In this document: in pieces, positions 1 to 64,000 of the stretch
How the letters are laid out: every line of letters begins with the position of its first letter
Position numbering within the stretch: position 1 is the first letter of the stretch
NCBI RefSeq assembly: GCF_988243305.1
Contig: NZ_OZ547136.1
Direction: 5' to 3' (one strand)
Length of the DNA: 64,000 nucleotides
Made by a program: the position numbers and the translations under genes
Notes under the pieces: generated by a model
The model's database searches: none
What the model saw: only the letters and a program-made list of their open reading frames with translations
Told to the model about the DNA's origin: nothing

Positions 1-153
1 AAACTAATACGAAATTCTCAACACACTTATCCACTTGAATTTGGCTTGCATCCGCAAAAACCAGATCACCGCCATTAAAATAGCGATATTCACCATTAAC
101 CATGGTGAGAATATATTTATGTCTTGCGTACGCAATTAGACAATTACCATGTA
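1..153 (-). CDS. gadX: AraC-family acid-resistance regulator GadX, N-terminal fragment (gene runs off the left edge of the window)
   Basis: Reverse complement of 1..153 translates from ATG at 153 as MQPLHGNCLIAYARHKYILTMVNGEYRYFNGGDLVFADASQ..., recognised as the GadX N-terminus; lies directly downstream of gadA as in the gadAX operon. Confidence 0.8.
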
Positions 154-463
154 GTGGTTGCATAGTTGACTTAATATTACATAAACATATTACTGTTTAT
201 TAATGTAGCACGCCGCCCTCTTAAGTCAAATTGATTGATAAATAAATTTTAACGAAGCGGGAAAACAGGATGATAATCTACGGGCAGGATGACTGGATTT
301 ATAATACAAAAGGCGTGCTTAAGAACGCAGTGAAATTAATAGCAAGCAAATAATACCTTGTAGTGACATTAAAAATATCCGTTACATTGAATAAACATTC
401 ATACAACATATATCTTATCAACACGATGAATAGACAGCCAATATATTATTGCGATTAATAAGC

Positions 464-510
464 AACCGAATGCCCAACTGTTTTTTAAAGGTTGGGCATT
501 CGGTTTTTAC
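464..510. terminator. Hairpin immediately 3' of gadA (aaccgaatgcccaac / gttgggcattcggtt) flanked by A/T runs; candidate bidirectional intrinsic terminator
   Basis: Perfect 15-bp inverted repeat with 12-nt loop and T-run on the plus side, 13 bp beyond the gadA stop. Confidence 0.6.
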
Positions 511-522
511 AACGTTATGTTA

Positions 523-1923
523 TCAGGTGTGTTTAAAGCTGTTCTGCTGGGCAATACCCTGCAGTTTCGGGTGATCGCTGAGATATTTCAGGGAGGCTTT
601 GTAGTCTTCCAGCAACAGTTCAGCAAAGTCCATTTCGAAGCCGCGACGACACATAATGCGCATCACCACGATGTCGGTGGCTTCACCGCCGAGAGTGAAG
701 GCCGGAACCTGCCAGCCGCGCAGACGCAGACGTTCAGAGAGGTCGTACAGGGTGTATCCCGGATCTTCACCCTCTTTCAGTTTGAAGCAAACCGCCGGGA
801 TGCCTTCGTCCGGGCGACCGGTACAGATGAACTCATACGGCCCCAGTTTGGCGATTTCATCCGCCAGATAAGCGGCAACCTGGTAAGAGGCGTTCTGTAC
901 TTTGGTATAGCCTTCACGACCGAGGCGCAGGAATTCATAGTACTGTGCAATTACCTGACCCGCCGGGCGGGAGAAGTTGATGGCGAAAGTCCCAATCTGA
1001 CCACCGAGGTAGTCAACGTTGAACACCAGTTCCTGCGGCAGCGCTTCTTCATCACGCCAGATAACCCAGCCGCAGCCCAGCGGAGCCAGACCGAATTTAT
1101 GGCCTGAAGCACTGATCGATTTCACACGCGGCAGGCGGAAGTCCCAGACGATATCCGGGGCGACGAACGGTGCCAGGAAGCCACCGCTGGCGGCGTCGAT
1201 GTGCATGTCGATGTCGATACCGGTGTCGGCCTGGAATTTATCCAGCGCATCGTGCAGCGGCTGCGGGAACTCATAGTTACCGGTATAGGTCACGCCGAAA
1301 GTCGGCACCACGCCGATGGTATTTTCGTCGCAGGCTTCAATCATGCGTTTCGGGTCCATAAACAACTGACCGGGGCGCATAGGGATCTCACGCAGCTCCA
1401 CATCCCAGTAGCGGGCAAATTTATGCCAGCAGATTTGTACCGGACCGCACACCAGGTTTGGTTTGTTGGTCGGCTTACCTGCGGCTTCCATACGCTTGCG
1501 CCAACGCCATTTCATCGCCATCCCGCCGAGCATACAGGCCTCGGAAGAACCAATGGTGTTGGTGCCAACGGCCTGACCATTTTTCGGCGCAGGCGCATGC
1601 CACAGATCGGCAACCATGTTTACGCAACGCAGGTCGATGGCTGCAGATTGCGGATATTCTTCTTTGTCGATCCAGTTTTTATTGATCGACAAATCCATCA
1701 ATTTATGGACGTTTTCGTCGTCCCAGGTCTGGCAGAAAGTGGCCAGGTTCTGACGAGCGTTGCCATCAAGATATAATTCATCATTGATAATCTGGAATGC
1801 GACATCATCGCGCATTTCGTGCAGCGGAAATCGTTTTGACTCCGCGATAGTAGAAATGGCCTTTGCGCCAAAACGTGAATCGAGTAGTTCTGAGCGGAAA
1901 TCCGTTAACAGCTTCTGGTCCAT
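523..1923 (-). CDS. gadA: Glutamate decarboxylase alpha (PLP-dependent), 466 aa
   Basis: ORF track 523..1986; canonical start [19 protein letters not shown] at the internal ATG (1923); PLP-lysine motif [13 protein letters not shown]; flanked by gadX and ccp, which distinguishes gadA from gadB. Confidence 0.96.
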
Positions 1924-2002
1924 TTCGAACTCCTTAAATTTATTTGAAGGCAATAAAAAAGTAGGATTTATCCGCAATGGAAGCAAGGCATTACAGGCTT
2001 AA

Positions 2003-2022
2003 TTTAAATAACAAAATCCTAA
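2003..2022 (-). promoter_or_regulatory. GAD box (GadE/GadX-RcsB binding site) in the gadA promoter
   Basis: Minus-strand sequence TTAGGATTTTGTTATTTAAA is an exact match to the 20-bp GAD box consensus as I recall it, about 80 bp upstream of the gadA start. Confidence 0.8.
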
Positions 2023-2133
2023 GCAGAAAAACGACTTTTTATAATATAAACATTTAACATGATAATATTAAAAACAGACTTTATTATCGCAATAAAAATC
2101 ACCCGAACATTCCTGTTCGGGCGATTAAATTAA

Positions 2134-3531
2134 TTATTGTTTATCCTGCATATACGGCGTGTAAACCCCGTTCAGACTGTGCAGGAAAGCTACGATATCA
2201 TCCACATCCTCCTGCGGCAGCTCTTTGCCTACCTGATAGCGCAACATCAGTTTCACCGCCCCGTCCAGCGTCGGCACATCACCGCGATGGAAGTACGGTG
2301 CCGTTAGTGCAACGTTACGTAAACCGGGTACTTTCTGACGCAATTTATCGCGCTCTTCTTTAGTAACATTCATACGACCAATATCCGCCGCCGTAATTTC
2401 ACCAAAGTTAAAGTCTTTTTTCAGCCCCAACGGTTCGAAGGAACGTCCGCCGAGAATAATACCACCATGACAAGTTGCACATTTATTATCTTTAAATAAT
2501 TGATAGCCTTTTTTCTGTTGTGCCGTCAGCGCATTCTCATCTCCACGCAACCATTTATCAAATGGGGAATCCGGCGTAATTAATGTTTTCTCAAATTCAG
2601 CAATGGCATCAGTAATATTTTCGCCACTGAAACCTTGCGGATAGACTTCGAGGAACTGCGCTTTAAGCTGCGGATCTTTTTCCAGCTTAGCAATAATTTC
2701 GTCCCAGGATTTCGACGCCATTTCAATCGGATTCAACGGCGGTCCACCAGCCTGATCCTGCAATGTTGCCGCACGACCATCCCAGAACTGCTCAACGTTA
2801 AATACTGAGTTAAATACCGTCGGCGCGTTAATCGGCCCCACTGCGCCACCAACACCAATAGATGTTTTTCTGCCATCGACGCCCCCCGCATTCAACGCAT
2901 GGCAATGAGCGCATGAAATGGTGCTATCAGCCGATAAACGGGGATCGTGATACAGCGCAAAGCCCAACGCCACTTTTTGCGCATCGGTAGGCAGTTTTTG
3001 CGGGATGGGCTGCACCGGTTCATTGCGATGCTCCGGAGCAGTATCATTACTGGCGTAATATTCTGCGCGTTGTTTTGCAATCCAGGCGAGTATTTCCGCC
3101 CGCTCTTCATCACTTACCTTACCCGCCCAGTGTAGCGCGGTATAACGCGTTGGTGGCATGGTTTCATACTGCATCACCCATTCAATCTTATTCAGATCGC
3201 TTTGCGAAACGGGTTTATCAGCCAGCAGAGCCGCACGCACGGCCTCGAGGTTAAAAGATTTATATCCAAGCTTAATGTCGTAATCCATCAACTGTTTCGC
3301 GCCAGGAATATAATAATAGGCGGGTAATTCTGCCGAAGGCGTGTGGCAATAGTCGCATCCTTTTTCGCGGAGAAAGCCTAAAACCTTATTATTTTCACTG
3401 ACAGCAGATGCCTGAACATCAGCCTGTTTACTGCGTTTATTATCGTGGTACCACACATAACCAGATAACCCTAAATAGCAAATCGCGACGCCAGCCAGGC
3501 CGATCGCGGTAATACGTGAGACCATTTTCAT
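2134..3531 (-). CDS. ccp: Cytochrome c peroxidase (di-haem, periplasmic), 465 aa
   Basis: ORF track; two CxxCH haem motifs (CDYCH, CAHCH) and a third (CATCH); N-terminal signal anchor; recognised as YhjA/Ccp. Confidence 0.95.
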   Translation of the reverse strand: MKMVSRITAIGLAGVAICYLGLSGYVWYHDNKRSKQADVQASAVSENNKVLGFLREKGCDYCHTPSAELPAYYYIPGAKQLMDYDIKLGYKSFNLEAVRAALLADKPVSQSDLNKIEWVMQYETMPPTRYTALHWAGKVSDEERAEILAWIAKQRAEYYASNDTAPEHRNEPVQPIPQKLPTDAQKVALGFALYHDPRLSADSTISCAHCHALNAGGVDGRKTSIGVGGAVGPINAPTVFNSVFNVEQFWDGRAATLQDQAGGPPLNPIEMASKSWDEIIAKLEKDPQLKAQFLEVYPQGFSGENITDAIAEFEKTLITPDSPFDKWLRGDENALTAQQKKGYQLFKDNKCATCHGGIILGGRSFEPLGLKKDFNFGEITAADIGRMNVTKEERDKLRQKVPGLRNVALTAPYFHRGDVPTLDGAVKLMLRYQVGKELPQEDVDDIVAFLHSLNGVYTPYMQDKQ

Positions 3532-3905
3532 TATTCTTCCCTCACGGTGGTGAGTTATTGTGACCCAGAAAATTTTCCAGAATGCTGCAAACGTCTCTGC
3601 GAGACAAAGCCATCATAAAAAACAGGGAGATACGCTTTTTGATAGGAATCAATCAATTACATGAATATAAACTATCAATAAGATAGCCTGTGCCTATTAT
3701 CCAGATCAGGAATGGCATAACATGATTGCGGCGAGAGCAGGATTGAATGTTCTGAAAATGAAAAACAACACGAAATCTGTATTTTTATAAATTCCATGGA
3801 TATTAGTGCGTTATATTTTTTGACAGGTAAATAAACGTGATCCACCGCACGCTTTGTCGCCCACAAGGCGGAGCGAATGACTACCCTTAAAGAAAAGCCC
3901 GATAA

Positions 3906-5585
<1,680 letters not shown>

Positions 5586-5590
5586 TATTT

Positions 5591-5630
5591 TTACAGCCAG
5601 CCGCTAACTTCCTGCTGGCTGTAAAATTAT
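5591..5630. terminator. Hairpin between convergent treF and yhjB (acagccagc / gctggctgt)
   Basis: 9-bp inverted repeat with A/T-rich flanks in the 50-bp gap between the two stop codons. Confidence 0.55.
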
Positions 5631-5635
5631 CCTCT

Positions 5636-6238
5636 TCAGGAGGAGATATTTAACATCATTGCCGCCTGGGTGCGATTTTTCACTTCCAGACGGCGATACA
5701 GGGATTCCAGATGCGCTTTTACCGTTCCGGTACTGATATTCAGCGCCCTGCCGATCTCCTTATTTGATTCGCCCGCCGCTAACATGGTTAAAATCTCCCG
5801 CTGGCGGGCGCTTAACGATTTGAGATCTTTAATGTCCTTTTCCGGCGTCGTCCGCCAGTCTCCAGGCAGAAACATCATCCCCATCGCCGCACTATTTACC
5901 GCCAACGCAAATGTCTCGACGGTTGAATCACGAGGCACAATGGCCAGCACATTAAAATGGATAACTTCCTGTAACCACCGTTTATTGCAATCCGTCGCCG
6001 TAATTAACACCTTAACCTCAGGAAATTGCACCACGGTTTTTTGCAGTAACCAGTAGCAAAACTCACCATCCTGATCGCCATCGAGCATCACTAAGGCTTC
6101 AGGGTAACTTTCCAGCTTTTGCCATAACTCATCTGCCTGACTGGCCCCCTGAATACTCACTCCTGGAATACGTTGCTGTAAACTGATTTTCATTCCATGA
6201 ATAAATATTGACTGCCTGTCAAACATGACTATTTGCAT
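5636..6238 (-). CDS. yhjB: LuxR/FixJ-family transcriptional regulator (receiver-like N-terminus, C-terminal HTH), 200 aa
   Basis: ORF track; C-terminal LuxR-type HTH (LSARQREILTMLAAGESNKEIGRALNISTGTVKAHL). Confidence 0.93.
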   Translation of the reverse strand: MQIVMFDRQSIFIHGMKISLQQRIPGVSIQGASQADELWQKLESYPEALVMLDGDQDGEFCYWLLQKTVVQFPEVKVLITATDCNKRWLQEVIHFNVLAIVPRDSTVETFALAVNSAAMGMMFLPGDWRTTPEKDIKDLKSLSARQREILTMLAAGESNKEIGRALNISTGTVKAHLESLYRRLEVKNRTQAAMMLNISS

Positions 6239-6757
6239 AACTGAATCTCCACCTGAATACGTTAAAAAGACTTAAGTAGTGGAAGGGTATTACCCGCGAG
6301 AAAAAATAAGAATTCGCCATTTGGCGGTGGCCATTCTACAGAGATGACGCGTAGAAAATAGTTACCGATATAAATCGTTACAGCTAAACGCCTGAAATTA
6401 CATGTCAAGGGCACTATTTAAAACAATTTTGAGGATTTCCTTATATTGATGGTTAGTACGCATGCAATTAAAAATGAAATTCCGCGACCACAAGCAAAAA
6501 TAACAAATGGCAATGAGACAAAAATAAGCACAAATAGCCAACACGTCCTCTGTTCACTTTAAAGGGAATCGCTGAAAAAAACTCTCTGTTTAGGGAAATT
6601 CACCTTTCTCATAAAGCTATTCCGCCCTTTTCCTGCTGAGAAATCGCCACATTCGTCATGACAACATTGTGAAACCCGGCATTAGATGTTAGAAAAAACA
6701 ATAAACAATGCGATATGCGCGTTACTGTTTCGCTGTGAACAACAATCGGTCAAAGAA

Positions 6758-7657
6758 ATGGATAAAATTCACGCAATGCAGTTGTTCATCAAAGTCGCTG
6801 AGCTGGAAAGTTTTTCCCGCGCGGCGGATTTCTTTGCTTTGCCAAAGGGAAGTGTTTCGCGCCAGATACAGGCACTGGAACATCAACTTGGCACCCAGCT
6901 TCTCCAGCGCACCACGCGGCGGGTCAAACTCACGCCAGAAGGCATGACCTATTATCAACGGGCAAAAGATGTGTTGAGTAATCTCAACGAACTGGACGGT
7001 CTGTTTCAACAGGATGCCACCAGTATCAGCGGTAAATTACGCATCGACATCCCGCCAGGAATCGCGAAAAGCCTGTTACTGCCGCGTCTGTCAGAATTTC
7101 TCTATCTGCATCCGGGAATTGAGTTGGAGCTGAGTAGCCATGACCGTCCGGTAGATATTCTTCACGATGGTTTTGATTGCGTGATACGCACTGGCGCGTC
7201 ACCGGAAGATGGCGTTATCGCCCGTCCCCTCGGCAAACTGACCGTGGTCAATTGTGCCAGTCCACACTATCTGACGCGCTTTGGTTATCCTCAAAGCCCC
7301 GACGATCTGACTTCGCACGCAATAGTGCGTTACACACCGCACCTGGGTGTACATCCGTTAGGTTTTGAGGTTGCCAGCGTTAATGGCGTCCAGTGGTTTA
7401 AGTCTGGCGGCATGTTGACGGTAAACAGTCGCGAAAACTATCTCGCCGCCGGTCTTGCCGGTCTGGGGATTATTCAGATCCCGCGCATTGCCGTGCGCGA
7501 AGCCCTGCGTGCCGGGAGGCTTATTGAAGTATTACCTGGCTACCGTGCCGAGCCGCTCTCCCTTTCGCTGATTTATCCGCAGCGTCGGGAGCTTTCCCGG
7601 CGTGTAAACCTGTTTATGCAGTGGCTGGCTGGCGTAATGAAAGAGCACCTGGACTGA
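6758..7657 (+). CDS. yhjC: LysR-family transcriptional regulator, 299 aa
   Basis: ORF track 6686..7657; start placed at the internal ATG (MDKIHAMQLFIKVAELESFSRAA) so that the LysR HTH sits at the usual distance from the N-terminus; the upstream ATG at 6686 is an alternative. Confidence 0.88.
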   Translation: MDKIHAMQLFIKVAELESFSRAADFFALPKGSVSRQIQALEHQLGTQLLQRTTRRVKLTPEGMTYYQRAKDVLSNLNELDGLFQQDATSISGKLRIDIPPGIAKSLLLPRLSEFLYLHPGIELELSSHDRPVDILHDGFDCVIRTGASPEDGVIARPLGKLTVVNCASPHYLTRFGYPQSPDDLTSHAIVRYTPHLGVHPLGFEVASVNGVQWFKSGGMLTVNSRENYLAAGLAGLGIIQIPRIAVREALRAGRLIEVLPGYRAEPLSLSLIYPQRRELSRRVNLFMQWLAGVMKEHLD

Positions 7658-7705
7658 CCGACTATACTTTTTAAGAATGACCACGACAGAAGGACAAAAG
7701 AGCGG

Positions 7706-8719
7706 ATGACGCAGGAAAACGAGATCAAACGTCCCACCCAGGATCTGGAGCACGAGCCGATTAAGCAGTTGGATAATAGCGAGAAAGGCGGCAAAGTTAG
7801 CCAGGCGCTGGAAACCGTCACCACTACTGCCGAGAAAGTCCAACGCCAACCGGTTATTGCGCACCTGATTCGCGCAACAGAGCGCTTTAACGATCGGCTG
7901 GGTAACCAGTTTGGTGCGGCTATCACCTATTTCTCATTTTTGTCGATGATCCCGATTTTGATGGTGTCGTTTGCCGCAGGGGGCTTTGTGCTGGCCTCCC
8001 ATCCGATGTTGCTACAGGATATCTTCGACAAAATTCTGCAAAACATCAGCGATCCGACGCTAGCCGCCACGTTGAAAAACACCATCAACACCGCCGTTCA
8101 GCAGCGTACTACCGTAGGGCTTGTCGGCCTGGCGGTGGCGCTTTATTCCGGCATCAACTGGATGGGTAACCTGCGTGAAGCGATTCGCGCCCAGTCACGC
8201 GATGTCTGGGAACGCTCGCCGCAAGATCAGGAGAAGTTCTGGGTAAAATATCTGCGTGATTTTATTTCGCTGATTGGTTTGTTGATTGCACTGATTGTGA
8301 CGCTTTCGATCACCTCGGTTGCCGGTTCGGCGCAGCAAATGATTATTAGCGCCCTGCACCTGAACAGCATTGAGTGGCTGAAACCGACGTGGCGGTTGAT
8401 TGGCCTGGCGATTTCCATCTTCGCCAACTATCTGCTTTTCTTTTGGATCTTCTGGCGCTTGCCGCGCCACCGTCCGCGCAAAAAAGCCCTGATTCGCGGA
8501 ACATTTCTGGCTGCGATTGGTTTTGAAGTGATTAAAATCGTGATGACCTACACCCTGCCATCGCTGATGAAATCCCCCTCTGGCGCAGCATTTGGTTCCG
8601 TGCTGGGACTGATGGCGTTTTTCTACTTCTTCGCCCGTTTGACGCTGTTTTGCGCGGCGTGGATTGCCACCGCCGAATATAAAGACGACCCGCGAATGCC
8701 GGGGAAAACGCAGCGGTAA
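7706..8719 (+). CDS. yhjD: Inner-membrane protein of the YihY/RNase BN-like family, 337 aa
   Basis: ORF track; multiple hydrophobic segments; recognised as YhjD. Confidence 0.92.
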   Translation: MTQENEIKRPTQDLEHEPIKQLDNSEKGGKVSQALETVTTTAEKVQRQPVIAHLIRATERFNDRLGNQFGAAITYFSFLSMIPILMVSFAAGGFVLASHPMLLQDIFDKILQNISDPTLAATLKNTINTAVQQRTTVGLVGLAVALYSGINWMGNLREAIRAQSRDVWERSPQDQEKFWVKYLRDFISLIGLLIALIVTLSITSVAGSAQQMIISALHLNSIEWLKPTWRLIGLAISIFANYLLFFWIFWRLPRHRPRKKALIRGTFLAAIGFEVIKIVMTYTLPSLMKSPSGAAFGSVLGLMAFFYFFARLTLFCAAWIATAEYKDDPRMPGKTQR

Positions 8720-8754
8720 TTCATTGGTTTATAATGCCTGATAAACGCACGGTC

Positions 8755-8800
8755 GATCCCCTCGCCCCTTCGGGGAGAGGATTAGGGTGAGGGGGTACAA
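8755..8800. repeat. GC-rich palindromic intergenic element (cccctcgcccc ttcg gggagagg ... gggtgaggggg)
   Basis: Imperfect inverted repeats of C-rich and G-rich runs 36 bp after the yhjD stop; could serve as the yhjD terminator or be a small intergenic repeat. Confidence 0.4.
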
Positions 8801-9110
8801 GCCAGCCAGAGACCAGGCAATGACATACACATAACCACCTGAAACTACATCTCTTCAGGAGCAAACAATTTCATACCAACTCATAACCCCAGCATATAAA
8901 TCCAGTTGGTAACTTTTATTTAACCTGAAACCAGTTTTATCCACTATTTATAAAATTATGTGAAGCATTTCATAGAAGAAAAATCACTGGCCTAAACATT
9001 ATCCCCTTTTTGCCTGGTTTTTGACCATTTCCGCGATTTGTTACACATTGAAATATCACTTTTGCTGTGCGTAATATGGCTATTCGTTAGCCAAAAAATA
9101 AGAAAAGATT

Positions 9111-10433
9111 ATGCAAGCAACAGCCACAACACTCGACCACGAGCAAGAATACACGCCGATCAACTCGCGTAATAAAGTCCTTGTCGCCTCTCTCATTGGC
9201 ACGGCCATTGAGTTCTTCGACTTTTACATTTACGCCACTGCGGCCGTTATTGTGTTTCCGCATATCTTCTTCCCGCAGGGCGATCCTACGGCAGCAACGC
9301 TCCAGTCGCTCGCCACCTTCGCCATCGCCTTCGTCGCGCGCCCTATTGGCTCTGCCGTTTTTGGTCATTTTGGCGATCGCGTTGGGCGTAAAGCGACGCT
9401 GGTCGCCTCGTTGCTAACGATGGGGATTTCGACCGTGGTGATTGGTCTGCTGCCGGGCTATGCCACGATTGGTATTTTCGCCCCGCTGCTGCTGGCGCTG
9501 GCTCGATTTGGTCAGGGTCTGGGCTTAGGCGGTGAATGGGGCGGTGCGGCGCTGCTGGCGACTGAAAACGCCCCACCGCGCAAACGTGCTCTGTATGGCT
9601 CCTTCCCACAGCTGGGCGCACCGATTGGCTTCTTCTTTGCCAACGGCACTTTCTTGCTGCTTTCCTGGCTACTGACCGACGAGCAGTTTATGAGCTGGGG
9701 CTGGCGTGTGCCATTTATCTTCTCGGCGGTGCTGGTCATTATCGGCCTGTATGTTCGCGTGTCGCTGCATGAGTCGCCGGTGTTTGAGAAAGTCGCTAAA
9801 GCGAAAAAGCAGGTGAAGATCCCGCTGGGTACGCTGCTGACCAAACACGTACGCGTCACGGTGCTCGGTACCTTCATCATGCTGGCAACCTATACGCTGT
9901 TTTACATCATGACGGTCTACTCTATGACCTTTAGTACCGCCGCCGCGCCAGTTGGGCTTGGCCTGCCGCGTAACGAAGTGTTGTGGATGCTGATGATGGC
10001 AGTGATTGGTTTTGGCGTGATGGTACCAGTCGCCGGATTACTGGCTGATGCCTTTGGTCGCCGTAAAAGCATGGTAATCATCACCACGCTGATCATCCTG
10101 TTCGCGCTGTTCGCCTTTAACCCTCTGCTCGGTTCTGGCAACCCGATTCTGGTTTTTGCCTTCCTGCTGCTGGGGTTAAGTCTGATGGGACTGACCTTCG
10201 GGCCGATGGGCGCGCTGTTACCAGAGCTGTTCCCGACAGAAGTGCGTTACACCGGAGCATCGTTCTCTTACAACGTAGCGTCGATTCTCGGGGCTTCCGT
10301 TGCGCCGTATATCGCAGCCTGGTTGCAGACTAACTACGGGTTAGGTGCGGTGGGGTTATATCTGGCGGCGATGGCTGGCTTGACCTTAATCGCCCTACTG
10401 CTGACCCATGAGACGCGACATCAATCGTTGTAA
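9111..10433 (+). CDS. yhjE: MFS transporter (metabolite:H+ symporter family), 440 aa
   Basis: ORF track; 12-TM-like hydrophobicity; MFS motif GHFGDRVGRK. Confidence 0.94.
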   Translation: MQATATTLDHEQEYTPINSRNKVLVASLIGTAIEFFDFYIYATAAVIVFPHIFFPQGDPTAATLQSLATFAIAFVARPIGSAVFGHFGDRVGRKATLVASLLTMGISTVVIGLLPGYATIGIFAPLLLALARFGQGLGLGGEWGGAALLATENAPPRKRALYGSFPQLGAPIGFFFANGTFLLLSWLLTDEQFMSWGWRVPFIFSAVLVIIGLYVRVSLHESPVFEKVAKAKKQVKIPLGTLLTKHVRVTVLGTFIMLATYTLFYIMTVYSMTFSTAAAPVGLGLPRNEVLWMLMMAVIGFGVMVPVAGLLADAFGRRKSMVIITTLIILFALFAFNPLLGSGNPILVFAFLLLGLSLMGLTFGPMGALLPELFPTEVRYTGASFSYNVASILGASVAPYIAAWLQTNYGLGAVGLYLAAMAGLTLIALLLTHETRHQSL

Positions 10434-10445
10434 TAAGAGTGAAAA

Positions 10446-10543
10446 GCCTGATGCGCTACGCTTATCAGGCCTGAATTTCCATACAATATATTGAATTCGC
10501 AAAGATTTGTAGGACGGATAAGGCGTTCACGCCGCATCCGGCA
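10446..10543. repeat. Pair of REP (repetitive extragenic palindrome) units, BIME-like
   Basis: gcctgatgcgctacgcttatcaggcct and gtaggacggataaggcgttcacgccgcatccggca match the classical REP pattern. Confidence 0.8.
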
Positions 10544-10581
10544 TGAACAAAGCACACTTTGCCAACACTCTAAATCTGTTT

Positions 10582-10610
10582 AATTGCCGGATGTCAGACA
10601 TCCGGCAATT
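10582..10610 (-). terminator. Perfect hairpin (aattgccggatg tcaga catccggcaatt) just 3' of the yhjG stop
   Basis: 12-bp inverted repeat 5 bp beyond the yhjG stop codon. Confidence 0.5.
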
Positions 10611-10614
10611 ATCA

Positions 10615-12675
10615 TCACTTCTTCATCTGCGACAAAATTGTCCGGCACTGATTAGCCTCCCCTTCGGAAGGTGAGATCAGCGCCAGTAACGCCGCCGCTG
10701 GCGTAACCAGCGTTGCCAGTGCCGCCGCAACAGCACCACGGGCAATCAACGGCCCGGCTTTCACCCCAGCCTGCGGATTTTTAAATGTCCCACGCACATA
10801 CAGCGGCGAACGCAGCGTGATAATCCGAATCCCTTTACTTTCTGGATCGATAGTCAAATCCAGTTGCTCCGAAGCAAAACTTGCCGTGCCGGTAACATTG
10901 ATCAACGCATTCTCAGTATCAAAAGCAAAAATCTGCGGACGCGCCACACCGTTGGCAATATCCAGATTCGCCGCCGCGCAGTTCACCCGCACCTCATCGT
11001 CACCAAATATCGCACCGACAATGTAGTTGCCGACATTCAGCCCAACAATCTCCATCAGGTTGCGGCTCACCAGCCCGTCATTCATCAGCAGTTTCAGGTT
11101 GCCGTTACTGTTGCCTAAAAGCGCCGCCACCGAGTTACCGCTACCGCGTAGTTCCGCGTCACCGTTCATTTCCCCCAGCGTCTTCTGCATCAGTTCCACA
11201 TCGGGCATCAGTTCTTTCAGTTTCAGCCGACGAGCCTGAATATCTGCCCGCCCTTGCATCGGTTTTTTATCACCTTCCAGATGAATATTCGCCGCAATGC
11301 TGCCGCCCGCCATGCCAAATTTCAGCGGTTGCAGGCGCAGGTCAGCATTTTTGAGGATGATATGAGTAGAAAGATCGCTAATCGGCAGGCTACTGCCATG
11401 CTCAATGCGCCGCCCTTTGAAGCGAACATCGGCATCCATGACGTCCCATTTATCGGTTTCGAAGCGGTCATAAGGCAGCACTTTGCCCGCAGGCTGAACG
11501 CTTTTTTCACCCTTCTTCTGTTCAGACCGTTTCGACTTTTCAGCTCCTTTCCCGGAATCAACGCCAATCAACGGTCCCAAGTCCGCCAGCCGCAATTGCC
11601 GCGACTCGACATCACCTTCCAGTTTTGGCCGTGGCTTGCCGGTGGTATAGACCAGAGAACCGTGGATATCGCTATCGCCAATGCGCCCATTAAAGCCGCG
11701 ATAATCAAAGACCGACGATTTTTCAGTGTCGATTTTCGCTACCAGCCGACCATCCGTTTCAAACGGCGGGGTATCGGGCAGCAGAACGCCCGTCAGTTCA
11801 TAGAGATCACCCAGCGAATCGCCAGAAAATTTAAGCCGTAAATCGACACCACCCATCTTCATTGGGTCATTCACAACGCCATCAAAAGCAACACGGGTGT
11901 TACCAGAGCGGAAATCAGCCTGTACCGGAAACGGCGTCCCTTCGCCACGCAGCGCCAGCATACCGCCTATTTTTCCCGTACCAGTGAGCGGTTCACCGTT
12001 ATAACGTCCCTGCGCCTTCAGGCCAAAAACGTAATCGCCCACCTTTTCTTTATCCGCTTTACCTTTCGATCCAGTAACTTCGCTGAACGGCAGCGGCTTG
12101 CCTAACGGATCGACAAAAATTTCCAGATCCGCTTTGCTTACTTTGTCATCAATGGCGATCCGCCCTTGATCGAACAGAATATTATCCAGCCGAAACGACC
12201 ATGCCGACGGCTTTGCATTCGTGTCTTTGTTGTCATCGTTGGCGAGATTAAAGGTCCAGTTATTGTTCTTTTCAGAGAGGCGAATCAGGCGCGCGTCGGG
12301 CTTTTCCAGTTTGATCCACGGTAGCCAGACCGTTTTGGTCAGCAGCGCCAACGGTGCCAGCGTTGCCTCTACGCGTGGCAAATGCACCATTGTGACTTCG
12401 GGAATATCCGGTGGATTGCCAAGAATGATGTCTTCCGCGTGTATATGGGGCCACGGCACCCAGCTGCGCCAGCCAGTTTCTTGTTTTTGTCGCTCCCACA
12501 CCACGCCCAGATCGCCACGGATAGCGAACGGACGATTCAACTCCGCAGAGACTTTCTGGTTGATGGTCGGTTTGAGTCGATTCCAATCAAAAGTTGCAAT
12601 CAAAATGATCGCCACGACAATCAACAACAAGAAAGCCCCTGAAATCGCAGCGGTTATTTTGCCTGCCTTGCTCAT
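10615..12675 (-). CDS. yhjG: AsmA-family protein, about 686 aa
   Basis: ORF track 10615..12690; start placed at the second ATG (MSKAGKITAAISGAFLLL), which has AGGAAG 9 bp upstream; the ATG at 12690 is an alternative. Confidence 0.9.
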   Translation of the reverse strand: MSKAGKITAAISGAFLLLIVVAIILIATFDWNRLKPTINQKVSAELNRPFAIRGDLGVVWERQKQETGWRSWVPWPHIHAEDIILGNPPDIPEVTMVHLPRVEATLAPLALLTKTVWLPWIKLEKPDARLIRLSEKNNNWTFNLANDDNKDTNAKPSAWSFRLDNILFDQGRIAIDDKVSKADLEIFVDPLGKPLPFSEVTGSKGKADKEKVGDYVFGLKAQGRYNGEPLTGTGKIGGMLALRGEGTPFPVQADFRSGNTRVAFDGVVNDPMKMGGVDLRLKFSGDSLGDLYELTGVLLPDTPPFETDGRLVAKIDTEKSSVFDYRGFNGRIGDSDIHGSLVYTTGKPRPKLEGDVESRQLRLADLGPLIGVDSGKGAEKSKRSEQKKGEKSVQPAGKVLPYDRFETDKWDVMDADVRFKGRRIEHGSSLPISDLSTHIILKNADLRLQPLKFGMAGGSIAANIHLEGDKKPMQGRADIQARRLKLKELMPDVELMQKTLGEMNGDAELRGSGNSVAALLGNSNGNLKLLMNDGLVSRNLMEIVGLNVGNYIVGAIFGDDEVRVNCAAANLDIANGVARPQIFAFDTENALINVTGTASFASEQLDLTIDPESKGIRIITLRSPLYVRGTFKNPQAGVKAGPLIARGAVAAALATLVTPAAALLALISPSEGEANQCRTILSQMKK

Positions 12676-12744
12676 CGTTCGCTTCCTCATATTCTTCCTG
12701 TGCCAGTCCTAAAGATAGTCCAGCCAGGCGGAAAATGAGGCAGC

Positions 12745-13512
12745 TTATAGCGCCAGAACCGCCGTATTCAGCGTTTCTATCGGTGCCGGGCGTGAAAGAA
12801 ACCAGCCTTGTGCGGCGAATGCGGGCGAGTTCTGTACATCGCGCCACTCTTCCGGCGTTTCTACGCCCTCGACGATCACCCCGCGACAATAGCGATTCAT
12901 GAGATGTAAAAGCTGAGAAAAGAGTGTACGTCCTTCCGGCGACTGACGCAGCATCACAAACAGTTCTCGCGCGATTTTGATGTAGTCATAACGCACTTCA
13001 CTTAGCGCAGAGAAATTTGCCATCCCGGTGCCAAAATCATCCAGCCACAGCGGGCCAAATTCACACATCGAGGCAAAGGTTGAATCTTTCGGCAGACGGA
13101 TGTGTTCCACCAGTTCGAAACGCAGCCAGGGAAGACGCTCAATCTGGCGCAGGATTTTTGGTTGCTGACGCAGGGCGATGAGCGTAGGGCCGTCAATATT
13201 GACCGATGCCAGCAGGCCGTGCTCTATAAAGAAGTCGGCTTTTTGCGCCAGCAAATCAATCTGCTCTTTCACAACCTCCATCCGATGGCTGACGGTGATT
13301 TCAGTAAAATAGCGATCCGGCGGCAGGCGTTGCGAAGGGTTCAAGGGATGCGTGACCACCGTTAATAGCTCCACGGCCATTAACCGTCCGCATGTTTGAT
13401 AGATCGGCTGCCAGGTGTAAGCACGCTCACACTGCAACCAAAAACGCCGTTCCTGCAAGCTCTCGATGCTTGCTTCAGGGTTGCTTATTCGCTGGATAAC
13501 CTGCCTTATCAT
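12745..13512 (-). CDS. pdeH: c-di-GMP phosphodiesterase (stand-alone EAL domain), 255 aa
   Basis: ORF track 12745..13557; canonical start MIRQVIQRISNPEA at the internal ATG (13512); ELL variant of the EAL motif (RLMAVELLTVV). Confidence 0.94.
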   Translation of the reverse strand: MIRQVIQRISNPEASIESLQERRFWLQCERAYTWQPIYQTCGRLMAVELLTVVTHPLNPSQRLPPDRYFTEITVSHRMEVVKEQIDLLAQKADFFIEHGLLASVNIDGPTLIALRQQPKILRQIERLPWLRFELVEHIRLPKDSTFASMCEFGPLWLDDFGTGMANFSALSEVRYDYIKIARELFVMLRQSPEGRTLFSQLLHLMNRYCRGVIVEGVETPEEWRDVQNSPAFAAQGWFLSRPAPIETLNTAVLAL

Positions 13513-13655
13513 CAAAGATGTCCTGTGTTTAAAAGTGATGCTGCCCGGACTCGACAAAGATTATCGGCGCGCAAGGGCAGAACTTTACCGCCTGGCCGGG
13601 TTAAATTTCCCCACTCCACAACGGAATCTTTCAGGAATACGTTCTGGCTCAAAAA

Positions 13656-13678
13656 AATAATGGAACACTGTTTTAATA
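13656..13678 (+). promoter_or_regulatory. Putative KdgR operator upstream of kdgK
   Basis: AATAATGGAACACTGTTTTAATA resembles the palindromic KdgR box (core GAAACA-N-TGTTTC) as I recall it; about 70 bp upstream of the kdgK start. Confidence 0.5.
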
Positions 13679-13743
13679 TGGTTGACCAGCAAACCACCAC
13701 AGCGCAAACTAACGCTAATTTTTTACAGATCAGGTTCACGACT

Positions 13744-14673
13744 ATGTCCAAAAAGATTGCCGTGATTGGCGAATGCATGATTGAGCTTTCCGAGAAAGGC
13801 GCGGACGTTAAGCGCGGTTTCGGCGGCGATACCCTGAACACTTCCGTCTATATCGCCCGTCAGGTCGATCCTGCGGAATTAACCGTTCATTACGTAACGG
13901 CGCTGGGAACGGACAGTTTTAGCCAGCAGATGCTGGACGCCTGGCACGGCGAGAACGTTGATACTTCCCTGACCCAACGGATGGAAAACCGTCTGCCGGG
14001 CCTTTACTACATTGAAACCGACAGCACCGGCGAACGTACGTTCTACTACTGGCGTAACGAAGCCGCCGCCAAATTCTGGCTGGAGAGCGAGCAGTCTGCG
14101 GCGATTTGCGAAGAGCTGGCGAATTTCGATTATCTCTACCTGAGCGGGATTAGCCTGGCGATCTTAAGCCCGACCAGCCGCGAAAAGCTGCTTTCTCTGC
14201 TGCGCGAATGCCGCGCCAACGGCGGAAAAGTGATTTTCGACAATAACTATCGTCCGCGCCTGTGGGCCAGCAAAGAAGAGACACAGCAGGTGTACCAGCA
14301 AATGCTGGAATGCACGGATATCGCCTTCCTGACGCTGGACGACGAAGACGCGCTGTGGGGTCAACAGCCGGTGGAAGATGTCATTGCGCGCACCCATAAC
14401 GCGGGCGTGAAAGAAGTGGTGGTGAAACGCGGGGCGGATTCTTGCCTGGTGTCCATTGCTGGCGAAGGGTTAGTGGATGTTCCGGCGGTGAAACTGCCGA
14501 AAGAAAAAGTGATCGATACCACCGCAGCTGGCGACTCTTTCAGTGCAGGTTATCTGGCGGTACGTTTGACGGGCGGCAGTGCGGAAGACGCGGCGAAACG
14601 CGGGCACCTGACCGCAAGTACCGTTATTCAGTATCGCGGCGCGATTATCCCGCGTGAGGCGATGCCGGCGTAA
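13744..14673 (+). CDS. kdgK: 2-dehydro-3-deoxygluconokinase (PfkB family), 309 aa
   Basis: ORF track 13396..14673 is over-extended; canonical start MSKKIAVIGECMIE at the internal ATG (13744); PfkB motif DTTAAGD. Confidence 0.95.
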   Translation: MSKKIAVIGECMIELSEKGADVKRGFGGDTLNTSVYIARQVDPAELTVHYVTALGTDSFSQQMLDAWHGENVDTSLTQRMENRLPGLYYIETDSTGERTFYYWRNEAAAKFWLESEQSAAICEELANFDYLYLSGISLAILSPTSREKLLSLLRECRANGGKVIFDNNYRPRLWASKEETQQVYQQMLECTDIAFLTLDDEDALWGQQPVEDVIARTHNAGVKEVVVKRGADSCLVSIAGEGLVDVPAVKLPKEKVIDTTAAGDSFSAGYLAVRLTGGSAEDAAKRGHLTASTVIQYRGAIIPREAMPA

Positions 14674-14691
14674 AAGCAGCATATGCAAAAG

Positions 14692-14766
14692 GCTGGATAA
14701 AGTGTTACCCCTCTATCCAGCTCATCCATAAATACCTGATGGTTGTGCTAACTCATCACCATCAGG
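14692..14766. terminator. Two hairpins between convergent kdgK and yhjJ (gctggata/tatccagc and cctgatggt/accatcagg)
   Basis: Inverted repeats in the 95-bp gap between the stop codons. Confidence 0.45.
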
Positions 14767-14768
14767 CA

Positions 14769-16265
14769 TTACTGTGCAGGTGGAATATCCGTCACTTCAG
14801 GATGTACGTCATCCGTGGCGACAGAGGTGGTCGCAGCGGCGGTAGATGGGGCCATGATTTGATCCCAGGCCGCCTGCAACGCTTTCATGTTAAATTCCGG
14901 CTCGCCTTTCGGCTGCAGGAGTATTAACGCCATATCATTCGACAACTGCTGACGCAGATCCTGATTTAACATCTCCACCGTCAGGCTGTTAAGGAAGTCC
15001 TGGCGCAGTTTCTGATATTGCTCCGGCGCGATATCGACAACCTGATTTTGCAATGAACGCATCCGCTGCCCCATCAGAATATCGGTATCAGCTCGCGCAT
15101 AGGCGGCAAACAGTTTCTGCAGCTCCAGTTTCTTTTGCGCCACTAACGCATTGAACTCTTCTTCCGGCAGACCTTTATCGCGAACCTTCGCCAGCTCACG
15201 CGCCACCAGATTAAGGTTGCTGCTCAGCTTGTCGTTTGGTGATTCGATGTTAATGGCACACTGCGCACGCAGATACAGCACACGACAGTCAAATCCAAGA
15301 CCGATATCTTTGCTGTTACTGGCGCTTAACGCTTGCTGAACATGCCAGAACAGCGCCTCACGGGCCAGGTCCGCACGCCAGTAGCGCAGCAGTGCGGCTG
15401 ATTCACGAATCGGCTGCCACGGCGTATCCCACATGATTGATAACCGGTCCTGACGCACCGCGTCAGTCATAATACTCACCGCTTCCGCACGCAGCGGAGA
15501 AAGCGTCGGCACCGGAGCCGGTGTTTCACGTTTGCCTTTCAGTTCGCCAAACGTTTTATTGATTTGGTCGACGACCGAGCGCGCATCCACGTTTCCCACC
15601 ACCAGCAGCGTCATTGCATCCGGGGTGTACCATTTCTGATAGAAATCTTTAATCTTTTCCGCTTCAACGGGTTGTTTCAGCGGATCGGCAGGATCGTGAC
15701 CTAACAAGGTTGATCCTTTCAGACGATAGCGCCACCAGCCCTCTTTAGTATCGGCAGGCCAGGTTGCTACCATGTCCTGACTTTGCAGCGCGTGGTTGAT
15801 GGTTTCTGGCGTGATAGTCAGTTTGCCAGTGGCATTTGCCAGATAAGAGAGCGCTTCTTTCAGCAAGTCGTTACGGTTATTGGGCAAACTCAGATTAAAC
15901 AGCGTGGTGTCATAAGAGACAATTACCGGCGGCATCGGGCGTTTAGGGTCGATCCCCTGCTGCCACAATGAACGCGCCTGTGCTGCTTCAAGGCCACCGC
16001 TTTGCGTTAACGCAATACGAGGGATGGCGTGGCTGTAACCGCTCTGTTGTGTACTTTCGGCGAGCGAACCGGTATTAACCAGCAGGCGAATTTCAACACG
16101 ATCGCTGGGACGCTGGGGCGTGGTCAGCACTTGCCACTGTAAACCGTTGGAAAGCGTCCCCTGTTGCCACGCTGGATCAGGCTGGAGCGCATCTGCCTGC
16201 ACATAGCCAGCAGTGGCCATCATCAGCAAACCGCCCGCTAAAAGTCGAATTTTTGTGCCCTGCAT
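14769..16265 (-). CDS. yhjJ: Putative periplasmic zinc peptidase, M16 family, 498 aa
   Basis: ORF track; N-terminal signal peptide; recognised as YhjJ. Confidence 0.93.
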   Translation of the reverse strand: MQGTKIRLLAGGLLMMATAGYVQADALQPDPAWQQGTLSNGLQWQVLTTPQRPSDRVEIRLLVNTGSLAESTQQSGYSHAIPRIALTQSGGLEAAQARSLWQQGIDPKRPMPPVIVSYDTTLFNLSLPNNRNDLLKEALSYLANATGKLTITPETINHALQSQDMVATWPADTKEGWWRYRLKGSTLLGHDPADPLKQPVEAEKIKDFYQKWYTPDAMTLLVVGNVDARSVVDQINKTFGELKGKRETPAPVPTLSPLRAEAVSIMTDAVRQDRLSIMWDTPWQPIRESAALLRYWRADLAREALFWHVQQALSASNSKDIGLGFDCRVLYLRAQCAINIESPNDKLSSNLNLVARELAKVRDKGLPEEEFNALVAQKKLELQKLFAAYARADTDILMGQRMRSLQNQVVDIAPEQYQKLRQDFLNSLTVEMLNQDLRQQLSNDMALILLQPKGEPEFNMKALQAAWDQIMAPSTAAATTSVATDDVHPEVTDIPPAQ

Positions 16266-16444
16266 GTGAACCCCTGATCAACTATCCTGGTAATAAAAAA
16301 CTGCCCGTTGTCGGTCAGTCTAAATGACGTTAAAAACACTTCGTGTTAGACCGCAAGAACATGAAAATGTCACGGAAGAAGTGAAATAAACCTGAACTCA
16401 CCCAGGTGGTAAGTTCAGGCACAGGGGTCAATTATGCGCAAACA

Positions 16445-16470
16445 CCCGCACTCGGGGAAGGGAGTGCGGG
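16445..16470 (-). terminator. Hairpin 3' of dctA (cccgcactc / gagtgcggg)
   Basis: 9-bp inverted repeat 15 bp beyond the dctA stop. Confidence 0.5.
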
Positions 16471-16484
16471 CATAAGTGGTGAGA

Positions 16485-17807
<1,323 letters not shown>

Positions 17808-17953
17808 TTATGGGGTACCTGCGGCCTTAAAATAACACCCAGACAACATCACAGAAATGTACCTGGATCATAATTGAAACAAAAAGGTTAAAAAGTTTGA
17901 GCTGGCTCGCACAAACCAGCACTTTTTAAAGTTTTGTAATCAGTTTGGGGTAG

Positions 17954-19942
17954 CTACTTTTCTTCCAGGTAACTCTCTTCGAAGATTTCAATAGGGAGTG
18001 GGCGAGCAAAAAGGAAGCCCTGGGCAATACCAACGCCCGCTTTTGCCAGCCAGTCGCGTTGTGCTTCAGTCTCCACGCCTTCGGCAATCATTTGTAAGTT
18101 CAGGCTTTGCGCCAACATGATAATTGCAGCAATCATGCTGCTATCTTCCGGCAAGCCTTCAACAAACATTTTGTCGATTTTTAACACGTCGATTGGCAAC
18201 GATTTCATATGCTGCAGCTGACGCAGCCCTGCGTAGCCCATGCCGAAATCATCCAGCGCCACCCGAACTCCGGCATTGCGCAGCGGACGGAGGATTGCCA
18301 CCGCAGCATGAGGGTCGTCAATACGTCGGCTTTCTGTCACTTCCAGAATCAGTGTTCCCGGCTGAATGCGATAGCGGGTTAACAGTTCCAGCATATCCGC
18401 CACCATATTCGGGTGCATCAGTTGCAGCGCTGAGAGGTTTACCGACAAGGGCAGCATAATGCCGCGCTCTTGCCAGGCAGCCAGCAGTCGACAGGACTCT
18501 TCCAGCACCCAGTGACCAACGGTAACCATCAGCCCACAGCACTCAATGCGATCGATTAAGCCATCCGGCAGATCCCAACTGCCATCCGGTTGCTGGATAC
18601 GCAGTAACACTTCCGCACTGACCAGTTTACCGCTTGTCATCTCGACCTGTGGCTGTAACCAAATCGCAAACTGATGATTTTCCAGTGCATTAAGGATATC
18701 GCTCTCTTCCGTCAACCGCTGTTGGGCGGCTTCCATCTGCTGCGGATCAAAGAACTGAATCTGATTCTTGCCTTTATGGCGAGCGGTAAATGCCGCAGAA
18801 ATAGCGCGGCTATAAAGCTGTTCGGCGGTGAGATCGCCGTAGAACATCGCCACGCCAATGCTACAGTGCGGACGGAGTTGAATACGTTCAATCGGCAGGC
18901 GCTCGCTCATGATAGTGAGCACTTGCTGACCTAAAGTGATTGCGTGCCACGGTTCCTGTACACCATTGGCAATGACAGCAAAGTCATAACCACTAATCTG
19001 TGCGAGGATCATACGTGGCGACAGTACCGATTTGAGTTTTTCCACCAGCGTCAGCAGCAGAATTTCTCGTTGCGCCTCTTTCAGCACGCCCGCAGTATCA
19101 CGCAGGGTTTCACAGGTGATGATCATCAGCGCGGTGGTTTGTTTACGCGCGACAACCTGCTCCAGCATCTCCATCAGCAAGGCTTTATTCGGCAAATCCG
19201 ACACCGGGAAGCGCATCGCGTTTTCGTTCTGTTCTTCATAATGGCGCTGCAGCAATTGCTGGTTGAGGTTGTAACTGCGCACCAGCATACCGATTTCATC
19301 GTCCTGATGCAGACGTGGTAATGCCAGTTGGTGACCAACAAGCTCCTGGGCTGGAATGGCGTTAAGTTCACGAGCAATATTGCGTAACGGATGCAAAATC
19401 AGGCGGTTAATGCACCAGCTAATCGCCACCGTCAATATTAACGACAAAAGTAAGTAAATGGTCACTAACGTTGAGAGGGTGCTCATCACGAACTTATACA
19501 TGCGGAAGGAATCCGCCTGTAGCACCAGATAGGCAATTGGCTGCGGGTTTGCCGGACGTTCCAGCGAGTAGACACCCAGCGAGATTTGCACCGGTAGCTC
19601 AAACAGGCGAGTAACCATTACCGGCACCGGACGCTCTGGAATAAAACTTTTACGCAGCGCCTGGAACTGGTTGGGCAGCACCACATCGGCACGGCTGACC
19701 ACGCCTGCCGGTTTAATGCTGGCAAGAATAGCTTCCGCTTCGGGAATATCGCCTTTCAAAATAGCTGAAGATAAGGGTTCGCGGACAGAGCGAGCAATGC
19801 TTTCCAGTTGCGTAGCCGTGTTATAGCGATTCTGCTGGACCAGATGGAACAGCAAAACGGTGCAAAAAATAAAAACGAACACCAGGACAACGGCTGCCAC
19901 CATTGCCATCTGCTTGATTGTTAACGAGCGACTTACGCGCAA
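17954..19942 (-). CDS. pdeK: Membrane-bound c-di-GMP phosphodiesterase (HAMP, degenerate GGDEF-like and EAL domains), 662 aa
   Basis: ORF track; N-terminal TM segments; no intact GG(D/E)EF motif visible; EVL variant of EAL (SAEVLLR) and downstream EAL-domain residues. Confidence 0.92.
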
Positions 19943-20023
19943 ATTGTCTCCCCCCGGAAATCCCAGATTGCCGCCCGAGTATACCCGATCGCAGCGGCAT
20001 TAAGAGAGGCGCTATCTGAAAAC

Positions 20024-23000
20024 TTACCAGTCGGCGTAAGGTATCAGCGGCTGCGGCGGTAAATCCATGTCACCCTGCCATCCGGCGGCGGAATAACGTA
20101 CGTAGAGCAGGAAATGGCTGGGTGCGTAATCTTTTGCCTGCTGGATATCAATTGCCGTGCCGACAAACCAGTTGGAAGTAACACGTCGTTCAAGTAATGC
20201 CCGCGCCGTGTAGCCAAAGCCCTGACTGCTGCCGCCATCGTTCGATTGCCGCGCAGCTTCTTCCTGCCAGTCGGTCGGGATCAGACTCATCAGCGGATAA
20301 CGCGGCATGGTTTTGGTGCGTGAATGCGACCACGAGCCAGACGCCCCCAGCTCCCACGACCAGTTTTCCGTGCGCTCCCGCCACATCACCGGTATGGCAA
20401 ACGACAGGTATTCCTGCGGGCTGTAGTAACCGCCCTGACCGAGTGAGTAGCCACTCAGGTCTTTGTCGTAATGCCAGATCATGTTGTTCAGGCCGATTGT
20501 GACGCGGCGATTATTCTGGTTAATGACCTTATAGTAATAGCCCGTCATCCAGCGCACACGCCAGTTATCTTCGACATTTTTACCGGTTAACTGGTCACCG
20601 CTAAGCGATGCCCAGACGCCGTTTGCTTCACCTTTATCGTAGCTCAGGCTTAGCCCCACGCCGTCGGCACGCACGCCACCCCATTTTTTCCCGGTATTGC
20701 TCGGGGAGTCTTTTTGCCCGCCAAAGGCCAGCAAAGAACTGGAAATGGGCCGACGATGGGCGTTAACGGTGTAACCCAGCGGCCCGATATCATCGCTGTA
20801 ACTGATGCCGCCGACCACATCCACCACGTTGAAGCCCATCGGCGTGGTGCCGATATCCCAGCTCCAGACGTCATTTCGCCAACCGACCGCCACGCTGGCA
20901 CCGGAATCCGACTGGCTGCGGTTGCCGCTACAGTCCTGTAATGTACAGGTGCCCCAGTTGTCATCCCATTTGCCATCGGCATTAGTGGAGAAACTGCCGA
21001 CGTTCATATTGACGAAATCACTACGAAAGAACATCCGCCCGTCAGAATACGGCGCATCCACCTGCAACATAGTGGTGTGCGCTTTCAGATCGGAATAACC
21101 ACCGGTGCCGCTCGAACCCCAGTAATCATGCTCAAGGGTGACGTTAAGATCCTGCTGGCGATAGAGGTCCGCCGCATCGCTGCGCACGCCGCGTTTCAGC
21201 CAGTCATCTTTCTCGTCGTTACGGGTCAGTCGGGTAAAGGTGTCGTTATCCTGTGGACGCATCGTGGTCACACCGGATGCAACCATGGCGTCTTTGTAGG
21301 TTTCCAGCGCCTGCGTTGGATCGCCCGCCTGCGCTTCAAACTTCGCACCGTCGCGCAGTACCATCGCGCTTTCCATCGACGGCGGCTGAGATTTTGCCTG
21401 CGGGATCAACTGATTAAACGTCTGCTGCGCCGCTGCGGTATCGCCAAGCTGCGCCTGCGCCAGCGCCACGCGCCGCTGTGTGTTCAGCGAGGCGTTATCG
21501 GTAGCGGGCAGTTTCGCCAGCTGGCTACGTGCCGCCGCTTTGTCACCGGCAGCAATATCCACTTCCGTCAGACCAAGAATGGCATCGGCGTTAGTTGGCT
21601 CCCGCGTCAGGACATTCTTATATGCAGCGCGAGCGGCGGTGTAATCACGTCGTTGTTGCGCCCAGTCAGCCAGCGTGAGGTCTATGCGCGTGGAAGGTGG
21701 TTGCTGGCGCAGCATCGCTTCCGCTTCAGCTTCTTTGCCGCTTTCTCGCAGGCGATTAGCGGTTTCCAGTACCTGATCGCTTTGCAGTCGATTAACCAGC
21801 TCCTGAATATTGCTGCTCCACTGCGCGCGCGGCAGGCTGTTGATATGCGCCAGCGCCGCTCTGTCCTGGTCATGACCAGAGAGATACAGCCCGTAAGCGT
21901 AAACCTGCTCCGGGTCGTTCGGCTTCTGCTGCGCCAGATTACGCATTAACGTATCGGCCTGGCTGCGTTGTCCGGCCTGCCAGAGATCCTGCGAAAGTCG
22001 GTAAGTAATCCATACGCTGCCGGGATCCAGCGCCAGTCGTTGCCGCTGAAGTGCTGCCGCCTGCGCCCATTTGCCCTGCTTTTCCAGTGCCTCTGCCTGC
22101 TGTGCCAGACGGTCGTTTTGCAGGCTGCGTTCGATATCATCAATGCTACGCCGCTGACTGGCAGAGAGCGAGGCGATAAACGCTTCAGCTTTTTCTGGCG
22201 ATTGCTGGCGGTATATATTCGCCAGCCCGCGCACGGCGTTAGTGTTGCCGCTGTCCATACGCAAGGTCTGCTGATAATAACGTTCGGCGGCGGGATAATC
22301 TTTTCGCGCCATCGCCACATCGCCCAGCCCCAGCACTGCATAGCTGTCGGTGTTATCGACATTACGCGCCTGCTGGAACAGCCGTTCTGCCCGGTCAGGA
22401 TTATTGGCTTTCAGCGCAGCATCGCCCTGCTGGATCGCCAGCCAGTAGCGGTTTACTTTCAGGAGACTGTTCCATTTGTCGTTGTTGCTGCTGTGCGGAT
22501 CCAGGGCGAGGGCTTTTTCCAGATTCGCCACCGCATTGGCGCGATCGCCTTTCTGAGAATACGCCTGGCCCAGCGCCCCCAGAGCCTCACTGTCTTTCGG
22601 GTTCGCCCGCACTGCCTGTTGTAGTTCGGGAATGGCTTTACCCGCCATACCAGAGTCCACCGCCGCTAAACCTTGCGCACGAGCGCGGAAAGCAGGGTCG
22701 GCCAGCTGTTTTTGCTGTTCTGCCAGTTGCGATTGCGCCGCAGCTACGCTATCGCCATCACTAAAGATCGAGAGATATTTTTTCAGCGCCGACACACTGG
22801 CATCGCTGACGGGCATATCTTTAATCTGCCCGTACCAGATTTTAGAGGCTCCTTCGCGCCCGGCGTTCGATTTCGCCATCTGTTCCAGGACGGCAAAACC
22901 TTCGTCACGGCGATCGCTACTAAACAGCAATAGCGCCAGATTGTTTTGCAGGCCCGTATTGCCCGGCGTATCCGCATTAATGCGTTTTAGCTGATTAATC

Positions 23001-23497
23001 GCTTCGCCACGGCGAGCCGGAATTTTCGCCACCGTACTCCAGTACTCGACGGCAATGTCACCTTCCGGCGGCGCACCGTTGAACAGTTTGTTGTAACTCG
23101 CCACAGCTTCTTCTGCATGACCAGTCGTCGCCTGCAATCTTGCCTGTTGCAGTGCCTGACGACCATCCGGCGTGGAAAGCAACATTGTGGTCCGCGACGA
23201 TTTATACGCATTTGAACTCGGCGCTAACTGCGACAGCCGATCGAGCTGTTTTTGCGCGCCATCAATATCGCCCTGACGTAACAGAGAACGGAAACGGGCG
23301 GCAACGACGTCCGGGTTATTCGGATCAATAAGTTCCAGCCGATACAACGACTGTTGCACCAGGTCTTCACGATGGGTCGCTTCGCCTAACCGAACTTGCT
23401 CCAGCAACTGTTGCTGAGCGGTTGGTGCTGCCTCGACCATCGGCATGACGGCCAGCCCGAGGGAAAGCGTGAATATGTTTAGTGTGAATTTGCGCAT
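20024..23497 (-). CDS. bcsC: Cellulose synthase outer-membrane/TPR subunit BcsC, 1157 aa
   Basis: ORF track; signal peptide, long TPR-like Ala/Gln-rich repeats, C-terminal beta-barrel-like region; recognised as BcsC. Confidence 0.96.
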
Positions 23498-24585
23498 TCC
23501 TGGCCCCAGTCAGGTAATAACTCACCTTTTGTCGAGAAGCGGAAACGGTGTTGATCCCAGCCTTGTCCAAACAGGGTCAGCACATAGTTGTAATAGGCAT
23601 CGCTGCCGGGAAAGTTATCGGCCACGCGCTGGCGCTGAACGGCCTGCGCATCGCGGTTTTGTAAAAAGGGCAGCATGGCGGCAGAAAAACCGACCGGTCC
23701 TTTACCCTGCGCTTTCCCCGAAGCTACATCGACTTTTTCCGGCGGATAACCGTTTTTCTCGGTGAATGTCGCCATCGGTTTAAACCGGTTGAGCATCCGC
23801 GCTTTTTGCGGATCGCTGTCAGGCATCATGCCTACCCACATGTAAACGCGGATCGCGTCGTAGCTGCTGATCAATGTTTTTTCGGCTTTTAGCTGCCAGC
23901 CTTTGTCTTTCTCATAGCGCACCCAGTCTGGCGAAAAGCCTTTCGGGGCGGTTTCCAGCAATAAACGTTGATTGGTTTCGCGCAGCGTGGTCCACGGCGC
24001 GCCAAAGCGGGTGAAATACTGCGCCAGCGTCGGCGGCAGGTAGCTGGGGTTAAAACGCCAGCTGTTATCCTCTGCAAATCCCACTTTGCCCGGCAACAAC
24101 ATGGAACCCAGTCCAGGCACCGTCACCACTTCCTCCCGCGCAATACGTTTTAACAACGCGCTGCCGATGTCGGTATAACGCTGCTCTTTCCACAAACGCC
24201 CCGCCTCCAGCAACGACCAGGCCATCCAGACATCACCATCGGAGGCCGAATTGCTGTCCAGCACTTCCCACTTACTGTTCTCTTTCTTGCCCCACAGCCA
24301 TGCGGGCAAGCGTTCTTTTAAAGAACCCTGAGCGAGATTGTTCTGCGTCCAGTCGAGAATATTATCGAAAGCTGCACGGTCGTTAGCCGCCAGGGCAAAG
24401 AACATGCCGTAACTTTGTCCTTCGGAGGTGGTGATTTTGCGCGCGTCGCTGGGGTCGATGACGCGCCCTTCCTGACTGATGTAATCCTTTTTAAACTGCT
24501 CCCAGGCAGGCCAGGTACAGGCTGCCTGAACACTAAAGGCAGCCAGCAGCAGCATCGTCACGAGTCCACTACGCAACACATTCAT
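23479..24585 (-). CDS. bcsZ: Periplasmic endo-1,4-beta-glucanase (GH8), 368 aa
   Basis: ORF track 23479..24591; canonical start [17 protein letters not shown] at the internal ATG (24585); overlaps the bcsC start by 19 bp. Confidence 0.94.
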
Positions 24586-24591
24586 CTTCAA

Positions 24592-26931
24592 TTACTCGTT
24601 ATCCGGGTTAAGACGACGACGGCTGATAATACGCAGCAGACGCCACAGTACCCAGGCCAGCAGCACGACGCTGATTGCCGCCAGCACCGCCAGCAGAATC
24701 GGATGGTTTGCCAGGGCATACCATAAGCGTTCGAACCACGGCAGATGGCCAACGTAATAGACGTCGCCAACGCGTAGGCTATTGATACCGGACTCGCGGA
24801 TCACCGCGACCGAACCGAACATGGTGGCGCGTTTGCCGCTATCGTTCACCGCATCGTTAAGCATTTCATAACCGCGTGGGCTATCTGCCAGCAGCGCAAT
24901 CACGCTGCGCTGGTCGTTATACGGCGACTGGAAGCCAATCACCGCCGCCATCGCACCGGAAGAGGTCAGCGTTGACTGGGTTTCTGCCGCGCGATCGCTC
25001 TCGTCCGGAACAATGCCGGGGAACGGGGTCTGGCGCATCGGCGTTTTCACCCAGCTTTCGGTCGCCTGCACCAACAGGTCGATCTGCTTGTCGTCTTTCA
25101 GTTTGTCCGGGATACCACCGATGATCATGATGTCGGCATCTTTGCCCTGAATGGTGCTGCCATCATCGGTCACCGTCAGATTAATCGCCGGGAAGCCCGT
25201 CTGTGCGCCGATAAAACCAACAGTATTCAGCAACGTTTCCATCTGTGCTTCGTTAGGCGTTTTCGGCATCACGGTGATGGTTTGCGACAGATCCGCCATC
25301 CGGCTGAACGGGAAGCCCGCGTTAGCAAAAGCGCGTAGATCCGGCATCGGGATGAAGTGGTAATACTTCGAGAAGTCGATGGTGGAATCGTCACCAATCA
25401 CCACATGATTCTGCACCGGCTGGAAGGTAATACAGTTATCCACCGAACCGCCAGGCATCGGGTTCATATACTCAAAGTCAAAGCGCAGCTGGTTGGTCGC
25501 GCCCAGTTTCAGCGCCGGAATAGAGACATCCGTTTTGCCATCCAGCAAACCTTGTAATACCGGAATCCGCAGCAGCAGGCGGTTCGCCTCCTGTTTGCTG
25601 CTCAGATTGAATGATTGCAGGAACTGGTTATTCAGGCTGATATCCATCCGCGAACTGTCTTTCACCGGCGGCATGGTGTAGCGGTAATTAATATCCATAT
25701 CAATGCCGGTACTGCGCATCAGGTAGAGATCTGGCGGCAGGTTTAGCGAAACATTAATCGCTGCTGGCTCAAGACCGCTGGATTGCAACTGTTCTTCATA
25801 GGTTTTCAGTTCACCAAAGGTGACCGGACGATCGGTACGCACCCAGTTCGGCGCATCGTACGGCTTACGCGGTAGCAGCGGTTTCACTTCATTCACTACC
25901 ACGCTTTCACCACGGAACAGAATGTTACCCTGAGCGATACCTTTCGCTGCCTGCAACAGGTCTTTGTCGTCACGACCAAACACCACCAGCAGTTTGACGT
26001 AAGGATTCTGCGGATGGTTGATCATCTCAATCACCGGGGCTTTTACCGCCGGATGATCGCGCAGGAAATCCGGGCGTTTGTCATTGGTGGCAAAAACGAT
26101 GGCATTGCGATCCGGCAATTGGTTATAGAGCACCGGGAAGTTCTGCCCACGCCAGCCAGAACGCGAACCAAACCACGAGGCGACAATGGCAGATGCTTGT
26201 TGCAGCCCGACATCCGGCGCACCCGCAAAGACCATCGGCAAGGTGTTAGTACGGTTATCACGCGGGTCAAAGAATGGTACCGGGAAGTGTGACAGGTCAT
26301 TCTTCACATTCAGGGTCTGATAGGTCAGATCCAGTCCACTGCTCCGCCCAACATCCAGCCAAAGCGTGGTGCTGGCCGGGTTTTCGCACACGTCCTGATA
26401 ATGACCGACAAACTCCAGCCGCACACGGTTGAAGTCGGTAATAAACAGTGGGTTAATGGGCATTTGTGCCAGCGTTTTTTTACCCAACTGTTCTTTGGTC
26501 ACTGGCAGCACGCCCATCAGTTCATCATTGAGATAAACCTTTAACTGCGACTGGACAGGCAGTAACGATGGCGATGGCGTGTATTCGAGGTTGAGCATCG
26601 CCTTCGTCACCACTTCATCGCTGCGCATACCAAACTCAATGCTGCCGTTCGGGTTAATGCCACGTAGCACCATGCTGCCCGGCGGCGGCGCAATTTGCGC
26701 AAAGGTCAGCTTCACATCACGCGAAGGACCGTTCTGCGCCACGACTGGCGCATCAGCGCCCTGCACGCCCGGCATCACTTGCCCCACCTGCGGATTTTGT
26801 TCCGTCTGGGCGGCTACAGCTGGCTCAGCATTGATCAGTGGTTGCGTTGCTGGCGTCGCCTGCGTCATGAAAGAGGGGAACGCACTCATCCCCATAGCCA
26901 CTGCACAAATCCAGAATAGTTTTCTTTTCAT
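24592..26931 (-). CDS. bcsB: Cellulose synthase periplasmic subunit BcsB, 779 aa
   Basis: ORF track 24592..27018 is over-extended; canonical start MKRKLFWICAVAMGMSAF (signal peptide) at the internal ATG (26931); C-terminal TM anchor. Confidence 0.94.
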   Translation of the reverse strand: MKRKLFWICAVAMGMSAFPSFMTQATPATQPLINAEPAVAAQTEQNPQVGQVMPGVQGADAPVVAQNGPSRDVKLTFAQIAPPPGSMVLRGINPNGSIEFGMRSDEVVTKAMLNLEYTPSPSLLPVQSQLKVYLNDELMGVLPVTKEQLGKKTLAQMPINPLFITDFNRVRLEFVGHYQDVCENPASTTLWLDVGRSSGLDLTYQTLNVKNDLSHFPVPFFDPRDNRTNTLPMVFAGAPDVGLQQASAIVASWFGSRSGWRGQNFPVLYNQLPDRNAIVFATNDKRPDFLRDHPAVKAPVIEMINHPQNPYVKLLVVFGRDDKDLLQAAKGIAQGNILFRGESVVVNEVKPLLPRKPYDAPNWVRTDRPVTFGELKTYEEQLQSSGLEPAAINVSLNLPPDLYLMRSTGIDMDINYRYTMPPVKDSSRMDISLNNQFLQSFNLSSKQEANRLLLRIPVLQGLLDGKTDVSIPALKLGATNQLRFDFEYMNPMPGGSVDNCITFQPVQNHVVIGDDSTIDFSKYYHFIPMPDLRAFANAGFPFSRMADLSQTITVMPKTPNEAQMETLLNTVGFIGAQTGFPAINLTVTDDGSTIQGKDADIMIIGGIPDKLKDDKQIDLLVQATESWVKTPMRQTPFPGIVPDESDRAAETQSTLTSSGAMAAVIGFQSPYNDQRSVIALLADSPRGYEMLNDAVNDSGKRATMFGSVAVIRESGINSLRVGDVYYVGHLPWFERLWYALANHPILLAVLAAISVVLLAWVLWRLLRIISRRRLNPDNE

Positions 26932-26941
26932 CGCGTTATCA

Positions 26942-29560
26942 TCATTGTTGAGCCAAAGCCTGATCCGATGGTTGTGCCGTTTCGCTCCGCTCCGGGCGGC
27001 GCGGAATAAACGATACAACCCAGGAAACCAGAGAAGTCAGCACACGGAATATGCCCTTCACCGAAGAAGGCGCAAACTCCGCCAGATGGCGGTAGCCACG
27101 GAAGCCGAGCTTCAGAATATCCAGCAGACTTTCCAGCGGCTTATCTTCCGGATAGCTGTCCTGCCAGAGCGCCCATGTATCCGCACGGGCAAACGTACAC
27201 TGCACAAAATCGATATGTTGCTGGGTGGTGAGCGGCATTAATTTCAACCCAACTTCATTACCCATCACGCGCGCCACCTGGGTGGGGAAGACGTATTCCT
27301 GCTGACCGCGTTTAAGCAACAGATTCACTTTCTGCCCTTCCAGAATCTGCGCCTGACCGTTGATCTTGATCCCCAAACCACCATCGGAGAAATCCTGAAC
27401 GGTACACGAGAAGAGGTGACCATCTTCGCGGGCAATTGCCGCGGGCATCGTCATCTCCACGCGGTGCGATCGGCGCACCTGTTTGCTTTCTACCGATACC
27501 GCAACTGCGCCGCCAAGAACAATCAGGTTGTAGAATACCCACACCATACTGACGACCACGGTGAGCATCTCGGTTGGCGGGCCATAGAAGTAGCGCCAGA
27601 TGCCTACCGCAACGCCCACCAGGTTGAGCAGGACAAGGAAGATGTAGGGCCGCGAGATCACCCAGTCGACGTACTCTTCTTCCACCAGTCCACCTTTGGC
27701 GGTGACGTTAAATTTGCCTTTGTGCGGGTTAATCAGCGCCACCAGCGTCGGTGGTGCGATATACCACGCCAGCACCGTTTCGTAGATTTCACTCCAGAAA
27801 GAGTGGCGATATTTGCCCTGGATCTTGGAGTTGGTCAGGCTGGCATGGATCATATGCGGCAGCACGAAAAGGGCGATCATCAACGCTGGCGCATAGATGA
27901 TGTAGGCATGAAGCAGCAGGAACGCCAGCGGCGCAGTCAGGAAGATCAGCCGTGGAATGCCCGACAAGAAGTGGAACATGGCGTTGACGTAACATAGCCG
28001 CTGAGCAAACTTCAGCCCTTTACCGGTGAGCGGGTTATCGAGACGGAAGATTTGCACCATCCCGCGCGCCCAGCGAATACGCTGACCAATATGCGCCGAC
28101 AGACTTTCGGTCGCCAGCCCCGCCGCCTGCGGAATACGCATATATGCAGAGGTGTAGCCACGACGGTGCAGGCGCAAAGAGGTATGCGCATCTTCAGTCA
28201 CAGTTTCGACAGCAATGCCGCCAATTTCATCCAGCGGCTTACGGCGAATCACCGCACAGGAACCGCAGAAGAAAGTGGCGTCCCACATATCGTTGCCATC
28301 CTGCACCAGACCATAGAACAGCGTGCCTTCGTTCGGTGTTTTACGGAAACGTCCCAGGTTGCGTTCAAACGGGTCCGGTGAGAAGAAGTGGTGCGGCGTC
28401 TGCATCATCGCCAGTTGTTTTTCTTTCAGGAACCAGCCCATGGTCATTTGCAGGAACGATCGCGTTGGTACGTGGTCGCAGTCGAAAATCGACACGAACT
28501 CGCCTTTGGCATATTTCAGCGCATTGTTGATGTTGCCCGCTTTCGCATGTTCATGAGTGGTACGGGCGATATATTTCACCCCCACGTTTTGCGCAAACTG
28601 GCGAAACTCTTCCCTGCCGCCGTCATCAAGGATCCAGATGTTCAGTTTGTCTTTCGGCCAGTCGATACCCAGCGAGGCGTAAATGGTATTTTTCACCACG
28701 TTGAGATCTTCGTTGTAAGTCGGGACAAAGATATCCACCGACGGCCACAGCGACATATCTTTCGGCAATGGCACCGGCTGACGATTCAGCGGCCATACTA
28801 CCTGGAAGTAGCCGAGCACGAGCACAATCCACGCGTACGTTTCAGCGAAGAGCAGAATAAGCCCGCACACCAGGCTGACCGGATCGTCCCAGTTCAGCGT
28901 AGAGGTGTAGCGCCACCAGATATAACGGCAAGAAACGGTCAGCGACAGCACAATCAACATTAGCGCCGAGAAGCGCCCCGGCATCCGCCGTACGATCAGC
29001 GCTACACCCCACAGCAGCATCAGGAAGATAAACTGCGCCAGCGGGTTAAACGGCTGGGTAACGCAGATTAACGCCAGAATCAGCGAGAAGGTGACGATGA
29101 TACCGAGGATCAACCGCCGCGCCCCGGCGCTCAAATGACCGAGCTCTTTTTTCTCATCGAGATGCTGTGTTTTATGGCTAACGCGCTCAGGCAGCTCGTT
29201 CATCCATTGATGGTAACGTCCACGAATATTCTGCAGACCTGAAAATGTCCGCCTGTGCGGTTTCGGCGTTTCTTTGCGCGATGTACCGATCAGTAACCAG
29301 CATGTTTGAATGAGATAACGGACCGGGTCCAGCGGACGCGGACGCGAGGCGTTGATATGCGGATACAGGTTTTTATGTTCTGCGCGAATACGCTGCCAGC
29401 GCGGGTGCTCCAGCGGAATAAAAATCCAGGCCAGGATCAACCAAAAACAGCCGAGCGTCGCGCTGAAAGCCGACGCGCCGTGACGACGATAATCGCGATA
29501 ACGCCCGATAAGCCGCGCGTTGACCGGCGGGATAAGCAACCACCGGGTCAGGATACTCAT
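26942..29560 (-). CDS. bcsA: Cellulose synthase catalytic subunit BcsA (GT2 with C-terminal PilZ domain), 872 aa
   Basis: ORF track; GT2 motifs DCD, TED and QRIRW; PilZ motifs RRSHR and DFSDGG; start overlaps the bcsQ stop (ATGA). Confidence 0.96.
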   Translation of the reverse strand: MSILTRWLLIPPVNARLIGRYRDYRRHGASAFSATLGCFWLILAWIFIPLEHPRWQRIRAEHKNLYPHINASRPRPLDPVRYLIQTCWLLIGTSRKETPKPHRRTFSGLQNIRGRYHQWMNELPERVSHKTQHLDEKKELGHLSAGARRLILGIIVTFSLILALICVTQPFNPLAQFIFLMLLWGVALIVRRMPGRFSALMLIVLSLTVSCRYIWWRYTSTLNWDDPVSLVCGLILLFAETYAWIVLVLGYFQVVWPLNRQPVPLPKDMSLWPSVDIFVPTYNEDLNVVKNTIYASLGIDWPKDKLNIWILDDGGREEFRQFAQNVGVKYIARTTHEHAKAGNINNALKYAKGEFVSIFDCDHVPTRSFLQMTMGWFLKEKQLAMMQTPHHFFSPDPFERNLGRFRKTPNEGTLFYGLVQDGNDMWDATFFCGSCAVIRRKPLDEIGGIAVETVTEDAHTSLRLHRRGYTSAYMRIPQAAGLATESLSAHIGQRIRWARGMVQIFRLDNPLTGKGLKFAQRLCYVNAMFHFLSGIPRLIFLTAPLAFLLLHAYIIYAPALMIALFVLPHMIHASLTNSKIQGKYRHSFWSEIYETVLAWYIAPPTLVALINPHKGKFNVTAKGGLVEEEYVDWVISRPYIFLVLLNLVGVAVGIWRYFYGPPTEMLTVVVSMVWVFYNLIVLGGAVAVSVESKQVRRSHRVEMTMPAAIAREDGHLFSCTVQDFSDGGLGIKINGQAQILEGQKVNLLLKRGQQEYVFPTQVARVMGNEVGLKLMPLTTQQHIDFVQCTFARADTWALWQDSYPEDKPLESLLDILKLGFRGYRHLAEFAPSSVKGIFRVLTSLVSWVVSFIPRRPERSETAQPSDQALAQQ

Positions 29561-30309
29561 GATTTACTCCCGACTGGCGTTTTCAGCCCGGAATAGTTCA
29601 ACAGGCACCAGTTAGCCAGCGTCAGTATCTCTTCAGCCGCCAGCGCATCACTGCGATATTCACCGACTGGTTGCTTAGCCGCCAGGCATTCAGCCATCGC
29701 TTCATCACGATGAATGAGCATCGGCAGTAATCGGCGCTGGCTTTGCAACCAAAGCTGGTAAATATCGTCCTGAACTTGACTGCCGATACGGAAGTCATTA
29801 ATCAAAATATGCGCGCCATCCGGCAGCGCCTGCTGATGCAGCCGGATATGGCAGTTGGCATCCACATTGACGATTGCCAGCGAGTGATCGCACAAACTCA
29901 GCAGCTGGTGGGTTATCTGCGAGGAATCACGCGGTAAGTCGATTAAAATCCAATGGTAACGCCCGCTGGCTTTTAGTTGCTGTAAGCCGGAGCAAATATC
30001 GCTCAGCCGGGTTTGCCAGTGCTGTGGATTTTCTTGTTCTTCAATGGATAACTGACCAAAAGGCAGCAAATCGAGTTGCGAGGTATAGCGCAACCCAGCG
30101 TCACGCCAGTCCTGGCCATCCAGCATAGCTCTGGCCCAGCCCTGACGGTGGGTAAAATCAACGTTAAATGACAGGCGCAACAAGTTGTCCGGGCAGGCAT
30201 CGACCACCAGGACATTTTCTCCCAACATTTGTAATGACCAGGCTAATGCGGCGGTGATGGTTGTTGTCCCCACGCCTCCCCGCACCCCCTGCAATCCCAG
30301 TACGGCCAT
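29557..30309 (-). CDS. bcsQ: Cellulose biosynthesis protein BcsQ (MinD/ParA-like ATPase), 250 aa, apparently intact
   Basis: ORF track; deviant Walker A GVRGGVGTTT; codon 6 is TTG (Leu), with no premature stop. Confidence 0.93.
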   Translation of the reverse strand: MAVLGLQGVRGGVGTTTITAALAWSLQMLGENVLVVDACPDNLLRLSFNVDFTHRQGWARAMLDGQDWRDAGLRYTSQLDLLPFGQLSIEEQENPQHWQTRLSDICSGLQQLKASGRYHWILIDLPRDSSQITHQLLSLCDHSLAIVNVDANCHIRLHQQALPDGAHILINDFRIGSQVQDDIYQLWLQSQRRLLPMLIHRDEAMAECLAAKQPVGEYRSDALAAEEILTLANWCLLNYSGLKTPVGSKS

Positions 30310-30320
30310 TCACCAATCCC

Positions 30321-30509
30321 CTACTTTTGTTGCGCAAACTCTGCCAGCAACGGCCAGCGTTTTAATGCCGCGGCCAACTGTTCGCGTTGGGAAATATCGG
30401 CATAATCAATATCAGGCAGTGAAAATGCCTGCTTTAACGCCAAAATATCATTCTGGAAGATATAGCCTATCGCGGGATCAGGCAGAGTATCTGGTTCATT
30501 GTTATTCAT
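30321..30509 (-). CDS. bcsR: Small cellulose-biosynthesis protein BcsR, 62 aa
   Basis: ORF track 30321..30551; canonical start MNNNEPDTLPDPAIGYIF at the internal ATG (30509). Confidence 0.88.
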   Translation of the reverse strand: MNNNEPDTLPDPAIGYIFQNDILALKQAFSLPDIDYADISQREQLAAALKRWPLLAEFAQQK

Positions 30510-30780
30510 TTGCTTGATCCCTATGAAATAACCGTACCGTTCATGAGACAATTCTAACCGTGAGCATTTCGCCGGTTTATTGTTTACGGCGAGACGGGAA
30601 TTTGCTCACTTTTTGACTTTCCGTTACGCAACAAAAAAAGTTAAAAACGAAAAGACTAAAATCACACGTCTTGTGACCTGCTAAATTGATTCACATGCTA
30701 AATCTGATAAGTTTTAATTTCAATGGTAGGTTTATTTCTTAGCTTTCGCTAGTAAACTGATAATCAGACAAAATGATGAC
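30510..30780. promoter_or_regulatory. Divergent bcs promoter region (bcsRQABZC leftward, bcsEFG rightward)
   Basis: 271-bp AT-rich non-coding interval between divergently oriented first genes of the two bcs operons. Confidence 0.6.
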
Positions 30781-32352
30781 ATGAGGGACATTGTGGACCC
30801 TGTATTCTCTATCGGTATCTCATCATTATGGGATGAGCTGCGACATATGCCAGCAGGCGGCGTCTGGTGGTTTAACGTCGATCGCCATGAAGATGCTATC
30901 AGTCTGGCGAATCAAACAATTGCATCCCAGGCTGAAACCGCACACGTCGCGGTCATTAGCATGGACAGCGATCCGGCGAAAATCTTTCAATTAGATGATT
31001 CTCAAGGGCCGGAAAAAATAAAATTATTTTCAATGCTAAATCATGAAAAAGGTCTATACTATTTGGCCCGTGATTTGCAGTGTTCTATTGATCCCCATAA
31101 TTACCTTTTTATTCTTGTTTGCGCAAATAACGCATGGCAAAACATTCCTGCCGAGCGGCTTCGCTCATGGTTGGATAAAATGAATAAATGGAGCAGGTTA
31201 AACCATTGTTCGCTTTTGGTAATTAATCCCGGAAATAATAACGATAAACAATTTTCATTGTTGCTTGAGGAATACCGTTCACTTTTTGGTCTTGCCAGTT
31301 TGCGTTTTCAGGGCGACCAACATTTGCTGGATATTGCCTTCTGGTGCAACGAAAAAGGGGTCAGCGCCCGTCAGCAGCTTAGCGTTCAGCAACAAAATGG
31401 TATCTGGACATTAGTTCAAAGCGAAGAGGCGGAGATCCAACCACGCAGCGACGAAAAACGCATTCTGAGTAATGTTGCTGTACTGGAAGGTGCGCCGCCG
31501 CTATCGGAACACTGGCAACTGTTCAACAATAACGAAGTCCTGTTCAATGAAGCCCGTACCGCTCAGGCGGCGACGGTGGTCTTTTCTTTACATCAAAATG
31601 CGCAAATCGAGCCACTGGCCCGCAGCATTCATACTCTGCGTCGCCAGCGCGGTAGTGCGATGAAAATCCTCGTACGGGAAAATACCGCTAGCCTGCGCGC
31701 CACCGATGAACGTTTGTTATTGGCCTGCGGTGCAAATATGGTTATCCCATGGAATGCCCCACTCTCCCGCTGTCTGACGATGATCGAAAGCGTGCAAGGG
31801 CAGAAGTTTAGTCGCTATGTGCCGGAAGATATCACTACCTTGCTGTCAATGACCCAGCCGCTCAAACTGCGTGGTTTCCAGAAGTGGGATGTGTTCTGTA
31901 ATGCCGTCAACAACATGATGAATAACCCTCTATTACCTGCCCACGGTAAAGGCGTTCTGGTTGCCCTACGTCCGGTACCGGGTATCCGCGTTGAGCAAGC
32001 CCTGACGCTGTGTCGCCCTAACCGCACCGGCGATATCATGACTATTGGCGGTAATCGGCTGGTGCTGTTTCTCTCATTCTGTCGGATTAACGATCTGGAT
32101 ACCGCGTTGAATCATATTTTCCCATTGCCGACTGGCGACATTTTCTCAAACCGTATGGTCTGGTTTGAAGATGATCAAATCAGTGCCGAGCTGGTGCAGA
32201 TGCGCCTGCTTGCCCCAGAACAATGGGGCATGCCGCTGCCTTTAACGCAAAATTCTAAACCGGTCATTAATGCCGAGCACGATGGTCGCCACTGGCGACG
32301 AATACCAGAACCAATGCGACTGTTAGATGATGCTGTGGAGCGCTCATCATGA
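30781..32352 (+). CDS. bcsE: c-di-GMP-binding protein BcsE (GIL domain), 523 aa
   Basis: ORF track; recognised as BcsE/YhjS. Confidence 0.95.
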
Positions 32353-32540
32353 TGACCATCAGCGATATCATTGAAATTATTGTCGTTTGCGCACTGATAT
32401 TTTTCCCGCTGGGCTATCTGGCGCGGCACTCTTTGCGACGCATTCGCGACACCTTACGTTTGTTCTTTGCTAAACCTCGTTATGTTAAACCGGCCGGGAC
32501 GTTACGCCGCACGGAAAAAGCCAGGGCAACCAAAAAATGA
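32349..32540 (+). CDS. bcsF: Small membrane protein BcsF, 63 aa
   Basis: ORF track; single TM helix; start overlaps the bcsE stop. Confidence 0.9.
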
Positions 32541-34216
32541 CTCAATTTACGCAAAATACCGCCATGCCTTCTTCCCTCTGGCAATACTGGCGCGGCCTTT
32601 CCGGCTGGAACTTCTATTTTCTGGTTAAGTTCGGCCTGTTGTGGGCGGGATATCTTAACTTCCATCCGCTCCTCAATCTGGTGTTTGCCGCGTTTCTGCT
32701 GATGCCCATTCCGCGCTACAGCCTGCATCGCTTACGCCACTGGATTGCCCTGCCGATCGGCTTTGCTTTGTTCTGGCATGACACCTGGTTACCTGGCCCG
32801 GAAAGCATAATGAGCCAGGGTTCGCAGGTGGCGGGGTTCAGTACCGATTATTTAATCGACCTTGTCACACGCTTTATTAACTGGCAGATGATTGGGGCCA
32901 TTTTTGTTTTATTAGTGGCCTGGTTATTCCTGTCACAATGGATTCGCATTACCGTTTTTGTGGTTGCCATTCTGCTATGGCTGAACGTACTTACCCTGGC
33001 GGGACCAAGTTTCTCCTTGTGGCCAGCCGGTCAACCGACGACCACTGTAACAACGACGGGTGGTAACGCAGCGGCAACCGTTGCGGCGACGGGTGGCGCA
33101 CCGGTAGTGGGTGATATGCCCGCACAAACTGCACCGCCAACAACGGCGAACCTTAACGCCTGGCTGAATAATTTCTATAACGCGGAGGCGAAACGTAAAT
33201 CGACCTTCCCGTCTTCGCTGCCCGCTGATGCTCAGCCATTTGAACTACTGGTGATTAATATCTGTTCGCTTTCCTGGTCGGATATAGAAGCCGCCGGGTT
33301 GATGTCGCATCCGCTGTGGTCGCATTTCGATATTGAGTTCAAGAACTTTAACTCCGCCACCTCCTACAGTGGCCCGGCGGCGATCCGTTTACTGCGCGCC
33401 AGCTGCGGGCAGACTTCGCACACTAATCTGTATCAACCGGCAAATAATGACTGCTATCTGTTTGATAACCTGTCGAAACTGGGCTTTACCCAGCACCTGA
33501 TGATGGGACATAACGGCCAGTTCGGCGGTTTTTTGAAAGAAGTTCGCGAAAATGGCGGCATGCAGACCGAATTGATGGATCAAACAAATTTGCCGGTTAT
33601 TTTGCTGGGCTTTGATGGTTCGCCGGTTTATGACGATACCGCCGTGCTTAACCGCTGGCTGGACGTTACCGAAAAAGATAAAAACAGCCGTAGTGCCACG
33701 TTCTACAACACGCTTCCACTGCATGACGGCAACCATTATCCGGGCGTCAGCAAAACAGCGGATTACAAAGCGCGGGCGCAGAAATTCTTTGATGAACTGG
33801 ACGCCTTCTTTACTGAACTGGAGAAATCGGGTCGTAAAGTGATGGTGGTCGTGGTGCCGGAACACGGTGGCGCGCTGAAGGGCGACAGAATGCAGGTATC
33901 TGGCCTACGTGATATCCCTAGCCCGTCTATCACAGACGTCCCCGTTGGGGTGAAATTCTTCGGCATGAAGGCACCACATCAGGGGGCACCGATTGTCATC
34001 GACCAACCGAGCAGCTTCCTGGCTATCTCCGATCTGGTGGTTCGCGTTCTTGATGGCAAGATTTTCTCCGAAGACAATGTTGACTGGAAAAAACTCACCA
34101 GTGGGTTGCCACAAACAGCACCGGTCTCAGAGAACTCAAATGCAGTAGTTATTCAATACCAGGATAAACCGTACGTTCGCCTGAACGGCGGCGACTGGGT
34201 GCCTTACCCGCAATAA
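32537..34216 (+). CDS. bcsG: Cellulose phosphoethanolamine transferase BcsG, 559 aa
   Basis: ORF track; N-terminal TM segments plus alkaline-phosphatase-like periplasmic domain; start overlaps the bcsF stop. Confidence 0.95.
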
Positions 34217-34221
34217 GAACG

Positions 34222-34253
34222 AAAAAGGCCGCAGAGTTTCACCCCTGCGGCCT
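34222..34253 (-). terminator. Intrinsic terminator of ldr copy 1 (ggccgcag / ctgcggcc followed by U-run on the minus strand)
   Basis: 8-bp GC stem with a TTTTT run on the minus strand, about 50 bp 3' of the ldr stop. Confidence 0.7.
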
Positions 34254-34302
34254 GGTCCGGGCGCAAATTGCCATTACGGCAGCCTGACGCCCGCATGACA
34301 CG

Positions 34303-34410
34303 TTACTTCCGCTTATTCAGCGAGTTCACGATCAGACTGGCAAGAATGCCAGCAATGACCGGAGCCGCTAAATCATGCCAGAAGGCCATGCCCAGTTCTG
34401 CGAGCGTCAT
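34303..34410 (-). CDS. ldr: Type I toxin Ldr, 35 aa (copy 1, MTLAELGMAFWHDLAAPVIAGILASLIVNSLNKRK)
   Basis: Last 35 codons of ORF 34303..34545 from the internal ATG at 34410; matches the Ldr small membrane toxin family; carries Ser in place of Trp at residue 30. Confidence 0.85.
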   Translation of the reverse strand: MTLAELGMAFWHDLAAPVIAGILASLIVNSLNKRK

Positions 34411-34458
34411 ATAGCCGCCTCTGTTGTAATGACAACGTTTCGCGGCTATTCTTGAGTT

Positions 34459-34522
34459 GTTTGGGTTCAAGATTAGCCCCCGTGATGTTGTCAGGTGCAT
34501 ACCTGCAATATGCGGGGGTTTT
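34459..34522 (+). ncRNA. rdl: Rdl antisense RNA (antitoxin) of ldr copy 1, approximate ends
   Basis: Plus-strand stem-loop agcccccg...cgggggtttt (intrinsic terminator) antisense to the ldr leader; 5' end inferred from the recalled RdlD sequence. Confidence 0.5.
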
Positions 34523-34704
34523 CTCTCTCCAGCAACCAATGCCACTAGGGATTAAGCCCCCGCAACATTGCGCCTCACCGGAACCCTTCCGGCTTGCCGC
34601 TGATTCTACGGCCATTTTTGTTCGTCGAAATCCATCACTTCTTCACTCTGTGCTGCGCATTCCGCAGAATATTATCCGCTTGCAACCGTTGCATTTTTCT
34701 TACG

Positions 34705-34736
34705 AAAAAGGCCGCAGAGTTTTATCCCTGCGGCCT
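34705..34736 (-). terminator. Intrinsic terminator of ldr copy 2
   Basis: Same hairpin plus U-run as in unit 1, shifted by 483 bp. Confidence 0.7.
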
Positions 34737-34785
34737 GATCCGGGCGCAAATTGCCATTACGGCAGCCTGACGCCCGTCTGACACG

Positions 34786-34893
34786 TTACTTCCGCTTGTT
34801 CAGCCAGTTCACGATCAGACTGGCAAGAATGCCAGCAATGACCGGAGCCGCTAAATCATGCCAGAAGGCCATGCCCAGCTCTGCGAGCGTCAT
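34786..34893 (-). CDS. ldr: Type I toxin Ldr, 35 aa (copy 2, ...ILASLIVNWLNKRK)
   Basis: Last 35 codons of ORF 34786..35061 from the internal ATG at 34893. Confidence 0.85.
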   Translation of the reverse strand: MTLAELGMAFWHDLAAPVIAGILASLIVNWLNKRK

Positions 34894-34941
34894 ATAGCCG
34901 CCTGAGTTGTAATGACAACGTTTCGCGGCTATTCTTGTATT

Positions 34942-35005
34942 GTTTGGATGCAAGAATGGCCCCCGTGGTGTTGTCAGGTGCATACCTGCAACGTGCGGGG
35001 GTTTT
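34942..35005 (+). ncRNA. rdl: Rdl antisense RNA of ldr copy 2, approximate ends
   Basis: Plus-strand gcccccgtggtgttgtcaggtgcatacctgcaacgtgcgggggtttt stem-loop and terminator; the 5' part differs from copies 1 and 3. Confidence 0.45.
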
Positions 35006-35187
35006 CTCTCTCCAGCAACCAATGCCACCAGGGATAAAGCCCCCGCAACATTGCGCCTCACCGGAACCTTTCCGGCTTGCCGCTGATTCTACGACTGTTT
35101 TTCTGCTCCGGAATCCGTCACTTCTTCACTCTGTGCTGTGCATTCCGCAGAATATTATCCGCTTGCAACCGTTGCATTTTTCTTACG

Positions 35188-35219
35188 AAAAAGGCCGCAG
35201 AGTTTTATCCCTGCGGCCT
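35188..35219 (-). terminator. Intrinsic terminator of ldr copy 3
   Basis: Same hairpin plus U-run, shifted by 966 bp from unit 1. Confidence 0.7.
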
Positions 35220-35268
35220 GATCCGGACGCAACTTGCCATTACGGCAGCCTGACGCCCGTCTGACACG

Positions 35269-35376
35269 TTACTTCCGCTTATTCAGCCAATTCACGATCA
35301 TGCTGGCAAGAATGCCAGCAATGACCGGAGCCGCTAAATCATGCCAGAAGGCCATGCCCAGTTCTGCGAGCGTCAT
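35269..35376 (-). CDS. ldr: Type I toxin Ldr, 35 aa (copy 3, ...ILASMIVNWLNKRK)
   Basis: Last 35 codons of ORF 35269..35511 from the internal ATG at 35376. Confidence 0.85.
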   Translation of the reverse strand: MTLAELGMAFWHDLAAPVIAGILASMIVNWLNKRK

Positions 35377-35424
35377 ATAGCCGCCTGTGTTGTAATGACA
35401 ACGTTTCGCGGCTATTCTTGAGTG

Positions 35425-35488
35425 GTCTAGGTTCAAGATTAGCCCCCGTGATGTTGTCAGGTGCATACCTGCAACGTGCGGGGGTTTT
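35425..35488 (+). ncRNA. rdl: Rdl antisense RNA of ldr copy 3, approximate ends
   Basis: gtctaggttcaagattagcccccg...cgggggtttt on the plus strand; best match to the RdlD sequence as I recall it. Confidence 0.5.
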
Positions 35489-35851
35489 CTCTCTCCAGCA
35501 ACCAATGCCACCAGGGATTAAGCCCCCGCAACATTGCGCCTCACCGGAACCTTTCCGGCTTGCCGCTGATTTTACGATTGCTTTTTACCGTCAGCACCCG
35601 GCAATCTTCCTCATTGCGCGATGCCTTCCAGCTTAATTTCTTTATTTGCAATAGTTGCAGTTCATATCCGAGCTGACTCCAGACTGGTAGTGAAATGCGC
35701 AATTTTGTAGAATTGCGCCTCCTCGCGACCTCCCCAGTGAATCTGTTGCCTCATTTTTTACATACTGCGTATTCGACTTCTCCACCTGTTGCGCAAGAGA
35801 AACTGGGTTTATTCATTTTTGCGAGGCCGACTTCTTTCTGGACAGGACTTT

Positions 35852-37123
35852 ATGCAGCACAACACACTACCGAAACACAATCAGAAATTGCCGTTTACAC
35901 GCTACGACTTCGGCTGGGTTTTATTATGCATAGGCATGGCGATTGGTGCCGGAACCGTGCTGATGCCAGTACAAATTGGCTTGAAGGGAATTTGGGTATT
36001 TATTACCGCAGCGATCATTGCTTATCCTGCCACCTGGGTAGTGCAGGACATTTATTTAAAAACCCTTTCTGAAAGCGATTCCTGTAATGACTACACCGAT
36101 ATTATCAGTCATTACCTGGGGAAGAACTGGGGAATTTTCCTCGGGGTTATCTACTTTTTGATGATTATCCACGGGATTTTTATCTACTCTCTCTCCGTGG
36201 TTTTCGACAGCGCCTCGTACCTGAAAACCTTCGGTTTAACCGATGCCGATCTTTCACAATCTCTACTTTATAAAGTCGCCATTTTCGCCGTACTGGTGGC
36301 AATTGCGTCTGGTGGTGAACGATTACTGTTTAAGATTTCCGGGCCAATGGTGGTGGTCAAAGTAGGGATTATCGTCGTGTTCGGTTTTGCGATGATCCCG
36401 CACTGGAATTTCGCCAATATAACCGCCTTCCCGCAAGCCTCCGTCTTTTTCCGCGATGTCCTGCTTACCATTCCCTTTTGCTTCTTTTCTGCGGTATTTA
36501 TTCAGGTACTTAACCCAATGAATATTGCCTATCGTAAACGGGAAGCGGATAAAGTACTGGCAACCCGGCTCGCGCTGCGTACCCACCGAATTAGTTATAT
36601 CACGCTCATTGCGGTGATCCTGTTTTTTGCCTTTTCGTTTACCTTCTCAATTAGCCACGAAGAAGCCGTTTCTGCCTTTGAACAAAATATCTCGGCACTG
36701 GCACTGGCCGCGCAGGTGATCCCTGGGCATATCATTCATATCACCTCTACGGTGCTGAATATCTTTGCCGTACTGACCGCATTCTTTGGCATTTATCTCG
36801 GTTTCCACGAGGCCATTAAAGGCATTATTCTCAATCTGTTAAGCCGAATTATTGATACCAAGAAAATTAACTCACGCATGCTGACTCTGGCGATCTGCGC
36901 TTTTATCGTCATTACGTTGACGATTTGGGTTTCGTTTCGTGTATCGGTGCTGGTGTTCTTTCAGTTGGGAAGCCCGTTATATGGCATTGTGTCGTGCCTC
37001 ATTCCGTTTTTCCTGATCTATAAAGTCGCACAACTGGAAAAACTTCGCGGGTTTAAAGCCTGGCTGATTCTGCTGTACGGCATTTTGTTATGCTTGTCGC
37101 CACTGTTGAAGCTGATTGAGTAA
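35852..37123 (+). CDS. yhjV: Putative amino-acid transporter (HAAAP/STP-like inner-membrane protein), 423 aa
   Basis: ORF track 35789..37123; canonical start [15 protein letters not shown] at the internal ATG (35852); polytopic membrane protein. Confidence 0.92.
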
Positions 37124-37152
37124 ACCGGAGCGCATGGCCCCGGTTTTGTGAG

Positions 37153-38157
37153 TTACCGCTGCGGATTTTCATCCTGATCAACAGCAAAACAAGCTACCAG
37201 TTGACCGCCGTAGTCTTTTAGCTGCGGCTGCAACTGGGTGCAGGGGCCGAAGCGCCGACGACAGCGGGCGTTAAACGCGCAGCCCGGCGGTGGATTGAGC
37301 GGGCTTGGCAGTTCACCGGTGAGCTTGATGCGCTCGCGGCGATCGTCCGGGTTCAGGCGCGGCGTCGCGGAGAGTAGCGCCTGAGTGTACGGATGACGCG
37401 GATTATTGAAGATTTGGTCCTTCGTTCCCTTCTCCACGCAGCGGCCCAGGTACATCACCATCACTTCATCGGCAATGTGCTCAACCACTGACAGGTCGTG
37501 CGAGATAAAGACATAAGACAGCCCCAACTCCTGCTGCAAATCCATCATCAGATTCAGCACCTGCGCACGCACTGAAACGTCCAGCGCAGAAACCGGTTCA
37601 TCGGCAATCACCACATCCGGGTCGAGCATCAGACCACGGGCAATGGCGATACGCTGACGCTGACCGCCGGAGAACATATGCGGATAGCGGTCGTAATGCT
37701 CGGTTTTCAGGCCGACTTTCGCCATCATCGACAGGGCTTTTTCCCGACGCTGTTCTTTGCTTAAGCTGGTATTAATAAGCAGCGGCTCTTCAAGAATTTG
37801 CCCAACTTTTTTACGCGGATTTAGCGAACCATAGGGATTCTGAAAGACGATCTGGATTTTCTGCCGACGCAACTTCTGCGCCTGCGGATCGTGCTTGAGC
37901 AGATCCTGCCCCTGGTAATACAGCTCACCACCGGTGGGCATTTCGATCATCGTCAGCAACCGACCGAGGGTCGATTTACCGCAGCCAGATTCACCTACTA
38001 CTGCCAGCGTTTTGCCACGTTCAAGGTTAAACGAAACGCCGTCCAGCGCCTTCACCAGACGTTCCGGCGCGAACATACCTTTCTTCACCGGATAATGTTT
38101 TTTCAGGTCGATAGCCTGCAACAGCGGTTGTTGCGAGGTGGCCTCATGCGTACTCAT
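37153..38157 (-). CDS. dppF: Dipeptide ABC transporter ATP-binding subunit DppF, 334 aa
   Basis: ORF track; Walker [12 protein letters not shown] signature FSGGQRQR. Confidence 0.96.
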
Positions 38158-39137
38158 AGTGTCGGCCTCCCGGCATCATCAAGTGGGTAATGGCATTTGG
38201 ACTGACGCCCGTCAGCGAGCATATTCAGCGCCGGTTCTTCAGCGCGACATCTGTCAGTGGCATAGGGGCAGCGCGGGTTAAGCAGGCAGCCGTTCGGGCG
38301 GTCATACTTGCCGGGAACAACACCTGGCAACGACGCCAGACGTTCTTTGTCCTGAGCAAATTCCGGCAGCGCACGCAGCAATGCCTGAGTATATGGATGA
38401 CGCGGCGCATGGAAGATGGCGTGGGCATCGCCCGTTTCCACCACCTGGCCTGCATACATCACGATGATTTTATGTGCCGCTTCCGCCACCAGCGCCAGGT
38501 CATGGGTAATTAACACCAGCGCCATGTTCTCTTTCTGCTGTAGCTCCAGCAGTAGTTCAATGATTTGCGCCTGAATGGTCACGTCCAGCGCGGTGGTCGG
38601 CTCATCGGCAATCAGCAGCTTTGGCCGACAGGCAATCGCCATGGCGATCATCACGCGCTGGCTCATGCCGCCGGAAAGCTGATGCGGGTAAACATCCAGA
38701 CGCGAAGCCGGATCGGGAATACCGACCTGATTCAGCAGGTCAATCGCCCGCTGACGGCGGGTACTTTTGTTGCCGCCCTGATGCACCTTAATCGCTTCCA
38801 TAATCTGGAAACCCACGGTGTAGCACGGGTTAAGGCTGGTCATCGGGTCCTGGAAGATCATCGCCACTTCGGCACCCACCAGGTTGCGGCGCTCTTTTTC
38901 TGAGATACGCTGTAAATCCTGACCGTTAAACTCCAGCTTTTCCGCCATTACGCGGCCCGGATAATCAATCAGCCCCATAATCGCCAGCGAACTGACCGAT
39001 TTACCAGAGCCGGACTCACCCACAATCCCGACCACTTCGCCCTGTTTTACGCTGTAGCTGATGCGGTCTACGGCGCGGAACGGTGCGCTTTCGTCGCCGA
39101 AATGCACCGATAATTTATCTACATTTAATAACGCCAT
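38154..39137 (-). CDS. dppD: Dipeptide ABC transporter ATP-binding subunit DppD, 327 aa
   Basis: ORF track; Walker [12 protein letters not shown] signature LSGGMSQR; stop overlaps the dppF start. Confidence 0.96.
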
Positions 39138-39147
39138 CTCGAACCTC

Positions 39148-40050
39148 TTACTGCTTCAGTTTGGGATCGAGCGCGTCACGCAGACCGTCACCCATCAGGT
39201 TAAATGCCAGCACCGTCAGCAGGATCGCCAGACCCGGGAAGGTCACGACCCACCAGGCGCTTTGCGCGAACTGCAACACGTCGGAGAGCATGGTGCCCCA
39301 CTCCGGCGTTGGCGGCTGCGCCCCCATGCCGAGGAAACCAAGAGCAGCCATATCGAGAATGGCGTTAGAGAAACCGAGCGACGCCTGAACAATCAGAGGC
39401 GCAAGGCAGTTCGGGAAGATGTTAATAAACATCTGACGCATCGCCCCGGCACCTGCCACGCGAGACGCGGTAACGTAATCGCGATTCACCTCCACCAGCA
39501 CGGCGGCGCGGGTTAAGCGCACATAGTGCGGCAAGGCAACGAAGGTCAATGCCAGCGCGGCGTTACCAATCGACGGGCCGAAAATTGCCACCAGCACCAG
39601 TGCCAACAGCAAACTTGGCAGCGCCAGCATGATATCGACCACGCGCATGATGATGTTATCGACCAGGCCTCCGAAGTAACCGGCGATCAGGCCGAGAATA
39701 ACGCCCATAATCAGCGATAACACAACTACCAGACAGCCAACCAGCAGTGACAATCGCGCACCGTACATCAGACGCGACAGCACATCACGGCCTACGTCAT
39801 CGGTGCCCAGCAAGTGCGCCATGCTGCCGCCTTCCTGCCAGGCTGGCGGGGCGAGCAGTGCATCGCGGAACTGTTCCGCCGGGTTATAGGGTGCAATCCA
39901 GTTGGCAAAGATCGCGATAAACAGCACGATGACGACGTAAACCAGCCCGACGACCGCGCCTTTGTTGCGTTTAAAATAGTGCCAGAACTCCTGTAACGGG
40001 GTCATCGGCACCGGTGCGCTAATCACTTTATTTTCAGTAACCTGTGACAT
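39148..40050 (-). CDS. dppC: Dipeptide ABC transporter permease DppC, 300 aa
   Basis: ORF track; recognised as DppC. Confidence 0.96.
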
Positions 40051-40059
40051 GATGTCCCC

Positions 40060-41079
40060 TTACTTCTTATGACGAATACGCGGGTTCACCACGCCGTACA
40101 GCAGATCGACCAGCAAGTTGACGAGGATAATCATCGTCGCCACCAGCAATACGCCGCCCTGCACTACCGGATAGTCGCGGCGTTGCAGTGCGTCAATCAA
40201 CCAGCGCCCCAGACCGGGCCACGAGAAGATGGTTTCGGTCAGAATCGCCCCCGCCAGCAATGTTCCCACCTGGAGGCCGATAACGGTCACTACCGGCAGC
40301 ATCGCGTTACGCAGCGCATGGACGATAATCACCCGCATGCGGGTCAACCCTTTGGCGCGCGCGGTGCGGATATAATCTTCACCCAGCACTTCCAGCATCG
40401 AGGAGCGTGTCATACGCACAATGACCGCCAGCGGGATAGTACCCAGCACAATGGCGGGCAAGATCATATGGGCGACGGCATCGATAAAGTTACCGTCTTC
40501 ACCCCAGATGGCGGTGTCGATCAGCATAAAACCGGTTAACGGATTGGAATCATCGAGGAACACCATGTCGCTCACGCGACCGGAGACGGGCGTCAGGTTC
40601 CAGTGCACCGAAACCAGCATGATCAGCATCATGCCCCACCAGAAGATAGGCATTGAATAACCTGTCAGCGCCAGGCCAACCGCCGTGTGATCGAAAATGG
40701 AACCGCGTTTAACCGCAGCCAGCACACCAACCGGAATGCCGACCGCCGTCGCAAAAATCATCGCGCAGACACCAAGCTCCAGCGTGGCCTGAAAGCGCGG
40801 CACGAACTCTTCCCAAACCGGGATGCGGCTTTTCATTGAAATGCCTAGATCGCCATGCATAACGCCCCAAATGTAATGGAGATACTGCTGCCACATCGGT
40901 TTATCTAAGCCGAGTTCAGCCAGCAGCTGCGCGTGACGCTCTGGGGAGATCCCACGCTCGCCCGCCATGATCATCACCGGATCGCCCGGGATCATGTGGA
41001 CAAAGGCAAATGTGAGAAGGGTAATACCGATAAACGTGGGGATGACGAGTCCCAAACGTCGGAGAATAAACTGCAACAT
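40060..41079 (-). CDS. dppB: Dipeptide ABC transporter permease DppB, 339 aa
   Basis: ORF track 40060..41205 is over-extended; canonical start MLQFILRRLGLVIPTF at the internal ATG (41079). Confidence 0.94.
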   Translation of the reverse strand: MLQFILRRLGLVIPTFIGITLLTFAFVHMIPGDPVMIMAGERGISPERHAQLLAELGLDKPMWQQYLHYIWGVMHGDLGISMKSRIPVWEEFVPRFQATLELGVCAMIFATAVGIPVGVLAAVKRGSIFDHTAVGLALTGYSMPIFWWGMMLIMLVSVHWNLTPVSGRVSDMVFLDDSNPLTGFMLIDTAIWGEDGNFIDAVAHMILPAIVLGTIPLAVIVRMTRSSMLEVLGEDYIRTARAKGLTRMRVIIVHALRNAMLPVVTVIGLQVGTLLAGAILTETIFSWPGLGRWLIDALQRRDYPVVQGGVLLVATMIILVNLLVDLLYGVVNPRIRHKK

Positions 41080-41185
41080 AACCCGGATTCTCTGTAGTGA
41101 CCCGCAGCCTGGAACTGCGTGTCTGTATTGCTCACAAATCAATTCCCGCCCAGGTCGGGCAGGGAATGAAGTATTGCTGCCGGAT

Positions 41186-41212
41186 GGCGCTGCACGCAGA
41201 GGCACAGCGCCA
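41186..41212 (-). other. Intergenic stem-loop between dppA and dppB (ggcgctg...cagcgcc); candidate mRNA-stabilising or attenuating hairpin
   Basis: Inverted repeat in the 150-bp dppA-dppB spacer; no U-run follows on the coding strand. Confidence 0.35.
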
Positions 41213-41229
41213 CCGGGTATGGCTTTTAA

Positions 41230-42837
41230 TTATTCGATAGAGACGTTTTCGAAGTGATGTTTGCCTAATGGATCAACCACATAGCCTTTAACTTCTTTGC
41301 GTACCGGTTCAAACACGGTGGAGTGAGCGATGATCAGTGCCGGAGCCTGATCGTGCATCACCACCTGCGCTTGCTTGTACAGTTCAACGCGTTTGTTATG
41401 GTCGTCGGTAGCACGCGCCGGTTGAATCAGATCTTCAAACGGTTTGTAGCACCATTTTGAGTAGTTGGAGCCTTGTTCAGAGGCGGCGCAGCTGAACAGG
41501 GTGGCGAAGAAGTTATCCGGATCCCCGTTGTCGCCAGTCCAGCCCATCATTACCGTCTGATGCTCGCCATCTTTCGCACGCTTGAGATACTCACCCCATT
41601 CGTAGGTGACAATTTTGGCCTGCACGCCCACTTTCGCCCAGTCTGCCTGAATCATCTCTGCCATGCGGCGAGCATTCGGGTTATACGGACGTTGTACCGG
41701 CATTGCCCACAGGTCGATGGAGAAGCCTTTTTCCAGGCCCGCTTCTTTCAGCAAGGCTTTCGCTTTTTCGGGATCGTAGGTGTAGTCCTGAACGTCGTCG
41801 TTATAGCCCCACATGGTTGGCGGGATCAGGTTTTTCGCTGCCACGCCCGCGCCCTGATAAACCGCTTTGATGATCGCGTCTTTGTTCACCGCGTAGGTCA
41901 GAGCCTGGCGAACTTTCACATCATCGAGTGGTTTTTTCTGCACGTTATATGAAAGATAGCCGACGTTCAGCCCCGGCATTTCCATCAGGTTGATGGATTT
42001 ATCCTGCTTCATGCGAGCGATGTCTGCCGGGTTCGGGTACGGCATCACCTGGCATTCATTCTTCTGCAATTTCGCGTAACGCACGGAAGCATCAGGGGTA
42101 ATAGAGAAAACCAGCGTATCGATCTGCGGTTTGGTGCCCCAGTAGCCATCAAACGCTTTGTAGCGGATACGGGAATCTTTTTGGTACTGCTGTAACTGGA
42201 ACGGACCGGTGCCGATTGGGTTGAGGTCCAGTTTTTCCGGTGTACCGGCTTTCATCATCGCGTCAGCATATTCTTTTGACAGAATAGAGGCGAAGTCCAT
42301 TGCCAGATCCGCGAGGAACGGCGCTTCCGGGCGAGTCAGCACGAACTGAACGGTGTTATCGTCCACCTTTTTCACTTCGCTGATCAGCTCCGGCAAGCCC
42401 ATGCCTTCGAAGTATTCGTAGCTGCCGCCAGAGACTTTATGGTACGGGTTTTGCGCGTTTTTCTGACGATCGAACGAGAACACCACGTCATCGGCGTTCA
42501 GTTCGCGCGTCGGTTTGAATTCTTTGTTGTCGTGCCACTTCACACCTTTACGCAGATGGAAGGTATAGGTTTTTCCGTCTTCGCTGACTTCCCACTTTTC
42601 AGCGAGGCCCGGGATTACTTCGGTGGTGCCGATTTTAAATTCAACCAGGCGGTTATAAAGCGGCACGGAAGAGGCGTCATAGGTGGTACCGGAGGTAAAC
42701 AGCTGCGGGTTAAACCCTTCCGGAGATCCTTCTGAGCAATAAACCAGAGTTTTAGCCTGAACACTTGCTGCGACGGTCATAGCCACCAGGCTGAGACCAA
42801 GCTTCAGCATCCCTGACTTTTTCAAGGAAATACGCAT
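41230..42837 (-). CDS. dppA: Periplasmic dipeptide-binding protein DppA, 535 aa
   Basis: ORF track; signal peptide MRISLKKSGMLKLGLSLVAMTVAASVQA; recognised as DppA. Confidence 0.97.
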   Translation of the reverse strand: MRISLKKSGMLKLGLSLVAMTVAASVQAKTLVYCSEGSPEGFNPQLFTSGTTYDASSVPLYNRLVEFKIGTTEVIPGLAEKWEVSEDGKTYTFHLRKGVKWHDNKEFKPTRELNADDVVFSFDRQKNAQNPYHKVSGGSYEYFEGMGLPELISEVKKVDDNTVQFVLTRPEAPFLADLAMDFASILSKEYADAMMKAGTPEKLDLNPIGTGPFQLQQYQKDSRIRYKAFDGYWGTKPQIDTLVFSITPDASVRYAKLQKNECQVMPYPNPADIARMKQDKSINLMEMPGLNVGYLSYNVQKKPLDDVKVRQALTYAVNKDAIIKAVYQGAGVAAKNLIPPTMWGYNDDVQDYTYDPEKAKALLKEAGLEKGFSIDLWAMPVQRPYNPNARRMAEMIQADWAKVGVQAKIVTYEWGEYLKRAKDGEHQTVMMGWTGDNGDPDNFFATLFSCAASEQGSNYSKWCYKPFEDLIQPARATDDHNKRVELYKQAQVVMHDQAPALIIAHSTVFEPVRKEVKGYVVDPLGKHHFENVSIE

Positions 42838-42849
42838 TATTCTGCTCCA

Positions 42850-42872
42850 ATTGTGATGTTTGTTGTTTTAAC
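42850..42872 (-). promoter_or_regulatory. CA-rich element in the dppA 5' UTR (known GcvB sRNA target site)
   Basis: Minus-strand AAAACAACAAACATCACAA immediately upstream of the dppA Shine-Dalgarno (GGAG). Confidence 0.65.
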
Positions 42873-43460
42873 CCTTTGCAGTGGGTTGTCGCTGCCTGAC
42901 CTTTTTTGTTTTTTGCCCGGTCGGGTCAACGTTATGAGGTGGGGATGCCGTACTAATTAACATCAGTGTAACAGTGCGGATCCTCCATAAAATGCCCCTC
43001 GTGACCTACAATCTGTCAACAGAATGTGAAAACGTCAATACAGCCAACCGGGATTTACACCAACGGTGAGAATCCACAAACAAAGATTAAAAAAACTTCA
43101 AACAGCTATTTGCAGCAGAGAAATTTGTGCTACTCCAACATGACCAGAACAATCAGCTTAATATTTAGCAACAATTGGTGATTAAGTTTTATGCATTTTG
43201 TGAAAAAAATCTGAGGAAAAGGTGGATATCTGAGCGATTAATACCATGAACGCTAAAACGCACAGCGGAAAATGCCAGCGCCAGTCATAAGTAACGCAAA
43301 AAAAGATTTAAGCAAATATAAAAAAAGACAATGGTTTCTGTCACAAATCCGTTAATGGATAGTGAGATATGGGGCGCAAATTTGGCAGGGAAATGTGTGG
43401 TGTGTTGCCGTTTAGATCGGATAAGACGGATACGCTGTATCCCACAATGAGTGCGGTGCC

Positions 43461-43560
43461 GAATTTGGTCGGTGCCAGAGGATTACTCGCCACTTCGTGG
43501 CTCGCCCTGCGGGCCGTTGCTGGCGCAACGTTCTCTCGCTTCGCTCGAGTCGAACCTCCC
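43461..43560 (-). other. tRNA-Pro-like 3' fragment (pseudo-tRNA remnant) with an approximately 60-nt insertion
   Basis: In proK orientation the segment reads ...ggaggttcga-[about 63 nt]-atcctctggcaccgaccaaattc, matching the proK T-arm and acceptor 3' end plus 6 flanking bases (ggaggttcgaatcctctatcaccgaccaaattc). Confidence 0.4.
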
Positions 43561-43597
43561 TGCCCCCGGAGGTTCTCATCCTCATAGGCTACAAATG

Positions 43598-43630
43598 CAA
43601 AAAAGCCTGCTCGTTGAGCAGGCTTTTCGA
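43598..43630 (-). terminator. proK intrinsic terminator (agcctgctc gttg agcaggct, U-run on the minus strand)
   Basis: 9/8-bp GC-rich stem followed by TTTTTT directly 3' of the tRNA. Confidence 0.85.
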
Positions 43631-43633
43631 ATT

Positions 43634-43710
<77 letters not shown>

Positions 43711-43801
43711 AATGCGGGGCGCATCTTACTGCGCAGATACGCCCTCGTCAATCCCTTAATAGCAAAATGCCTTTTGATCGGCGAGAAAGTCAGCAGGCCT
43801 C

Positions 43802-45493
43802 TTAGTTAGCCGCCGCCTCTCTTGCCTGCGGGATGTGGCACCAGTTGTTGTTTTCGTTAATTCCACCATCCGGTGAAGTATAGCCAAGACAACCCATGAT
43901 GGTGTCGTACAGCTCTACATGACGGCGTGGCACTTTCATGTCGGCTTCTTTTTTCAGCTGCGCAAATGCCTGCGCATTGGCCGGATTTTCTAGATATTTA
44001 TCTGACATCCAGACCATCATCGGCACACGGAACTGCTCCGGCGGTGCCAGTTCACGCGGTGTGCCGTGCAGGTGCTCGCGTTCATTAATTGACTCACCGT
44101 GGTCAGCTGCGTAGAACACAATCGCTTTCTTATCGCGAACCTGATCAATCACGCTGGAGATAAAGTGATCCACATAGGTCACCGAGTTGTCATAGGAGTT
44201 GATCATCTGCGCTTTGGTACAGCCGCTATCAACACCAATACATTCCGGCTTCCACTGCGCAAAGCTGCGCGGGTAACGCTGGGTGTAGTTAAAGTGCGAA
44301 CCTTTGGTATGCAAAATGATCAGATGCTTGCCATCCGGGTTGCGCCCCAGCGATTGCTGCATTTCGTCTACCAGCAACATATCATCTACCGGCTTGCCAC
44401 GGTTACGTGGCTCCGCACCAATCTGCTCACGATAAGCAATGTTGTCTGCCATCGTGTTGCTGTAGAACCACATTTCGCTTTGCATAGCGTAGAGATCAGA
44501 ACTGAATCCTAACTGCTTCAGCACCGCGAAAATGTTCTGTTCTTTTAATGTGCGCTGCGGATTATCTTCCGCGCCCCCCTGACGTACAAACATGCAACGC
44601 AGTGAGAGTTTAGTTGCGGTATCACAGGAGTAACCACGGAACGCTGCCAGATTTTTCTCCTGGGCCAGCTTCGGCGTGGTATTACGCTCATAGCCAAAAA
44701 TGCCCATATGGTCCCAACGCGTGGTTTCACCGATGATAAACACGACATAAGTGTCATCAACGTTTTGCGGTGCCTGATAAGTGAATTTCTTCGCCGGGTT
44801 AAGCAATGAATTATTATCGGAAGATTCATCGACCCGCGCCCAGGCATACAGCCCCAACGCAGAAAGCCAGTTTGATGGCAGATAAGAGTTCGCTACGACA
44901 CCGCCATAGCTGGGCAAATCAACACCGGTCGCCCTCTCCACTTTCTTCTGCTGGATATCCAGCAAACGAATCGGTGCCCAAACCATAATACCCGCCAGTA
45001 CGACGACCGCCAGGCTGCGAATACGCTGCCCTGGGGTTCGCAGTTGTCGGAGCAAGGTGTAGCGACAGCGGTTATTCCAGATAAGGATAAGAGGCAATGC
45101 GCTAACGGCGATTAACCAGAGAATAAAGTTCAGACCAACAACTTCTTTTGACAGGTCGATATCGGTGGTCATGACGGAAGCGATGATGCCATAACCAATG
45201 ACCACATTAAGGAAGGTCATGTAATAGCTGGCACCTGCGGAAAAGAGCACCACCAGCGACGCCAGAATACGCCAGCTACGGCGGCCAAACAGCGAAAGAA
45301 GACGTAGTAAAAAGAAGGTCACCAGTACGGTGGCGGCCAGTTCAACAACAGCAGAAATGCCTTTCCAGACGGTAAAATCGTGCGCATAGCTGCCGAAGCG
45401 GCGGTAAAAAACCGCGCCATTCATAAAAAGGCCAATATAGATTGCAAGCAAAAAGCTCAGCTTCTGCTGTGTAATCGATTTGATGTATCTCAT
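43802..45493 (-). CDS. eptB: Kdo2-lipid A phosphoethanolamine transferase EptB, 563 aa
   Basis: ORF track 43802..45526; canonical start [16 protein letters not shown] at the internal ATG (45493); N-terminal TM segments plus sulfatase-like domain. Confidence 0.94.
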
Positions 45494-45816
45494 GCAAACA
45501 AACCCTGGACAAACAGGTGATAACACCCTGCTTAATGGCTTTTCAGGCCAGGCAGGGGAAAAGTGCGGAGGTAGTCAGATAAGTAAAATCTACACGCGCG
45601 AATAAGTAGACCACAGCAAAGGGAAAAAGTGTGGGGAAAGAGTGTGCACGAAGCACAAATTTACAAAAATGCAAGTTTGAAAAGAGACTTTAGCGTTACA
45701 AAAAGCAGTAAAAAGGGCCAGTTAACTGGCCCAAATTTTACGCGTCATTGTTTATACATTGCGTTGAAGCGTTTGATTCACACTAAGGCTAAAGCCCAGT
45801 AGCTCGCGGCAGATGA

Positions 45817-47025
45817 TTAAAGGGAGCCATGCGCCTCACGCAACATTTTCTGCTCTGGCTGACGAATCGTCGTAGAGAGCGCCAGTGACAGAATCAGCAG
45901 GGCGAAAATCACGTAGAAGGTCACATAGAAGCCGCCAAACAGTGAGGCGATAATCGACCCACAAATGCTGCCGATACCGAAACCGAGATAAATCACACCG
46001 TAGTTTTTCGCCAGGTTATTGAGGCCGAAGAACTCACTGACCAGTGACGGGAACACCGTGATAGTGCCGCCAAAGTTAAACGCCACGCAGGCAATCGCTG
46101 CAAAGAACGTCACTGCATTCAATGGTGCAAACAGCAGGGCCGCCATACCCACCAGCGAAATCACCTGACCAATGGTGATAACACGGATTCGGGCGATTTT
46201 GTCAGACAGTATCCCCAGAACCAGACGACCTGAAAGGTTGGCGATGGAAATAACAGTGACTGCATTGGCTGCGGAAACCACATCAAGGTGTGCCAGACTT
46301 TGGGCGATATCTTTCGCTACCCCAATCACGTACAGGCCGCTCATGCAGGCAGTCAGGAACATTACCGCTAACATCCAGTACTGCGGTTTACGCATCGACT
46401 CTGCCAGCGTGTAATCTTTCTCCACGACACCATTGCTGGTTTTCACTTCCTGTTTTGGTGCGTCTTTCATTAACGTTGCGCCGAAAACAATCATCACCAG
46501 CGCAATCGCTCCCCAAATCACAAATGTTTTTTCCAGACCCACCGTTTCCAGCAGCTGCGTGTCGATAAATTTGAAACCCAGGCTACCCAGACCATAAGAA
46601 CCGATAGCGAACGCGGAGATCAGACCTTTACGCTCCGGAAACCACTTCACGCAGTTAGAGAGCGTCAGCAGGTAACCCGCGCCATCCGCCAGACCGACCA
46701 GCACACCGGCGCTTAACCACAGCATCATCAGGTTGTCAGAATGCGCTGTCAGGAAGAAGCCTAATCCCAGCAAAATGCCGGAAGCCATAGTGACGCGTTT
46801 AACGCCAAAACGTTCCTGTAATTTCCCCGCAACAGAAGATGAAATTGCCAGCCCCAGACTTAACAAGCCGAAAGAGAAAGCGACCTGGCTTACCGGCGCA
46901 TCCAGCTTGGCAGAAAGCGCGCCGTTAAACAGGCTCCAGGTATAAACCGACCCCAGCGCAAACTGGGTAATGATAGTACCGATGAGTGTCAACCAGCGGG
47001 TACGCTGATAATTTGAAGGTGTCAT
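45817..47025 (-). CDS. yhjX: MFS transporter (oxalate/formate antiporter-like; pyruvate-responsive YpdAB target), 402 aa
   Basis: ORF track 45817..47070; canonical start MTPSNYQRTRWLTLIG at the internal ATG (47025). Confidence 0.93.
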   Translation of the reverse strand: MTPSNYQRTRWLTLIGTIITQFALGSVYTWSLFNGALSAKLDAPVSQVAFSFGLLSLGLAISSSVAGKLQERFGVKRVTMASGILLGLGFFLTAHSDNLMMLWLSAGVLVGLADGAGYLLTLSNCVKWFPERKGLISAFAIGSYGLGSLGFKFIDTQLLETVGLEKTFVIWGAIALVMIVFGATLMKDAPKQEVKTSNGVVEKDYTLAESMRKPQYWMLAVMFLTACMSGLYVIGVAKDIAQSLAHLDVVSAANAVTVISIANLSGRLVLGILSDKIARIRVITIGQVISLVGMAALLFAPLNAVTFFAAIACVAFNFGGTITVFPSLVSEFFGLNNLAKNYGVIYLGFGIGSICGSIIASLFGGFYVTFYVIFALLILSLALSTTIRQPEQKMLREAHGSL

Positions 47026-47108
47026 GGCAGTATTCCTGCAGTAATAAAAAGGAAAAATCTCTGCTGACAACCATAACGAAGTGCACTTTATGCCTGGGGA
47101 AAAACGGC

Positions 47109-47139
47109 ATGAAATGCCATCAGAACGGAATGAAATGCA
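47109..47139 (-). promoter_or_regulatory. YpdB (LytTR response regulator) binding site: direct repeat GGCATTTCAT-N11-tGCATTTCAT upstream of yhjX
   Basis: Minus strand contains two copies of the motif in direct orientation with an 11-bp spacer, about 85-115 bp upstream of the yhjX start. Confidence 0.75.
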
Positions 47140-47253
47140 TTAGTTCAGGAATGAATGACTCGACAATTATTCACTAAATTTATTATTTAGTAAGTTAGCA
47201 CCCACTATCGCCACAACTGTTGTTATCCAATGGTTTCAATTGTATCTATAACG

Positions 47254-47952
47254 TTAAAATCTGGCACTAACCCCCATCGTATACAGATAGTCGCTATTGT
47301 TAGTGGTATTTTCTGCCTGAGATAGCGCAGCATAGGCAGCAATATTTTGATTGAGCAACATATCAGCGCCTACGGTGACATCCAGCCAGTTGCCGTTCTG
47401 GTTTGTCGCCGTCATCCGGCTCAGGCCTGATTGCGCCTTCCAGATATTCTCGCCAAATTGCTGGTTATAGCTGATTTGCGCCCAGGGTCGGAGATCGCCA
47501 AGCCGGGAGTCAACACGCCAGCCTAAGGTACTCACGCTGGCATGCCATAACGGATCGGCCAGCGTGGTAGTACTGTCGCCAAACTCGTTATACATCGAGG
47601 TGGTTGTGCCATCGTAATGTAATGCCGCGACCGGGCCGGTTGTAACCTGCTCATATAAAGGAAAATTCCAGCCCATACTCATACTGCTGGTCACATCCAC
47701 AGGAGTTTCTTCCGCCAGATTGACTTCCAGTCCCAGCGCCCTTTGGCTACTTTGAATACGTTGCGACAAAATATCGTTGTAATCAGGTTGGTGATCACTA
47801 TCCCAGGTGTAACGCTCTGTGGAATGTCCGGGTTGCGTATCAACGATATATTCTTGTTGCCAGGCGTAAGCTGTGTTGAGAAAAAAGGCACTGATTACCA
47901 CACTCGCCAGCAGGCTTAGCTGCCAGCGACCACCGCTTTTTTTTATGATCAT
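47254..47952 (-). CDS. yhjY: Outer-membrane beta-barrel (autotransporter-like beta domain) protein, 232 aa
   Basis: ORF track 47254..47958 begins with GTG; start placed at the ATG two codons in (MIIKKSGGRWQLSLLASVV, signal peptide); C-terminal Phe as in outer-membrane proteins. Confidence 0.9.
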   Translation of the reverse strand: MIIKKSGGRWQLSLLASVVISAFFLNTAYAWQQEYIVDTQPGHSTERYTWDSDHQPDYNDILSQRIQSSQRALGLEVNLAEETPVDVTSSMSMGWNFPLYEQVTTGPVAALHYDGTTTSMYNEFGDSTTTLADPLWHASVSTLGWRVDSRLGDLRPWAQISYNQQFGENIWKAQSGLSRMTATNQNGNWLDVTVGADMLLNQNIAAYAALSQAENTTNNSDYLYTMGVSARF

Positions 47953-48109
47953 TAACACGACTCCAGGGAAGAGCCGAATTCGGCAATATTATTGTCATTG
48001 TATGAAGGATATCGGGCATAGTAGCCCTGTATTAAATATTGACTTTTTCACCGATGCGTCAAGAAAAGCGGCTGAAATTTTTACGATCGGGTACATAGCG
48101 AGGGAAAGT

Positions 48110-48673
48110 ATGGAACGTTGCGGCTGGGTGAGTCAGGACCCGCTTTATATTGCCTACCATGATAATGAGTGGGGCGTGCCTGAAACTGACAGTAAAAAAC
48201 TGTTCGAAATGATCTGCCTTGAAGGGCAGCAGGCTGGATTATCGTGGATCACCGTCCTCAAAAAACGCGAAAACTATCGCGCCAGCTTTCATCAGTTCGA
48301 TCCGGTGAAGGTGGCTGCAATGCAGGAAGAGGATGTCGAAAGACTGGTACAGTACGCCGGGATTATCCGCCATCGCGGGAAAATTCAGGCAATTATTGGT
48401 AATGCGCGGGCGTACCTGCAAATGGAACAGAACGGCGAACCGTTTGCCGACTTTGTCTGGTCGTTTGTCAATCATCAACCACAGGTGACACAAGCCACAA
48501 CGTTGAGCGAAATCCCTACATCTACGCCCGCCTCCGACGCTCTATCTAAAGCCCTGAAAAAGCGTGGTTTTAAGTTTGTTGGTACCACAATCTGTTACTC
48601 CTTTATGCAGGCATGTGGGCTGGTGAATGATCATGTGGTTGGCTGCTGTTGCTATCCGGGAAATAAACCATGA
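48110..48673 (+). CDS. tag: DNA-3-methyladenine glycosylase I, 187 aa
   Basis: ORF track 47873..48673 is over-extended; canonical start MERCGWVSQDPLYIAYHDNEWGVP at the internal ATG (48110), with AGGGAAAG upstream. Confidence 0.95.
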   Translation: MERCGWVSQDPLYIAYHDNEWGVPETDSKKLFEMICLEGQQAGLSWITVLKKRENYRASFHQFDPVKVAAMQEEDVERLVQYAGIIRHRGKIQAIIGNARAYLQMEQNGEPFADFVWSFVNHQPQVTQATTLSEIPTSTPASDALSKALKKRGFKFVGTTICYSFMQACGLVNDHVVGCCCYPGNKP

Positions 48674-49110
48674 TTCGGGAAGCGCAACGTTCAGAACTCC
48701 CCGCGATCCTCGAACTGTGGCTGGAAAGTACAACCTGGGGGCATCCCTTTATAAAAGCGAATTACTGGCGTGATTGCATTCCGCTGGTGCGGGATGCCTA
48801 TCTTGCCAACGCGCAAAACTGGGTCTGGGAAGAAGACGGTAAGCTTCTCGGTTTTGTCAGCATTATGGAAGGCCGATTTCTGGCTGCAATGTTTGTCGCA
48901 CCGAAGGCCGTCAGACGCGGTATTGGTAAGGCGCTAATGCAGTATGTGCAGCAGCGCCATCCCCATCTGATGCTGGAGGTTTATCAAAAAAATCAACCGG
49001 CGATAGATTTTTACCATGCGCAAGGTTTTCACATTGTCGACTGCGCATGGCAGGATGAAACCCAACTACCCACCTGGATTATGAGCTGGCCGGTGGTTCA
49101 AACGCTGTAA
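48670..49110 (+). CDS. yiaC: GNAT-family N-acetyltransferase (protein lysine acetyltransferase YiaC), 146 aa
   Basis: ORF track; start overlaps the tag stop (ATGA); GNAT motif RRGIGKALM. Confidence 0.93.
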
Positions 49111-51412
49111 GTGTCAGTTCCGGACCGTTGTATTTTTCCAGCCATGCCAGCGCCGTATTACCCGCACAGCCATTCCCTAGCCGCGAGCTGGGGAGATCTT
49201 TGGTCAGAACGTTCACCGCGCCGTTTTTACAAATACCGTCAGCGGTTAAATCCAGATCCGGCCATGCCCCTTCATGAATACAAATCACGCCAGGTTTAAT
49301 TCCCTCGCTAATGACCGCTCCGGCAAGAATTTGCCCGCGTGCGTTCCACAACCGAACAATATCGCCATCTTGTATGCCGCGCGCCTGGGCATCGTCAGGA
49401 TGAATGGTAACAGGCTCACGATTTGCCACCGCGTACAATTCGCGCAGAGAACTGTAATTCAGCTGGCTGTGCAGACGATGTGCCGGATGAGCAGAAAGTA
49501 CCTGCAACTGTTCCGGTTCGGCATTGCCCTGCCATTCGTCCGGTTCCAGCCACATTGGATGCCCAGGGCAATCCGGATAAGCGTAATCGGCAATACGCTG
49601 CGAGAAGATTTCAATCTTGCCGCTGGCGGTTTTTAATGGATGCGCCTGCGGATCGCGGCGAAAATCGGCGAAGCGAATAAACCGCTCGCTGTCCGGGTTT
49701 TCCGGTATCTCAATTAACTGGTTGGCTTGCCAGAACTCAGCAAATGGCGGCAATTCAACCTGCTGGCTTGCCCCGCGCTGCCGGGCAACGTTATAAAACG
49801 TTTCCAGCCATTGCAGCTCACTTTTTCCTTCCGTAAACCGCGCATAGCCGCCCTTCTCCCAACGTTCACTCAACTCGGCAAAGACATCAAAATCATTACG
49901 CGCTTCATAACGTGGCGGCACCACTTGTTTCATCGGCACCAGATGCTGATTGCTGTAATCGCCGGTCATGGTGAGATCATTACGCTCAAACGAAGTGGTC
50001 GCAGGCAGAACGATATCCGCGTGTTTCGCCGCCGCCGTCCAGAAGCATTCAGAGATCACCACCAGCTCCGGTTTTTGCCAGGCACGGATCAGGCGATTGG
50101 TATCCTGATGATGAGTAAAGTTGGCACCGCCCGCCCACCAGATAAAACGAATATCCGGGAAATGTCGGTTCATACCGTTGTGTTGATATGCGCCACCAGG
50201 GTTTTCCAGTGCTTCAACAATGCGGGCAACAGGGATTTTATCTACCGCATCGGTGCAGCCAGGCAAGCTGCCCTGCATGGAAGAGAGCACCGCAGCGCGG
50301 CGCGTGGGGTTACCACCATTGGCAAAATGGTAAGAAAGTCCAAAACCGCCGCCGGGTGTGCCGATTTGCCCCAACATTGCCGCCAGCGTGACGATCATCC
50401 AATGTTTTTGCTCACCAAACTGTTGACGCTGCATTCCCCAGCCAGCCATCAGCATGGTCGTGTTTTGGTGGAAAAGAGCCGCCAGCTCGCGGATTTTCTC
50501 TGCGTTAACCCCACAAATCCCTGCCGCCCATTCGGCGGTTTTGGCTATTCCGTCACTCTCGCCCAGCAAATAAGAGGCGAAGACGGCATAACCGGTGGTG
50601 CAACGCGCCAGAAACGCTTCGTCGTGCCAACCATTTTCCACCAGCGTATGGGCGATCCCCAGCATCAGCGCAACATCGGTGCCCATGTGCGGTGCCACCC
50701 ACTCCATTTTATCGCCAAAGAACTCAACGGTTTCCGATCGCATTGGATCAATGCAGATCAGCTTTTTCCCGCTGTCACGCAGTGCAGAAAAGTAAGAAAG
50801 CCCCTGCTCATCGGATGCATTCCACGCAATTTTCAGCGTATTGAGTGGGTTAGCACTCCACAGCACCACGACATCGCTATGTTCCAGCACCAACGGCCAA
50901 CTGGTTTGCTGTTGATAAACTTCGCTGCCACCCACGACATACGGCATGATCGCCTGTGCCGCGCCGGTCGAATAATCCCCCAGATGCCCGGTATAACCGC
51001 CTGCCAGCGCCATATAGCGTTGTAATAATGTCGAGGCCTTATGCAGCACGCCGTTTGAACGCCAGCCGTAGGAACCAGCAAAAATCGATGCCGGACCATA
51101 AGCCTCACGAATGCGTTTATGTTGTTGGTGAATAAGCTCCAGCGCCTCATCCCAACTCACACGAACAAATTCATCCTGCCCGCGAATGCCTTGCGGTTTT
51201 TCCGGTGACGCGAGAAAGCCTTTGCGCACCATTGGAAATCGTACCCGCGTATTGCTGTGAACCTGGTCGCGAACCGCGCTCTGCAAGGAGTTTTCCATTC
51301 CTGTGGTTAACGCGCCACGCGAGCTAAGCACGGTTTCGCCGTCAGTTTCAACCAGCATGGGCCCCCAGTGGGCGGCAGTCAGAACGGAATATCGTGAGGA
51401 TGAGTTGGCCAA
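49079..51412 (-). CDS. bisC: Biotin sulfoxide reductase (molybdopterin oxidoreductase), 777 aa
   Basis: ORF track; recognised as BisC ([26 protein letters not shown]...); the first codon at 51412 is TTG, not ATG. Confidence 0.92.
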
Positions 51413-51564
51413 ACCGAAGACTCCTGAAAGGTTAGATGTATTGAGCAGTTAAATATTACTTACAAATTTCCGAGTATTCCCAGGAATAATCTTCATGTTC
51501 ACGCGGCATAATCTCCCGCCACGGAACCCGTGGCAAAGAATAAAAAGGTTATTAAGGATTAACA

Positions 51565-52224
51565 ATGAAGAAACGTGTTTATCTTATTGCCGCCGTAGTG
51601 AGTGGCGCTCTGGCGGTATCTGGCTGCACAACTAACCCTTACACCGGCGAACGCGAAGCAGGTAAATCTGCTATCGGCGCAGGTCTGGGCTCTCTCGTTG
51701 GCGCGGGTATTGGTGCGCTCTCTTCTTCGAAGAAAGATCGCGGTAAAGGCGCGCTGATTGGCGCAGCAGCAGGCGCAGCTTTGGGCGGCGGCGTGGGTTA
51801 TTACATGGATGTGCAGGAAGCGAAGCTACGTGACAAAATGCGCGGCACTGGTGTTAGCGTAACCCGCAGCGGGGATAACATTATCCTCAATATGCCGAAC
51901 AATGTGACCTTCGACAGCAGCAGCGCGACCCTGAAACCGGCAGGCGCTAACACCCTGACCGGCGTGGCAATGGTGCTGAAAGAGTATCCGAAAACGGCGG
52001 TTAACGTGATTGGTTATACCGACAGCACGGGTGGTCACGACCTGAACATGCGTCTCTCCCAGCAGCGTGCGGATTCCGTTGCCAGCGCGTTGATCACCCA
52101 GGGCGTGGACGCCAGCCGCATCCGTACTCAGGGCCTTGGCCCGGCTAACCCAATCGCCAGCAACAGCACTGCAGAAGGTAAGGCGCAAAACCGCCGTGTA
52201 GAAATTACCTTAAGCCCGCTGTAA
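51565..52224 (+). CDS. yiaD: OmpA-family outer-membrane lipoprotein YiaD, 219 aa
   Basis: ORF track; lipobox LAVSGC; Gly-rich linker; OmpA-like C-terminal domain (NRRVEI). Confidence 0.94.
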   Translation: MKKRVYLIAAVVSGALAVSGCTTNPYTGEREAGKSAIGAGLGSLVGAGIGALSSSKKDRGKGALIGAAAGAALGGGVGYYMDVQEAKLRDKMRGTGVSVTRSGDNIILNMPNNVTFDSSSATLKPAGANTLTGVAMVLKEYPKTAVNVIGYTDSTGGHDLNMRLSQQRADSVASALITQGVDASRIRTQGLGPANPIASNSTAEGKAQNRRVEITLSPL

Positions 52225-52232
52225 TCCCTTTC

Positions 52233-52275
52233 ATGCCAGGTGATGCAGAAATCACCTGGCATTCTTCAGTTTTCC
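52233..52275 (+). terminator. yiaD intrinsic terminator (atgccaggtgat gcagaa atcacctggcat followed by T-rich tract)
   Basis: Perfect 12-bp inverted repeat beginning 9 bp after the yiaD stop. Confidence 0.8.
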
Positions 52276-52327
52276 TTCATCATATTTCAGGCTAAGGTGA
52301 TCGCCTTATCAGTGAATGGAGAGAAGC

Positions 52328-53302
52328 ATGAAGCCGTCCGTTATCCTCTACAAAGCCTTACCTGATGATTTACTGCAACGCCTGCAAGAGCATTTCACCG
52401 TTCACCAGGTGGCAAACCTCAGCCCACAAACCGTCGAACAAAATGCAGCAATTTTTGCCGAAGCTGAAGGTTTACTGGGTTCAAACGAGAATGTTGATGC
52501 CGCATTGCTGGAAAAAATGCCGAAACTGCGTGCCACATCAACGATCTCCGTCGGCTATGACAATTTTGATGTCGATGCGCTTACCGCCCGAAAAATTCTG
52601 CTGATGCACACGCCAACCGTATTAACAGAAACCGTCGCCGATACGCTGATGGCGCTGGTGTTGTCTACCGCTCGTCGGGTTGTGGAGGTAGCAGAACGGG
52701 TAAAAGCAGGCGAATGGACCGCGAGCATAGGCCCGGACTGGTACGGCACTGACGTTCACCATAAAACACTGGGCATTGTCGGGATGGGACGGATCGGTAT
52801 GGCGCTGGCACAACGTGCGCACTTTGGTTTCAACATGCCCATCCTCTATAACGCGCGCCGCCACCATAAAGAAGCAGAAGAACGCTTCAACGCCCGCTAC
52901 TGCGATTTGGATACACTGTTACAAGAGTCAGATTTCGTTTGCCTGATCCTGCCGTTAACTGATGAAACGCATCATCTGTTTGGCGCAGAACAATTCGCCA
53001 AAATGAAATCCTCCGCCATATTCATTAATGCCGGACGTGGCCCGGTGGTTGATGAAAATGCACTGATTGCTGCATTGCAGAAAGGGAAAATTCACGCTGC
53101 CGGGCTGGATGTCTTCGAACAAGAGCCACTGTCCGTAGATTCGCCGTTGCTCTCAATGGCCAACGTCGTCGCAGTACCGCATATTGGATCTGCCACCCAT
53201 GAGACGCGTTATGGCATGGCCGCCTGTGCCGTGGATAATTTGATTGATGCGTTACAAGGAAAGGTTGAGAAGAACTGTGTGAATCCGCACGTCGCGGACT
53301 AA
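52328..53302 (+). CDS. ghrB: Glyoxylate/hydroxypyruvate reductase B (D-2-hydroxyacid dehydrogenase), 324 aa
   Basis: ORF track 52316..53302; canonical start [14 protein letters not shown] at the internal ATG (52328); NAD-binding GIVGMGRIG. Confidence 0.95.
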
Positions 53303-53351
53303 GCCGCGACTGCGTGGAGTAAAGCCCGATAATCGCTCGGGCTTTTACTCT

Positions 53352-54062
53352 TTATTGGGTTGCAGTAACTGCTGTAGTCCAGGCCTGATTAAACGCCTGA
53401 TGCTGTGCCGGTAATGGCGCAATCAGTTTGTTATATTCACTTGCCTGTTGTGACGTCGGGAACTGGATGCCATTTGCGACAAAGCTCACCTGAGTACCTT
53501 GCTGAGCAATGTAGTCTCCAACCATCACCAGTTGTTGCGTGAAAGTTTGTGCCGCCGGAATCAACGGTTGCAATGCATCAGCTGGCGTCGTTACCACTTT
53601 GGTGAATGCCTGATCGAAGACCGGTTTCAGGTCATCGCTCTGTTTTAGCGCAGAGTGCGCAGCATCGGCCTGCAACTTCGCATTTTGCAGCTGTTGCGCC
53701 AGTACGCCCAGAGAACCGTTCATTTCACGCAGTGGGCCGCTTTGCGTAACGTAATCCTGCGGTACGCGAATTGCGTTAACGCTGTCTACGACCGGGCGCA
53801 GACCGGAATCCATCGCCTGATTCACCTGCTGAGAATAACCATACAGAATCGCGTAATCAGAGACAAAAGGACCAAACTGTTTTTTCTGATCGGCAGTCAG
53901 GGTTGGTAGACGTTCACCGCTACGCATCACTGTATTCTGCAGGAAGTCGATAAACGCTTTACGCTGATCGCCTTCTTTATCAAAACACCCACTCAGGCTA
54001 ACTACCATTAATAACGCCGCAAGAGGCGCAAACCAGCGAGAGCAGGACTTTCCTGTCGCCAT
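53352..54062 (-). CDS. yiaF: Lipoprotein YiaF (DUF3053), 236 aa
   Basis: ORF track 53352..54182; canonical start MATGKSCSRWFAPLAALLMVVSLSGC (lipobox) at the internal ATG (54062). Confidence 0.9.
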   Translation of the reverse strand: MATGKSCSRWFAPLAALLMVVSLSGCFDKEGDQRKAFIDFLQNTVMRSGERLPTLTADQKKQFGPFVSDYAILYGYSQQVNQAMDSGLRPVVDSVNAIRVPQDYVTQSGPLREMNGSLGVLAQQLQNAKLQADAAHSALKQSDDLKPVFDQAFTKVVTTPADALQPLIPAAQTFTQQLVMVGDYIAQQGTQVSFVANGIQFPTSQQASEYNKLIAPLPAQHQAFNQAWTTAVTATQ

Positions 54063-54495
54063 TTTCTTACTCCTTTCACCCAAAAAAAGCGCACAACGAC
54101 ACACGCGTGTCTGACGTGACAAGGATAGTCCAGGACAGGCTTGCAGGATACCCTTTCTACGTAATCTTCCTGGTAAAATCATGGAGAAAATGAAACAAGG
54201 TTAATTTGTTGTTTCATTGTTAAAAAATGATAGTGCCGTTGCTTTTTTTGTAGCCCGAGATTTACGCCTTCTCAGAACGTTAGATTTTCGAAATCTTTAC
54301 AAACCGGGAGTGGTAAGAGATATATCGGCATTTATCAGATCGTTAGGTGGCTATAAGTCACGCTAAATGACTGGCTGAATCGAATCATAGCCAGAGCATG
54401 CCCTGACTTCACCCCGCTGTGTCTGCTTTTCCCGACTATTCTTAATGAGCTTCGATGCAATTCACGATCCCGCAGTGTGATTTGAGGAGTTTTCA

Positions 54496-54786
54496 ATGGA
54501 ATATAAAGATCCAATGCATGAGCTGTTGAGCAGCCTGGAACAGATTGTTTTTAAAGATGAAACGCAGAAAATTACCCTGACGCACAGAACAACATCCTGT
54601 ACCGAAATTGAGCAGTTACGAAAAGGGACAGGATTAAAAATCGATGATTTCGCCCGGGTTTTGGGCGTATCAGTCGCCATGGTAAAGGAATGGGAATCCA
54701 GACGCGTGAAGCCTTCAAGTGCCGAACTAAAATTGATGCGTTTGATTCAAGCCAACCCGGCATTAAGTAAGCAGTTGATGGAATAG
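54496..54786 (+). CDS. yiaG: XRE-family HTH transcriptional regulator, 96 aa
   Basis: ORF track; HTH segment LRKGTGLKIDDFARVLGVSVAMVKEWE. Confidence 0.93.
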   Translation: MEYKDPMHELLSSLEQIVFKDETQKITLTHRTTSCTEIEQLRKGTGLKIDDFARVLGVSVAMVKEWESRRVKPSSAELKLMRLIQANPALSKQLME

Positions 54787-54870
54787 ACTTTTATCCACTT
54801 TATTGCTGTTTACGGTCCTGATGACAGGACCGTTTTCCAACCGATTAATCATAAATATGAAAAATAATTG

Positions 54871-54907
54871 TTGCATCACCCGCCAATGCGTGGCTTAATG
54901 CACATCA
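54871..54907 (+). promoter_or_regulatory. cspA promoter (-35 TTGCAT, -10 CTTAAT, AT-rich UP element upstream)
   Basis: Hexamers with 17-bp spacing ending about 8 bp before the inferred transcription start at 54908. Confidence 0.65.
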
Positions 54908-55066
54908 ACGGTTTGACGTACAGACCATTAAAGCAGTGTAGTAAGGCAAGTCCCTTCAAGAGTTATCGTTGATACCCCTCGTAGTGCACATTCCTTTAAC
55001 GCTTCAAAATCTGTAAAGCACGCCATATCGCCGAAAGGCACACTTAATTATTAAAGGTAATACACT
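54908..55066 (+). promoter_or_regulatory. cspA 159-nt 5' UTR (RNA thermosensor) including the cold box TGACGTACAGA at 54914..54924
   Basis: Cold-box sequence present near the 5' end of the leader; long untranslated leader before the cspA Shine-Dalgarno. Confidence 0.75.
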
Positions 55067-55279
55067 ATGTCCGGTAAAATGACTGGTATCGTAAAATGGT
55101 TCAACGCTGACAAAGGCTTCGGCTTCATCACTCCTGACGATGGCTCTAAAGACGTGTTCGTACACTTCTCTGCTATCCAGAACGATGGTTACAAATCTCT
55201 GGACGAAGGTCAGAAAGTGTCCTTCACCATCGAAAGCGGCGCTAAAGGCCCGGCAGCTGGTAACGTAACCAGCCTGTAA
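55067..55279 (+). CDS. cspA: Major cold-shock protein CspA, 70 aa
   Basis: ORF track; RNP1 KGFGFI and RNP2 VFVHF motifs; exact recognition of [34 protein letters not shown]... Confidence 0.98.
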
Positions 55280-55306
55280 TCTCTGCTTAAAAGCACAGAA
55301 TCTAAG

Positions 55307-55335
55307 ATCCCTGCCATTTGGCGGGGATTTTTTTA
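55307..55335 (+). terminator. cspA intrinsic terminator (atccctgcc attt ggcggggat followed by TTTTTTT)
   Basis: GC-rich hairpin plus T7 run 28 bp after the cspA stop. Confidence 0.9.
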
Positions 55336-55466
55336 TTTGTTTTTCAGGAAATAAATAATCGATCGCGTAATAAAATCTATTATTATTTTTGTGAAAAATA
55401 AATTTGGGTGCAATGAGAATGCGCAACGCCGTAAGAAAGGCGGGAATAACTTCCCGCCGAAGACTC

Positions 55467-55619
55467 TTACTCTTTCAAATTGCAGGCTAAAAATGCCGCC
55501 AGCTCATAACTCCCCTGTTTAATATGCAATTCACACAGTGAATCTCTTATCATCCAGGTGAAAAATAAAAGCGTGCAACAAATCACTATTAAAGAAAGTA
55601 ATCTATATTTCTGCGGCAT
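55467..55619 (-). CDS. hokA: Type I toxin HokA (Hok/Gef family small membrane toxin), 50 aa
   Basis: Internal ATG of ORF 55467..55679 with AGGAGG Shine-Dalgarno 6 nt upstream; MPQKYRLLSLIVICCTLLFFTWMIRDSLCELHIKQGSYELAAFLACNLKE. Confidence 0.88.
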   Translation of the reverse strand: MPQKYRLLSLIVICCTLLFFTWMIRDSLCELHIKQGSYELAAFLACNLKE

Positions 55620-55940
55620 TCCCAGCCTCCTGTGTTGATTTCCAACGAGTAAGAGGCTAACCTTATGGTGTTCAGGCATAGGGTAGCCTCACTTTGATTT
55701 ATAGTCAGGTGGGGCTTTTCTCTGTCTGCCTTTCGGTGAATACCTGAGACAAACAGTCTCAAGCACCCGCAGCTATTCTAGCTTAATAAGTTCGTTTCTT
55801 CTCCTTGATATAATCCTAAAAAAATCTCATAAAATTAATATATGAGACAATCTTTATTCAGCAGAAGATTATTAAAGGTTGCTCTATTATTTAGCGATAA
55901 AAAAGCCTGCCAGATGGCAGGCTTTTTAATAACGGCGTTA

Positions 55941-58010
55941 TTACTGCAACAGCGAAATATCCGCAACGCGCAGGAACAGTTCGCGCAGTTTCTCCAGCAT
56001 GGTCAAACGGTTAATACGCAATTCTTTGTCATCAACCATGACCATCACTTTATCGAAGAAGGCATCAACCGGTTCACGCAATTCAGCCAGTTCGACCAGC
56101 GCGTCCTGGTAACGACCTTCGGCGAAGTACGGCTCCAGTTTATCGCGCAGCACAACCACCTGCATCGCCAGTTTAATTTCTTCCGGCTCTTTCAGAGTAG
56201 AAGCATTCACGCGATCGCTCAGCACTTCGTCAGACTTCGCCAGAATGTTAGATACACGCTTGTTCGCCGCCGCCAGTGCTGCAGCTGCTTCCAGGGTACG
56301 GAAGTGCGATACCGCTTTCATTCGGGCATCGAAATCAGCCGGACGCGTCGGACGACGTGCCAGTACCGCCTGGATGGTGTCAACGGTGTAACCTTCGTCC
56401 TGATACCAGGCGCGGAAGCGACCGAGCATAAAGTCGATAACATCATCAACCACGTTGGCATTAGTCAGCTTATCGCCATACAGACGCACTGCTTCTTCGG
56501 TCAGCGTTTGCAGATCAAGGTTGAGGTTCTTCTCAACGATAATGCGCAGCACGCCAAGTGCGGCACGACGCAGCGCAAACGGGTCTTTATCGCCTTTCGG
56601 ATGCTGACCGATACCGAAAATACCCGCCAGGGTGTCCATCTTGTCAGCAATCGCCAGCGCACAAGCCACTGGGTTAGACGGCAGGTCATCACCGGCAAAA
56701 CGCGGCTGATACTGCTCGTTCAGCGCCACTGCCACATCTTCCGCTTCGCCATCGTGACGCGCGTAGTGCATCCCCATAACGCCCTGGGTGTCGGTGAACT
56801 CGAAGACCATGTTGGTCATCAGGTCACACTTAGACAGCAGGCCCGCACGGGTTGCGTGGTTAACGTCAGCGCCAATCTGTTCAGCAATCCAGCCAGCCAG
56901 CGCCTGGATGCGGTCAGTTTTGTCGCGCAGTGTACCCAGCTGTTGCTGAAACAACACGGTTTGCAGGCGCGGCAGGTTATCTTCCAGACGTTTTTTACGG
57001 TCGGTGTTGAAGAAGAACTCGGCATCCGCCAGACGTGGACGAACGACTTTCTCGTTACCAGAGATAATTTGCTGCGGATCTTTCGATTCGATGTTGGCAA
57101 CGAAGATAAAGTTCGGCAGCAGTTTGCCGTCGTTCGCATACACCGGGAAGTATTTCTGGTCACCTTTCATGGTGTAAACCAGCGCTTCAGACGGCACCGC
57201 GAGGAATTTCTCTTCGAATTTTGCGGTCAGCACAACCGGCCATTCCACCAGCGAAGCCACTTCTTCCAACAGGCTTTCGCTTAAGTCAGCGTTACCGCCA
57301 ATCTTACGTGCTGCTTCTTCGGCATCGGCTTTAATCTTCGCCTTACGTTCTTCGTAATCGGCGATGACTTTCCCGCGCTCACGCAGAATTTCCGGATACT
57401 GATCGGCGTTATCGATGGTGAATTCCGGCTCGCCCATAAAGCGGTGGCCGCGAATCACGCGATCGGACTGAATGCCCAGAATGGTAGCCGGAATAACTTT
57501 GTCGCCCAGCAGCAGGGTCACGGTGTGCACCGGACGCACGAAGTGCACGTCGCTTGCACCCCAGCGCATCAGTTTCGGGATCGGCAGTTTCGCCAGCGAA
57601 GTTGCAACCATATTCGGCAGCAGTGCTTCGGTGCTTTCGCCCTTCACGTGGGCGCGATACAGCAGCCATTCGCCTTTATCGGTAGTCAGACGCTCAGCCT
57701 GGTCAACGGTAATACCGCAACCACGCGCCCAACCTTCTGCCGCTTTGCTCGGTTTGCCTTCAGCGTCGAACGCCTGGGCAATCGCCGGGCCGCGTTTTTC
57801 GATTTCACGATCCGGTTGCGCTTCCGCCAGGTTAGCTACTTTCAGCGCCAGACGACGCGGAGCAGCAAACCATTGAACGGTGCCGTGTGCGAGGCCAGCG
57901 TTATCCAGCTCCACAGTAAAGTTCGCAGCAAAGGACTCAGCCAGGCTGCGCAGTGCTTTTGGTGGCAGCTCTTCAGTGCCGATTTCCACCAGAAAAGTTT
58001 TCTCAGACAT
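55941..58010 (-). CDS. glyS: Glycine--tRNA ligase beta subunit, 689 aa
   Basis: ORF track; recognised as GlyS. Confidence 0.97.
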
Positions 58011-58019
58011 AGCCGCCTC

Positions 58020-58931
58020 TTACTTATCTTTGTTGCACATCGGGAAGCCGAGGGCTTCACGGGAAGCGTAGTATGCTTCTGCCACTGCTTTGGTCAGGGT
58101 GCGAATGCGCAGAATGTAGCGCTGACGCTCAGTGACGGAGATGGCTTTACGCGCATCCAGCAGGTTGAAGCTGTGGGCGGCTTTCAGAATACGCTCGTAG
58201 GCTGGCAGCGGCAGCGGATTTTCCAGCGCCAGCAACTGCTGCGCTTCTTTCTCGTACTGCTCGAAGCAGGTGAACAGGAAGTCCACGTCCGCGTATTCGA
58301 AGTTGTAAGTGGACTGCTCCACTTCGTTCTGATGGAACACGTCGCCGTAGGTGGTTTTACCCAGCGGGCCGTCGCTCCAGACCAGGTCGTAAACGCTGTC
58401 TACGCCCTGAATGTACATGGCCAGACGTTCCAGACCGTAGGTGATCTCGCCGGTAACCGGTTTACACTCCAGACCACCAACCTGCTGGAAGTAAGTGAAC
58501 TGCGTCACTTCCATGCCGTTTAGCCACACTTCCCAGCCCAGTCCCCAGGCACCCAACGTCGGGTTTTCCCAGTTATCTTCCACGAAACGGATATCGTGGA
58601 TAGTCGGGTCCATGCCCAGCTCTTTCAGAGAACCAAGGTACAGCTCCTGAATATTGTCCGGCGATGGCTTAATGACCACCTGGAACTGATAGTAGTGCTG
58701 TAAACGGTTGGGGTTTTCGCCGTAGCGACCATCGGTCGGGCGACGAGAAGGCTGAACATAAGCAGCCGCCATCGGTTCTGGCCCCAGCGCGCGCAGACAG
58801 GTCATTGGGTGAGAGGTTCCCGCGCCGACTTCCATGTCCAATGGTTGAACAATGGTGCAGCCCTGGCGAGCCCAGTAATCCTGTAAGGTCAGGATCAAGC
58901 CCTGGAAGGTCCTGGTATCAAACTTTTGCAT
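58020..58931 (-). CDS. glyQ: Glycine--tRNA ligase alpha subunit, 303 aa
   Basis: ORF track; recognised as GlyQ; 9-bp spacer to glyS. Confidence 0.97.
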
Positions 58932-59025
58932 ATTATTTCGTGCTGGATACGTGTGGATTTAAAGGAAGGGATCAGTATACCCGCTGGATGGAAGATATAC
59001 AGTACGAAACGGGAAAAAGCAGGGC

Positions 59026-59334
59026 TTAACGCATGGAAAGATGCAAAAAATGGCCATCTGCGTCAAAAGAACAGACAAACTGCTCTTTACGGAAGGTATA
59101 ACCGCGCATTTCGTAGCTCCCCTGGAACTGTTCAAATGCGGTGACGTCGATTTTTTGCGCACCTGTATTATAGCGTTTTGCCGCCTGATCTTTGCATAGC
59201 CCTTCCATATTCAACGAACGCTGAGGATCAACCTTTACCCGTTGTGCTTTCTGCACGGGTGGCGGTGTAGAACAACCCACTAGCGCCATAAGCACCATAA
59301 GTGCCATTGCCGGAAAGAAAGAGTTCATCATCAT
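59026..59334 (-). CDS. ysaB: Small lipoprotein YsaB, about 99-102 aa
   Basis: ORF track; lipobox LVGC after three consecutive ATG codons; exact start among the three Met codons is uncertain. Confidence 0.85.
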   Translation of the reverse strand: MMMNSFFPAMALMVLMALVGCSTPPPVQKAQRVKVDPQRSLNMEGLCKDQAAKRYNTGAQKIDVTAFEQFQGSYEMRGYTFRKEQFVCSFDADGHFLHLSMR

Positions 59335-59508
59335 TAAATTACCGTCTGGTTTGCAGGTGAGTCTTATTATTTATATCGGTATAGTGGCTGATATCTTACG
59401 AATTTCCTTAAGCCTCTATAAGCTGTAGTGATAAAACTCAGATTATTCCAGTGCGCCAACCGAATGATTTATCGGTCAGACTTTTTTTAACCAGATACAG
59501 AGACACAG

Positions 59509-60504
59509 ATGCAGCCCAAAATTTACTGGATTGATAACCTGCGAGGGATAGCGTGTTTAATGGTGGTGATGATTCACACCACTACCTGGTATGTGACCAA
59601 TGCTCATAGTGTTAGCCCCGTCACATGGGATATCGCCAATGTTCTGAATTCTGCCTCTCGTGTCAGCGTGCCGCTATTTTTCATGATTTCCGGCTATCTC
59701 TTTTTTGGCGAACGCAGCGCCCAGCCGCGCCATTTCTTGCGTATCGGCTTATGTCTGCTTTTTTATAGCGCAATCGCACTGCTCTACATTGCGCTGTTTA
59801 CCTCCATCAATATGGAGTTAGCGCTGAAAAACCTGCTGCAAAAGCCAGTGTTTTACCACTTGTGGTTTTTCTTCGCGATTGCGGTGATTTATCTGGTTTC
59901 ACCACTGATTCAGGTGAAGAACGTCGGCGGAAAAATGTTGCTGGTGCTAATGGTGGTGATTGGTATTATCGCTAACCCAAACACAGTGCCGCAGAAAATT
60001 GACGGTTTTGAATGGCTGCCAATTAACTTATATATCAATGGCGATACTTTTTACTACATCCTTTATGGCATGTTGGGCCGCGCTATAGGGATGATGGACA
60101 CACAGCATAAAGCACTGTCGTGGGGGAGCGCCGCACTGTTTGCGACGGGGGTTTTTATTATCTCTCGCGGGACATTATATGAATTGCAGTGGCGCGGAAA
60201 TTTTGCCGATACCTGGTATCTTTACTGTGGGCCGATGGTTTTTATCTGCGCAATCACGCTATTGACTCTGGTTAAAAACACGCTGGATACGCGTACCGTT
60301 CGCGGACTTGGCTTAATCTCCCGCCATTCGTTGGGTATATACGGATTCCACGCCTTGATTATCCATGCACTGCGCACCCGGGGGATTGAGCTTAAAAACT
60401 GGCCAATACTCGATATTATTTGGATCTTTTGCGCGACGTTGGCAGCGAGTTTGTTACTTTCTATGCTGGTACAACGAATCGACAGAAACAGACTAGTGAG
60501 TTAA
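59509..60504 (+). CDS. wecH: Membrane O-acetyltransferase for enterobacterial common antigen (acyltransferase-3 family), 331 aa
   Basis: ORF track; polytopic membrane protein; recognised as WecH/YiaH. Confidence 0.93.
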
Positions 60505-60545
60505 ATAAAGGCCCGGTCACATTGGACTGACCGGGCTTATGTGAA

Positions 60546-60983
60546 TTATTCGCTGTATTCTTCCTGGGTAACCTGTGTTTCTTTTGGTGGGTTTATTCCG
60601 GCATCACGAATATTCTTCTGCACCGCTACTGCACCAAACAAGCTTAAGAAGAAAGCTAGTCCATAAAAACCTTTCTCGCTGAGTAATAATGTCGCATTCC
60701 ACAGACCTACCATCAGTAATGCAACAGAGATAATAAAGACAGTCAGGCAGGTCATATAATAAATGGAAGTGGTCGGTATGCCTTCATACTTGTCCCGAAC
60801 GGTCTTTTGATAAGACGCCGCAGAAAACAGTCCTAATACCAGTACGGCAAAATAATATCCTTTTTCATTTAACTGCATCTCTGCATTCCATAGCCCTAAC
60901 AGATAGGTAACGATACCACCAACGAGAGCTATCCATGACACAATACTGAATGCCGGAGAATAGGTTGATATTTTGTTGTCCAT
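60546..60983 (-). CDS. yiaA: Inner-membrane protein YiaA (YiaAB two-helix repeat family), 145 aa
   Basis: ORF track 60546..60986 begins with GTG; start placed at the adjacent ATG ([17 protein letters not shown]). Confidence 0.9.
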
Positions 60984-61028
60984 CACAGTATTCCTTTCAT
61001 TCCTGAATGTGTAAGAGTTTTATGTTGC

Positions 61029-61370
61029 TCATGCCGGGCGAAACAAACGCATTTGACCAAACAAGCAGACAAAAAAGGCGATAGGGTAGATCACCATTTC
61101 ATAAGCATTGATAGGTGCGTTTAAAACACCGATAAACAAGAGACCGATAGTGATTAACGCAACTAACTGGCAGATGTGGGTAAAAAAATCATCCAGTTGC
61201 CCGAGTTTTTCTGCGCGAAGATATGCATAGTTGCCAAAAGTTGCCGTCATTAACACGCCAAGAAAATAGCCTTTTCCACTTAACAATGGGCATGAGATCC
61301 ATAGCCCAAGCAGATAAACCAGCGCCCCGACAACAAATAATATTTTTGCCACAGTCTTTGAGGTTTTCAT
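61029..61370 (-). CDS. yiaB: Inner-membrane protein YiaB (YiaAB family), 113 aa
   Basis: ORF track 61029..61412 begins with TTG; start placed at the internal ATG (MKTSKTVAKILFVVGALVYLLGLW). Confidence 0.88.
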   Translation of the reverse strand: MKTSKTVAKILFVVGALVYLLGLWISCPLLSGKGYFLGVLMTATFGNYAYLRAEKLGQLDDFFTHICQLVALITIGLLFIGVLNAPINAYEMVIYPIAFFVCLFGQMRLFRPA

Positions 61371-61537
61371 AACGAGCTCCATATCTACCAGTGATACATT
61401 ACGAGTAACCAACGAAAGACAAAACTGAAAAATGCCATTAACAAATGATTTCAGAATAAATTCATACTAAATATTAATTAATTACTGATATATATAGATG
61501 TGAATTATCCCCCACCCGGTCAGGCAGGGGATAACGT

Positions 61538-62992
61538 TTACGCCATTAATGGCAGAAGTTGCTGATAGAGGCGACGGAACGTTTCTCGTCGTGGCTGATA
61601 AGCGGCATAACGCTGCGCATCTGGTAGATGCGACTGTTCTAACGGCAGTTGCGGCAACAACTCAATGAGCGATTTCTCTGGATTCGCCGCAATCTGCGCC
61701 AGCCTTGCTGCGCCCAGTGCTGGCCCCACATCCCCCCCCGTACGGTAATCGAGCCGCTGACCGCTGATATCCGCCAGCATCTGACGCCAGTACTCACTAC
61801 GCGCCCCGCCACCAATCAACGTAACACTTTGCGGTTTAATGCCGCAGGCATGCACGACATCCATGCCATCTGCCAGCGCATAACCCACGCCTTCCAGCAC
61901 TGCTCGCGCCAGTTCCTTGGGACCATGTTGATGAGTCAAACCAAAGAAAACCCCCTTCGCCTGGGGATTATTGTGTGGTGTACGCTCGCCGGAAAGATAA
62001 GGCAGAAACCAAACTGGCTCGGCACTTTCATCAGCCTGTTGAGCAGCCGCGATTAAAGCTGGGACATTGTTCAGGCCCGTTAATTTCGCAGCCCAATCCA
62101 GACACGACGCTGCACTCAGCATCACAGACATTAAATGCCAACGCTGCGGTAGCGCATGGCAAAAGCTGTGTACGGCGCTTTCTGGCTTGCTTAAGAACCC
62201 TTCGCTGACAGCAAAATAGACCCCCGACGTCCCCAGCGATAACATTGCCTGATTAGCATCAACCATTCCTACACCAACCGCACCAGCTGCATTATCACCA
62301 CCGCCTGCGACAACTGGCACCGCCGCCATACCCCACGCTTTCGCAACTTCAGGTAACAAAGCACCAGTAATTTCGCTGCCTTCGTATAATGCGGGCATCT
62401 GGTCACGAGATAAGTGGCAAGCCTGCAGCATGACGTCACTCCAGTCACGCTTTGCGACATCCAGCCACATGGTGCCAGCTGCGTCAGACATATCGCTGGC
62501 AAACTCCCCCGTCATACGCAGACGCAAGTAATCTTTCGGTAACAATACTTTGTCGATTTGACGGAATATCTCCGGCTCATGCCGCTGAACCCATAGCAAT
62601 TTAGGCGCAGTAAATCCGGGCATCATCAGGTTACCGGTAATCACCCGCGATTGCGGAACTCGCGCTTCCAGCAAAGCGCACTCTTGCGCACAGCGCCCGT
62701 CGTTCCACAAAATGGCAGGGCGTAATAACCGTTGCTGGGCATCCAGTAAGGTTGCACCGTGCATCTGGCCGGCAATACCCAATGCTTTAACGTCCTGCAG
62801 AGAATGCTGATCGCCCAGGGCTTTCATTGCGCGATCAGTTGCCTGCCACCACTGTTCCGGGTCTTGTTCCGACCAGAGTGGATGCGGGCGCGAAACGGTC
62901 AGCTTTTCCGTTTGCGAAGCAACCACCTCGCCCTGCTCGTTGAGCAAAATAACTTTTACGCCCGAGGTGCCAAGATCTATCCCGATATACAT
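61538..62992 (-). CDS. xylB: Xylulokinase (FGGY family), 484 aa
   Basis: ORF track; recognised as XylB (MYIGIDLGTSGVKVILLNEQGEVVASQ...). Confidence 0.97.
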   Translation of the reverse strand: MYIGIDLGTSGVKVILLNEQGEVVASQTEKLTVSRPHPLWSEQDPEQWWQATDRAMKALGDQHSLQDVKALGIAGQMHGATLLDAQQRLLRPAILWNDGRCAQECALLEARVPQSRVITGNLMMPGFTAPKLLWVQRHEPEIFRQIDKVLLPKDYLRLRMTGEFASDMSDAAGTMWLDVAKRDWSDVMLQACHLSRDQMPALYEGSEITGALLPEVAKAWGMAAVPVVAGGGDNAAGAVGVGMVDANQAMLSLGTSGVYFAVSEGFLSKPESAVHSFCHALPQRWHLMSVMLSAASCLDWAAKLTGLNNVPALIAAAQQADESAEPVWFLPYLSGERTPHNNPQAKGVFFGLTHQHGPKELARAVLEGVGYALADGMDVVHACGIKPQSVTLIGGGARSEYWRQMLADISGQRLDYRTGGDVGPALGAARLAQIAANPEKSLIELLPQLPLEQSHLPDAQRYAAYQPRRETFRRLYQQLLPLMA

Positions 62993-63015
62993 ATCGATCG
63001 TTCCTTAAAAAAATG

Positions 63016-63040
63016 CCCGGTATCGCTACCGATAACCGGG
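63016..63040 (-). terminator. Intra-operon hairpin between xylA and xylB (cccggttatcg guag cgataccggg plus U7 on the minus strand)
   Basis: Stem-loop followed by TTTTTTT in the 71-bp xylA-xylB spacer; candidate partial terminator or mRNA-stabilising element. Confidence 0.55.
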
Positions 63041-63063
63041 CCAACGGACTGCACAGTTAGCCG

Positions 63064-64000
63064 TTATTTGTCGAACAGATAATGGTTTACCAGATTTTCC
63101 AGTTGCTCCTGGCGACCACTCTGATGCACCGGAGACAAATTGTGTTCCTGAGCATATTTGGCTAAATCTGCCAGTGACATTTGGCCTTTCAGGATTTGCT
63201 GGCCTAATTCGCTATTCCAGCCGGAATAACGCTGCGCGATGCGTTTATCCAGCTCACCATCTTCAATCATGCGTGCTGCAATTTTCAGCGCCAACGCCAT
63301 CGTATCCATCGCGCCGATATGACCGTAAAACAGATCATATTTATCAGTACTTTGACGACGTACTTTGGCATCGAAGTTCAGACCGCCGGTGGTGAAACCG
63401 CCTGCTTTGAGAATTTCATACATCACCAGCGCATTCTCTTCCACACTGTTCGGGAACTGGTCGGTATCCCAGCCCAGTTGTGCATCGCCACGGTTAGCGT
63501 CGACAGAACCGAACAGGCCAAGCGCAATGGCGGTGGCTATTTCATGATGGAAAGAGTGACCTGCCAGCGTCGCGTGGTTAGCTTCAATGTTCAGTTTAAT
63601 CTCTTTTTCCAGACCAAACTGTTTCAGGAAGCCATAGACTGTCGCAGCATCGTAATCATATTGATGTTTGGTCGGTTCTTGCGGTTTCGGTTCGATAAGC
63701 AACGTACCCTGGAAGCCGATTTTATGTTTATGCTCAACCACCATCTGCATAAAGCGGCCCAGTTGTTCACGCTCCTGACGCAGGTCGGTATTTAACAGCG
63801 TTTCGTAACCTTCACGACCGCCCCACAGGACATAGTTTTCACCACCCAATTTATGGGTTGCTTCCATCGCTGTAACAACTTGCGTTGCCGCCCAGCTGAA
63901 GACTTCAGGATCTGGGTTCGTCGCAGCACCCGCACCGTAGCGAGGGTTTGTAAAGCAGTTAGCGGTTCCCCACAGCAGCTTCACGCCGCTCTCTTCTTGC
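63064..64000 (-). CDS. xylA: Xylose isomerase, C-terminal about 312 codons (gene continues beyond the right edge of the window)
   Basis: ORF track 63064..63984 is truncated by the window edge; the reading frame stays open to 64000; WGGREG motif; recognised as XylA. Confidence 0.95.

Follow-up and report, generated by a model that had tools for sequence, protein, structure and literature searches.

The proK locus

The window is a stretch of DNA 64,000 nucleotides long, and the fragment under study lies in its E. coli eptB–proK–dppA region. Both flanking genes are encoded on the minus strand, eptB at 43802..45526 and dppA at 41230..42837. A 461-bp query taken round the fragment is 100% identical in an O169:H41 genome and finds matches in 5422 of 5426 complete E. 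coli genomes. The parts of the locus, following the minus strand from the 5′ side of proK, are listed below.

43723..43751, minus strand: promoter-like site 5′ of proK (TTGACG, 17-nt spacer, TAAGAT), from a consensus scan
43634..43710, minus strand: proK, tRNA-Pro(CGG), whose T-arm and 3′ end are the template of the copy (ARAGORN; Rfam tRNA model, 60.7 bits)
43598..43633, minus strand: proK trailer (AATTC...) and intrinsic terminator, between proK and the repeat (read from the sequence)
43628..43600, minus strand: proK terminator hairpin, GAAAAGCCTGCTC-AAC-GAGCAGGCTTTTT, followed by a T-run (read from the sequence)
43466..43601, minus strand: complete RtT RNA / tRNA-linked repeat (TLR) unit (Rfam RF00391)
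43568..43583, minus strand: GAGGATGAGAACCTCC, a T-arm-like segment with the strands of the proK T-stem and a different 7-nt loop (minimum free energy (MFE) fold)
43550..43559, minus strand: GGAGGTTCGA, the 5′ strand of the proK T-stem with 5 nt from the start of the T-loop (identical to proK 43661..43652)
43484..43549, minus strand: conserved TLR core of 66 nt at the position of the T-loop, with four small hairpins
43466..43483, minus strand: ATCCTCTGGCACCGACCA, the 18-nt copy of the proK 3′ end that is the hallmark of the family, made up of AT, the 3′ strands of T-stem and acceptor, and CCA (16/18, TAT replaced by TGG)
43461..43465, minus strand: AATTC, repeating the opening 5 nt of the proK trailer (alignment A1)
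43415..43443, minus strand: diverged REP-like palindrome 3′ of the repeat, given for context and outside the TLR (allele alignment)

The consensus match at 43723..43751 marks a putative promoter for proK. The proK terminator has a 13-bp stem of −18.2 kcal/mol followed by six T (ViennaRNA), and positions 43601-43627 are also matched by the terminator segments of several Rfam leader models. A consensus terminator scan of 42800-43900 reported none, although this hairpin (43600-43628) is easily recognised by eye. On the minus strand proK runs to 43634 and the repeat sets in at 43601; the repeat thus lies directly downstream of the tRNA gene and is co-oriented with it. About 150 bp separate the two proK 3′ ends, and this DNA holds the terminator and a structured RNA but no gene. 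The start codon of dppA follows more than 600 bp after the repeat. In the allele alignment, the palindrome at 43415..43443 beyond the repeat falls on the part of the K-12 and O157 alleles that holds REP / naRNA4.

A complete RtT RNA ends in the proK-like fragment

We compared the segment ATCCTCTGGCACCGACCAAATTC (43483..43461, minus strand) with the 3′ end of proK and the first 5 nt of its trailer, and 21 of 23 positions agree. The two mismatches stand side by side and turn TAT into TGG. When the 796-bp spacer was shuffled 5000 times, the highest score was 18/23, reached once, and in the rest of the 64-kb window only proK itself scores 18/23 or better. The likeness is therefore far beyond chance. 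The initial annotation, which had described a fragment reproducing the T-arm and acceptor 3′ end of proK and had proposed a shuffled-sequence test of it, was thus right about the resemblance. Its two mismatches and its insertion at the position of the T-loop are likewise present, and such an interruption is the general anatomy of the TLR family. One length needed correction: the insert between GGAGGTTCGA and the 3′ block is there but measures 66 nt (43549..43484) rather than about 63. The copied 3′ flank covers the first 5 nt of the trailer (AATTC).

An Rfam scan of the whole window at the gathering threshold (45 bits for RF00391) matches the RtT RNA model to 43601..43466 on the minus strand with 98.7 bits (E = 8e-19), over model positions 1-130 of 130 and with no truncation. 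Since this match is full-length, what looks like a piece of proK forms the 3′ portion of an intact element that is already known. Comparable scores are obtained from the K-12 proK copy (101 bits) and from four tyrT copies (133-138 bits). The identification of the fragment as the 3′ end of an RtT RNA, or TLR, by its covariance-model score is essentially settled. At the homologous position the annotation pipeline PGAP places an 'RtT sRNA' in many E. coli genomes, and the curated K-12 record has no feature at the proK repeat, which explains why the fragment had been called unannotated. That description holds for the curated record but not for the PGAP-annotated genomes.

tRNA-linked repeats were first described by Egan and Landy in 1978, as cited in PMC8144298, and the same source attributes to Rudd (1999) a count of 22 copies at ten loci in K-12. 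[quoted passage not shown] By this strict identity, the window allele agrees with its upstream gene at 16 of 18 positions and the K-12-type allele of the same locus at 18 of 18. We read the window repeat as a slightly decayed member of the family. Both the TLR family and this type of locus are already known, and the window holds a variant allele.

The substitution of TGG for TAT (window 43475-43477; ..CTGGCACCGACCA) is also found in the proK repeat of Phytobacter massiliensis (locus L083). The proK gene itself has TAT in both the window species and Phytobacter. A variant common to the two may be an ancient polymorphism, a transfer or a parallel change.

The number of repeat units varies between E. 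coli alleles

To describe the tandem unit we used an alignment of the window with three other E. coli alleles (A1). Each unit begins in the proK T-loop (ATCC...), runs through the trailer, the terminator, the T-arm-like segment and GGAGGTTCGA, and ends with the core. O157-type alleles stop after ...GAGGTTCGACTCGA, pass into a REP element and contain no core. K-12-type alleles continue beyond the core with an 18/18 proK end, then repeat the terminator and part of another unit before they reach a REP element; in all they amount to about 1.6 units. The window allele has one unit, in which the core and the 16/18 proK end are joined directly to CGGCACCGCAC. Missing from it are 124 bases present in K-12 (A1 columns 260-383), which follow AATTC directly and hold the second terminator, the partial third unit and the REP element, and the junction shares only CG.

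Across the 5426 E. coli genomes, the proK-type core is present at 99% identity or more in 2634, and about half are without it. The window-type junction occurs in about 278 of the 5426. Where present, the core is 100% identical in many E. coli, and it is 82% identical to the cores of the tyrT type. Thus the strain polymorphism at proK is, among the alleles aligned, one of unit number and not of the presence or absence of an island. The change between none, one and about 1.6 units is most simply explained, from the arrangement of the alleles, by unequal recombination between repeats. Any function of the proK repeat is dispensable, given that about half of the genomes are without the core.

Other differences were seen in the same spacer. 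The REP unit that gives an Rfam naRNA4 match in K-12 and O157 is absent from the window allele (compared with L001, L002 and L005), and the REP-like palindrome that remains in 43415-43460 is diverged and includes an 8-bp indel. This pattern suggests that the window spacer is a distinct, possibly imported, haplotype. In E. coli GPEC1356 (L004 2724-3979) an IS3-family element sits just after the proK terminator and replaces the repeat region.

Repeats carry the 3′ end of their own upstream tRNA

The core pattern GCAACGGCCCGNAGGGCGA, run against a single genome of each species, revealed at least 161 cores, distributed over at least 120 loci. Among the matches listed, 120 cores have a co-oriented tRNA no more than 700 nt upstream, and 106 of these reproduce the last 18 nt of that very tRNA at a fixed offset of 33-37 nt, 96 of them perfectly (18/18) and 10 with a single mismatch (17/18). 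The best non-cognate tRNA end usually reaches 13-15 of 18 for the cores listed. The tRNAs concerned, among the matches listed, are Arg(ACG), Lys(UUU), Pro(CGG), Pro(UGG), Tyr(GUA), Gln(UUG) and Arg(CCG); for Ser(UGA) in Vibrionaceae the cores listed include weak matches only. The hosts among the listed matches are many Enterobacterales, Marinobacterium, Aquisalimonas and one uncultured gammaproteobacterium.

The repeat follows the variant of the tRNA found in its own species. For tRNA-Arg the repeat ends as ...CCCGGATG, ...CCTGGATG or ATCTTCCTGGGTG, and for tRNA-Tyr as ...TTCCCCC, ...TTCTCCC or ...TCCCCCCT, each in step with the gene upstream. Within the lys operon of Citrobacter youngae (L052), one tRNA-Lys has the acceptor variant ACGCCCC and the adjoining repeat carries the same variant; as read from these sequences, this is a concerted change of tRNA and repeat within one genome.

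The proK repeat itself is found at the same locus in at least ten genera, namely Escherichia (E. coli, E. albertii), Salmonella, Citrobacter, Enterobacter, Pluralibacter, Pseudescherichia, Phytobacter, Pseudocitrobacter, Kluyvera and Pseudenterobacter. In most of them the units repeat that species' own trailer and terminator, which implies homogenisation within the arrays.

A search with the 66-nt core also uncovered shorter relatives in the E. coli serV-argV and lysT-valT operons. These short units (L007 2657-3330 in the arg operon; L009 2966-3660 in the lys/val operon) surfaced only in a sensitive BLAST search with the core; they carry no PGAP annotation and presumably score below the Rfam threshold. 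Like the proK repeat they have a 5′ arm that can pair with their 3′ strand, as well as the final three hairpins of the core. They end with ATCC followed by the T-stem 3′ strand, the acceptor 3′ strand and the CCA of their own upstream tRNA, and the copied end is 18 nt long. The three shared stems are CGUUGC/GCAACG, GCCC/GGGC and a third, GC-rich stem that is GCCAC/GUGGC in the window. Unlike the proK repeat, the short units are without a segment of about 40 nt that holds the second T-arm-like hairpin and the first core stem-loop; this stem-loop (CUCGAGCGAAGCGAGAG) is specific to the long form.

Covariation supports a conserved RNA structure

Folded alone, the unit reaches −56 kcal/mol (z = −3.0), and 2 of 200 shuffles were as good. 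The MFE fold comprises a closing helix (GAGGAU/AUCCUC), a hairpin formed by GAACCUCC and GGAGGUUC, and the four small hairpins of the core. The possible pairings bring together GAGGAT (43583..43578) with the ATCCTC of the 3′ copy, and GAACCTCC (43575..43568) with GGAGGTTC.

We then examined these helices in 37 aligned units of the long form, which represent five tRNA types (A2). Of all cells in the alignment of paired positions, 90.5% can pair; 15 pairs have changed on both sides, and none of 500 shuffles was as good. As a control, sliding the 3′ partners by 1-3 columns lowered the paired fraction to 32-47%. The closing helix (94.6% paired) and the inner hairpin (90.7%) show compensatory changes between tRNA types, and such changes are clearest in the first core stem-loop, the third core hairpin and the tRNA-specific positions of the arms. 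Among core helices with compensatory changes, four of five pairs are affected in the third hairpin and both pairs in another helix. Two further core helices are invariant, in part because the search pattern fixed one strand of each, and are uninformative on covariation. The four T-stem-like segments admit two nested pairings, which the covariation in A2 supports equally. A conserved secondary structure backed by covariation is present in the family.

In the repeats of the window and of Phytobacter, the new GGC has a possible pairing partner in a GCC that lies 3 nt before GAGGAT. This GCC/GGC extension of the closing helix is window-specific and is not conserved across A2, where 32% of cells are paired.

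The short form has a single possible closing helix, made by the 5′ arm with the tRNA-like 3′ strand, which, as read from the sequences, would leave its last 8 nt or so single-stranded. In an unanchored RNA-duplex test of the 5′ regions against tRNA 3′ strands, the unit's own strand was the best partner in 22.5% of cases and never for the Pro types. This test is uninformative, because the G-rich neighbouring segments pair with the GC-rich ends of other tRNAs.

Origin of the duplicated proK end

A partial copy of a tRNA 3′ end had suggested a scar of integrase-mediated insertion or excision, in which the duplicated proK end would be the attL or attR left by a lost phage or island that had entered the T-loop or 3′ end of proK. 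The break does fall inside the T-loop, where one class of tyrosine integrases, as Williams is said to have described in 2002, crosses over. A relative also offers some encouragement for this reading. In Salmonella Infantis SARB27 a third, truncated proK unit is fused within its core, at ...GAGAGAACG|CCAAGG..., to a 5′-truncated, P4-like integrase pseudogene (L010 1999-2440, equal to L012 8761-9198). The pseudogene belongs to Pfam Phage_int_M (E = 1.5e-17) and matches solved integrase domains, and a 6.5-kb islet with an AAA-domain protein, a LacI-family regulator, STM3632 and a xanthine/uracil permease lies before dppA. The proK locus has thus probably been an integration site in a relative, as the initial annotation had wondered, but the Salmonella integrase fragment found no match in the 5426 E. 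coli genomes, and in a tblastn search of 132 sampled loci it matched only itself. No far-side proK-end repeat of the Salmonella islet was found within 3 mismatches of 23. In S. houtenae the array is present and the islet absent, which shows that the array does not depend on it. The window itself holds no integrase or island, as had been noted before, its flanking ORFs being EptB and DppA. Against a scar stands the design of the element: the unit is a complete RtT RNA, the same core and architecture recur behind several tRNA types (Tyr, Lys, Arg, Pro(UGG), Gln) and, according to PMC8144298, behind 5S rRNA, and only about 150 bp free of genes separate the repeats. Nor does an attachment-site scar predict a 5′ arm complementary to the tRNA-specific strand. 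Within the 50,697 phage records searched we found no proK attachment site; the matches to the 3′ half of proK were whole phage tRNA-Pro genes or mis-filed Salmonella contigs. Taken together, these observations make an integration scar highly improbable. The duplicated tRNA end beside proK is the signature of a family known since 1978 and catalogued in 1999, and is no evidence of a lost island.

Recombination without any role for the RNA deserves more weight. Here the repeat would be a neutral by-product, a tandem DNA duplication homogenised by recombination whose RNA structure is unselected. The polymorphism within E. coli, both in presence and in unit number, agrees with this, as do units that share their species' own terminator, a sign of ongoing homogenisation, and the absence of a known phenotype for TLRs (PMC8144298); in the long tandem form, concerted evolution alone could preserve the identity of the 3′ end. 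Neutrality accounts less readily for the compensatory double changes in the core helices and arms across tRNA types, or for a core conserved from Enterobacterales to Marinobacterium and Aquisalimonas. The short lys/arg form has no more than 18 nt in common with the tRNA and differs in its flanks, and yet the identity is kept across genera. Neutral duplication is accordingly a possible account of the long tandem form and a poor fit for the short one, and as an explanation of the whole we consider it rather unlikely. The same compensatory substitutions fit an RNA better than a protein, and bear on the idea that the repeat encodes an arginine-rich, Tpr-like peptide. Tpr is annotated inside the K-12 tyrT repeat, and a 57-codon ORF of the window (43585..43412, minus strand) is in the frame of K-12 Tpr (...RERCRRQRPEGRSAQR). 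This ORF, however, runs on into allele-specific flank, and the frame is not conserved, since proK-type repeats of different genera differ by 1-2-nt indels between the start codon and the core (A2 columns 32-41) and by single-base indels at columns 62, 68 and 82. We therefore give a small-protein gene very little credence. Equally, a degenerate tRNA-Pro pseudogene or a part of the dppA regulatory region could be imagined from the 28 nt of tRNA-Pro-like sequence and from their place in the spacer upstream of dppA. The repeat, however, lies more than 600 bp from the dppA start and is missing from roughly half of E. coli genomes in which dppA is intact, which does away with the universal conservation that had been considered for a dppA regulatory segment. 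Searching 43200-43800 with ARAGORN and with the Rfam tRNA model at E values up to 10 recovered proK alone and gave no signal from the fragment. A tRNA pseudogene was rejected on this ground, there being no cloverleaf beyond proK by either method, and the pseudogene and regulatory readings together are extremely improbable.

Two entries of the phage collection, AFYI01000003.1 and AGRM01000003.1, are Salmonella whole-genome shotgun contigs of about 0.5 Mb and thus a contamination of that collection.

Proposed mechanism and role

We regard it as very probable that the locus as a whole is an RtT/TLR unit beyond the proK terminator, subject to variable tandem duplication, which would yield a read-through RNA. 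By analogy with the RtT RNA of tyrT and with RrA, RrB and RrF, the RNA of the proK unit would arise solely from transcripts that pass the proK terminator. Its fold would be a multi-branched structure in which the 5′ arm and the tRNA-like 3′ strand form the closing helix, while a tail with the sequence of the tRNA 3′ end would stay single-stranded. As proposed for RrB (PMC8144298), the tRNA-like end and trailer might recruit the RNase E cut and the trimming that mature the tRNA. Transcription and processing of the proK repeat, which we infer from these analogies, could be very low, because a strong terminator (−18.2 kcal/mol, six U) precedes the repeat and the second terminator is missing.

No function is known for TLRs (Stenum et al. 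2021, PMC8144298). A role in the stringent response was claimed in 1991 and withdrawn in 1994 (Bosl and Kersten), and in the account cited in PMC8144298 this is the only phenotype published for the family. The maintenance of the tRNA-matched end and of the helices across many tRNA types and genera argues that TLRs are not mere debris. One speculative possibility is an RNA module under selection that displays, in single-stranded form, a copy of the 3′ acceptor strand of the tRNA it accompanies. We propose it since the 18-nt end tracks the variants of seven or more tRNA types, including cases in which these 18 nt are all that is shared, and since the 5′ arm co-varies with this end; on balance we still hold it to be quite unlikely. 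The displayed 3′ strand is complementary to the 5′ acceptor strand of the tRNA. If such a module exists, it could act on the maturation or quality control of the adjacent pre-tRNA, or could sequester a factor that recognises the 3′ ends of tRNAs. At the level of DNA, a spare attachment site could divert integrases from the tRNA gene, an idea that arises because the Salmonella integrase remnant adjoins a repeat unit and not proK. The natural proK alleles with zero, one and about 1.6 units could be used to test function.

Other features of the window

Three matches to the rdlD antitoxin RNA, 483 bp apart and scoring 81.7-90.4 bits, lie at 34459-35490, indicating a putative tandem triple array of the ldr/rdl type I toxin-antitoxin system; K-12 has a single ldrD/rdlD in the corresponding region. 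At 54907-55768 lie two features usual for this part of the chromosome, the cspA thermoregulator 5′ UTR with 501 bits and an antitoxin RNA of the sok type with 124 bits, the latter presumably the hokA/sokA locus.

Comparison with known systems

The attL and attR sites of elements that integrate at tRNA genes with P4-like tyrosine integrases resemble the proK repeat in being direct repeats of a tRNA 3′ part that begin in the T-loop. Unlike these sites, the proK repeat has no element between its copies, contains a structured core and a complementary 5′ arm, and belongs to a family that accompanies many tRNAs and 5S rRNA.

The 3′ external transcribed spacer of leuZ, as presented in PMC8144298, sponges small RNAs, and shows that a by-product of a tRNA unit could persist as RNA. 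It has no sequence or structural similarity to TLRs, which are not known to pair with targets.

RrA, RrB and RrF are small RNAs of the TLR family located between the dual terminators of rrnA, rrnB and rrnD (PMC8144298). Like the proK repeat, they come after the first terminator and end in an 18-nt copy of the upstream stable RNA, and they have been proposed to arise by read-through of that terminator followed by cleavage by RNase E after the repeat (PMC8144298). They differ from it in following 5S rRNA, in carrying GGA motifs and in binding Hfq and CsrA in vitro; tRNA-linked TLRs were scored as unlikely CsrA binders, with a probability below 0.01 (PMC8144298).

The RtT RNA of the tyrT operon (rttR, RF00391) differs from the proK repeat, which has the proK T-stem sequence in its arms and an intrinsic terminator between tRNA and repeat, and from the window allele in particular, with its two substitutions in the 3′ copy and its missing second terminator. 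In other respects the tyrT and proK repeats follow one plan: both lie co-oriented downstream of a tRNA, share the same conserved core, occur as tandem units and end in a sequence copied from the tRNA upstream.

Follow-up and report, generated by a model that had tools for sequence, protein, structure and literature searches.

An allele of the YpdB operator, with a conserved third in-phase block, upstream of yhjX in Escherichia coli

The window, that is, the whole 64,000-nt stretch of DNA analysed here, harbors yhjX on the minus strand and the 228-bp yhjY-yhjX intergenic region, which carries the operator described below. The E. coli chromosomal context is eptB-yhjX-yhjY-tag-yiaC-bisC, with eptB-yhjX-yhjY-tag conserved, and the gene downstream of the operator is annotated yhjX in more than 5,400 E. 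coli genomes. Its product is an intact 402-aa MFS_1 protein; a 417-aa open reading frame starting at TTG was rejected as a mechanical over-extension, RefSeq yhjX being 1,209 nt long. In most genomes the RefSeq/PGAP name of YhjX is 'L-lactate MFS transporter', and in the experimental literature the protein is a putative pyruvate transporter or antiporter, its substrate unproven. No intrinsic terminator was predicted between yhjY and yhjX (47026–47253). The gene and the parts of the operator are listed below.

45817–47025, minus strand: yhjX coding sequence, MFS transporter of 402 aa plus stop (1,209 nt; ATG at 47025)
47037–47034, minus strand: Shine-Dalgarno sequence AGGA upstream of the yhjX ATG
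47105–47096, minus strand: conserved tail after site B, G-TTTTT-CCCC (species consensus n-TTTT-nn-CC)
47118–47109, minus strand: YpdB site B, the promoter-proximal repeat GGCATTTCAT, extending to 47106 as GGCATTTCATGCC
47129–47119, minus strand: 11-nt spacer TCCGTTCTGAT, identical to that of K-12
47139–47130, minus strand: YpdB site A, the upstream, promoter-distal repeat TGCATTTCAT (K-12 form GGCATTTCAT), its block reaching 47127 as TGCATTTCATTCC
47160–47148, minus strand: R0, AGTCATTCATTCC, a third block in phase with sites A and B, its start exactly 21 bp upstream of that of site A

The regulator genes ypdAB map elsewhere on the chromosome, outside the window. The product of ypdB is a receiver and LytTR domain protein, and since 5,422 of the 5,426 complete E. 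coli genomes searched have the gene, this genome very likely carries it as well. In Yersinia and Serratia, ypdAB adjoin the yhjX homologue (PMC5552118). As for the source of the DNA, the best match to positions 36000–60000 over 24 kb among the 5,426 complete E. coli genomes was only 99.1% identical, and a 1-kb yhjX/yhjY piece was 99.9% identical to strain 7/2. The divergence over 24 kb reflects either a source lineage poorly represented in the genome collection or a mosaic region.

The YpdB (PyrR) binding site of the E. coli K-12 yhjX promoter was reportedly described by Fried, Behr and Jung in 2013. The original prediction recognised this motif in the letters of the window and placed a YpdB direct-repeat operator at 47090–47160. 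The plus strand at 47100–47160 contains ...cggcATGAAATGCCatcagaacggaATGAAATGCAttagttcaggaatgaatgac, and the repeat pair does lie within this interval, on the minus strand like yhjX and thus in the predicted coding-strand orientation, with a spacer (TCCGTTCTGAT) of the predicted 11 nt. The order of the repeats, on the other hand, was reversed: the pattern as literally written, GGCATTTCAT-N11-TGCATTTCAT, had no match when both strands were scanned, and TGCATTTCAT-N11-GGCATTTCAT had one, at 47109–47139 on the minus strand, the coding strand of yhjX. A single T-for-G mismatch separates the repeats as had been stated, and 19 of the 20 positions match two copies of GGCATTTCAT, but the mismatch is in the first, upstream and promoter-distal repeat (site A of Behr et al., 2016) and not in the second. 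Evidently the plus strand (ATGAAATGCC-N11-ATGAAATGCA) had been read and each repeat complemented without swapping their order. The match to the K-12 fragment bore out the proposed YpdB/LytTR motif, its spacing, its regulator and its target yhjX; the interpretation is correct and only its description slightly garbled.

This match was obtained by comparing 47105–47162 (58 nt) with the native portion of the K-12 PyhjX fragment on which Behr et al. (2016; Table 1, PMC4847170) performed surface plasmon resonance (SPR). The fragment covers the DNase I footprint of YpdB, and 56 of 58 bases were identical. We call the upstream repeat site A and the downstream repeat site B because of which repeat is replaced in the 'A' and 'B' oligonucleotides of that study (PMC4847170, Table 1). 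The end of the site B 10-mer is located 83 nt 5' of the yhjX ATG (47025). The sequence features of the published operator are all present: the repeats, the 11-bp spacer, the position in the yhjX promoter and the identity to the footprint fragment. Compared with the K-12 operator, the gene, the strand, the length and sequence of the spacer and the flanks are the same, site B is identical and site A agrees at nine of ten positions; the differences, G to T in site A and C to A at position 1 of R0, are allelic and do not define another element. We conclude that the element is an allele of the published YpdB (LytTR-type) operator and that the finding is already known.

How this operator works has been analysed in K-12, where external pyruvate, or pyruvate derived from serine deamination under acid stress, activates the LytS-type kinase YpdA. 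Pyruvate activates the YpdA/YpdB system, for which yhjX has been described as the only direct target (PMC4847170 among other sources). In SPR with the K-12 fragment, YpdB-D53E showed a binding event of 1.2 nM with slow on and off rates and one of 21 nM with fast on and off rates; mutation of site A abolished all YpdB binding, mutation of site B left one event, and site B was the lower-affinity site, filled only after site A (PMC4847170). In the 'AB-BA' model derived from these data, activated YpdB takes site A first with nanomolar affinity, and a second YpdB takes site B cooperatively and transiently. The authors proposed that occupancy of site B recruits RNA polymerase; site B is vacated first, which results in a pulse of yhjX expression (PMC4847170).

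We scanned GTDB species representatives with YhjX and obtained 80 loci with 84–99% protein identity from Enterobacteriaceae (Escherichia, Citrobacter, Enterobacter, Buttiauxella, Kluyvera, Lelliottia, Kosakonia, Klebsiella oxytoca and others); in the search for YhjX homologues, the relatives listed were all at least 89% identical. In all 80 loci the best repeat pair was found 67–104 nt before the start codon with a spacer of 11 nt. An ungapped, repeat-anchored alignment of 81 unique sequences revealed three conserved blocks of 12–13 nt, 21 bp apart and separated by spacers with less than 1 bit of information, and this 21-bp period was invariant in all species examined. The core G-n3-TTCAT-T-CC is common to R0, site A and site B. 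In site A (consensus k-GCATTTCATTCC), positions 2–13 were 93–100% conserved, whereas position 1 was G in 52 and T in 29 of the 81 unique sequences. In site B (k-GCA-y-TTCATGCC, then n-TTTT-nn-CC), position 1 was G in 30 and T in 43 of the 81, position 5 was variable, and the others were 86–100% conserved. The first 2–3 nt of the spacer (TCC) belong to the conserved site A block, and its remainder is unconserved. In the tail behind site B, columns 35–38 and 41–42 of the alignment were 84–100% identical; this conserved tail may be part of an extended site B or of the -35 region. Across the fetched loci, which total about 0.7 Mb and include the ypdAB region, the strict two-block pattern TTCATKCC-N8-KGCANTTCATKCC was found only in the yhjX promoter, with two matches in most loci (R0 to A and A to B). 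The three-block pattern occurred once in the window and not at all in shuffled versions of it. In one strain, E. coli DX6 (NZ_CP126345.1, locus approximately 455–855), YpdB site B is interrupted by an IS1 element, and the sequence diverges after GGCATTTC. This insertion parts yhjX from its operator and would be a natural promoter knock-out.

The outermost block, R0, is as conserved as sites A and B over the 80 Enterobacteriaceae species and lies about 125 nt upstream of yhjX in those loci. Its consensus is n-G-[T/c]-C-[A/g]-TTCAT-T-CC, with twelve columns 77–99% conserved and unconserved columns on either side; in the window, the core 12-mer GTCATTCATTCC occupies 47159–47148 on the minus strand. 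In the literature surveyed, the original 2013 description of the YpdB site aside, R0 is not named as a site. It is nevertheless contained in the footprint-derived K-12 fragment (PMC4847170), and 'flanking nucleotides' are said to influence expression. From its conservation, R0 is probably part of the operator. We tentatively suggest, as a possibility held well short of even, that the YpdB operator is tripartite, R0 perhaps accommodating a third YpdB protomer or stabilising the protomer on site A. A different reading, which we regard as unlikely, is that R0 is no YpdB site but is bound by another factor or serves as a structural (bending) element whose likeness to the repeat is accidental. It would fit the SPR data in that no YpdB-D53E was bound when site A was mutated and R0 and site B were intact, which means that R0 is not an independent site, and that only one binding event was resolved when site B was mutated and R0 and site A were intact; positions 2–4 of R0, moreover, are TCA in place of the CAT of sites A and B. 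This reading has to contend, however, with two features of R0 seen in every species examined, the invariant core TTCAT-T-CC and a phasing of exactly 21 bp, and with the location of R0 inside the stretch said to be protected from DNase I by YpdB. In Atlantibacter hermannii the upstream-most of the three repeats is the canonical GGCGTTTCATTCC, and no other regulator motif was recognised in R0. As part of the YpdB operator, R0 may be a third site that works cooperatively, or its role may be structural.

The region between the operator and yhjX was examined for the core promoter in a MAFFT alignment of 79 species. Two conserved elements stood out.

47075–47070, minus strand: candidate -10 hexamer TATGGT, with T-A-T-n-n-T conserved at 95%, 95%, 80% and at least 95%, respectively
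47063–47061, minus strand: conserved CAG (columns 56–58, at least 95% conserved), putative transcription start at the A at 47062

Six nucleotides lie between the end of TATGGT and the CAG. Another candidate, TAAAGT/CATAAA (CATAAAGT, 47092–47085), was rejected as the primary -10 element since it is not conserved outside Escherichia and Citrobacter, being absent as a conserved sequence from Enterobacter, Leclercia and Klebsiella. Based on conservation, TATGGT and CAG appear likelier to be the -10 element and the start than CATAAAGT. The conserved hexamer and the CAG suggest a -10 element and a start some 15 nt downstream of those implied by the E. coli-only CATAAAGT. In LytTR-type operators the proximal repeat characteristically abuts or overlaps the -35 region. 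With TATGGT as the putative -10 element, the 13-nt site B block would be at about -56 to -44; an overlap with the -35 region would result if the non-conserved TAAAGT were the -10 element. A scan with the sigma-70 consensus found no promoter at the real site and one chance-level match at 47267–47239 (1 found, 1.1 expected); it misses both -10 candidates, as is expected for an activator-dependent promoter. In the literature surveyed, again with the original 2013 description set aside, there was no experimental start site for yhjX.

The operator of the window differs from that of K-12-like, O157-like and other strains at two bases only: 47139 (T for G, position 1 of site A) and 47160 (A for C, position 1 of R0), the latter exactly 21 bp upstream of the former. 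When 5,426 complete E. coli genomes were searched, the 60-mer of the window was found exactly in 1,626 of 5,413 matching genomes and the K-12 60-mer in 3,605 of 5,395. A 71-mer that includes 47160 was also exact in 1,626 complete genomes, which shows that the two changes are fully linked. That linked changes each fall on position 1 of a block, 21 bp apart, may be a coincidence or may indicate co-selection.

One could suppose that the G-to-T change at position 1 of site A weakens YpdB binding and makes the yhjX promoter hypo-responsive or alters its threshold. All binding depends on site A, so changes there could matter most, and the full linkage to the change at position 1 of R0 could hint at co-selection. 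It would also fit that, in a strain with this allele (UTI89), induction was lost when btsS and ypdB were both mutated, BtsS being called a non-cognate partner of YpdB (PMC9765748). Against such a defect, 29 of the 81 unique sequences have T at position 1 of site A, and 28 of these come from the 80 other species, including Kluyvera, Buttiauxella, Kosakonia and K. oxytoca; the exact site A of the window, TGCATTTCATTCC, is native in 23 other species; and at position 1 of site B most sequences (43 of 81) have T. The occurrence of the allele in about 30% of complete genomes likewise argues against a defect. The uropathogenic strain UTI89 (ST95) carries the same allele as the window over R0, A and B. 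In the RT-qPCR of Wiebe et al. (2022; PMC9765748), its chromosomal yhjX showed an induction surge, which the btsS ypdB double mutant lacked. As the operator is the same, this induction indicates that the T allele is functional in its native context, although the native allele was read out by RT-qPCR only and the plasmid reporter may carry the K-12 promoter. Naturally segregating variants of the yhjX promoter, which responds to pyruvic acid, have been reported to behave consistently (bioRxiv 10.1101/2021.07.18.452581). We therefore consider a weakened promoter improbable. By comparison of the sequences, the T is evidently a common natural allele, ordinary and tolerated.

How much the repeat says by itself was judged from shuffled sequences. 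Pairs of 10-mer repeats with at most one mismatch at a 21-bp period occurred at seven places in the window, the yhjX site and six other loci, compared with about two per shuffled 64-kb window. When extended, the yhjX repeat matches at 14 of 16 positions (GCATTTCAT-n-CCGTT), a level obtained 0.03 times per shuffle. Just one unrelated direct repeat in the window reaches this level at a 21-bp period; it consists of TTCTTTGATGAACTGG and TTCTTTACTGAACTGG at 33785–33821 and may be inside a coding sequence. The repeat by itself is only modestly significant, and its significance must therefore rest on the identity to the mapped site and on the conservation in 80 species. That it is a chance direct repeat without a regulatory role, as such background counts alone would allow, is next to impossible, the idea being effectively refuted by the published binding data, that is, near-identity to a site that was experimentally footprinted and mutated, and by near-invariance over 80 species in which the flanks are saturated with changes.

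Operators of LytTR regulators consist of two direct or inverted repeats of 9–11 nt that are 11–13 nt apart (PMC4847170), and the yhjX element, with 10-nt repeats and an 11-nt spacer, falls within these limits. With the operators of AgrA (P2/P3), VirR (VirR boxes), PlnC/PlnD, ComE and AlgR it shares paired direct repeats that recur roughly every 21 bp (two helical turns) and lie upstream of a promoter that depends on an activator and whose hexamers match the consensus poorly. It differs from them in that the repeat sequence is specific to YpdB and in that the conservation suggests three in-phase blocks and not two.

The BtsR (YehT) operator of yjiY/btsT belongs to the paralogous pyruvate system and has the regulator family and the repeat logic in common with the yhjX operator; its repeat sequence is unrelated, its spacer is 13 nt and its target gene is another one, and it is absent from the window. 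The motif of BtsR is said to be ACC[G/A]CT[C/T]A, as reportedly given by Kraxenberger in 2012. Binding of BtsR to the yhjX repeats was considered and rejected because the BtsR motif, as present in the yjiY oligonucleotide, is unrelated in sequence (PMC4847170). The same yjiY control oligonucleotide (PMC4847170, Table 1) contains an imperfect extra copy, GCCGCTCA, 20 bp before ACCGCTTA-N13-ACCACTCA, and the three-block layout may be common to both paralogous pyruvate systems. Another regulator considered was PdhR, since yhjX is listed with a predicted, unvalidated conserved PdhR site (PMC3265435); no convincing PdhR box was recognised by eye in the yhjY-yhjX intergenic region (47026–47253).

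From sequence identity and conservation, we consider it highly probable that the element is the published YpdB operator, that it would act as in K-12, and that the functional unit would be larger than two 10-mers. The copy in the window would work like that of K-12, the sole difference within the repeats, G to T at position 1 of site A, sitting where G and T vary freely across species. The repeat unit would be the block of 12–13 nt (kGCATTTCAT-k-CC), reaching beyond the two 10-mers, and R0, 21 bp upstream of site A, would contribute as the third in-phase block.

The finding matters little, for it identifies anew an operator of textbook level that had been mapped by experiment in an organism already studied well. 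The 'perfect repeat' taken as reference is a feature of K-12, since about 30% of complete E. coli genomes, including UTI89, have T at position 1 of site A. Because position 1 is degenerate (K) across species, motif searches should use kGCAyTTCATkCC and not GGCATTTCAT. Only the conserved third block may be new. The current two-site kinetic models include neither this third in-phase block nor the conserved T-tract. If the operator is indeed tripartite, this would extend the 'AB-BA' model, and the paralogous BtsR site may share the layout.

Follow-up and report, generated by a model that had tools for sequence, protein, structure and literature searches.

Two oppositely oriented genes, yiaC and bisC, meet tail to tail in the analysed window (the whole stretch of DNA, 64,000 nucleotides). 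The locus raises the questions of whether the end of each gene truly lies inside the other, whether their overlap is a regulatory device or is held in place by the two proteins, and whether bisC begins with TTG. In the initial annotation, a convergent 3' overlap of 32 bp at 49079-49110 was claimed, along with antisense overlap of both mRNAs and a bisC frame opening with TTG at 51412. The position and length of the overlap were confirmed by the listing of open reading frames, by the sequence and by the RefSeq geometry:

48110-48673, + strand: tag, for 3-methyladenine DNA glycosylase I, upstream of yiaC in the same operon and overlapping it by 4 bp (ATGA); mapped RefSeq annotation
48670-49110, + strand: yiaC coding sequence, GNAT lysine acetyltransferase of 146 aa, ATG start, stop TAA at 49108-49110; open reading frame listing, NF007853, RefSeq and PMC6199490
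49079-49110, both strands: dual-coding overlap of 32 bp, with YiaC from I137 (part) on the + strand and BisC from L768 (part) on the - strand
49079-51412, - strand: bisC coding sequence, biotin sulfoxide / Met-S-sulfoxide reductase of 777 aa, stop TAA at 49081-49079; open reading frame listing, TIGR00509, PDB homologues and RefSeq

The gene order around the overlap was yhjY, tag, yiaC, bisC (convergent), yiaD and ghrB, on an E. coli chromosome, and was the same in the RefSeq annotations of strain AST215, the best match, and of K-12 MG1655. For K-12 MG1655, RefSeq gave yiaC (3713652..3714092) and bisC (complement of 3714061..3716394) the identical 32-bp overlap and a BisC of 777 aa initiated with TTG; this TTG and the sequence upstream of it were identical to the window. 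Of 5426 complete E. coli genomes, 5419 matched a 3-kb query over the region along 80% or more of the query (best identity 99.3%), and 5416 contained a 46-mer across the overlap. As a pair located on opposite strands with the 3' ends of their coding sequences in common, yiaC and bisC are a convergent overlapping gene pair. The overlap and the TTG start are already known features, present in the reference annotation, and the antisense overlap of the transcripts is catalogued in the literature (PMC12288877). The 4-nt overlap of tag with yiaC and their operon arrangement were described in the paper identifying YiaC as a lysine acetyltransferase (PMC6199490).

Family models, PDB homology and constraint on synonymous sites show that neither partner is a mis-called open reading frame and that each gene is real as far as its annotated stop. 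BisC scored 1101.8 bits (cutoff 1017.55) against TIGR00509 (bisC_fam; S- and N-oxide reductases of the TorA/DorA type) over residues 13-775, and solved structures of TorZ and DorA (PDB) aligned with it from residue 7-10 to residue 774-775 of 777. Because this homology runs to residue 775 of 777, the C-terminal BisC residues encoded in the overlap (TAFEPPA) belong to the fold of the whole family. YiaC scored 268.4 bits (cutoff 125) against the NCBIfam equivalog NF007853 over positions 1-145 of 146. Together with the synonymous-site constraint, this match spoke against a YiaC protein ending sooner than its open reading frame, which the initial annotation had considered. The AlphaFold2 model of YiaC (24 homologues) had a mean pLDDT of 94.8, decreasing to a block mean of 60 in the tail at residues 141-146, and its last beta-strand partly entered the overlap:

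49066-49089, + strand: codons of the last YiaC beta-strand, residues 133-140 (LPTWIMSW), with the final 11 nt inside the overlap; AlphaFold2 model
49090-49107, + strand: codons of the YiaC C-terminal tail, residues 141-146 (PVVQTL), of low confidence and variable except for Q144-T145

Residues P134, T135, W136, M138 and W140 of YiaC were invariant in the family alignment (24 homologues). With distant homologues (35-44% identity), the alignment reached residue 140-141 and was followed by short variable tails. From these limits of strand and tail, the overlap holds the end of the YiaC core (11 nt), a tail of 6 codons and the stop on one strand, and it corresponds to the last 10 codons of BisC on the opposite strand. 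A YiaC tail resulting from meaningless read-through into bisC was ruled out, since part of the final beta-strand is encoded in the overlap and since W140, Q144 and T145 hold synonymous sites of bisC invariant.

The phase of the overlap places codon position 3 of yiaC opposite position 2 of bisC, and position 1 opposite position 1, with no site free in both frames. In the codon alignment of 11 lineages, third positions of bisC were invariant in 9% of the codons outside the overlap vs 4 of 10 inside it, and among codons with an invariant amino acid in 24 of 482 outside vs 3 of 7 inside (Fisher p = 0.0045). Third positions of yiaC were invariant in 9% of the codons outside vs 8 of 10 inside (Fisher p = 1e-6; 11 lineages). 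The synonymous sites of bisC that never varied were those opposite W140, Q144 and T145 of YiaC, which argues for a YiaC tail that is translated and partly constrained; synonymous-site invariance in the overlap likewise argues that the tails of both proteins are translated and constrained. The variable residues of the YiaC tail (P/Q/R141, V/A142, V/D/G143 and L/P/R146) changed through substitutions that were silent or conservative in BisC. The open frame as such was not improbable, and this idea was discarded: read antisense through bisC, the yiaC frame had 17 stops in 777 codons, and 81% of its 10-codon windows were stop-free. It is the conserved stop-to-stop geometry together with the synonymous-site invariance, and not the open frame alone, that goes beyond chance. 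Elsewhere in bisC, an antisense open reading frame of 432 aa was observed (window 49727-51025, + strand), which had 366 aa in K-12 and 291 aa in Escherichia sp. MOD1-EC7003. Its length differs among closely related strains. It resembles a typical shadow open reading frame of a GC-rich coding strand.

Each of the 13 Enterobacteriaceae lineages examined had a yiaC/bisC overlap of either 32 or 38 bp. In five Escherichia lineages other than E. coli, neither stop was displaced, and the 32 bp showed 7 substitutions. In eight further Enterobacteriaceae loci, yiaC and bisC converged with an overlap of 32 bp when YiaC had 146 aa (Salmonella, Citrobacter amalonaticus, a Raoultella/Enterobacteriaceae locus (L010), Enterobacter ludwigii and Pseudescherichia) and of 38 bp when it had 148 aa (Kosakonia, Lelliottia and Phytobacter). 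A scan of contigs with YiaC, a single-protein pattern that reaches close relatives only, gave five Escherichia loci, and the other genera were reached by protein search and contig look-up. Two more distant lineages, with a YiaC 41-44% identical, had tag-yiaC intact and bisC absent from the site, with about 450-550 bp after yiaC. Since these outgroups had neither bisC nor the overlap, the overlap goes with the presence of bisC beside yiaC. As judged from the sequences compared, it appears to have been in place from an early ancestor of the Enterobacteriaceae sampled onwards.

In the outgroup loci (L016-L019; YiaC 41-44% identical), the order was glyQS-(TauE)-tag-yiaC, followed by ghrB-like or GDT1 and yiaD genes, without bisC; one outgroup yiaC started with GTG. 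It appears from this arrangement that bisC either entered the site between yiaC and yiaD or disappeared from the outgroups. At the other end of yiaC, the overlap with tag was 4 bp (ATGA; window 48670-48673) in the E. coli sequences examined and 20-23 bp in other Enterobacteriaceae genera (L008-L015, 3501-3523; gene calls), being 23 bp in 7 of the 8 loci. The longer overlap resulted from a tag gene 5-6 codons longer (192-193 aa vs 187), so that yiaC was overlapped at both ends in those genera.

The observations at the junction probably correspond to an ordinary, annotated tail-to-tail overlap of two real genes, which is frozen in place, forces antisense 3' ends on the mRNAs and is accompanied by a conserved weak start codon in bisC. 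In this arrangement, yiaC closes the tag-yiaC operon and bisC converges on it, and one stretch of 32 bp carries the final 10 codons of both genes, one set on each strand. The arrangement would be no younger than the common ancestor shared by the Enterobacteriaceae examined. The overlap would be held in place because each stop lies in the coding sequence of the other gene, and moving either end alters the other protein. For the same reason of geometry, the 3' ends of full-length yiaC and bisC mRNAs are antisense to each other over 32 nt or more. The claim of antisense 3' overlap of the mRNAs thus followed necessarily from the positions of the stops, and it agreed with a published RNA-seq list: yiaC-bisC is one of 165 convergent pairs whose transcription ExcludonFinder (2025) found to overlap in at least 50% of 58 MG1655 transcriptomes (PMC12288877).

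The scan for promoters and terminators found no terminator in or adjoining the overlap and no site of either kind at the junction, and neither kind was more numerous than in shuffles. As no terminator separates the genes, both transcripts must run into the opposite gene before they end, most likely by Rho-dependent termination, RNA polymerase collision or decay of the read-through. The Rfam scan of 47000-53000 found no family, with a single chance snoRNA-like match below the threshold. Folding around the overlap was no more stable than in shuffles on either strand (z-scores of -0.67 and -0.05). On each side of the overlap there was a hairpin within the opposite gene:

49173-49195, + strand: terminator-like hairpin, 63 nt past the yiaC stop, in the bisC codons for LPSSRLG; 9 pairs and a weak T tail
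49011-49053, - strand: hairpin in the bisC-sense orientation, within yiaC codons 26-68 nt beyond the bisC stop, without a U-tract

It is very improbable that these hairpins are embedded terminators, that is, that the one at 49173-49195 (+ strand, for tag-yiaC) and the one at 49053-49011 (- strand, for bisC) were selected to stop or position RNA polymerase in the opposite gene. Both hairpins can form in most lineages, and 86-89% of their cells were paired vs 14-64% with the partner slid, but column shuffles paired as well. Across 14 loci, paired cells of the + strand hairpin were 88.9% vs 87.6% in shuffles (98 of 500 shuffles reached the observed value; 1 compensatory cell), and those of the - strand hairpin were 85.7% vs 86.2% (401 of 500 shuffles; no compensatory cell). 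With at most one compensatory cell in either, the two hairpins were unsupported as selected elements. The conservation of their arms results from the conserved amino-acid motifs that they encode (LPSSRLG in BisC; YHA and AWQ in YiaC). The + strand hairpin was flagged as terminator-like, although neither hairpin was followed by a proper U-tract, and a stem-loop has been reported as necessary to position polymerase collisions (bioRxiv 10.1101/2022.10.23.513370), but the - strand stem was imperfect in K-12 and the z-scores for folding of the region were not significant. A perfect inverted repeat of 9 bp was observed inside yiaC at 49016-49052 of the window (CCATGCGCA / TGCGCATGG). K-12 had two differences in the 5' arm of the repeat, in yiaC codons 116-118, which weaken it.

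There was no evidence for a dedicated regulatory device at the overlap. The excludon concept is reportedly that of Sesto et al. in 2013. That the overlap is kept exactly from genus to genus could also stem from selection for antisense regulation, and yiaC and bisC might in that case form a functional excludon, with the tag-yiaC and bisC transcripts controlling each other reciprocally by polymerase collision or by cleavage of the duplex by RNase III; this was considered unlikely. The overlap was kept in all Enterobacteriaceae examined, which dual-coding constraint fully explains. Expression of both yiaC and bisC is low, so that collisions and duplexes would be rare. Head-on collisions have been reported to drive termination at convergent pairs (bioRxiv 10.1101/2022.10.23.513370). 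The pair is in the convergent list of ExcludonFinder, but that listing is based on coverage overlap only (PMC12288877). Conserved RNA structure or covariation was not found in the scans of the region. BisC repairs oxidised methionine. A physiological link is conceivable, in that YiaC has been reported as up-regulated in oxidative stress (PMC6199490). The more specific proposal, in which transcription of tag-yiaC (with an oxidative stress-induced YiaC) and of bisC (repair of oxidised free methionine) would be antagonistic through collision or RNase III, is quite unlikely. If it were true, protein acetylation and DNA repair would be coupled to methionine sulfoxide repair across Enterobacteriaceae. 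Reciprocal control mediated by the overlap would add one more validated excludon and no new principle.

Convergent overlaps are a recognised minority class in E. coli, with 75 of 663 overlapping adjacent pairs (PMC4161906), and have usually been attributed to movement or loss of the stop codon. Like yiaC and bisC, those pairs are on opposite strands with common 3' ends and conserved partners, and their overlap is more conserved than flanking synonymous sites. There was no difference in kind; in yiaC/bisC, the exact stop-to-stop geometry was kept across genera. Excludons also consist of neighbouring convergent genes with transcripts overlapping in antisense, and the pair is on a published E. 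coli list (PMC12288877). However, classic excludons have long antisense untranslated regions and demonstrated reciprocal expression, whereas the overlap of yiaC and bisC is forced by the coding sequences and the pair is known from coverage overlap. Bidirectional intrinsic terminators between convergent genes, reportedly described by Ju et al. in 2019 with SEnd-seq, likewise serve two converging transcription units in little space (Wang et al. on collisions, bioRxiv 10.1101/2022.10.23.513370), but they consist of a GC stem-loop with A- and U-tracts between the stops, and yiaC/bisC had no intergenic space and no terminator at the junction. The added value of the present locus is modest: the geometry and the TTG were conserved across the Enterobacteriaceae sampled, and it is a clean, small example of dual-coding constraint.

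At the other end of bisC, the TTG opening of the frame was borne out by the open reading frame listing, by the K-12 RefSeq annotation and by conservation in 14 of 15 loci. The features on which it was assessed were:

51410-51412, - strand: bisC initiation codon TTG; open reading frame listing, K-12 sequence and conservation
51421-51425, - strand: Shine-Dalgarno motif AGGAG, 8 nt upstream of the bisC TTG; read from the sequence
51508-51536, - strand: candidate sigma-70 promoter for bisC (TTGCCA-17-GATTAT), a consensus match only (9 of 12)

Upstream of the TTG, the bisC frame had a TAA followed by 12 codons without ATG, GTG or TTG. With no canonical start between this TAA and the TTG, the TTG is the first canonical start, and no second ATG, GTG or TTG codon occurs before the conserved N-terminal TAAHWG block. 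Homology of BisC to the TorZ and DorA structures and to TIGR00509 began at BisC residues 6-13. Thus bisC resembles genes initiated with UUG in having an in-frame TTG upstream of a conserved N-terminal domain and a Shine-Dalgarno motif 5-10 nt upstream. Among the 15 loci, from 9 genera, the 14 with TTG each had an AGGAG-like motif 7-9 nt upstream, and AGGAG, CAGGAG or CGGAGAG was at a similar distance before the bisC start in all other genera. The codons surrounding the TTG diverged across the 15 loci. A 41-mer centred on the TTG was present in 5080 of 5426 complete E. coli genomes; the others probably carry differences at further positions of it. Versions with ATG, GTG or TTA in place of the TTG were present in none of the 5426 complete E. 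coli genomes, the search with TTA having used the E. coli 41-mer, from which one Escherichia locus with a TTA (L005) differs at further positions.

The initial annotation had named an alternative downstream start of bisC as a possibility. An annotation artefact, with an unused TTG and the real start of BisC at the downstream ATG (Met19, 759 aa), is extremely improbable. For Enterobacter ludwigii and the Escherichia locus with TTA, automatic gene calling returned a BisC of 759 aa. Against such a start, the next in-frame ATG (Met19) falls past the invariant TAAHWG block, whose alignment matched it to the N-termini of mature DorA and TorZ as well as to position 1 of TIGR00509. In addition, Met19 was Ile in Salmonella and Val in Citrobacter amalonaticus, and the TTG and Shine-Dalgarno motif were kept in both of them and in E. 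ludwigii. Because the TTG and its Shine-Dalgarno motif were conserved and Met19 lay past the HWG block and was replaced in two genera, calls of 759 aa starting at Met19 are, by sequence comparison, mis-started. BisC was absent from the supplements of the TRAINSPOTTER N-terminomics work, and no paper on the BisC start was found by title or abstract.

Translation of bisC would then start at a conserved UUG preceded by a good Shine-Dalgarno motif. Since UUG initiates less strongly than AUG, its conservation most likely keeps BisC synthesis low. Other E. coli genes initiated with UUG likewise have a good Shine-Dalgarno motif and are kept as UUG in orthologues, and bisC was nothing unusual among them. 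The AUU start of infC has a known autoregulatory role; none was indicated for the UUG of bisC.

Two variants of bisC were observed among the Escherichia loci. In a divergent Escherichia (NZ_JAATUR010000010.1, 'E. coli strain SCPM-O-B-8794'), the initiation codon was TTA and not TTG (L005:6241-6243), with the Shine-Dalgarno motif and the entire N-terminal coding sequence intact. A sequencing error, an early stage in the loss of BisC, or very weak initiation at a non-canonical codon could account for this TTA. In Escherichia sp. MOD1-EC7003 (L003:3521-5809), BisC had an in-frame deletion of 15 residues (residues 291-305 of the window protein) and a length of 762 aa, with the overlap and the TTG unchanged.

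Follow-up and report, generated by a model that had tools for sequence, protein, structure and literature searches.

An intact Escherichia coli cspA promoter and cold-box leader, identical to the K-12 control region

The stretch of DNA that we analysed (64,000 nucleotides of contig NZ_OZ547136.1, RefSeq assembly GCF_988243305.1; hereafter the window) carries yiaG, cspA, hokA and glyS in the same order as E. coli K-12. The cspA transcription unit and its control elements are as follows.

54846-54870, + strand: AT-rich UP-element region directly 5′ of the -35 hexamer, 88% A+T against 48% for the window
54871-54876, + strand: -35 hexamer TTGCAT
54891-54899, + strand: extended -10 element, consisting of TG (54891-54892), G and the hexamer CTTAAT (54894-54899)
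54908, + strand: predicted transcription start, +1 A (54907 under the 160-nt convention), 159 nt 5′ of the ATG at 55067
54907-55334, + strand: whole cspA mRNA, matching the Rfam cspA thermoregulator RF01766
54908-55066, + strand: cspA 5′ untranslated leader, 159 nt
54910-54926, + strand: cold-box hairpin GGUUUG-ACGUA-CAGACC
54914-54924, + strand: cold box TGACGTACAGA, 11 nt, +7 to +17 of the leader
55030-55042, + strand: upstream box GCCGAAAGGCACA, a GCC-GAAA-GGC hairpin, +123 to +135
55055-55058, + strand: Shine-Dalgarno sequence AAGG, 8 nt 5′ of the ATG
55067-55279, + strand: cspA coding sequence, 70 amino acids plus stop
55079-55093 (approximate limits), + strand: downstream-box region AUGACUGGUAUCGUA
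55304-55338, + strand: strong intrinsic terminator of cspA, placed at 55304-55331 by the terminator scan, with a 12-bp stem, a 4-nt loop and a T-run; final helix of RF01766

We aligned this region with that of K-12 MG1655 (NC_000913.3). The two were 100% identical between the stop codon of yiaG and the ATG of cspA, and over the 559 bases aligned as far as the terminator there was a single difference, a synonymous one in the coding sequence (position 55153, codon 29; GAC/GAT, C/T, between the window and K-12). Alignment with the cspA leader had been chosen beforehand as the check on the initial annotation, which described a cspA promoter and cold-box leader that were intact; it returned zero mismatches over the promoter and the 159-nt leader, with all hexamers, the cold box and the leader at the positions given for them. 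The encoded protein is identical to K-12 CspA (b3556) at 70/70 residues, the flanking genes are the same, and the mRNA matched all 428 positions of the RF01766 model without truncation, scoring 501 bits (E 2.6e-141) where the gathering threshold is 78. Apart from codon 29, the K-12 locus differs in that IS150 interrupts hokA/sokA there and not here. These results indicate that the stretch is almost certainly an ordinary, intact E. coli cspA control region, with promoter and long leader as in K-12. The sequence belongs to RF01766 and to the class of cold-inducible csp leaders, as the type example of both, and every sequence-level defining feature of these that we examined is present. The cspA promoter and leader found here are already known in full, and there is nothing new in the finding itself; its significance is little beyond annotation, namely that the cspA control region of this strain is wild-type, so that its cold-shock regulation should behave as in K-12.

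Such a copy is the norm in E. coli. The cspA locus (554 nt) was found in 5422 of 5426 complete genomes, with at least 99% identity in 5409 records. Over the 221 nt that span the UP element, promoter and leader, identity was at least 99% in 5402 of the complete genomes and 95-99% in a further 20.

Long leaders of 145-160 nt with a cold box and a downstream box have been described for cspA, cspB, cspG and cspI (PMC6719143), and we considered whether the locus might be another csp paralogue (cspE, or cspB, cspG or cspI), in which case its leader would not be the cspA thermosensor. RefSeq would seem to say so: most E. coli genomes there name the matched gene 'cspE: transcription antiterminator/RNA stability regulator CspE', and the protein, at 124 bits, does pass the cut-off of 120 set for the CspE equivalog model NF049933.1. 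However, the best NCBIfam model for the 70-residue product is NF007679 CspA, at 172 bits, the gene neighbourhood has the synteny of K-12 cspA, and there are substantial differences between the leader and its counterparts in cspB, cspG and cspI (69% mean column identity in a four-way alignment, with indels). Together with the K-12 alignment and the identity of the protein to CspA at every residue, the best-model result rules out a paralogue, a reading that we regard as exceedingly improbable. The RefSeq (PGAP) label likely arises because CspA passes the equivalog cut-off for CspE while its own model, NF007679, ranks only as 'subfamily'. The 'cspE' naming of cspA in most RefSeq E. coli genomes therefore looks like a systematic misnaming. 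What the K-12 cspB, cspG and cspI leaders have in common with that of cspA is a set of blocks: AAAATAA-TTGC, TG-N-GTTAAT or CTTAAT, and the downstream-box codons. In cspB and cspG these are joined by the cold-box block GGTTTGA..ACAGAC and the upstream-box block GCCGAAAGGC. Outside the common blocks the three diverge from cspA, and for K-12 cspI the alignment over the cold box is poor and the upstream-box loop is CAAG rather than a GNRA sequence.

With the gene identified as cspA, we examined its promoter. The TTGCAT and CTTAAT hexamers named in the initial annotation are present as listed above, separated by a 17-nt spacer, CACCCGCCAATGCGTGG, whose last three bases give the TGn of an extended -10; an 8-nt discriminator follows CTTAAT. 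This arrangement of -35 TTGCAT, 17-nt spacer, TGn and -10 CTTAAT is that of the E. coli cspA promoter, with exact identity to NC_000913.3. We take these hexamers, and the definition of the cold box used below, to be the published ones, going by secondary sources. The AT-rich UP element of the same annotation is also present, but it lies just upstream of position 54871 and not within the interval 54871-55066 to which it had been assigned. Lying directly upstream of the -35, it is a putative contact for the alpha C-terminal domain. An AT-rich UP element is assigned to cspA transcription in the title of Mitta et al. (1997), as cited in PMC6386945, and the UP element, cold box and downstream box of cspA are described in bioRxiv 10.1101/289264; according to this literature, cspA transcription requires the UP element.

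Both hexamers are weak matches to the consensus, at 3/6 for the -35 and 4/6 for the -10, which is without the A at position 2. Because of these low scores, a generic sigma-70 consensus scan of positions 54700-55500 reported no promoter. Weak hexamers and an empty scan are what would be seen if the motifs were chance matches in AT-rich intergenic DNA with no functional promoter. However, the characterised K-12 promoter has the identical sequence, and the composite TTGCAT-N17-CTTAAT occurs once in the window where 0.05 occurrences are expected.

Cross-species conservation also bears on this point. We scanned one genome per species with a pattern for the first 35 nt of the coding sequence in which third codon positions were left free. 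The pattern was confined to this segment, so the leader and promoter played no part in choosing the sequences; the downstream-box segment was fixed by it, and the set is uninformative on the conservation of that segment. The window and 43 orthologues with sufficient flanking sequence gave an alignment of 44 sequences, from Escherichia, Citrobacter, Salmonella, Klebsiella, Raoultella, Kluyvera, Pseudocitrobacter, Superficieibacter and other genera. TTGC of the -35 was invariant in 44/44, as were TG and TTAAT of the extended -10, and TTGC is also invariant in the cspB, cspG and cspI paralogues. The remaining -35 positions varied (TTGCAT in 22 sequences, TTGCTA in 10, TTGCTT in 9 and TTGCGT in 3), and the first base of the -10 was C only in Escherichia (6 sequences) and G in all others. 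Between these cores the spacer kept a length of 17 nt (18 in Kluyvera and Pseudocitrobacter) while drifting to only 36% identity with the window; a CCAAT motif within it (54883-54887), which is not kept even in E. albertii, was dropped as a candidate site. A fixed spacer length with drifting sequence between invariant hexamer cores is the signature to be expected of a real promoter. Upstream of the -35, 22 nt averaged 75% A+T across the 44 species; the sequence itself was not conserved, and a proximal A-tract of the AAAATAA type adjoined the -35 in most of them. This footprint, together with the pattern statistics and the identity to K-12, rules out chance occurrence, to which we give practically no credence. 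Our assignment of the cspA promoter is based on identity to a characterised promoter and on conservation between species, not on consensus strength, and the footprint makes a clean case of how the conservation of weak core hexamers can be strict where an UP element and a TG back them up. The sigma-70 RNA polymerase would use this promoter, with the weakness of TTGCAT and CTTAAT offset by the UP element, through contact with the alpha subunit, and by the extended -10 TG.

We infer a transcription start at 54907 or 54908, going by the leader length in the literature and by the first position of the RF01766 match, 54907; the cspA 5′ UTR is given as 159 nt, with a cold box, in PMC6719143 and as 160 nt in PMC6386945. 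With a start at either position, the mRNA would be about 428 nt long and its leader 159 or 160 nt.

The control elements are conserved across strains, paralogues and genera, and the leader shares in this. Across the 44 species its mean column identity was 0.86, with 70 of 159 columns invariant, compared with 0.91 at third codon positions and 0.55-0.64 in the spacer, discriminator and upstream flank. Its length, measured from the GGTTTG motif to the ATG, ranged from 153 to 162 nt. Within the leader, conservation was highest in the hairpin of the cold box (0.96) and in the upstream box (0.93), and the 11-nt cold box taken by itself scored 0.94. AAAGGTA, which contains the Shine-Dalgarno sequence, was invariant in 44/44. 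With its 159 nt at 54908-55066, the leader has the unusually long 5′ UTR (about 145-160 nt) of class I cold-shock csp genes. It also carries the cold box TGACGTACAGA near its 5′ end, at +7 to +17, which agrees with the earlier description of a cold box at the start of a 159-nt leader. The third feature of this class, the downstream box, is present as well: the AUGACUGGUAUCGUA region, with the pattern AAAATGACTGGT.T.GT.AAATGGTT, is invariant among cspA, cspB, cspG and cspI. The limits that we use for the cspA downstream box are approximate, and its pairing to 16S rRNA is a disputed model. The box sits within the first codons of cspA (PMC6719143, PMC6386945).

The window contains one exact copy of the cold box. 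The hairpin around it forms the first helix in the structure given by Rfam and appeared in minimum free energy (MFE) folds at every temperature tried. All six of its pairs were kept in 40/44 species; the closing pair was lost in the other four, and otherwise only the loop varied. Because the stem is without variation except at that closing pair, the comparison speaks neither for nor against the hairpin. At 54578-54588, within the coding sequence of yiaG and approximately 330 nt upstream of the real cold box, there is a copy with one mismatch, TGACGCACAGA, which is the same variant as in the Pseudocitrobacter cspA leader. With 0.58 one-mismatch matches expected per window, this copy is compatible with chance, and we did not treat it as meaningful.

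The upstream box varied in a more restricted way. Its stem was paired in 100% of the sequences, the sole change being from G-C to G-U, in 6 species, and its loop was GAAA in 35 sequences, GUAA in 7 and GCAA in 2. All of the loop variants fit GNRA, and the stem changes go only from G-C to G-U, which is why we considered a GNRA-type constraint: it is possible, although doubtful, that what is conserved in the box is a GCC-GNRA-GGC tetraloop hairpin and not a linear sequence. The upstream-box effect on translation was first proposed to be base-pairing to 16S rRNA; loops confined to GNRA hint instead at a structural role. If so, the box would not act by pairing to 16S rRNA, and its effect on translation would come about through a structural contact, with a tetraloop receptor within the mRNA, protein S1 or CspA as the partner. 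The restricted loop variation is the one mildly new observation here, a minor point that may already be implicit in published structure models. The name 'upstream box' and its numbering of +123 to +135 are reportedly those of Yamanaka, Mitta and Inouye (1999).

Structure in this mRNA extends beyond the leader. The Rfam structure pairs leader positions 26-70 with positions 192-229 of the coding sequence, so the structured unit is the whole mRNA and not the 5′ UTR alone. We mapped the Rfam consensus structure onto our sequence-based 44-species alignment, using as controls the same structure with pairing partners slid by 1-3 columns. Standard pairs filled 91% of the Rfam pair cells compared with 33-49% in the slid controls, a margin that is inflated because the structure was derived from the same family. 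The terminator helix was paired in 96.7% of cells, and a small hairpin at alignment columns 222-241 showed compensatory CG/GC and UA/CG changes. Over the 44 species, 8 pairs changed on both sides, which was not above shuffles (175 of 500). Covariation support is thin because the helices are nearly invariant among such similar sequences.

We also folded the RNA. The leader plus 30 nt showed no stability beyond that of shuffled sequence (z = -0.18). For the full mRNA, folded at 37, 25, 15 and 10 °C, the MFE structure changed between 25 and 15 °C; from 37 to 10 °C, equilibrium folding did not open the Shine-Dalgarno sequence or the AUG (the probability of being unpaired went from 0.29 to 0.23 for the former and was 0.01 for the latter). 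The published cold form is thus not reproduced by thermodynamics alone. This neither confirms nor contradicts the published work, because the cold form described there is set during transcription at low temperature.

These data qualify one part of the initial annotation, which referred to the known thermosensing 5′ UTR. The match to the known leader stands, as the RF01766 score attests, but the 5′ UTR alone is not the thermosensor: according to published work, in which the cspA mRNA is described as a thermosensor (PMC9947658, PMC6386945), and to the Rfam model, that role belongs to the whole mRNA of about 428 nt with its pairing between leader and coding sequence. One could go further and hold that the 5′ UTR does not itself sense temperature, that cold induction is mainly a matter of temperature-dependent decay (by RNase E and others) and of CspA acting in trans, and that the UTR is a stability and translation element and no thermometer. 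The folding results lean this way, with a leader of unremarkable structure and a ribosome-binding site that temperature did not open, as does the inclusion of the coding region in both the Rfam model and the published structures. So do reports that pre-existing cspA mRNA is stabilised 100-fold after the shift and that CspA stimulates the 37 °C form, aiding ribosome progress on it (PMC9947658), and that RNase E cleaves the mRNA rapidly (PMC2948425). However, probing has revealed distinct cold and 37 °C conformers, the cold form exposing the Shine-Dalgarno sequence in a loop, whereas in the 37 °C form this sequence and the AUG are partly occluded and 30S binding is approximately 2.5-fold weaker (PMC9947658, citing Giuliodori 2010). 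Purified K-12 cspA mRNA transcribed at 15 °C is already reported to differ from that transcribed at 37 °C in Shine-Dalgarno accessibility and translation, in a reconstituted system free of RNases and CspA. Moreover, decay, CspA and thermosensor mechanisms can act together, so that the difference is one of emphasis within a known system and leaves the sequence identity unaffected. We therefore consider an account by decay and CspA unlikely, and retain the whole mRNA as the thermosensor.

Thermosensing, an mRNA that is unstable at 37 °C and the functions of the UP element and the cold box can be carried over to this strain from published work on the identical K-12 sequence, which suggests the following course. 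At 37 °C the mRNA would be very unstable, with a half-life of approximately 12 s as compared with approximately 20 min after a shift to the cold (PMC9947658), and its fold would partly occlude the Shine-Dalgarno sequence and AUG. After the shift, existing mRNA would be stabilised approximately 100-fold. Molecules made in the cold would adopt the alternative fold with an exposed ribosome-binding site, leading to preferential translation of CspA. The upstream-box hairpin and the first codons, with the downstream box, would contribute to the efficiency of translation. The cold-box hairpin at the 5′ end would be a conserved element in mRNA stability and in the CspA-dependent shut-off of the response, in both of which the cold box was reportedly implicated by Jiang et al. 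in 1996, Bae et al. in 1997 and Fang et al. in 1998. As in classical RNA thermometers (ROSE, fourU and prfA), mRNA structure around the ribosome-binding site would tune translation by temperature. Those elements, however, melt on warming as an equilibrium zipper, whereas cspA, according to the literature, has a cold-favoured alternative fold that is set during transcription and takes in the whole mRNA. In line with this difference, equilibrium folding of the cspA mRNA gave no zipper-like response.

Several other features of the window deserve mention. Upstream of cspA, 25 nt past the yiaG stop codon, a hairpin of the form ACGGTCCTG-ATGA-CAGGACCGT followed by TTT (54812-54836) abuts the cspA UP region. 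This hairpin probably terminates yiaG transcription and insulates the promoter of cspA; with just four T's, it went unreported in our terminator scan. Its GGACCGTTTT arm is conserved in many genera. Downstream of cspA, the hokA toxin open reading frame and the sok antisense/mok region run uninterrupted (55467-55768, - strand), with a match to RF01794 of 124 bits at 55617-55768. In K-12, IS150 splits the hokA/sokA locus at the equivalent of about window position 55650, so this strain potentially has an intact toxin-antitoxin module right after cspA. Just downstream of cspA, on the strand opposite to hokA and overlapping its 3′ end, lies the position of ysaE (b4793), a tiny open reading frame annotated in K-12, at approximately 55418-55489 of the window. 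Further away, an RtT-like RNA (RF00391, 98.7 bits; 43466-43601, - strand) sits just downstream of the tRNA gene proK, tRNA-Pro(CGG) (43634-43710, - strand). RtT is best known from the tyrT operon, and the K-12 feature annotation of the corresponding proK stretch lacks it. The ldrD/rdlD toxin-antisense module at 34219-35586 consists of 2.8 tandem copies of a 483-bp unit with 93% matches, and rdlD has three full-length matches, at 34459, 34942 and 35425; K-12 has a single copy at this locus, between bcsG and yhjV.

Follow-up and report, generated by a model that had tools for sequence, protein, structure and literature searches.

In the E. coli K-12 strain MG1655 the toxin gene hokA (3720448-3720600) is separated from glyS by an IS150 element (3720633-3722075; 1443 bp, insJ/insK), and both mokA, which is in the hokA frame and is cut by the element, and sokA, a remnant of 35 nt, are annotated as pseudogenes. 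The stretch of 64,000 nucleotides analysed here (contig NZ_OZ547136.1, referred to below as the window) carries hokA next to glyS with nothing of this kind between them. This raises the questions of whether such a locus is a complete type I toxin-antitoxin system, how its arrangement relates to that of K-12, and whether an uninterrupted hokA is also an active one.

Layout of the locus and family assignment

The window is E. coli sequence, and over positions 55280-55945 it matches strain Res13-Lact-PER13-34 (E. coli O169:H41) at 100% identity. The locus is framed by the following features.

55067-55279, plus strand: cspA
55467..55619, minus strand: hokA toxin gene, an open reading frame of 50 codons (50 aa), assigned by Pfam and NCBIfam matches and by comparison of alleles
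55626..55631, minus strand: hokA Shine-Dalgarno sequence AGGAGG
55899-55927: glyS terminator
55941-58010, minus strand: glyS

A preliminary description, made from the sequence alone, had placed hokA and its AGGAGG at these same coordinates, and they hold. It had also taken the approximately 320 bp before glyS to be leader. The distance is correct, the hokA ATG and the stop codon of glyS being 321 bp apart, but only 149 nt of it (55620-55768) is leader; the remainder is promoter region together with the terminator of glyS.

Against Pfam PF01848 the HokA sequence scores 79.3 bits (cut-off 22), and against NF007290, the HokA equivalog of NCBIfam, 126.5 bits (cut-off 89), the latter match covering residues 1-50 of 50. 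The leader (55617-55768, minus strand) matches the full length of Rfam model RF01794 (1-157) with 124 bits, against a gathering score of 59 (E = 1.7e-29). These scores lie well above the thresholds and far from what chance would give. The translation, MPQKYRLLSLIVICCTLLFFTWMIRDSLCELHIKQGSYELAAFLACNLKE, is a peptide of about 50 residues whose N-terminal helix is hydrophobic and which has the two conserved cysteines, C29 and C46; the presence of both conserved cysteines in HokA has been described (bioRxiv 10.1101/2025.08.07.668861). Residue 15 is a cysteine in the window allele and a phenylalanine in other alleles. A group of sub-threshold Rfam matches at 55834-56044 (STnc370, amino-acid leaders, istR and others) coincides throughout with the hairpin of the glyS terminator, and these were rejected as terminator look-alikes.

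Comparison with the interrupted locus of K-12

No IS150 DNA and no homologue of InsJ or InsK was found anywhere in the 64-kb window, so that the absence of a transposase ORF between hokA and glyS, as first described, extends to the whole of it. The accompanying statement that IS150 sits between these two genes in K-12 is confirmed by alignment to MG1655, which shows the element together with the mokA and sokA pseudogenes. The gene and its site are common to the window and to the hokA::IS150 locus of MG1655 (hokA b4455, mokA b4647, sokA b4614, insJK), the flanks are 97-99% identical and both hokA genes have the Shine-Dalgarno sequence AGGAGG. The K-12 flanks correspond to the window up to 55651 and again from 55691, with 38-39 bp absent and no target duplication.

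55652..55690: segment present in the window and missing in K-12, where IS150 is in its place (alignment)

The K-12 state is therefore not a simple insertion, as this segment of 38-39 bp is gone at the IS150 site. In the window it holds the -10 box and start of sokA, the Shine-Dalgarno sequence and ATG of mokA, and dcb, the downstream arm of the target hairpin, all of which K-12 has lost through the replacement of the segment by IS150. The promoter and tac element of K-12 hokA are, unlike those of the window, 1.4 kb away from the gene. The two proteins differ at residues 15, 36 and 47 (F15, E36 and K47 in K-12 versus C15, G36 and N47 in the window). Inactivation of the K-12 hok copies by IS elements, point mutation or rearrangement has been reported (PMC2654758). 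Point mutations in the fold-back or translational-activation elements, which the preliminary description had named as a way in which the window locus might also be inactivated, were looked for and none was found: tac, fbi, the anti-Shine-Dalgarno box, both Shine-Dalgarno sequences, the start codons and the open reading frame are all intact.

Elements of the hokA leader and the mokA reading frame

The locus was compared with hok/sok of plasmid R1, the R1-like reference used for alignment being the hok/sok locus of an IncFII plasmid. A candidate for every design element of R1 hok/sok can be mapped in the window. Those on the mRNA strand are as follows.

55775..55780, minus strand: putative hokA -10 box TAGAAT, 6 nt upstream of the predicted +1, with the layout of the R1-like plasmid
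55405..55768, minus strand: predicted full-length hokA mRNA of ~364 nt, its 5' end placed by homology to R1 and by Rfam, its 3' end approximate
55757..55768, minus strand: tac (translational activator) element, GGGUGCUUGAGA, predicted to pair with 55406-55418 in the full-length MFE fold
55711..55716, minus strand: ucb or anti-Shine-Dalgarno box AGCCCC, predicted to pair with the mok Shine-Dalgarno sequence (closed) or with tac (open)
55687..55690, minus strand: mokA Shine-Dalgarno sequence GAGG, matching the GAGG of R1 mok (PMC9841398) and paired with the anti-Shine-Dalgarno box in the consensus full-length fold
55653..55690, minus strand: predicted Sok target hairpin (mok Shine-Dalgarno GAGGC ... 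dcb GCCUC), which holds the mokA start codon, from the Rfam consensus structure
55467..55679, minus strand: mokA reading frame of 70 codons, in frame with hokA, with its ATG at 55677-55679, from the MG1655 annotation and the orthologues
55439..55458, minus strand: 3'-UTR hairpin GGCGGGAAGUUAUUCCCGCC, a terminator-like site with compensatory changes in 2 pairs
55406..55418, minus strand: fbi (fold-back inhibition) element, UCUCAUUGCACCC, forming the tac-fbi helix in the MFE and consensus folds

The promoter of R1-like hok has the layout TATGAT, 6 nt, GGCGC, which the putative hokA promoter follows. No convincing -35 box was found for the hokA promoter, and TAGAAT was missed by a consensus promoter scan. 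Similarly, no convincing terminator was found that would define the 3' end of the hokA mRNA.

The mokA start codon lies inside the Sok target hairpin and has its own Shine-Dalgarno sequence, and the mokA frame overlaps hokA. The in-frame ATG at 55679, which extends the open reading frame to 70 codons, had already been noticed and was tentatively connected with a mok-like frame; the in-frame pseudogene annotation of MG1655 and the intact orthologues identify it as mokA. Of 16 orthologues from several genera, 14, which are all of the intact ones, retain the mok-hok frame of 70 codons; clear decay is seen in Kluyvera genomosp. 3 (premature stop) and Escherichia sp. E1V33 (frameshift). It is this conservation in 14 of 14 intact orthologues that marks the ATG as the mokA start rather than a chance codon. 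Twenty stop-free codons upstream of hokA could arise at random, and the Mok peptide itself is thought to be unimportant in R1 (PMC9841398), so that an in-frame ATG without any role might be considered. Such an accident is, however, extremely improbable for a codon that begins the same frame at the homologous position in every intact orthologue, lies 6 nt downstream of a GAGG resembling the R1 mok Shine-Dalgarno sequence, is situated within a conserved leader hairpin homologous to that of the R1-like mok start, and opens the very frame that the K-12 annotation names mokA.

Predicted folds of the hokA mRNA

In the MFE fold of the full-length RNA (55768-55405) the tac element at the 5' end pairs with fbi at the 3' end. 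The consensus full-length fold pairs AGCCCC with GAGGC (columns 54-58 with 79-83), and the Shine-Dalgarno sequence and start codon of hokA are enclosed in a helix formed with the 3' portion of the coding sequence. Deletion of the 3' end in silico makes the 5' end (GGG.UGCU, tac) pair with AGCCCC instead. These predicted alternative folds match the closed and open forms between which the R1 hok mRNA switches (PMC9841398).

The fold is supported, as a model, by covariation among the 16 orthologues. These mRNAs of the hokA type come from several genera; in their consensus fold the paired cells amount to 97.4%, and 12 pairs show changes on both sides, compared with 6.3 +/- 1.4 in shuffled alignments (0 of 500 reach 12) and 1-4 in slid controls. 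The tac-fbi helix comprises 11 pairs with 99.4% of cells paired, and shows only one-sided changes from G-C to G-U. This is explained by the way in which the orthologue set was assembled, since 15 of the 16 were retrieved by an exact 22-mer within the 5' 26 nt, and the sixteenth has a single change there, which makes this region near-invariant. In the 3'-UTR hairpin the compensatory changes are at columns 318:327 and 319:326 of the same 16 sequences. By analogy with the 3' stem of R1 hok mRNA (PMC9841398), this hairpin is probably the protective 3' stem of a processed hokA mRNA. The stem of the target hairpin has one C.A mismatch in the window allele, which is common to E. coli C; the O157 allele has none.

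The sokA antisense RNA

The putative antisense elements are on the opposite strand, and the predicted RNA would cover the start region of mokA.

55635..55663, plus strand: putative sokA promoter TTGATT-17 nt-TAACCT, by homology to the R1-like sok promoter
55670..55725, plus strand: predicted SokA antisense RNA of ~56 nt, from its fold, homology to the R1-like plasmid and transfer of the K-12 sokA annotation
55685-55716, plus strand: predicted SokA terminator stem, followed by a U-rich tail to 55725

The putative promoter aligns with the R1-like sequence TTGCGC-17-TATCCT and shares with it the stretch GTAAGAGGCTAxCCT. It was below threshold in the consensus promoter scan, TAACCT agreeing with TATAAT at 3 of 6 positions. 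Since the scan picked up neither the sokA nor the hokA promoter, both are assigned by homology to the R1-like plasmid. The predicted SokA fold has a terminal stem-loop like that of R1 Sok and a U-rich tail; in the full MFE fold a part of the 5' tail is taken up in weak outer pairs with the 3' tail. The sokA remnant of K-12 (3722077-3722111) maps to 55691-55725 of the window and coincides with the predicted 3' end of SokA. An earlier placement of sokA on the plus strand at around 55650..55740 brackets the present estimate, which is derived from homology and annotation transfer.

Proposed mechanism

The preferred reading, to which we assign a probability of about 0.88, is that the window carries an uninterrupted hokA/mokA/sokA type I toxin-antitoxin locus of the ancestral type, situated between the glyS terminator and cspA and most likely working in the manner of R1 hok/sok. 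The weak hokA promoter (-10 box TAGAAT, 55775-55780) would give rise to an mRNA of about 364 nt on the minus strand, running from 55768 to approximately 55405. In the full-length mRNA tac (55757-55768) would lie on fbi (55406-55418), the anti-Shine-Dalgarno box AGCCCC (55711-55716) would cover the mokA GAGG (55687-55690), and the Shine-Dalgarno sequence and start codon of hokA would be locked in the long-range helix that they form with the 3' portion of the coding sequence. Because of these pairings the closed mRNA would be neither translated nor bound by Sok. Slow trimming from the 3' end would then remove fbi, so that tac would move onto the anti-Shine-Dalgarno box, the mokA Shine-Dalgarno sequence would be freed and the target hairpin (55653-55690) would form. 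Translation of mokA, which is in frame with hokA, would open the hokA start site and lead to the production of HokA, a membrane peptide of 50 residues. SokA (plus strand, ~55670-55725, from the promoter at 55635-55663) would pair at the mokA start region and block this step, and the duplex would be degraded. The transcript ends, the 3' processing, the translational coupling, a cleavage by RNase III and the toxicity of the product are all proposed here by analogy.

Comparison with E. coli C, R1 and hokC

The hokA gene of E. coli C was located at NZ_CP020543.1 346202-346354 and is likewise uninterrupted. It occupies the same site, in the order cspA-hokA-glyS, shows 98.2% identity to the window across 448 nt and shares its target hairpin allele, the gap between hokA and glyS being 322 bp as against 321 bp. 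The differences between the two are small. The hokA Shine-Dalgarno sequence is AGGAGG in the window and AGGGGG in E. coli C, O157 and others, which results in an arginine at residue 18 of MokA in the window and a glycine in E. coli C. HokA has C15 in the window and F15 in E. coli C. Just upstream of the predicted +1 the window has GC where E. coli C has CA, and a 1-nt indel and a substitution are found upstream of fbi.

R1 hok has a homologous leader with the same order of elements, namely tac, metastable hairpin, anti-Shine-Dalgarno box, hairpin with the mok Shine-Dalgarno sequence and ATG, hok Shine-Dalgarno sequence, hok, 3' hairpin and fbi. The sok promoter and the Sok stem-loop are also homologous, and the same alternative folds are predicted for the window. 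The leader is shorter in the window, at 149 nt versus ~168 nt in R1. The mokA and hokA start codons of the window are 60 nt apart and in frame, whereas the R1 numbering (mok start including T117 and G118, hok start including G176; PMC9841398) gives an out-of-frame offset of ~58 nt; in the R1-like IncFII variant mok is in frame with hok, as in the window. The R1 locus is carried on a plasmid, whereas hokA of the window belongs to the chromosome and is passed on vertically at a single site, and no plasmid relatives of the hokA locus were detectable at the DNA level. A further difference is that E. coli C hokA, unlike R1 hok/sok, reportedly does not stabilize plasmids.

E. coli also contains hokC/mokC/sokC (gef), a chromosomal hok locus paralogous to hokA, for which the K-12 annotation likewise gives a mok in frame. 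It is found at another site, between dnaJ and nhaA, and its leader is ~72% identical to that of hokA in the 50 nt beside the junction.

Frequency and taxonomic distribution of the uninterrupted locus

The types of junction were counted among 5426 complete E. coli genomes. The intact junction, detected by a 100-nt probe (55622-55721) that spans both insertion points and was covered to at least 80%, is present in 2800 genomes, and the K-12-type hokA/IS150 junction in 1662. Most of the remainder has a second configuration, a simple insertion of IS150 in the opposite orientation that is accompanied by a duplication of CACTT (55690-55694). Subtraction and a spread sample put this class at roughly 900 genomes and at most 964, the raw count of 1167 being inflated by hokC::IS150 junctions at 80-90% identity.

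Among species representatives an exact 22-mer from the leader occurs in E. albertii, Escherichia sp. E1V33, Pseudocitrobacter, Kluyvera, Salmonella enterica subsp. arizonae, Klebsiella oxytoca, K. michiganensis and K. grimontii. In the enterobacteria all of these loci adjoin glyS, and also cspA where the locus is long enough. Two of the 15 matches were set aside as non-native. One is a 454-bp contig deposited as Methylobacillus sp. MM3, whose sequence is that of a leader/IS150 junction of the K-12 type and which probably stems from contamination by E. coli; the other is a contig of a Cytophagales MAG, which matches only the hairpin-shaped 22-mer itself. The order glyS-hokA(-cspA) is common to Escherichia, Pseudocitrobacter, Kluyvera and the Klebsiella oxytoca group, and it follows from this shared arrangement that the uninterrupted glyS-hokA-cspA locus is ancestral and that of K-12 derived.

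The wild-type hokA locus of Pedersen and Gerdes (1999; Mol Microbiol 32:1090) is, as that work is summarized in bioRxiv 10.1101/2025.08.07.668861, the one of E. coli C, and the hokA of AIEC NRG857c is also intact and free of IS elements (PMC7232551). The uninterrupted locus is thus the ordinary and commonest state, and has been known since 1999. The significance that the preliminary description had implied for an IS-free hokA falls away accordingly, as the state is that of the majority, ancestral and published. It is K-12 that is the atypical reference, since about half of the complete E. coli genomes, as well as related genera, have an uninterrupted hokA; for the same reason the annotation of mokA and sokA as pseudogenes in K-12 should not be transferred to such strains.

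Alternative explanations

An uninterrupted locus need not have been so throughout its history, and one that had carried IS150 and lost it by excision would be a revertant rather than ancestral. Excision does occur at this site, as is seen in the O145 allele (RM12522-C8, RM9872), in which TGTACTGC replaces AGGC exactly at the insertion site. The window, however, is free of any scar; its site has the sequence CACTTTGATT, just like E. coli C and the orthologues of other genera, and the same sequence is found at the syntenic site in other Escherichia species. A reversion is on these grounds very improbable, and the uninterrupted state is taken to be original.

Activity is a different matter. The hokA locus of E. 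coli C is reported to give neither post-segregational killing nor activation by rifampicin (Pedersen and Gerdes, 1999, as summarized in bioRxiv 10.1101/2025.08.07.668861), and because it is nearly identical to that of the window, 'uninterrupted' may not equal 'active'. The window locus could on this basis be a decayed and silent relic, dead in its promoter, processing or activation, which behaves like the K-12 pseudogene. Besides the 98.2% identity to E. coli C, the weakness of both the hokA and sokA promoters by consensus, the C.A mismatch in the target hairpin and the decay of some orthologues (Kluyvera genomosp. 3, Escherichia sp. E1V33) would agree with such a relic. Decay of this kind is nevertheless doubtful. 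The open reading frame, both Shine-Dalgarno sequences, tac, fbi and the anti-Shine-Dalgarno box are intact in the window, the fold is kept by compensatory changes across genera, and the 70-codon mok-hok frame is retained in 14 of 16 orthologues. Overexpression of the HokA coding sequence is reported to be toxic, and the sequence has served as a toxic control (bioRxiv 10.1101/2025.08.07.668861). In addition, a failure to stabilize plasmids is no proof that the RNA switch is dead. A locus that is silent but well preserved remains a serious alternative to the R1-like toxin-antitoxin system preferred here. With a complete hokA/mokA/sokA, a consensus AGGAGG and HokA C15, the strain could serve for testing whether chromosomal hok loci are active.

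A possible shared IS150 target site in hok leaders

The second E. coli configuration defines a target site that is unoccupied in the window and lies where the mok Shine-Dalgarno sequence meets the loop of the Sok terminator hairpin.

55690..55694: CACTT, the IS150 target site, free of any element in the window and duplicated in the second E. coli configuration

In several independent cases the ends of IS150 or IS150-like elements lie within ~2 nt of one leader position. IS150 ends there in the second configuration of E. coli hokA, and the right IS150 junction of K-12 is at the same nucleotide. In K. grimontii an IS150-like end is found at this position, the contig ending in the element, and in S. 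enterica arizonae an IS remnant occupies it and hokA is gone. The homologous position of the hokC leader is occupied by IS150 in strain AR_0151, with a 3-bp duplication. The O145 allele appears uninterrupted, but AGGC is replaced at the site by TGTACTGC, which corresponds to the left end of IS150 (its first 8 nt); this is an excision scar, and it destroys the mok Shine-Dalgarno stem. The allele is carried by at least two O145 strains and by fewer than ~380 genomes, partial 100% matches contaminating the identity bands from which this figure is taken.

Tentatively, the window may show, in its unoccupied state, a nearly site-specific target of IS150-family elements, although we consider this unlikely as it stands. 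If such elements do read the sequence or structure of hok leaders, as opposed to selection filtering random insertions, the leaders would constitute a natural conserved target for the IS3 family and would offer a recurrent and safe route to the silencing of hok. IS3-family elements can target sequences resembling their terminal inverted repeats. A resemblance of the insertion site to the IS150 terminal inverted repeat was considered and rejected, as by eye only ~5 of 12 positions match beyond the shared ACCC. Repeated independent insertions of IS150 beside hokC, hokE and mokB have been observed in evolution experiments (PMC5419217), so that hits of IS150 near hok genes are in part already known. 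The exact site shared across hok paralogues and genera may be new, and would be of modest interest for the target choice of IS elements and for the disarming of type I toxins by bacteria.

Structure of the hokA::IS150 locus in K-12

Comparison of MG1655 (locus L001, 834–2277) with window positions 55652–55690 demonstrates that hokA::IS150 is not a simple insertion. The MG1655 locus has lost 38–39 bp (window 55652–55690), and a target duplication is absent. E. coli has a second common configuration, in which the element is inverted with respect to that of K-12; the right junctions of the two coincide to the nucleotide.

An apparently uninterrupted allele is found in O145 RM12522-C8 (L010, aligned to window 55686–55690) and also in O145 RM9872, in which TGTACTGC replaces AGGC. 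These 8 nt are the start of the left end of IS150 and constitute an IS150 excision scar. The mok Shine–Dalgarno (SD) sequence is lost with it, as is the outer stem of the target hairpin. The lack of an insertion sequence therefore does not always signify an intact locus.

IS150 at the leaders of hok loci

The ends of IS150 or IS150-like elements lie within about 2 nt of a single hok-leader position (window 55690–55694). This is the point at which the mok SD meets the terminator loop of the antisense RNA Sok. The elements found at hok leaders are as follows, in the coordinates of each comparison locus.

L003, 3416–4858, IS150 or IS150-like element
L031, 2547–3989, IS150 or IS150-like element
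L030, 1–98, IS150 or IS150-like element
L020, 4172–4700, IS150 or IS150-like element

In E. coli hokA, IS150 adjoins the shared position in two configurations, and in hokC of E. coli strain AR_0151 it is accompanied by a 3-bp duplication, GGT. Klebsiella grimontii and Salmonella enterica arizonae each carry an IS150 or IS150-like element close to the same point. This position may represent a target hot spot. Insertions of IS150 adjoining hok loci have been described in evolution experiments (PMC5419217).

Neither of two further leader matches is a native enterobacterial locus. A contig of 454 bp in the Methylobacillus sp. MM3 assembly (L029) is a K-12-type junction between the hokA leader and IS150, and therefore probably came from E. 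coli DNA contaminating the assembly. A Cytophagales metagenome-assembled genome (L019) shares only a 22-nt hairpin-forming string, which lies inside a terminator-like hairpin.

The hokA allele of the window and the locus in other genomes

The window encodes cysteine at HokA codon 15 (TGC, 55576), whereas the residue is phenylalanine in E. coli C, O157, K-12 and all other genera. The hokA SD (55628) reads AGGAGG, in comparison to AGGGGG in most uninterrupted alleles. O169:H41 has the same residue and SD as the window, and C15 also occurs in strain 43905. In this strain (L015, 254–625) an insert of approximately 400 bp, with a gene that carries a yidD-like annotation, separates cspA from hokA; it occurs in some genomes with the HokA protein of the window and is absent from the window itself.

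In Pseudocitrobacter faecalis DSM 27453 (L017, 949–2218) glyS and cspA flank three tandem hokA-type loci. The leader is complete in every copy, and all three also have a 70-codon mok-hok ORF and a fold-back inhibition element; the whole hokA module is triplicated locally. The leader of E. albertii NBRC 107761 (L016, 14699–14845) is intact as far as CAACACAG, just before the hokA SD. It then gives way to unrelated sequence (TGTATGGGT) at the edge of the retrieved locus, in which no hokA ORF was found, and the break may represent another insertion.

Features flanking hokA

The surrounding features are as follows, in window coordinates.

54907–55334, plus strand, cspA thermoregulator RNA (Rfam RF01766), full-length match, 501 bits
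55419–55490, plus strand, 23-codon ORF (MRNAVRKAGITSRRRLLLFQIAG), overlapping the hokA stop codon and 3′ UTR in antisense
55842–57284, plus strand, 480-codon ORF, antisense to glyS
55899–55927, glyS terminator hairpin AAAAAAGCCTGCCAGATGGCAGGCTTTTT

The RF01766 match spans the cspA 5′ UTR, coding region and terminator. The cspA product is identical to K-12 CspA, and RefSeq genomes name the gene cspE. The glyS terminator hairpin gives a match to STnc370, an enterobacterial sRNA family (55867–55933, plus strand; 46.3 bits, below the gathering score of 54), as well as sub-threshold matches to several leader families, all of which probably reflect terminator resemblance only. The 480-codon ORF was read as a shadow of the glyS coding strand, and neither a gene nor a transposase. 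The 23-codon ORF has no NCBIfam match; it corresponds to K-12 ysaE (b4793), and many RefSeq genomes label its product as hypothetical.

Follow-up and report, generated by a model that had tools for sequence, protein, structure and literature searches.

How can a canonical transcription terminator stand between two genes of one operon and still let polymerase through to the second? The question is raised by the spacer between xylA and xylB in a 64,000-nt stretch of E. coli chromosome (hereafter the window), where a strong hairpin and a run of seven U residues separate the coding sequences of xylose isomerase and xylulokinase. The assignment of the DNA to this locus comes from the xylA and xylB annotations that lie over the matches of a 301-nt query in complete E. 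coli genomes. A terminator placed between two genes of one operon must also let polymerase pass. The answer proposed here is that the hairpin and its U7 are very probably a partial terminator of the Rho-independent kind, internal to the xylAB operon, and provide the Hfq-dependent small RNA XylZ with its 3′ end. The element is not new; it is a rediscovery of the published and annotated XylZ terminator.

A sequence-only reading of the window had proposed an intrinsic terminator inside the operon. This is supported by a K-12 RNA 3′ end that falls on the last U in two independent maps and by a spacer which is identical in the two strains. On the nature of the element that reading was right about termination and missed the sRNA, which sequence alone could not have revealed; the same hairpin and U-run are both its terminator and its Hfq-binding 3′ end. 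The two roles it offered, setting the XylA:XylB ratio and protecting the 3′ end of xylA mRNA, are plausible.

The hairpin and its U-run

The spacer is 71 nts long (62993-63063) and lies between two minus-strand genes, with the xylA stop codon at 63064-63066 (features are collected in Table 1). On that strand it reads ...GUCCGUUG GCCCGGUUAUCG GUAG CGAUACCGGGC A UUUUUUU AAGGAACGAUCGAU AUG, the last triplet being the start of xylB. The hairpin as originally given, cccggttatcg-gtag-cgataccggg from 63040 down to 63016, is there letter for letter. Its stem stands with two amendments. The arms are 11 and 10 nts long, so that U63034 is bulged, and with one more G-C pair at its base (63041/63015) the stem reaches 11 bp, eight of which are G-C. 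Seven U residues are present, as claimed, at 63013-63007 and so outside the interval 63016-63040 assigned to the feature; they do not directly follow the reported arm, since C63015, which closes the stem, and the unpaired A63014 intervene.

Table 1. Features of the xylA-xylB region, in window coordinates (MG1655 coordinates in brackets)
Feature	Position	Strand	Remarks
xylA (xylose isomerase), C-terminal 306 aa	63064..64000 (306 aa at 63064-63984)	-	NCBIfam, E = 8e-171; truncated by window end
RNase E cleavage sites	63168..63169 (MG1655 3729547/3729548)	-	2 nt upstream of XylZ 5′ end; Bar supplementary table 6
XylZ sRNA, about 160 nt	63007..63166	-	last 103 nt of xylA frame (100 coding + stop codon) and 57 nt of spacer
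Internal RNase E site cluster	63052..63085 (MG1655 3729431-3729464)	-	around xylA stop, 5′ of hairpin; Bar supplementary table 6
Terminator hairpin GCCCGGU(U)AUCG-GUAG-CGAUACCGGGC	63015..63041	-	11 bp, one bulged U, 4-nt loop; identical in MG1655
U7 tract	63007..63013	-	from sequence; last U (63007) = mapped RNA 3′ end (MG1655 3729386)
xylB Shine-Dalgarno AAGGAA	63001..63006	-	adjoins U-run; 8 nt before ATG
xylB (xylulokinase)	61538..62992	-	NCBIfam, 1105 bits; ATG at 62992

A 40-nt segment with the hairpin folds at −19.3 kcal/mol, as against −8.8 ± 2.75 kcal/mol for 200 dinucleotide shuffles (z = −3.8), not one of which was as stable. In E. coli the significance of the fold is limited to this segment; taken alone, the whole E. 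coli spacer does not fold significantly better than expected (z = −1.27), and the value for a 91-nt region is −1.79. In a stringent scan of both strands of the window, a match had to have six or more T in a row and, ending no more than 2 nts before them, one hairpin with a folding energy of −15 kcal/mol or lower; the xylA-xylB site was the sole match. Shuffled windows yielded 0.5 sites on average, so that a single such site is unremarkable in itself and what is remarkable is its location in a 71-nt intercistronic spacer. A looser promoter/terminator consensus scan also reported the site, and is given no weight as evidence since it showed no enrichment over shuffles (7 found for 6.5 expected). 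The covariance models of Rfam 15, run over positions 58000-64000 of the window, gave no relevant match at E ≤ 1.

The site has what intrinsic terminators are recognized by: a GC-rich stem-loop, a U-rich tract 3′ of the stem and an in vivo RNA 3′ end 7–9 nts past it. The hairpin starts 22 nts downstream of the xylA stop codon, a distance at which a ribosome terminating there should not block its formation. The U7 after the hairpin also has the length, about seven U or more, that marks the tail of an Hfq-binding sRNA; in work ascribed to Otaka and dated 2011, a U7 run length was reportedly needed for Hfq action.

The small RNA XylZ

RefSeq annotates in MG1655 an ncRNA gene, xylZ (b4834, “small RNA XylZ”), at 3729386-3729545 of the minus strand. 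With the constant offset between the two sequences (MG1655 = window + 3666379) this is 63007-63166 of the window, so that the annotated RNA finishes on the final U of U7. The 71-nt spacer, with the hairpin, U7 and the approach to the xylB start, is 100% identical in the window and MG1655. Over the XylZ sequence as a whole 157 of 160 nts are the same, and the three positions at which the window strain differs are all in the coding part. All experimental data on XylZ are from K-12 and are transferred here by coordinates and by this identity.

XylZ was predicted from RIL-seq data under the name “xylB.xylA.IGT”, where it formed chimeras with 10 unique partners in stationary phase and was scored as sRNA-like by a classifier (Bar, Argaman, Altuvia and Margalit 2021, Front Microbiol, PMC8175672, Table 2B). 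Northern analysis in the same study gave a band in wild-type K-12 that was absent from a delta-hfq strain; the RNA accumulated in stationary phase and its size, from RNA-seq coverage, is about 160 nts. No transcription start site was reported near it. Cleavage by RNase E just upstream of the XylZ 5′ end is in the supplement to that study, the sites being drawn from the data of Clarke 2014, and a TIER-seq study (NAR 2024) has xylZ among four sRNAs whose RNase E processing was confirmed. The further cluster of RNase E sites around the xylA stop codon could yield shorter forms of XylZ.

The coding part of XylZ bears no extra synonymous-site conservation: third-codon-position identity is 0.559 over the last 34 xylA codons and 0.566 gene-wide. 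As to a conserved seed, a short GTCCGT motif on the 5′ side of the hairpin is common only to E. coli and Citrobacter. In the literature searched, RIL-seq partner counts were all that had been published on XylZ targets, with no validated target or functional study found.

On the reading preferred here, RNA polymerase coming from the xylA promoter would transcribe the GC-rich hairpin, and part of the polymerases would release their RNA in the U-run at 63007. RNase E would then cut the xylA-terminated transcript about 160 nts upstream (63168/63169), and the fragment ending in the hairpin and U7-OH would be bound and stabilized by Hfq and build up in stationary phase. Polymerases that read through would go on into xylB, with its Shine-Dalgarno unstructured right after the U-run. 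The element would thus have a threefold role, in that it would end and protect an xylA-only mRNA, limit transcription into xylB and supply an sRNA to the Hfq network. Published K-12 data show the position of the 3′ end, the RNA of about 160 nts and its loss in delta-hfq, the RNase E cleavage at its 5′ end and the chimeras with 10 partners. Termination rather than trimming as the source of the 3′ end, the fraction of read-through, an effect on the XylA:XylB ratio and a regulatory function of XylZ are what we infer.

Small RNAs of similar origin

Sponging of the sRNA RybB is the role reported for RbsZ (b4804), which comes from the rbsB-rbsK spacer. RbsZ was reported by Melamed et al. 2020, as cited in Table 2A of Bar et al. 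2021 (PMC8175672), and is labelled ‘small regulatory RNA RbsZ’ in RefSeq. Like XylZ it is classed as ‘intergenic in operon’ (Bar 2021), lies in a pentose catabolism operon just upstream of the gene for a sugar kinase, takes in the last part of the reading frame before it and undergoes RNase E processing. Its 3′ end is made up of GCGCCACC-CUAACAC-GGUGGCGC, then A and UUUU, and is 15 nts from the ATG of rbsK, where the XylZ end is 14 nts from that of xylB. It is unlike XylZ in that its sequence is unrelated, its U-run is UUUU, its stem has 8 bp and its loop 7 nts, and it is 234 nts long.

Other Hfq-dependent sRNAs that RNase E releases from mRNA 3′ ends, such as CpxQ, SdhX, MalH and NarS, share with XylZ a terminator common to the sRNA and its parent mRNA, a 5′ end made by RNase E, and stabilization by Hfq via the hairpin and U-tail. 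They derive from the last gene of a transcription unit, whereas the XylZ terminator is between two genes of an operon.

Conservation within E. coli

Of 5426 complete E. coli genomes, 5409 have a match to the 301-nt query, which was taken from around the site. An 86-nt region is at least 99% identical in 4184 of them and 95–99% identical in 1225. In these 5409 genomes the spacer is found at one place only (blastn, word size 11), and the U7 run is kept in the large majority; two of the 5409 do not have a full-length match to the spacer. Natural variants among those sampled (AVS0528, locus L083, 101-185; RIVM_C029670, locus L084, 101-186) are a U-run shortened to U6 and a G-to-A substitution by which the uppermost pair of the stem is lost.

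In E. coli FDAARGOS_1289 an IS200C has inserted inside the terminator U-run, at about window position 63009 (locus L082, 2557-3275, with tnpA at 2706-3164). The junctions are GGGCAUUUUU|GUGCAC... on the xylA side and ...AUUUA|UUUUAAGGAAC before xylB. In this strain the XylZ 3′ end should be altered, and read-through into xylB may be blocked.

The spacer in other Enterobacterales

A scan of one genome per species gave 80 xylA loci, among which Salmonella, E. albertii, E. fergusonii and Klebsiella pneumoniae are absent, and xylA-xylB spacers were extracted from 31 Enterobacterales species. A stable hairpin is present somewhere in the spacer of 27 of the 31, with a U-run after it in only some. 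In most Enterobacteriaceae the hairpin ends no more than about 25 nts from the xylB ATG, mostly at about 16–23 nts; where the spacer has REP-like palindromes, and in genera further removed, the hairpin of greatest stability is 27–69 nts from it. For the whole spacer, each of the 24 species tested had a folding z-score below zero (median −2.36).

The sequences of the hairpins are often unrelated between genera (GCGCCGC...GCGGCGC in Enterobacter, for example). Among seven related hairpins of the E. coli type the outer 6 bp are invariant, and one inner pair has changed on both sides, from U-A in E. coli to G-C in Citrobacter and Pluralibacter (judged by eye; Kluyvera is misaligned by one column), which is thin evidence of covariation. 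The U-run is lineage-specific and takes the form U7 in E. coli, U5AU in Pluralibacter, UUUCUUU in three Citrobacter species, U5GU in Pseudocitrobacter and U5 in Hafnia. Several Enterobacter species, Kluyvera, a Klebsiella species, Siccibacter and Yersinia aldovae have a spacer hairpin and no U-run. Spacers of 17–36 nts, free of a hairpin, occur in Pantoea stewartii (L019), Ca. Pantoea persica (L030) and Photorhabdus cinerea (L031), and the intercistronic hairpin is therefore not universal in the order. Comparison of these spacers, a modest sample that does not include Salmonella, suggests order-wide selection for a hairpin in this place, and that some lineages acquired the U-run, and hence an Hfq-type sRNA, only afterwards.

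Such a distribution raises the possibility that XylZ is a by-product. The hairpin would then have been selected only in cis, to protect the xylA 3′ end from 3′-to-5′ exonucleases and to give polarity, with xylA message in excess of that of xylB. XylZ itself would be left over from decay, a stable RNA that is bound by Hfq via its U-tail and regulates nothing. That stable spacer hairpins recur in so many species despite quite different sequences, that their folding z-scores are all negative, that most in Enterobacteriaceae end close to the xylB start and that many of them, having no U-run, are unable to make an Hfq-type tail is what this would lead one to expect; the body of XylZ, with no extra synonymous constraint and no validated target in the literature searched, fits as well. 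XylZ is, however, found in chimeras on Hfq with 10 distinct partners and has an sRNA-like classifier score, its U7 run is kept in the large majority of E. coli genomes, and RbsZ, with the same layout, is a reported sRNA that RefSeq lists as regulatory. We regard the by-product explanation as rather unlikely, and prefer that of a terminator which also supplies an sRNA to the Hfq network.

Termination or trimming

Intrinsic termination, in its standard geometry, leaves the RNA end 8 nts beyond the stem, where the U-run finishes, and the mapped 3′ end has exactly this position. In Term-seq data from MG1655 the dominant 3′ end is at 3729386 on the minus strand, and the flanking sequence printed with it puts the end on the last U (Adams 2021). 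Average counts there were 55,368 in LB at OD 2.0 and 32,591 in M63-glucose at OD 0.4; the end is absent from the curated list for LB at OD 0.4. A second study (TRS, Nat Commun 2023), with RNAtag-seq and term-seq data from LB and minimal medium, has a terminus at 3729381-3729391 with its peak at 3729386, classes it as “alternative primary in TU” for xylA, and gives in its supplement the same hairpin, −19.3 kcal/mol and 7 U. Its L/(L+D), which is 1 minus local readthrough, is 0.94–1.0 at this position; this does not amount to a termination efficiency, since a stable, Hfq-protected RNA is being compared with an unstable read-through RNA, and the high values may reflect build-up of Hfq-stabilized XylZ rather than efficient termination.

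The sequence-only reading had named 3′-end mapping as its check, and a lack of 3′ ends at the U-run as what would speak against it; in the published maps the dominant end is on the last U of that run. All the mapped data sets were obtained in conditions that do not induce xylAB. The TERMITe supplement does not mention the site, and the literature searched provided neither in vitro termination data on the spacer nor usable xylose-induced levels of xylA and xylB, and no other description of the spacer hairpin.

Rho may also act nearby. With bicyclomycin (BCM), a Rho inhibitor, a Rho termination region was scored at 3729414 on the minus strand (window 63035; Adams 2021, supplementary file 2), with upstream/downstream values of 37/58 without BCM and 115/480 with it (Rho score 2.66, p = 5e-5), these being low counts over 800-nt windows. 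In untreated LB cells there is no drop across the terminator in these data, again with low counts and 800-nt windows. Such values hint at a Rho-dependent component near the terminator.

On meeting a stable stem, 3′-to-5′ exonucleases are known to stall a few nucleotides short of it. XylZ could accordingly owe its 3′ end to processing, with transcription going on into xylB or to a Rho-dependent stop downstream, and exonucleases trimming the RNA back to the hairpin. The BCM-sensitive region and the U-less hairpins that relatives have at the same place agree with this, as does the stalling itself. Against it, the end lies exactly on the last U of U7, with the textbook spacing from the stem for intrinsic termination, one identical position is dominant in the data sets of two laboratories, and the U-run is strongly conserved within E. 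coli. This origin is quite improbable, and we take the 3′ end to arise by termination.

Relation to REP elements

REP-like palindromes GCCCGGTGGCGCTGCGCTTACCGGGCCTAC, paired with an inverted partner, are in the xylA-xylB spacer of three relatives, Enterobacteriaceae RIT691, Escherichia sp. ESNIH1 and Pseudescherichia vulneris. The stem base GCCCGGT...TACCGGGC is common to them and the E. coli hairpin, and it is all that the E. coli hairpin shares with these palindromes. ESNIH1 and P. vulneris have a further REP-like copy just after xylB. The copies are at 3430-3455 and 4979-5005 of locus L012 (ESNIH1), 868-893 and 2417-2443 of L027 (P. vulneris) and 3431-3456 of L006 (RIT691).

The window itself has a second hairpin with the same stem base (GCCCGGTCACATTGGACTGACCGGGC) at 60511-60536, in the interval where wecH and yiaA converge. 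With CTTTATTTAA after it on the minus strand, it is a candidate two-way terminator. The pattern GCCCGG-N8-20-CCGGGC has 2 matches in the window for 0.06 expected.

Could the E. coli hairpin then be a decayed REP-type element (repetitive extragenic palindrome) that is at this place by chance? The stem base shared with the palindromes of the three relatives, and the second GCCCGGT...ACCGGGC hairpin in the window, might be so explained. Yet a repetitive element should have dispersed copies, and at the sensitivity of blastn no E. coli genome has the spacer more than once; the central part of the hairpin does not resemble the REP-like sequence, and a GC-rich stem base is expected of any strong terminator. 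A REP origin is for these reasons very unlikely.

The approach to xylB

A consensus scan of the minus strand from 62993 to 64000 found no sigma-70-like site upstream of xylB. Given also the lack of a reported start site, expression of xylB probably depends on polymerases that pass the terminator. When the 91-nt spacer region is folded in silico, the xylB Shine-Dalgarno remains free of pairing, and AAGGA is kept at this position in most Enterobacteriaceae spacers.

It is extremely unlikely that the element serves mainly translation of xylB, with the U-run beside the Shine-Dalgarno as a site for ribosomal protein S1 or Hfq that tunes initiation: U7 does abut AAGGAA, the initiation region is unpaired in the predicted fold and a short distance from hairpin to ATG recurs across Enterobacteriaceae, but the hairpin and the Shine-Dalgarno are both kept in relatives that have no U-run, nothing speaks directly for such a role and it would not account for the mapped 3′ end.

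Another very strong hairpin, of 14 bp (GUUAUCCCCUGCCUGACCGGGUGGGGGAUAAU), lies at 61504-61535 on the minus strand, 2 nts past the xylB stop codon, and lacks a following U-run. It is thus the internal hairpin, and not the one at the end, that gives the xylAB operon a canonical hairpin-plus-U terminator.

What the internal terminator means

Intercistronic stabilizer hairpins or REP sequences, of the malE-malF type, are said to have been described by Newbury and colleagues in 1987. Like these, the xylA-xylB hairpin is between an upstream gene whose product is expected in larger amounts and a downstream one needed in smaller; relatives, too, have U-less hairpins or REP-like palindromes here. The E. 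coli element differs in its canonical U7, its mapped 3′ end and its single copy. Partial intrinsic terminators inside operons are also known, T1 in rpsU-dnaG-rpoD and the rplL-rpoB attenuator among them, and as in those cases the xylAB intrinsic terminator is ahead of a distal gene without a known promoter of its own.

These likenesses allow a tentative and rather doubtful scheme. The spacer hairpin would be an old and widespread element without a U-run, acting in cis on mRNA stability or polarity. In Escherichia, Citrobacter and Pluralibacter a U-run would later have been added, which would have made it a true terminator and so a source of an Hfq-binding sRNA. XylZ and RbsZ would be instances of a design that recurs in pentose operons, an sRNA-producing partial terminator before the kinase gene, by which transcription of the operon is tied to the Hfq network. 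Read-through past the terminator might then be regulated.

As a discovery the site has small value, the element being annotated in the K-12 reference and its 3′ end mapped by two laboratories. The extent of read-through under xylose does bear on the engineering of xylose utilization, for which the native xylAB cassette is often moved to other hosts with its spacer. For the Enterobacterales, the hairpins without a U-run in other genera might show how an sRNA arises from a hairpin that stabilizes mRNA.
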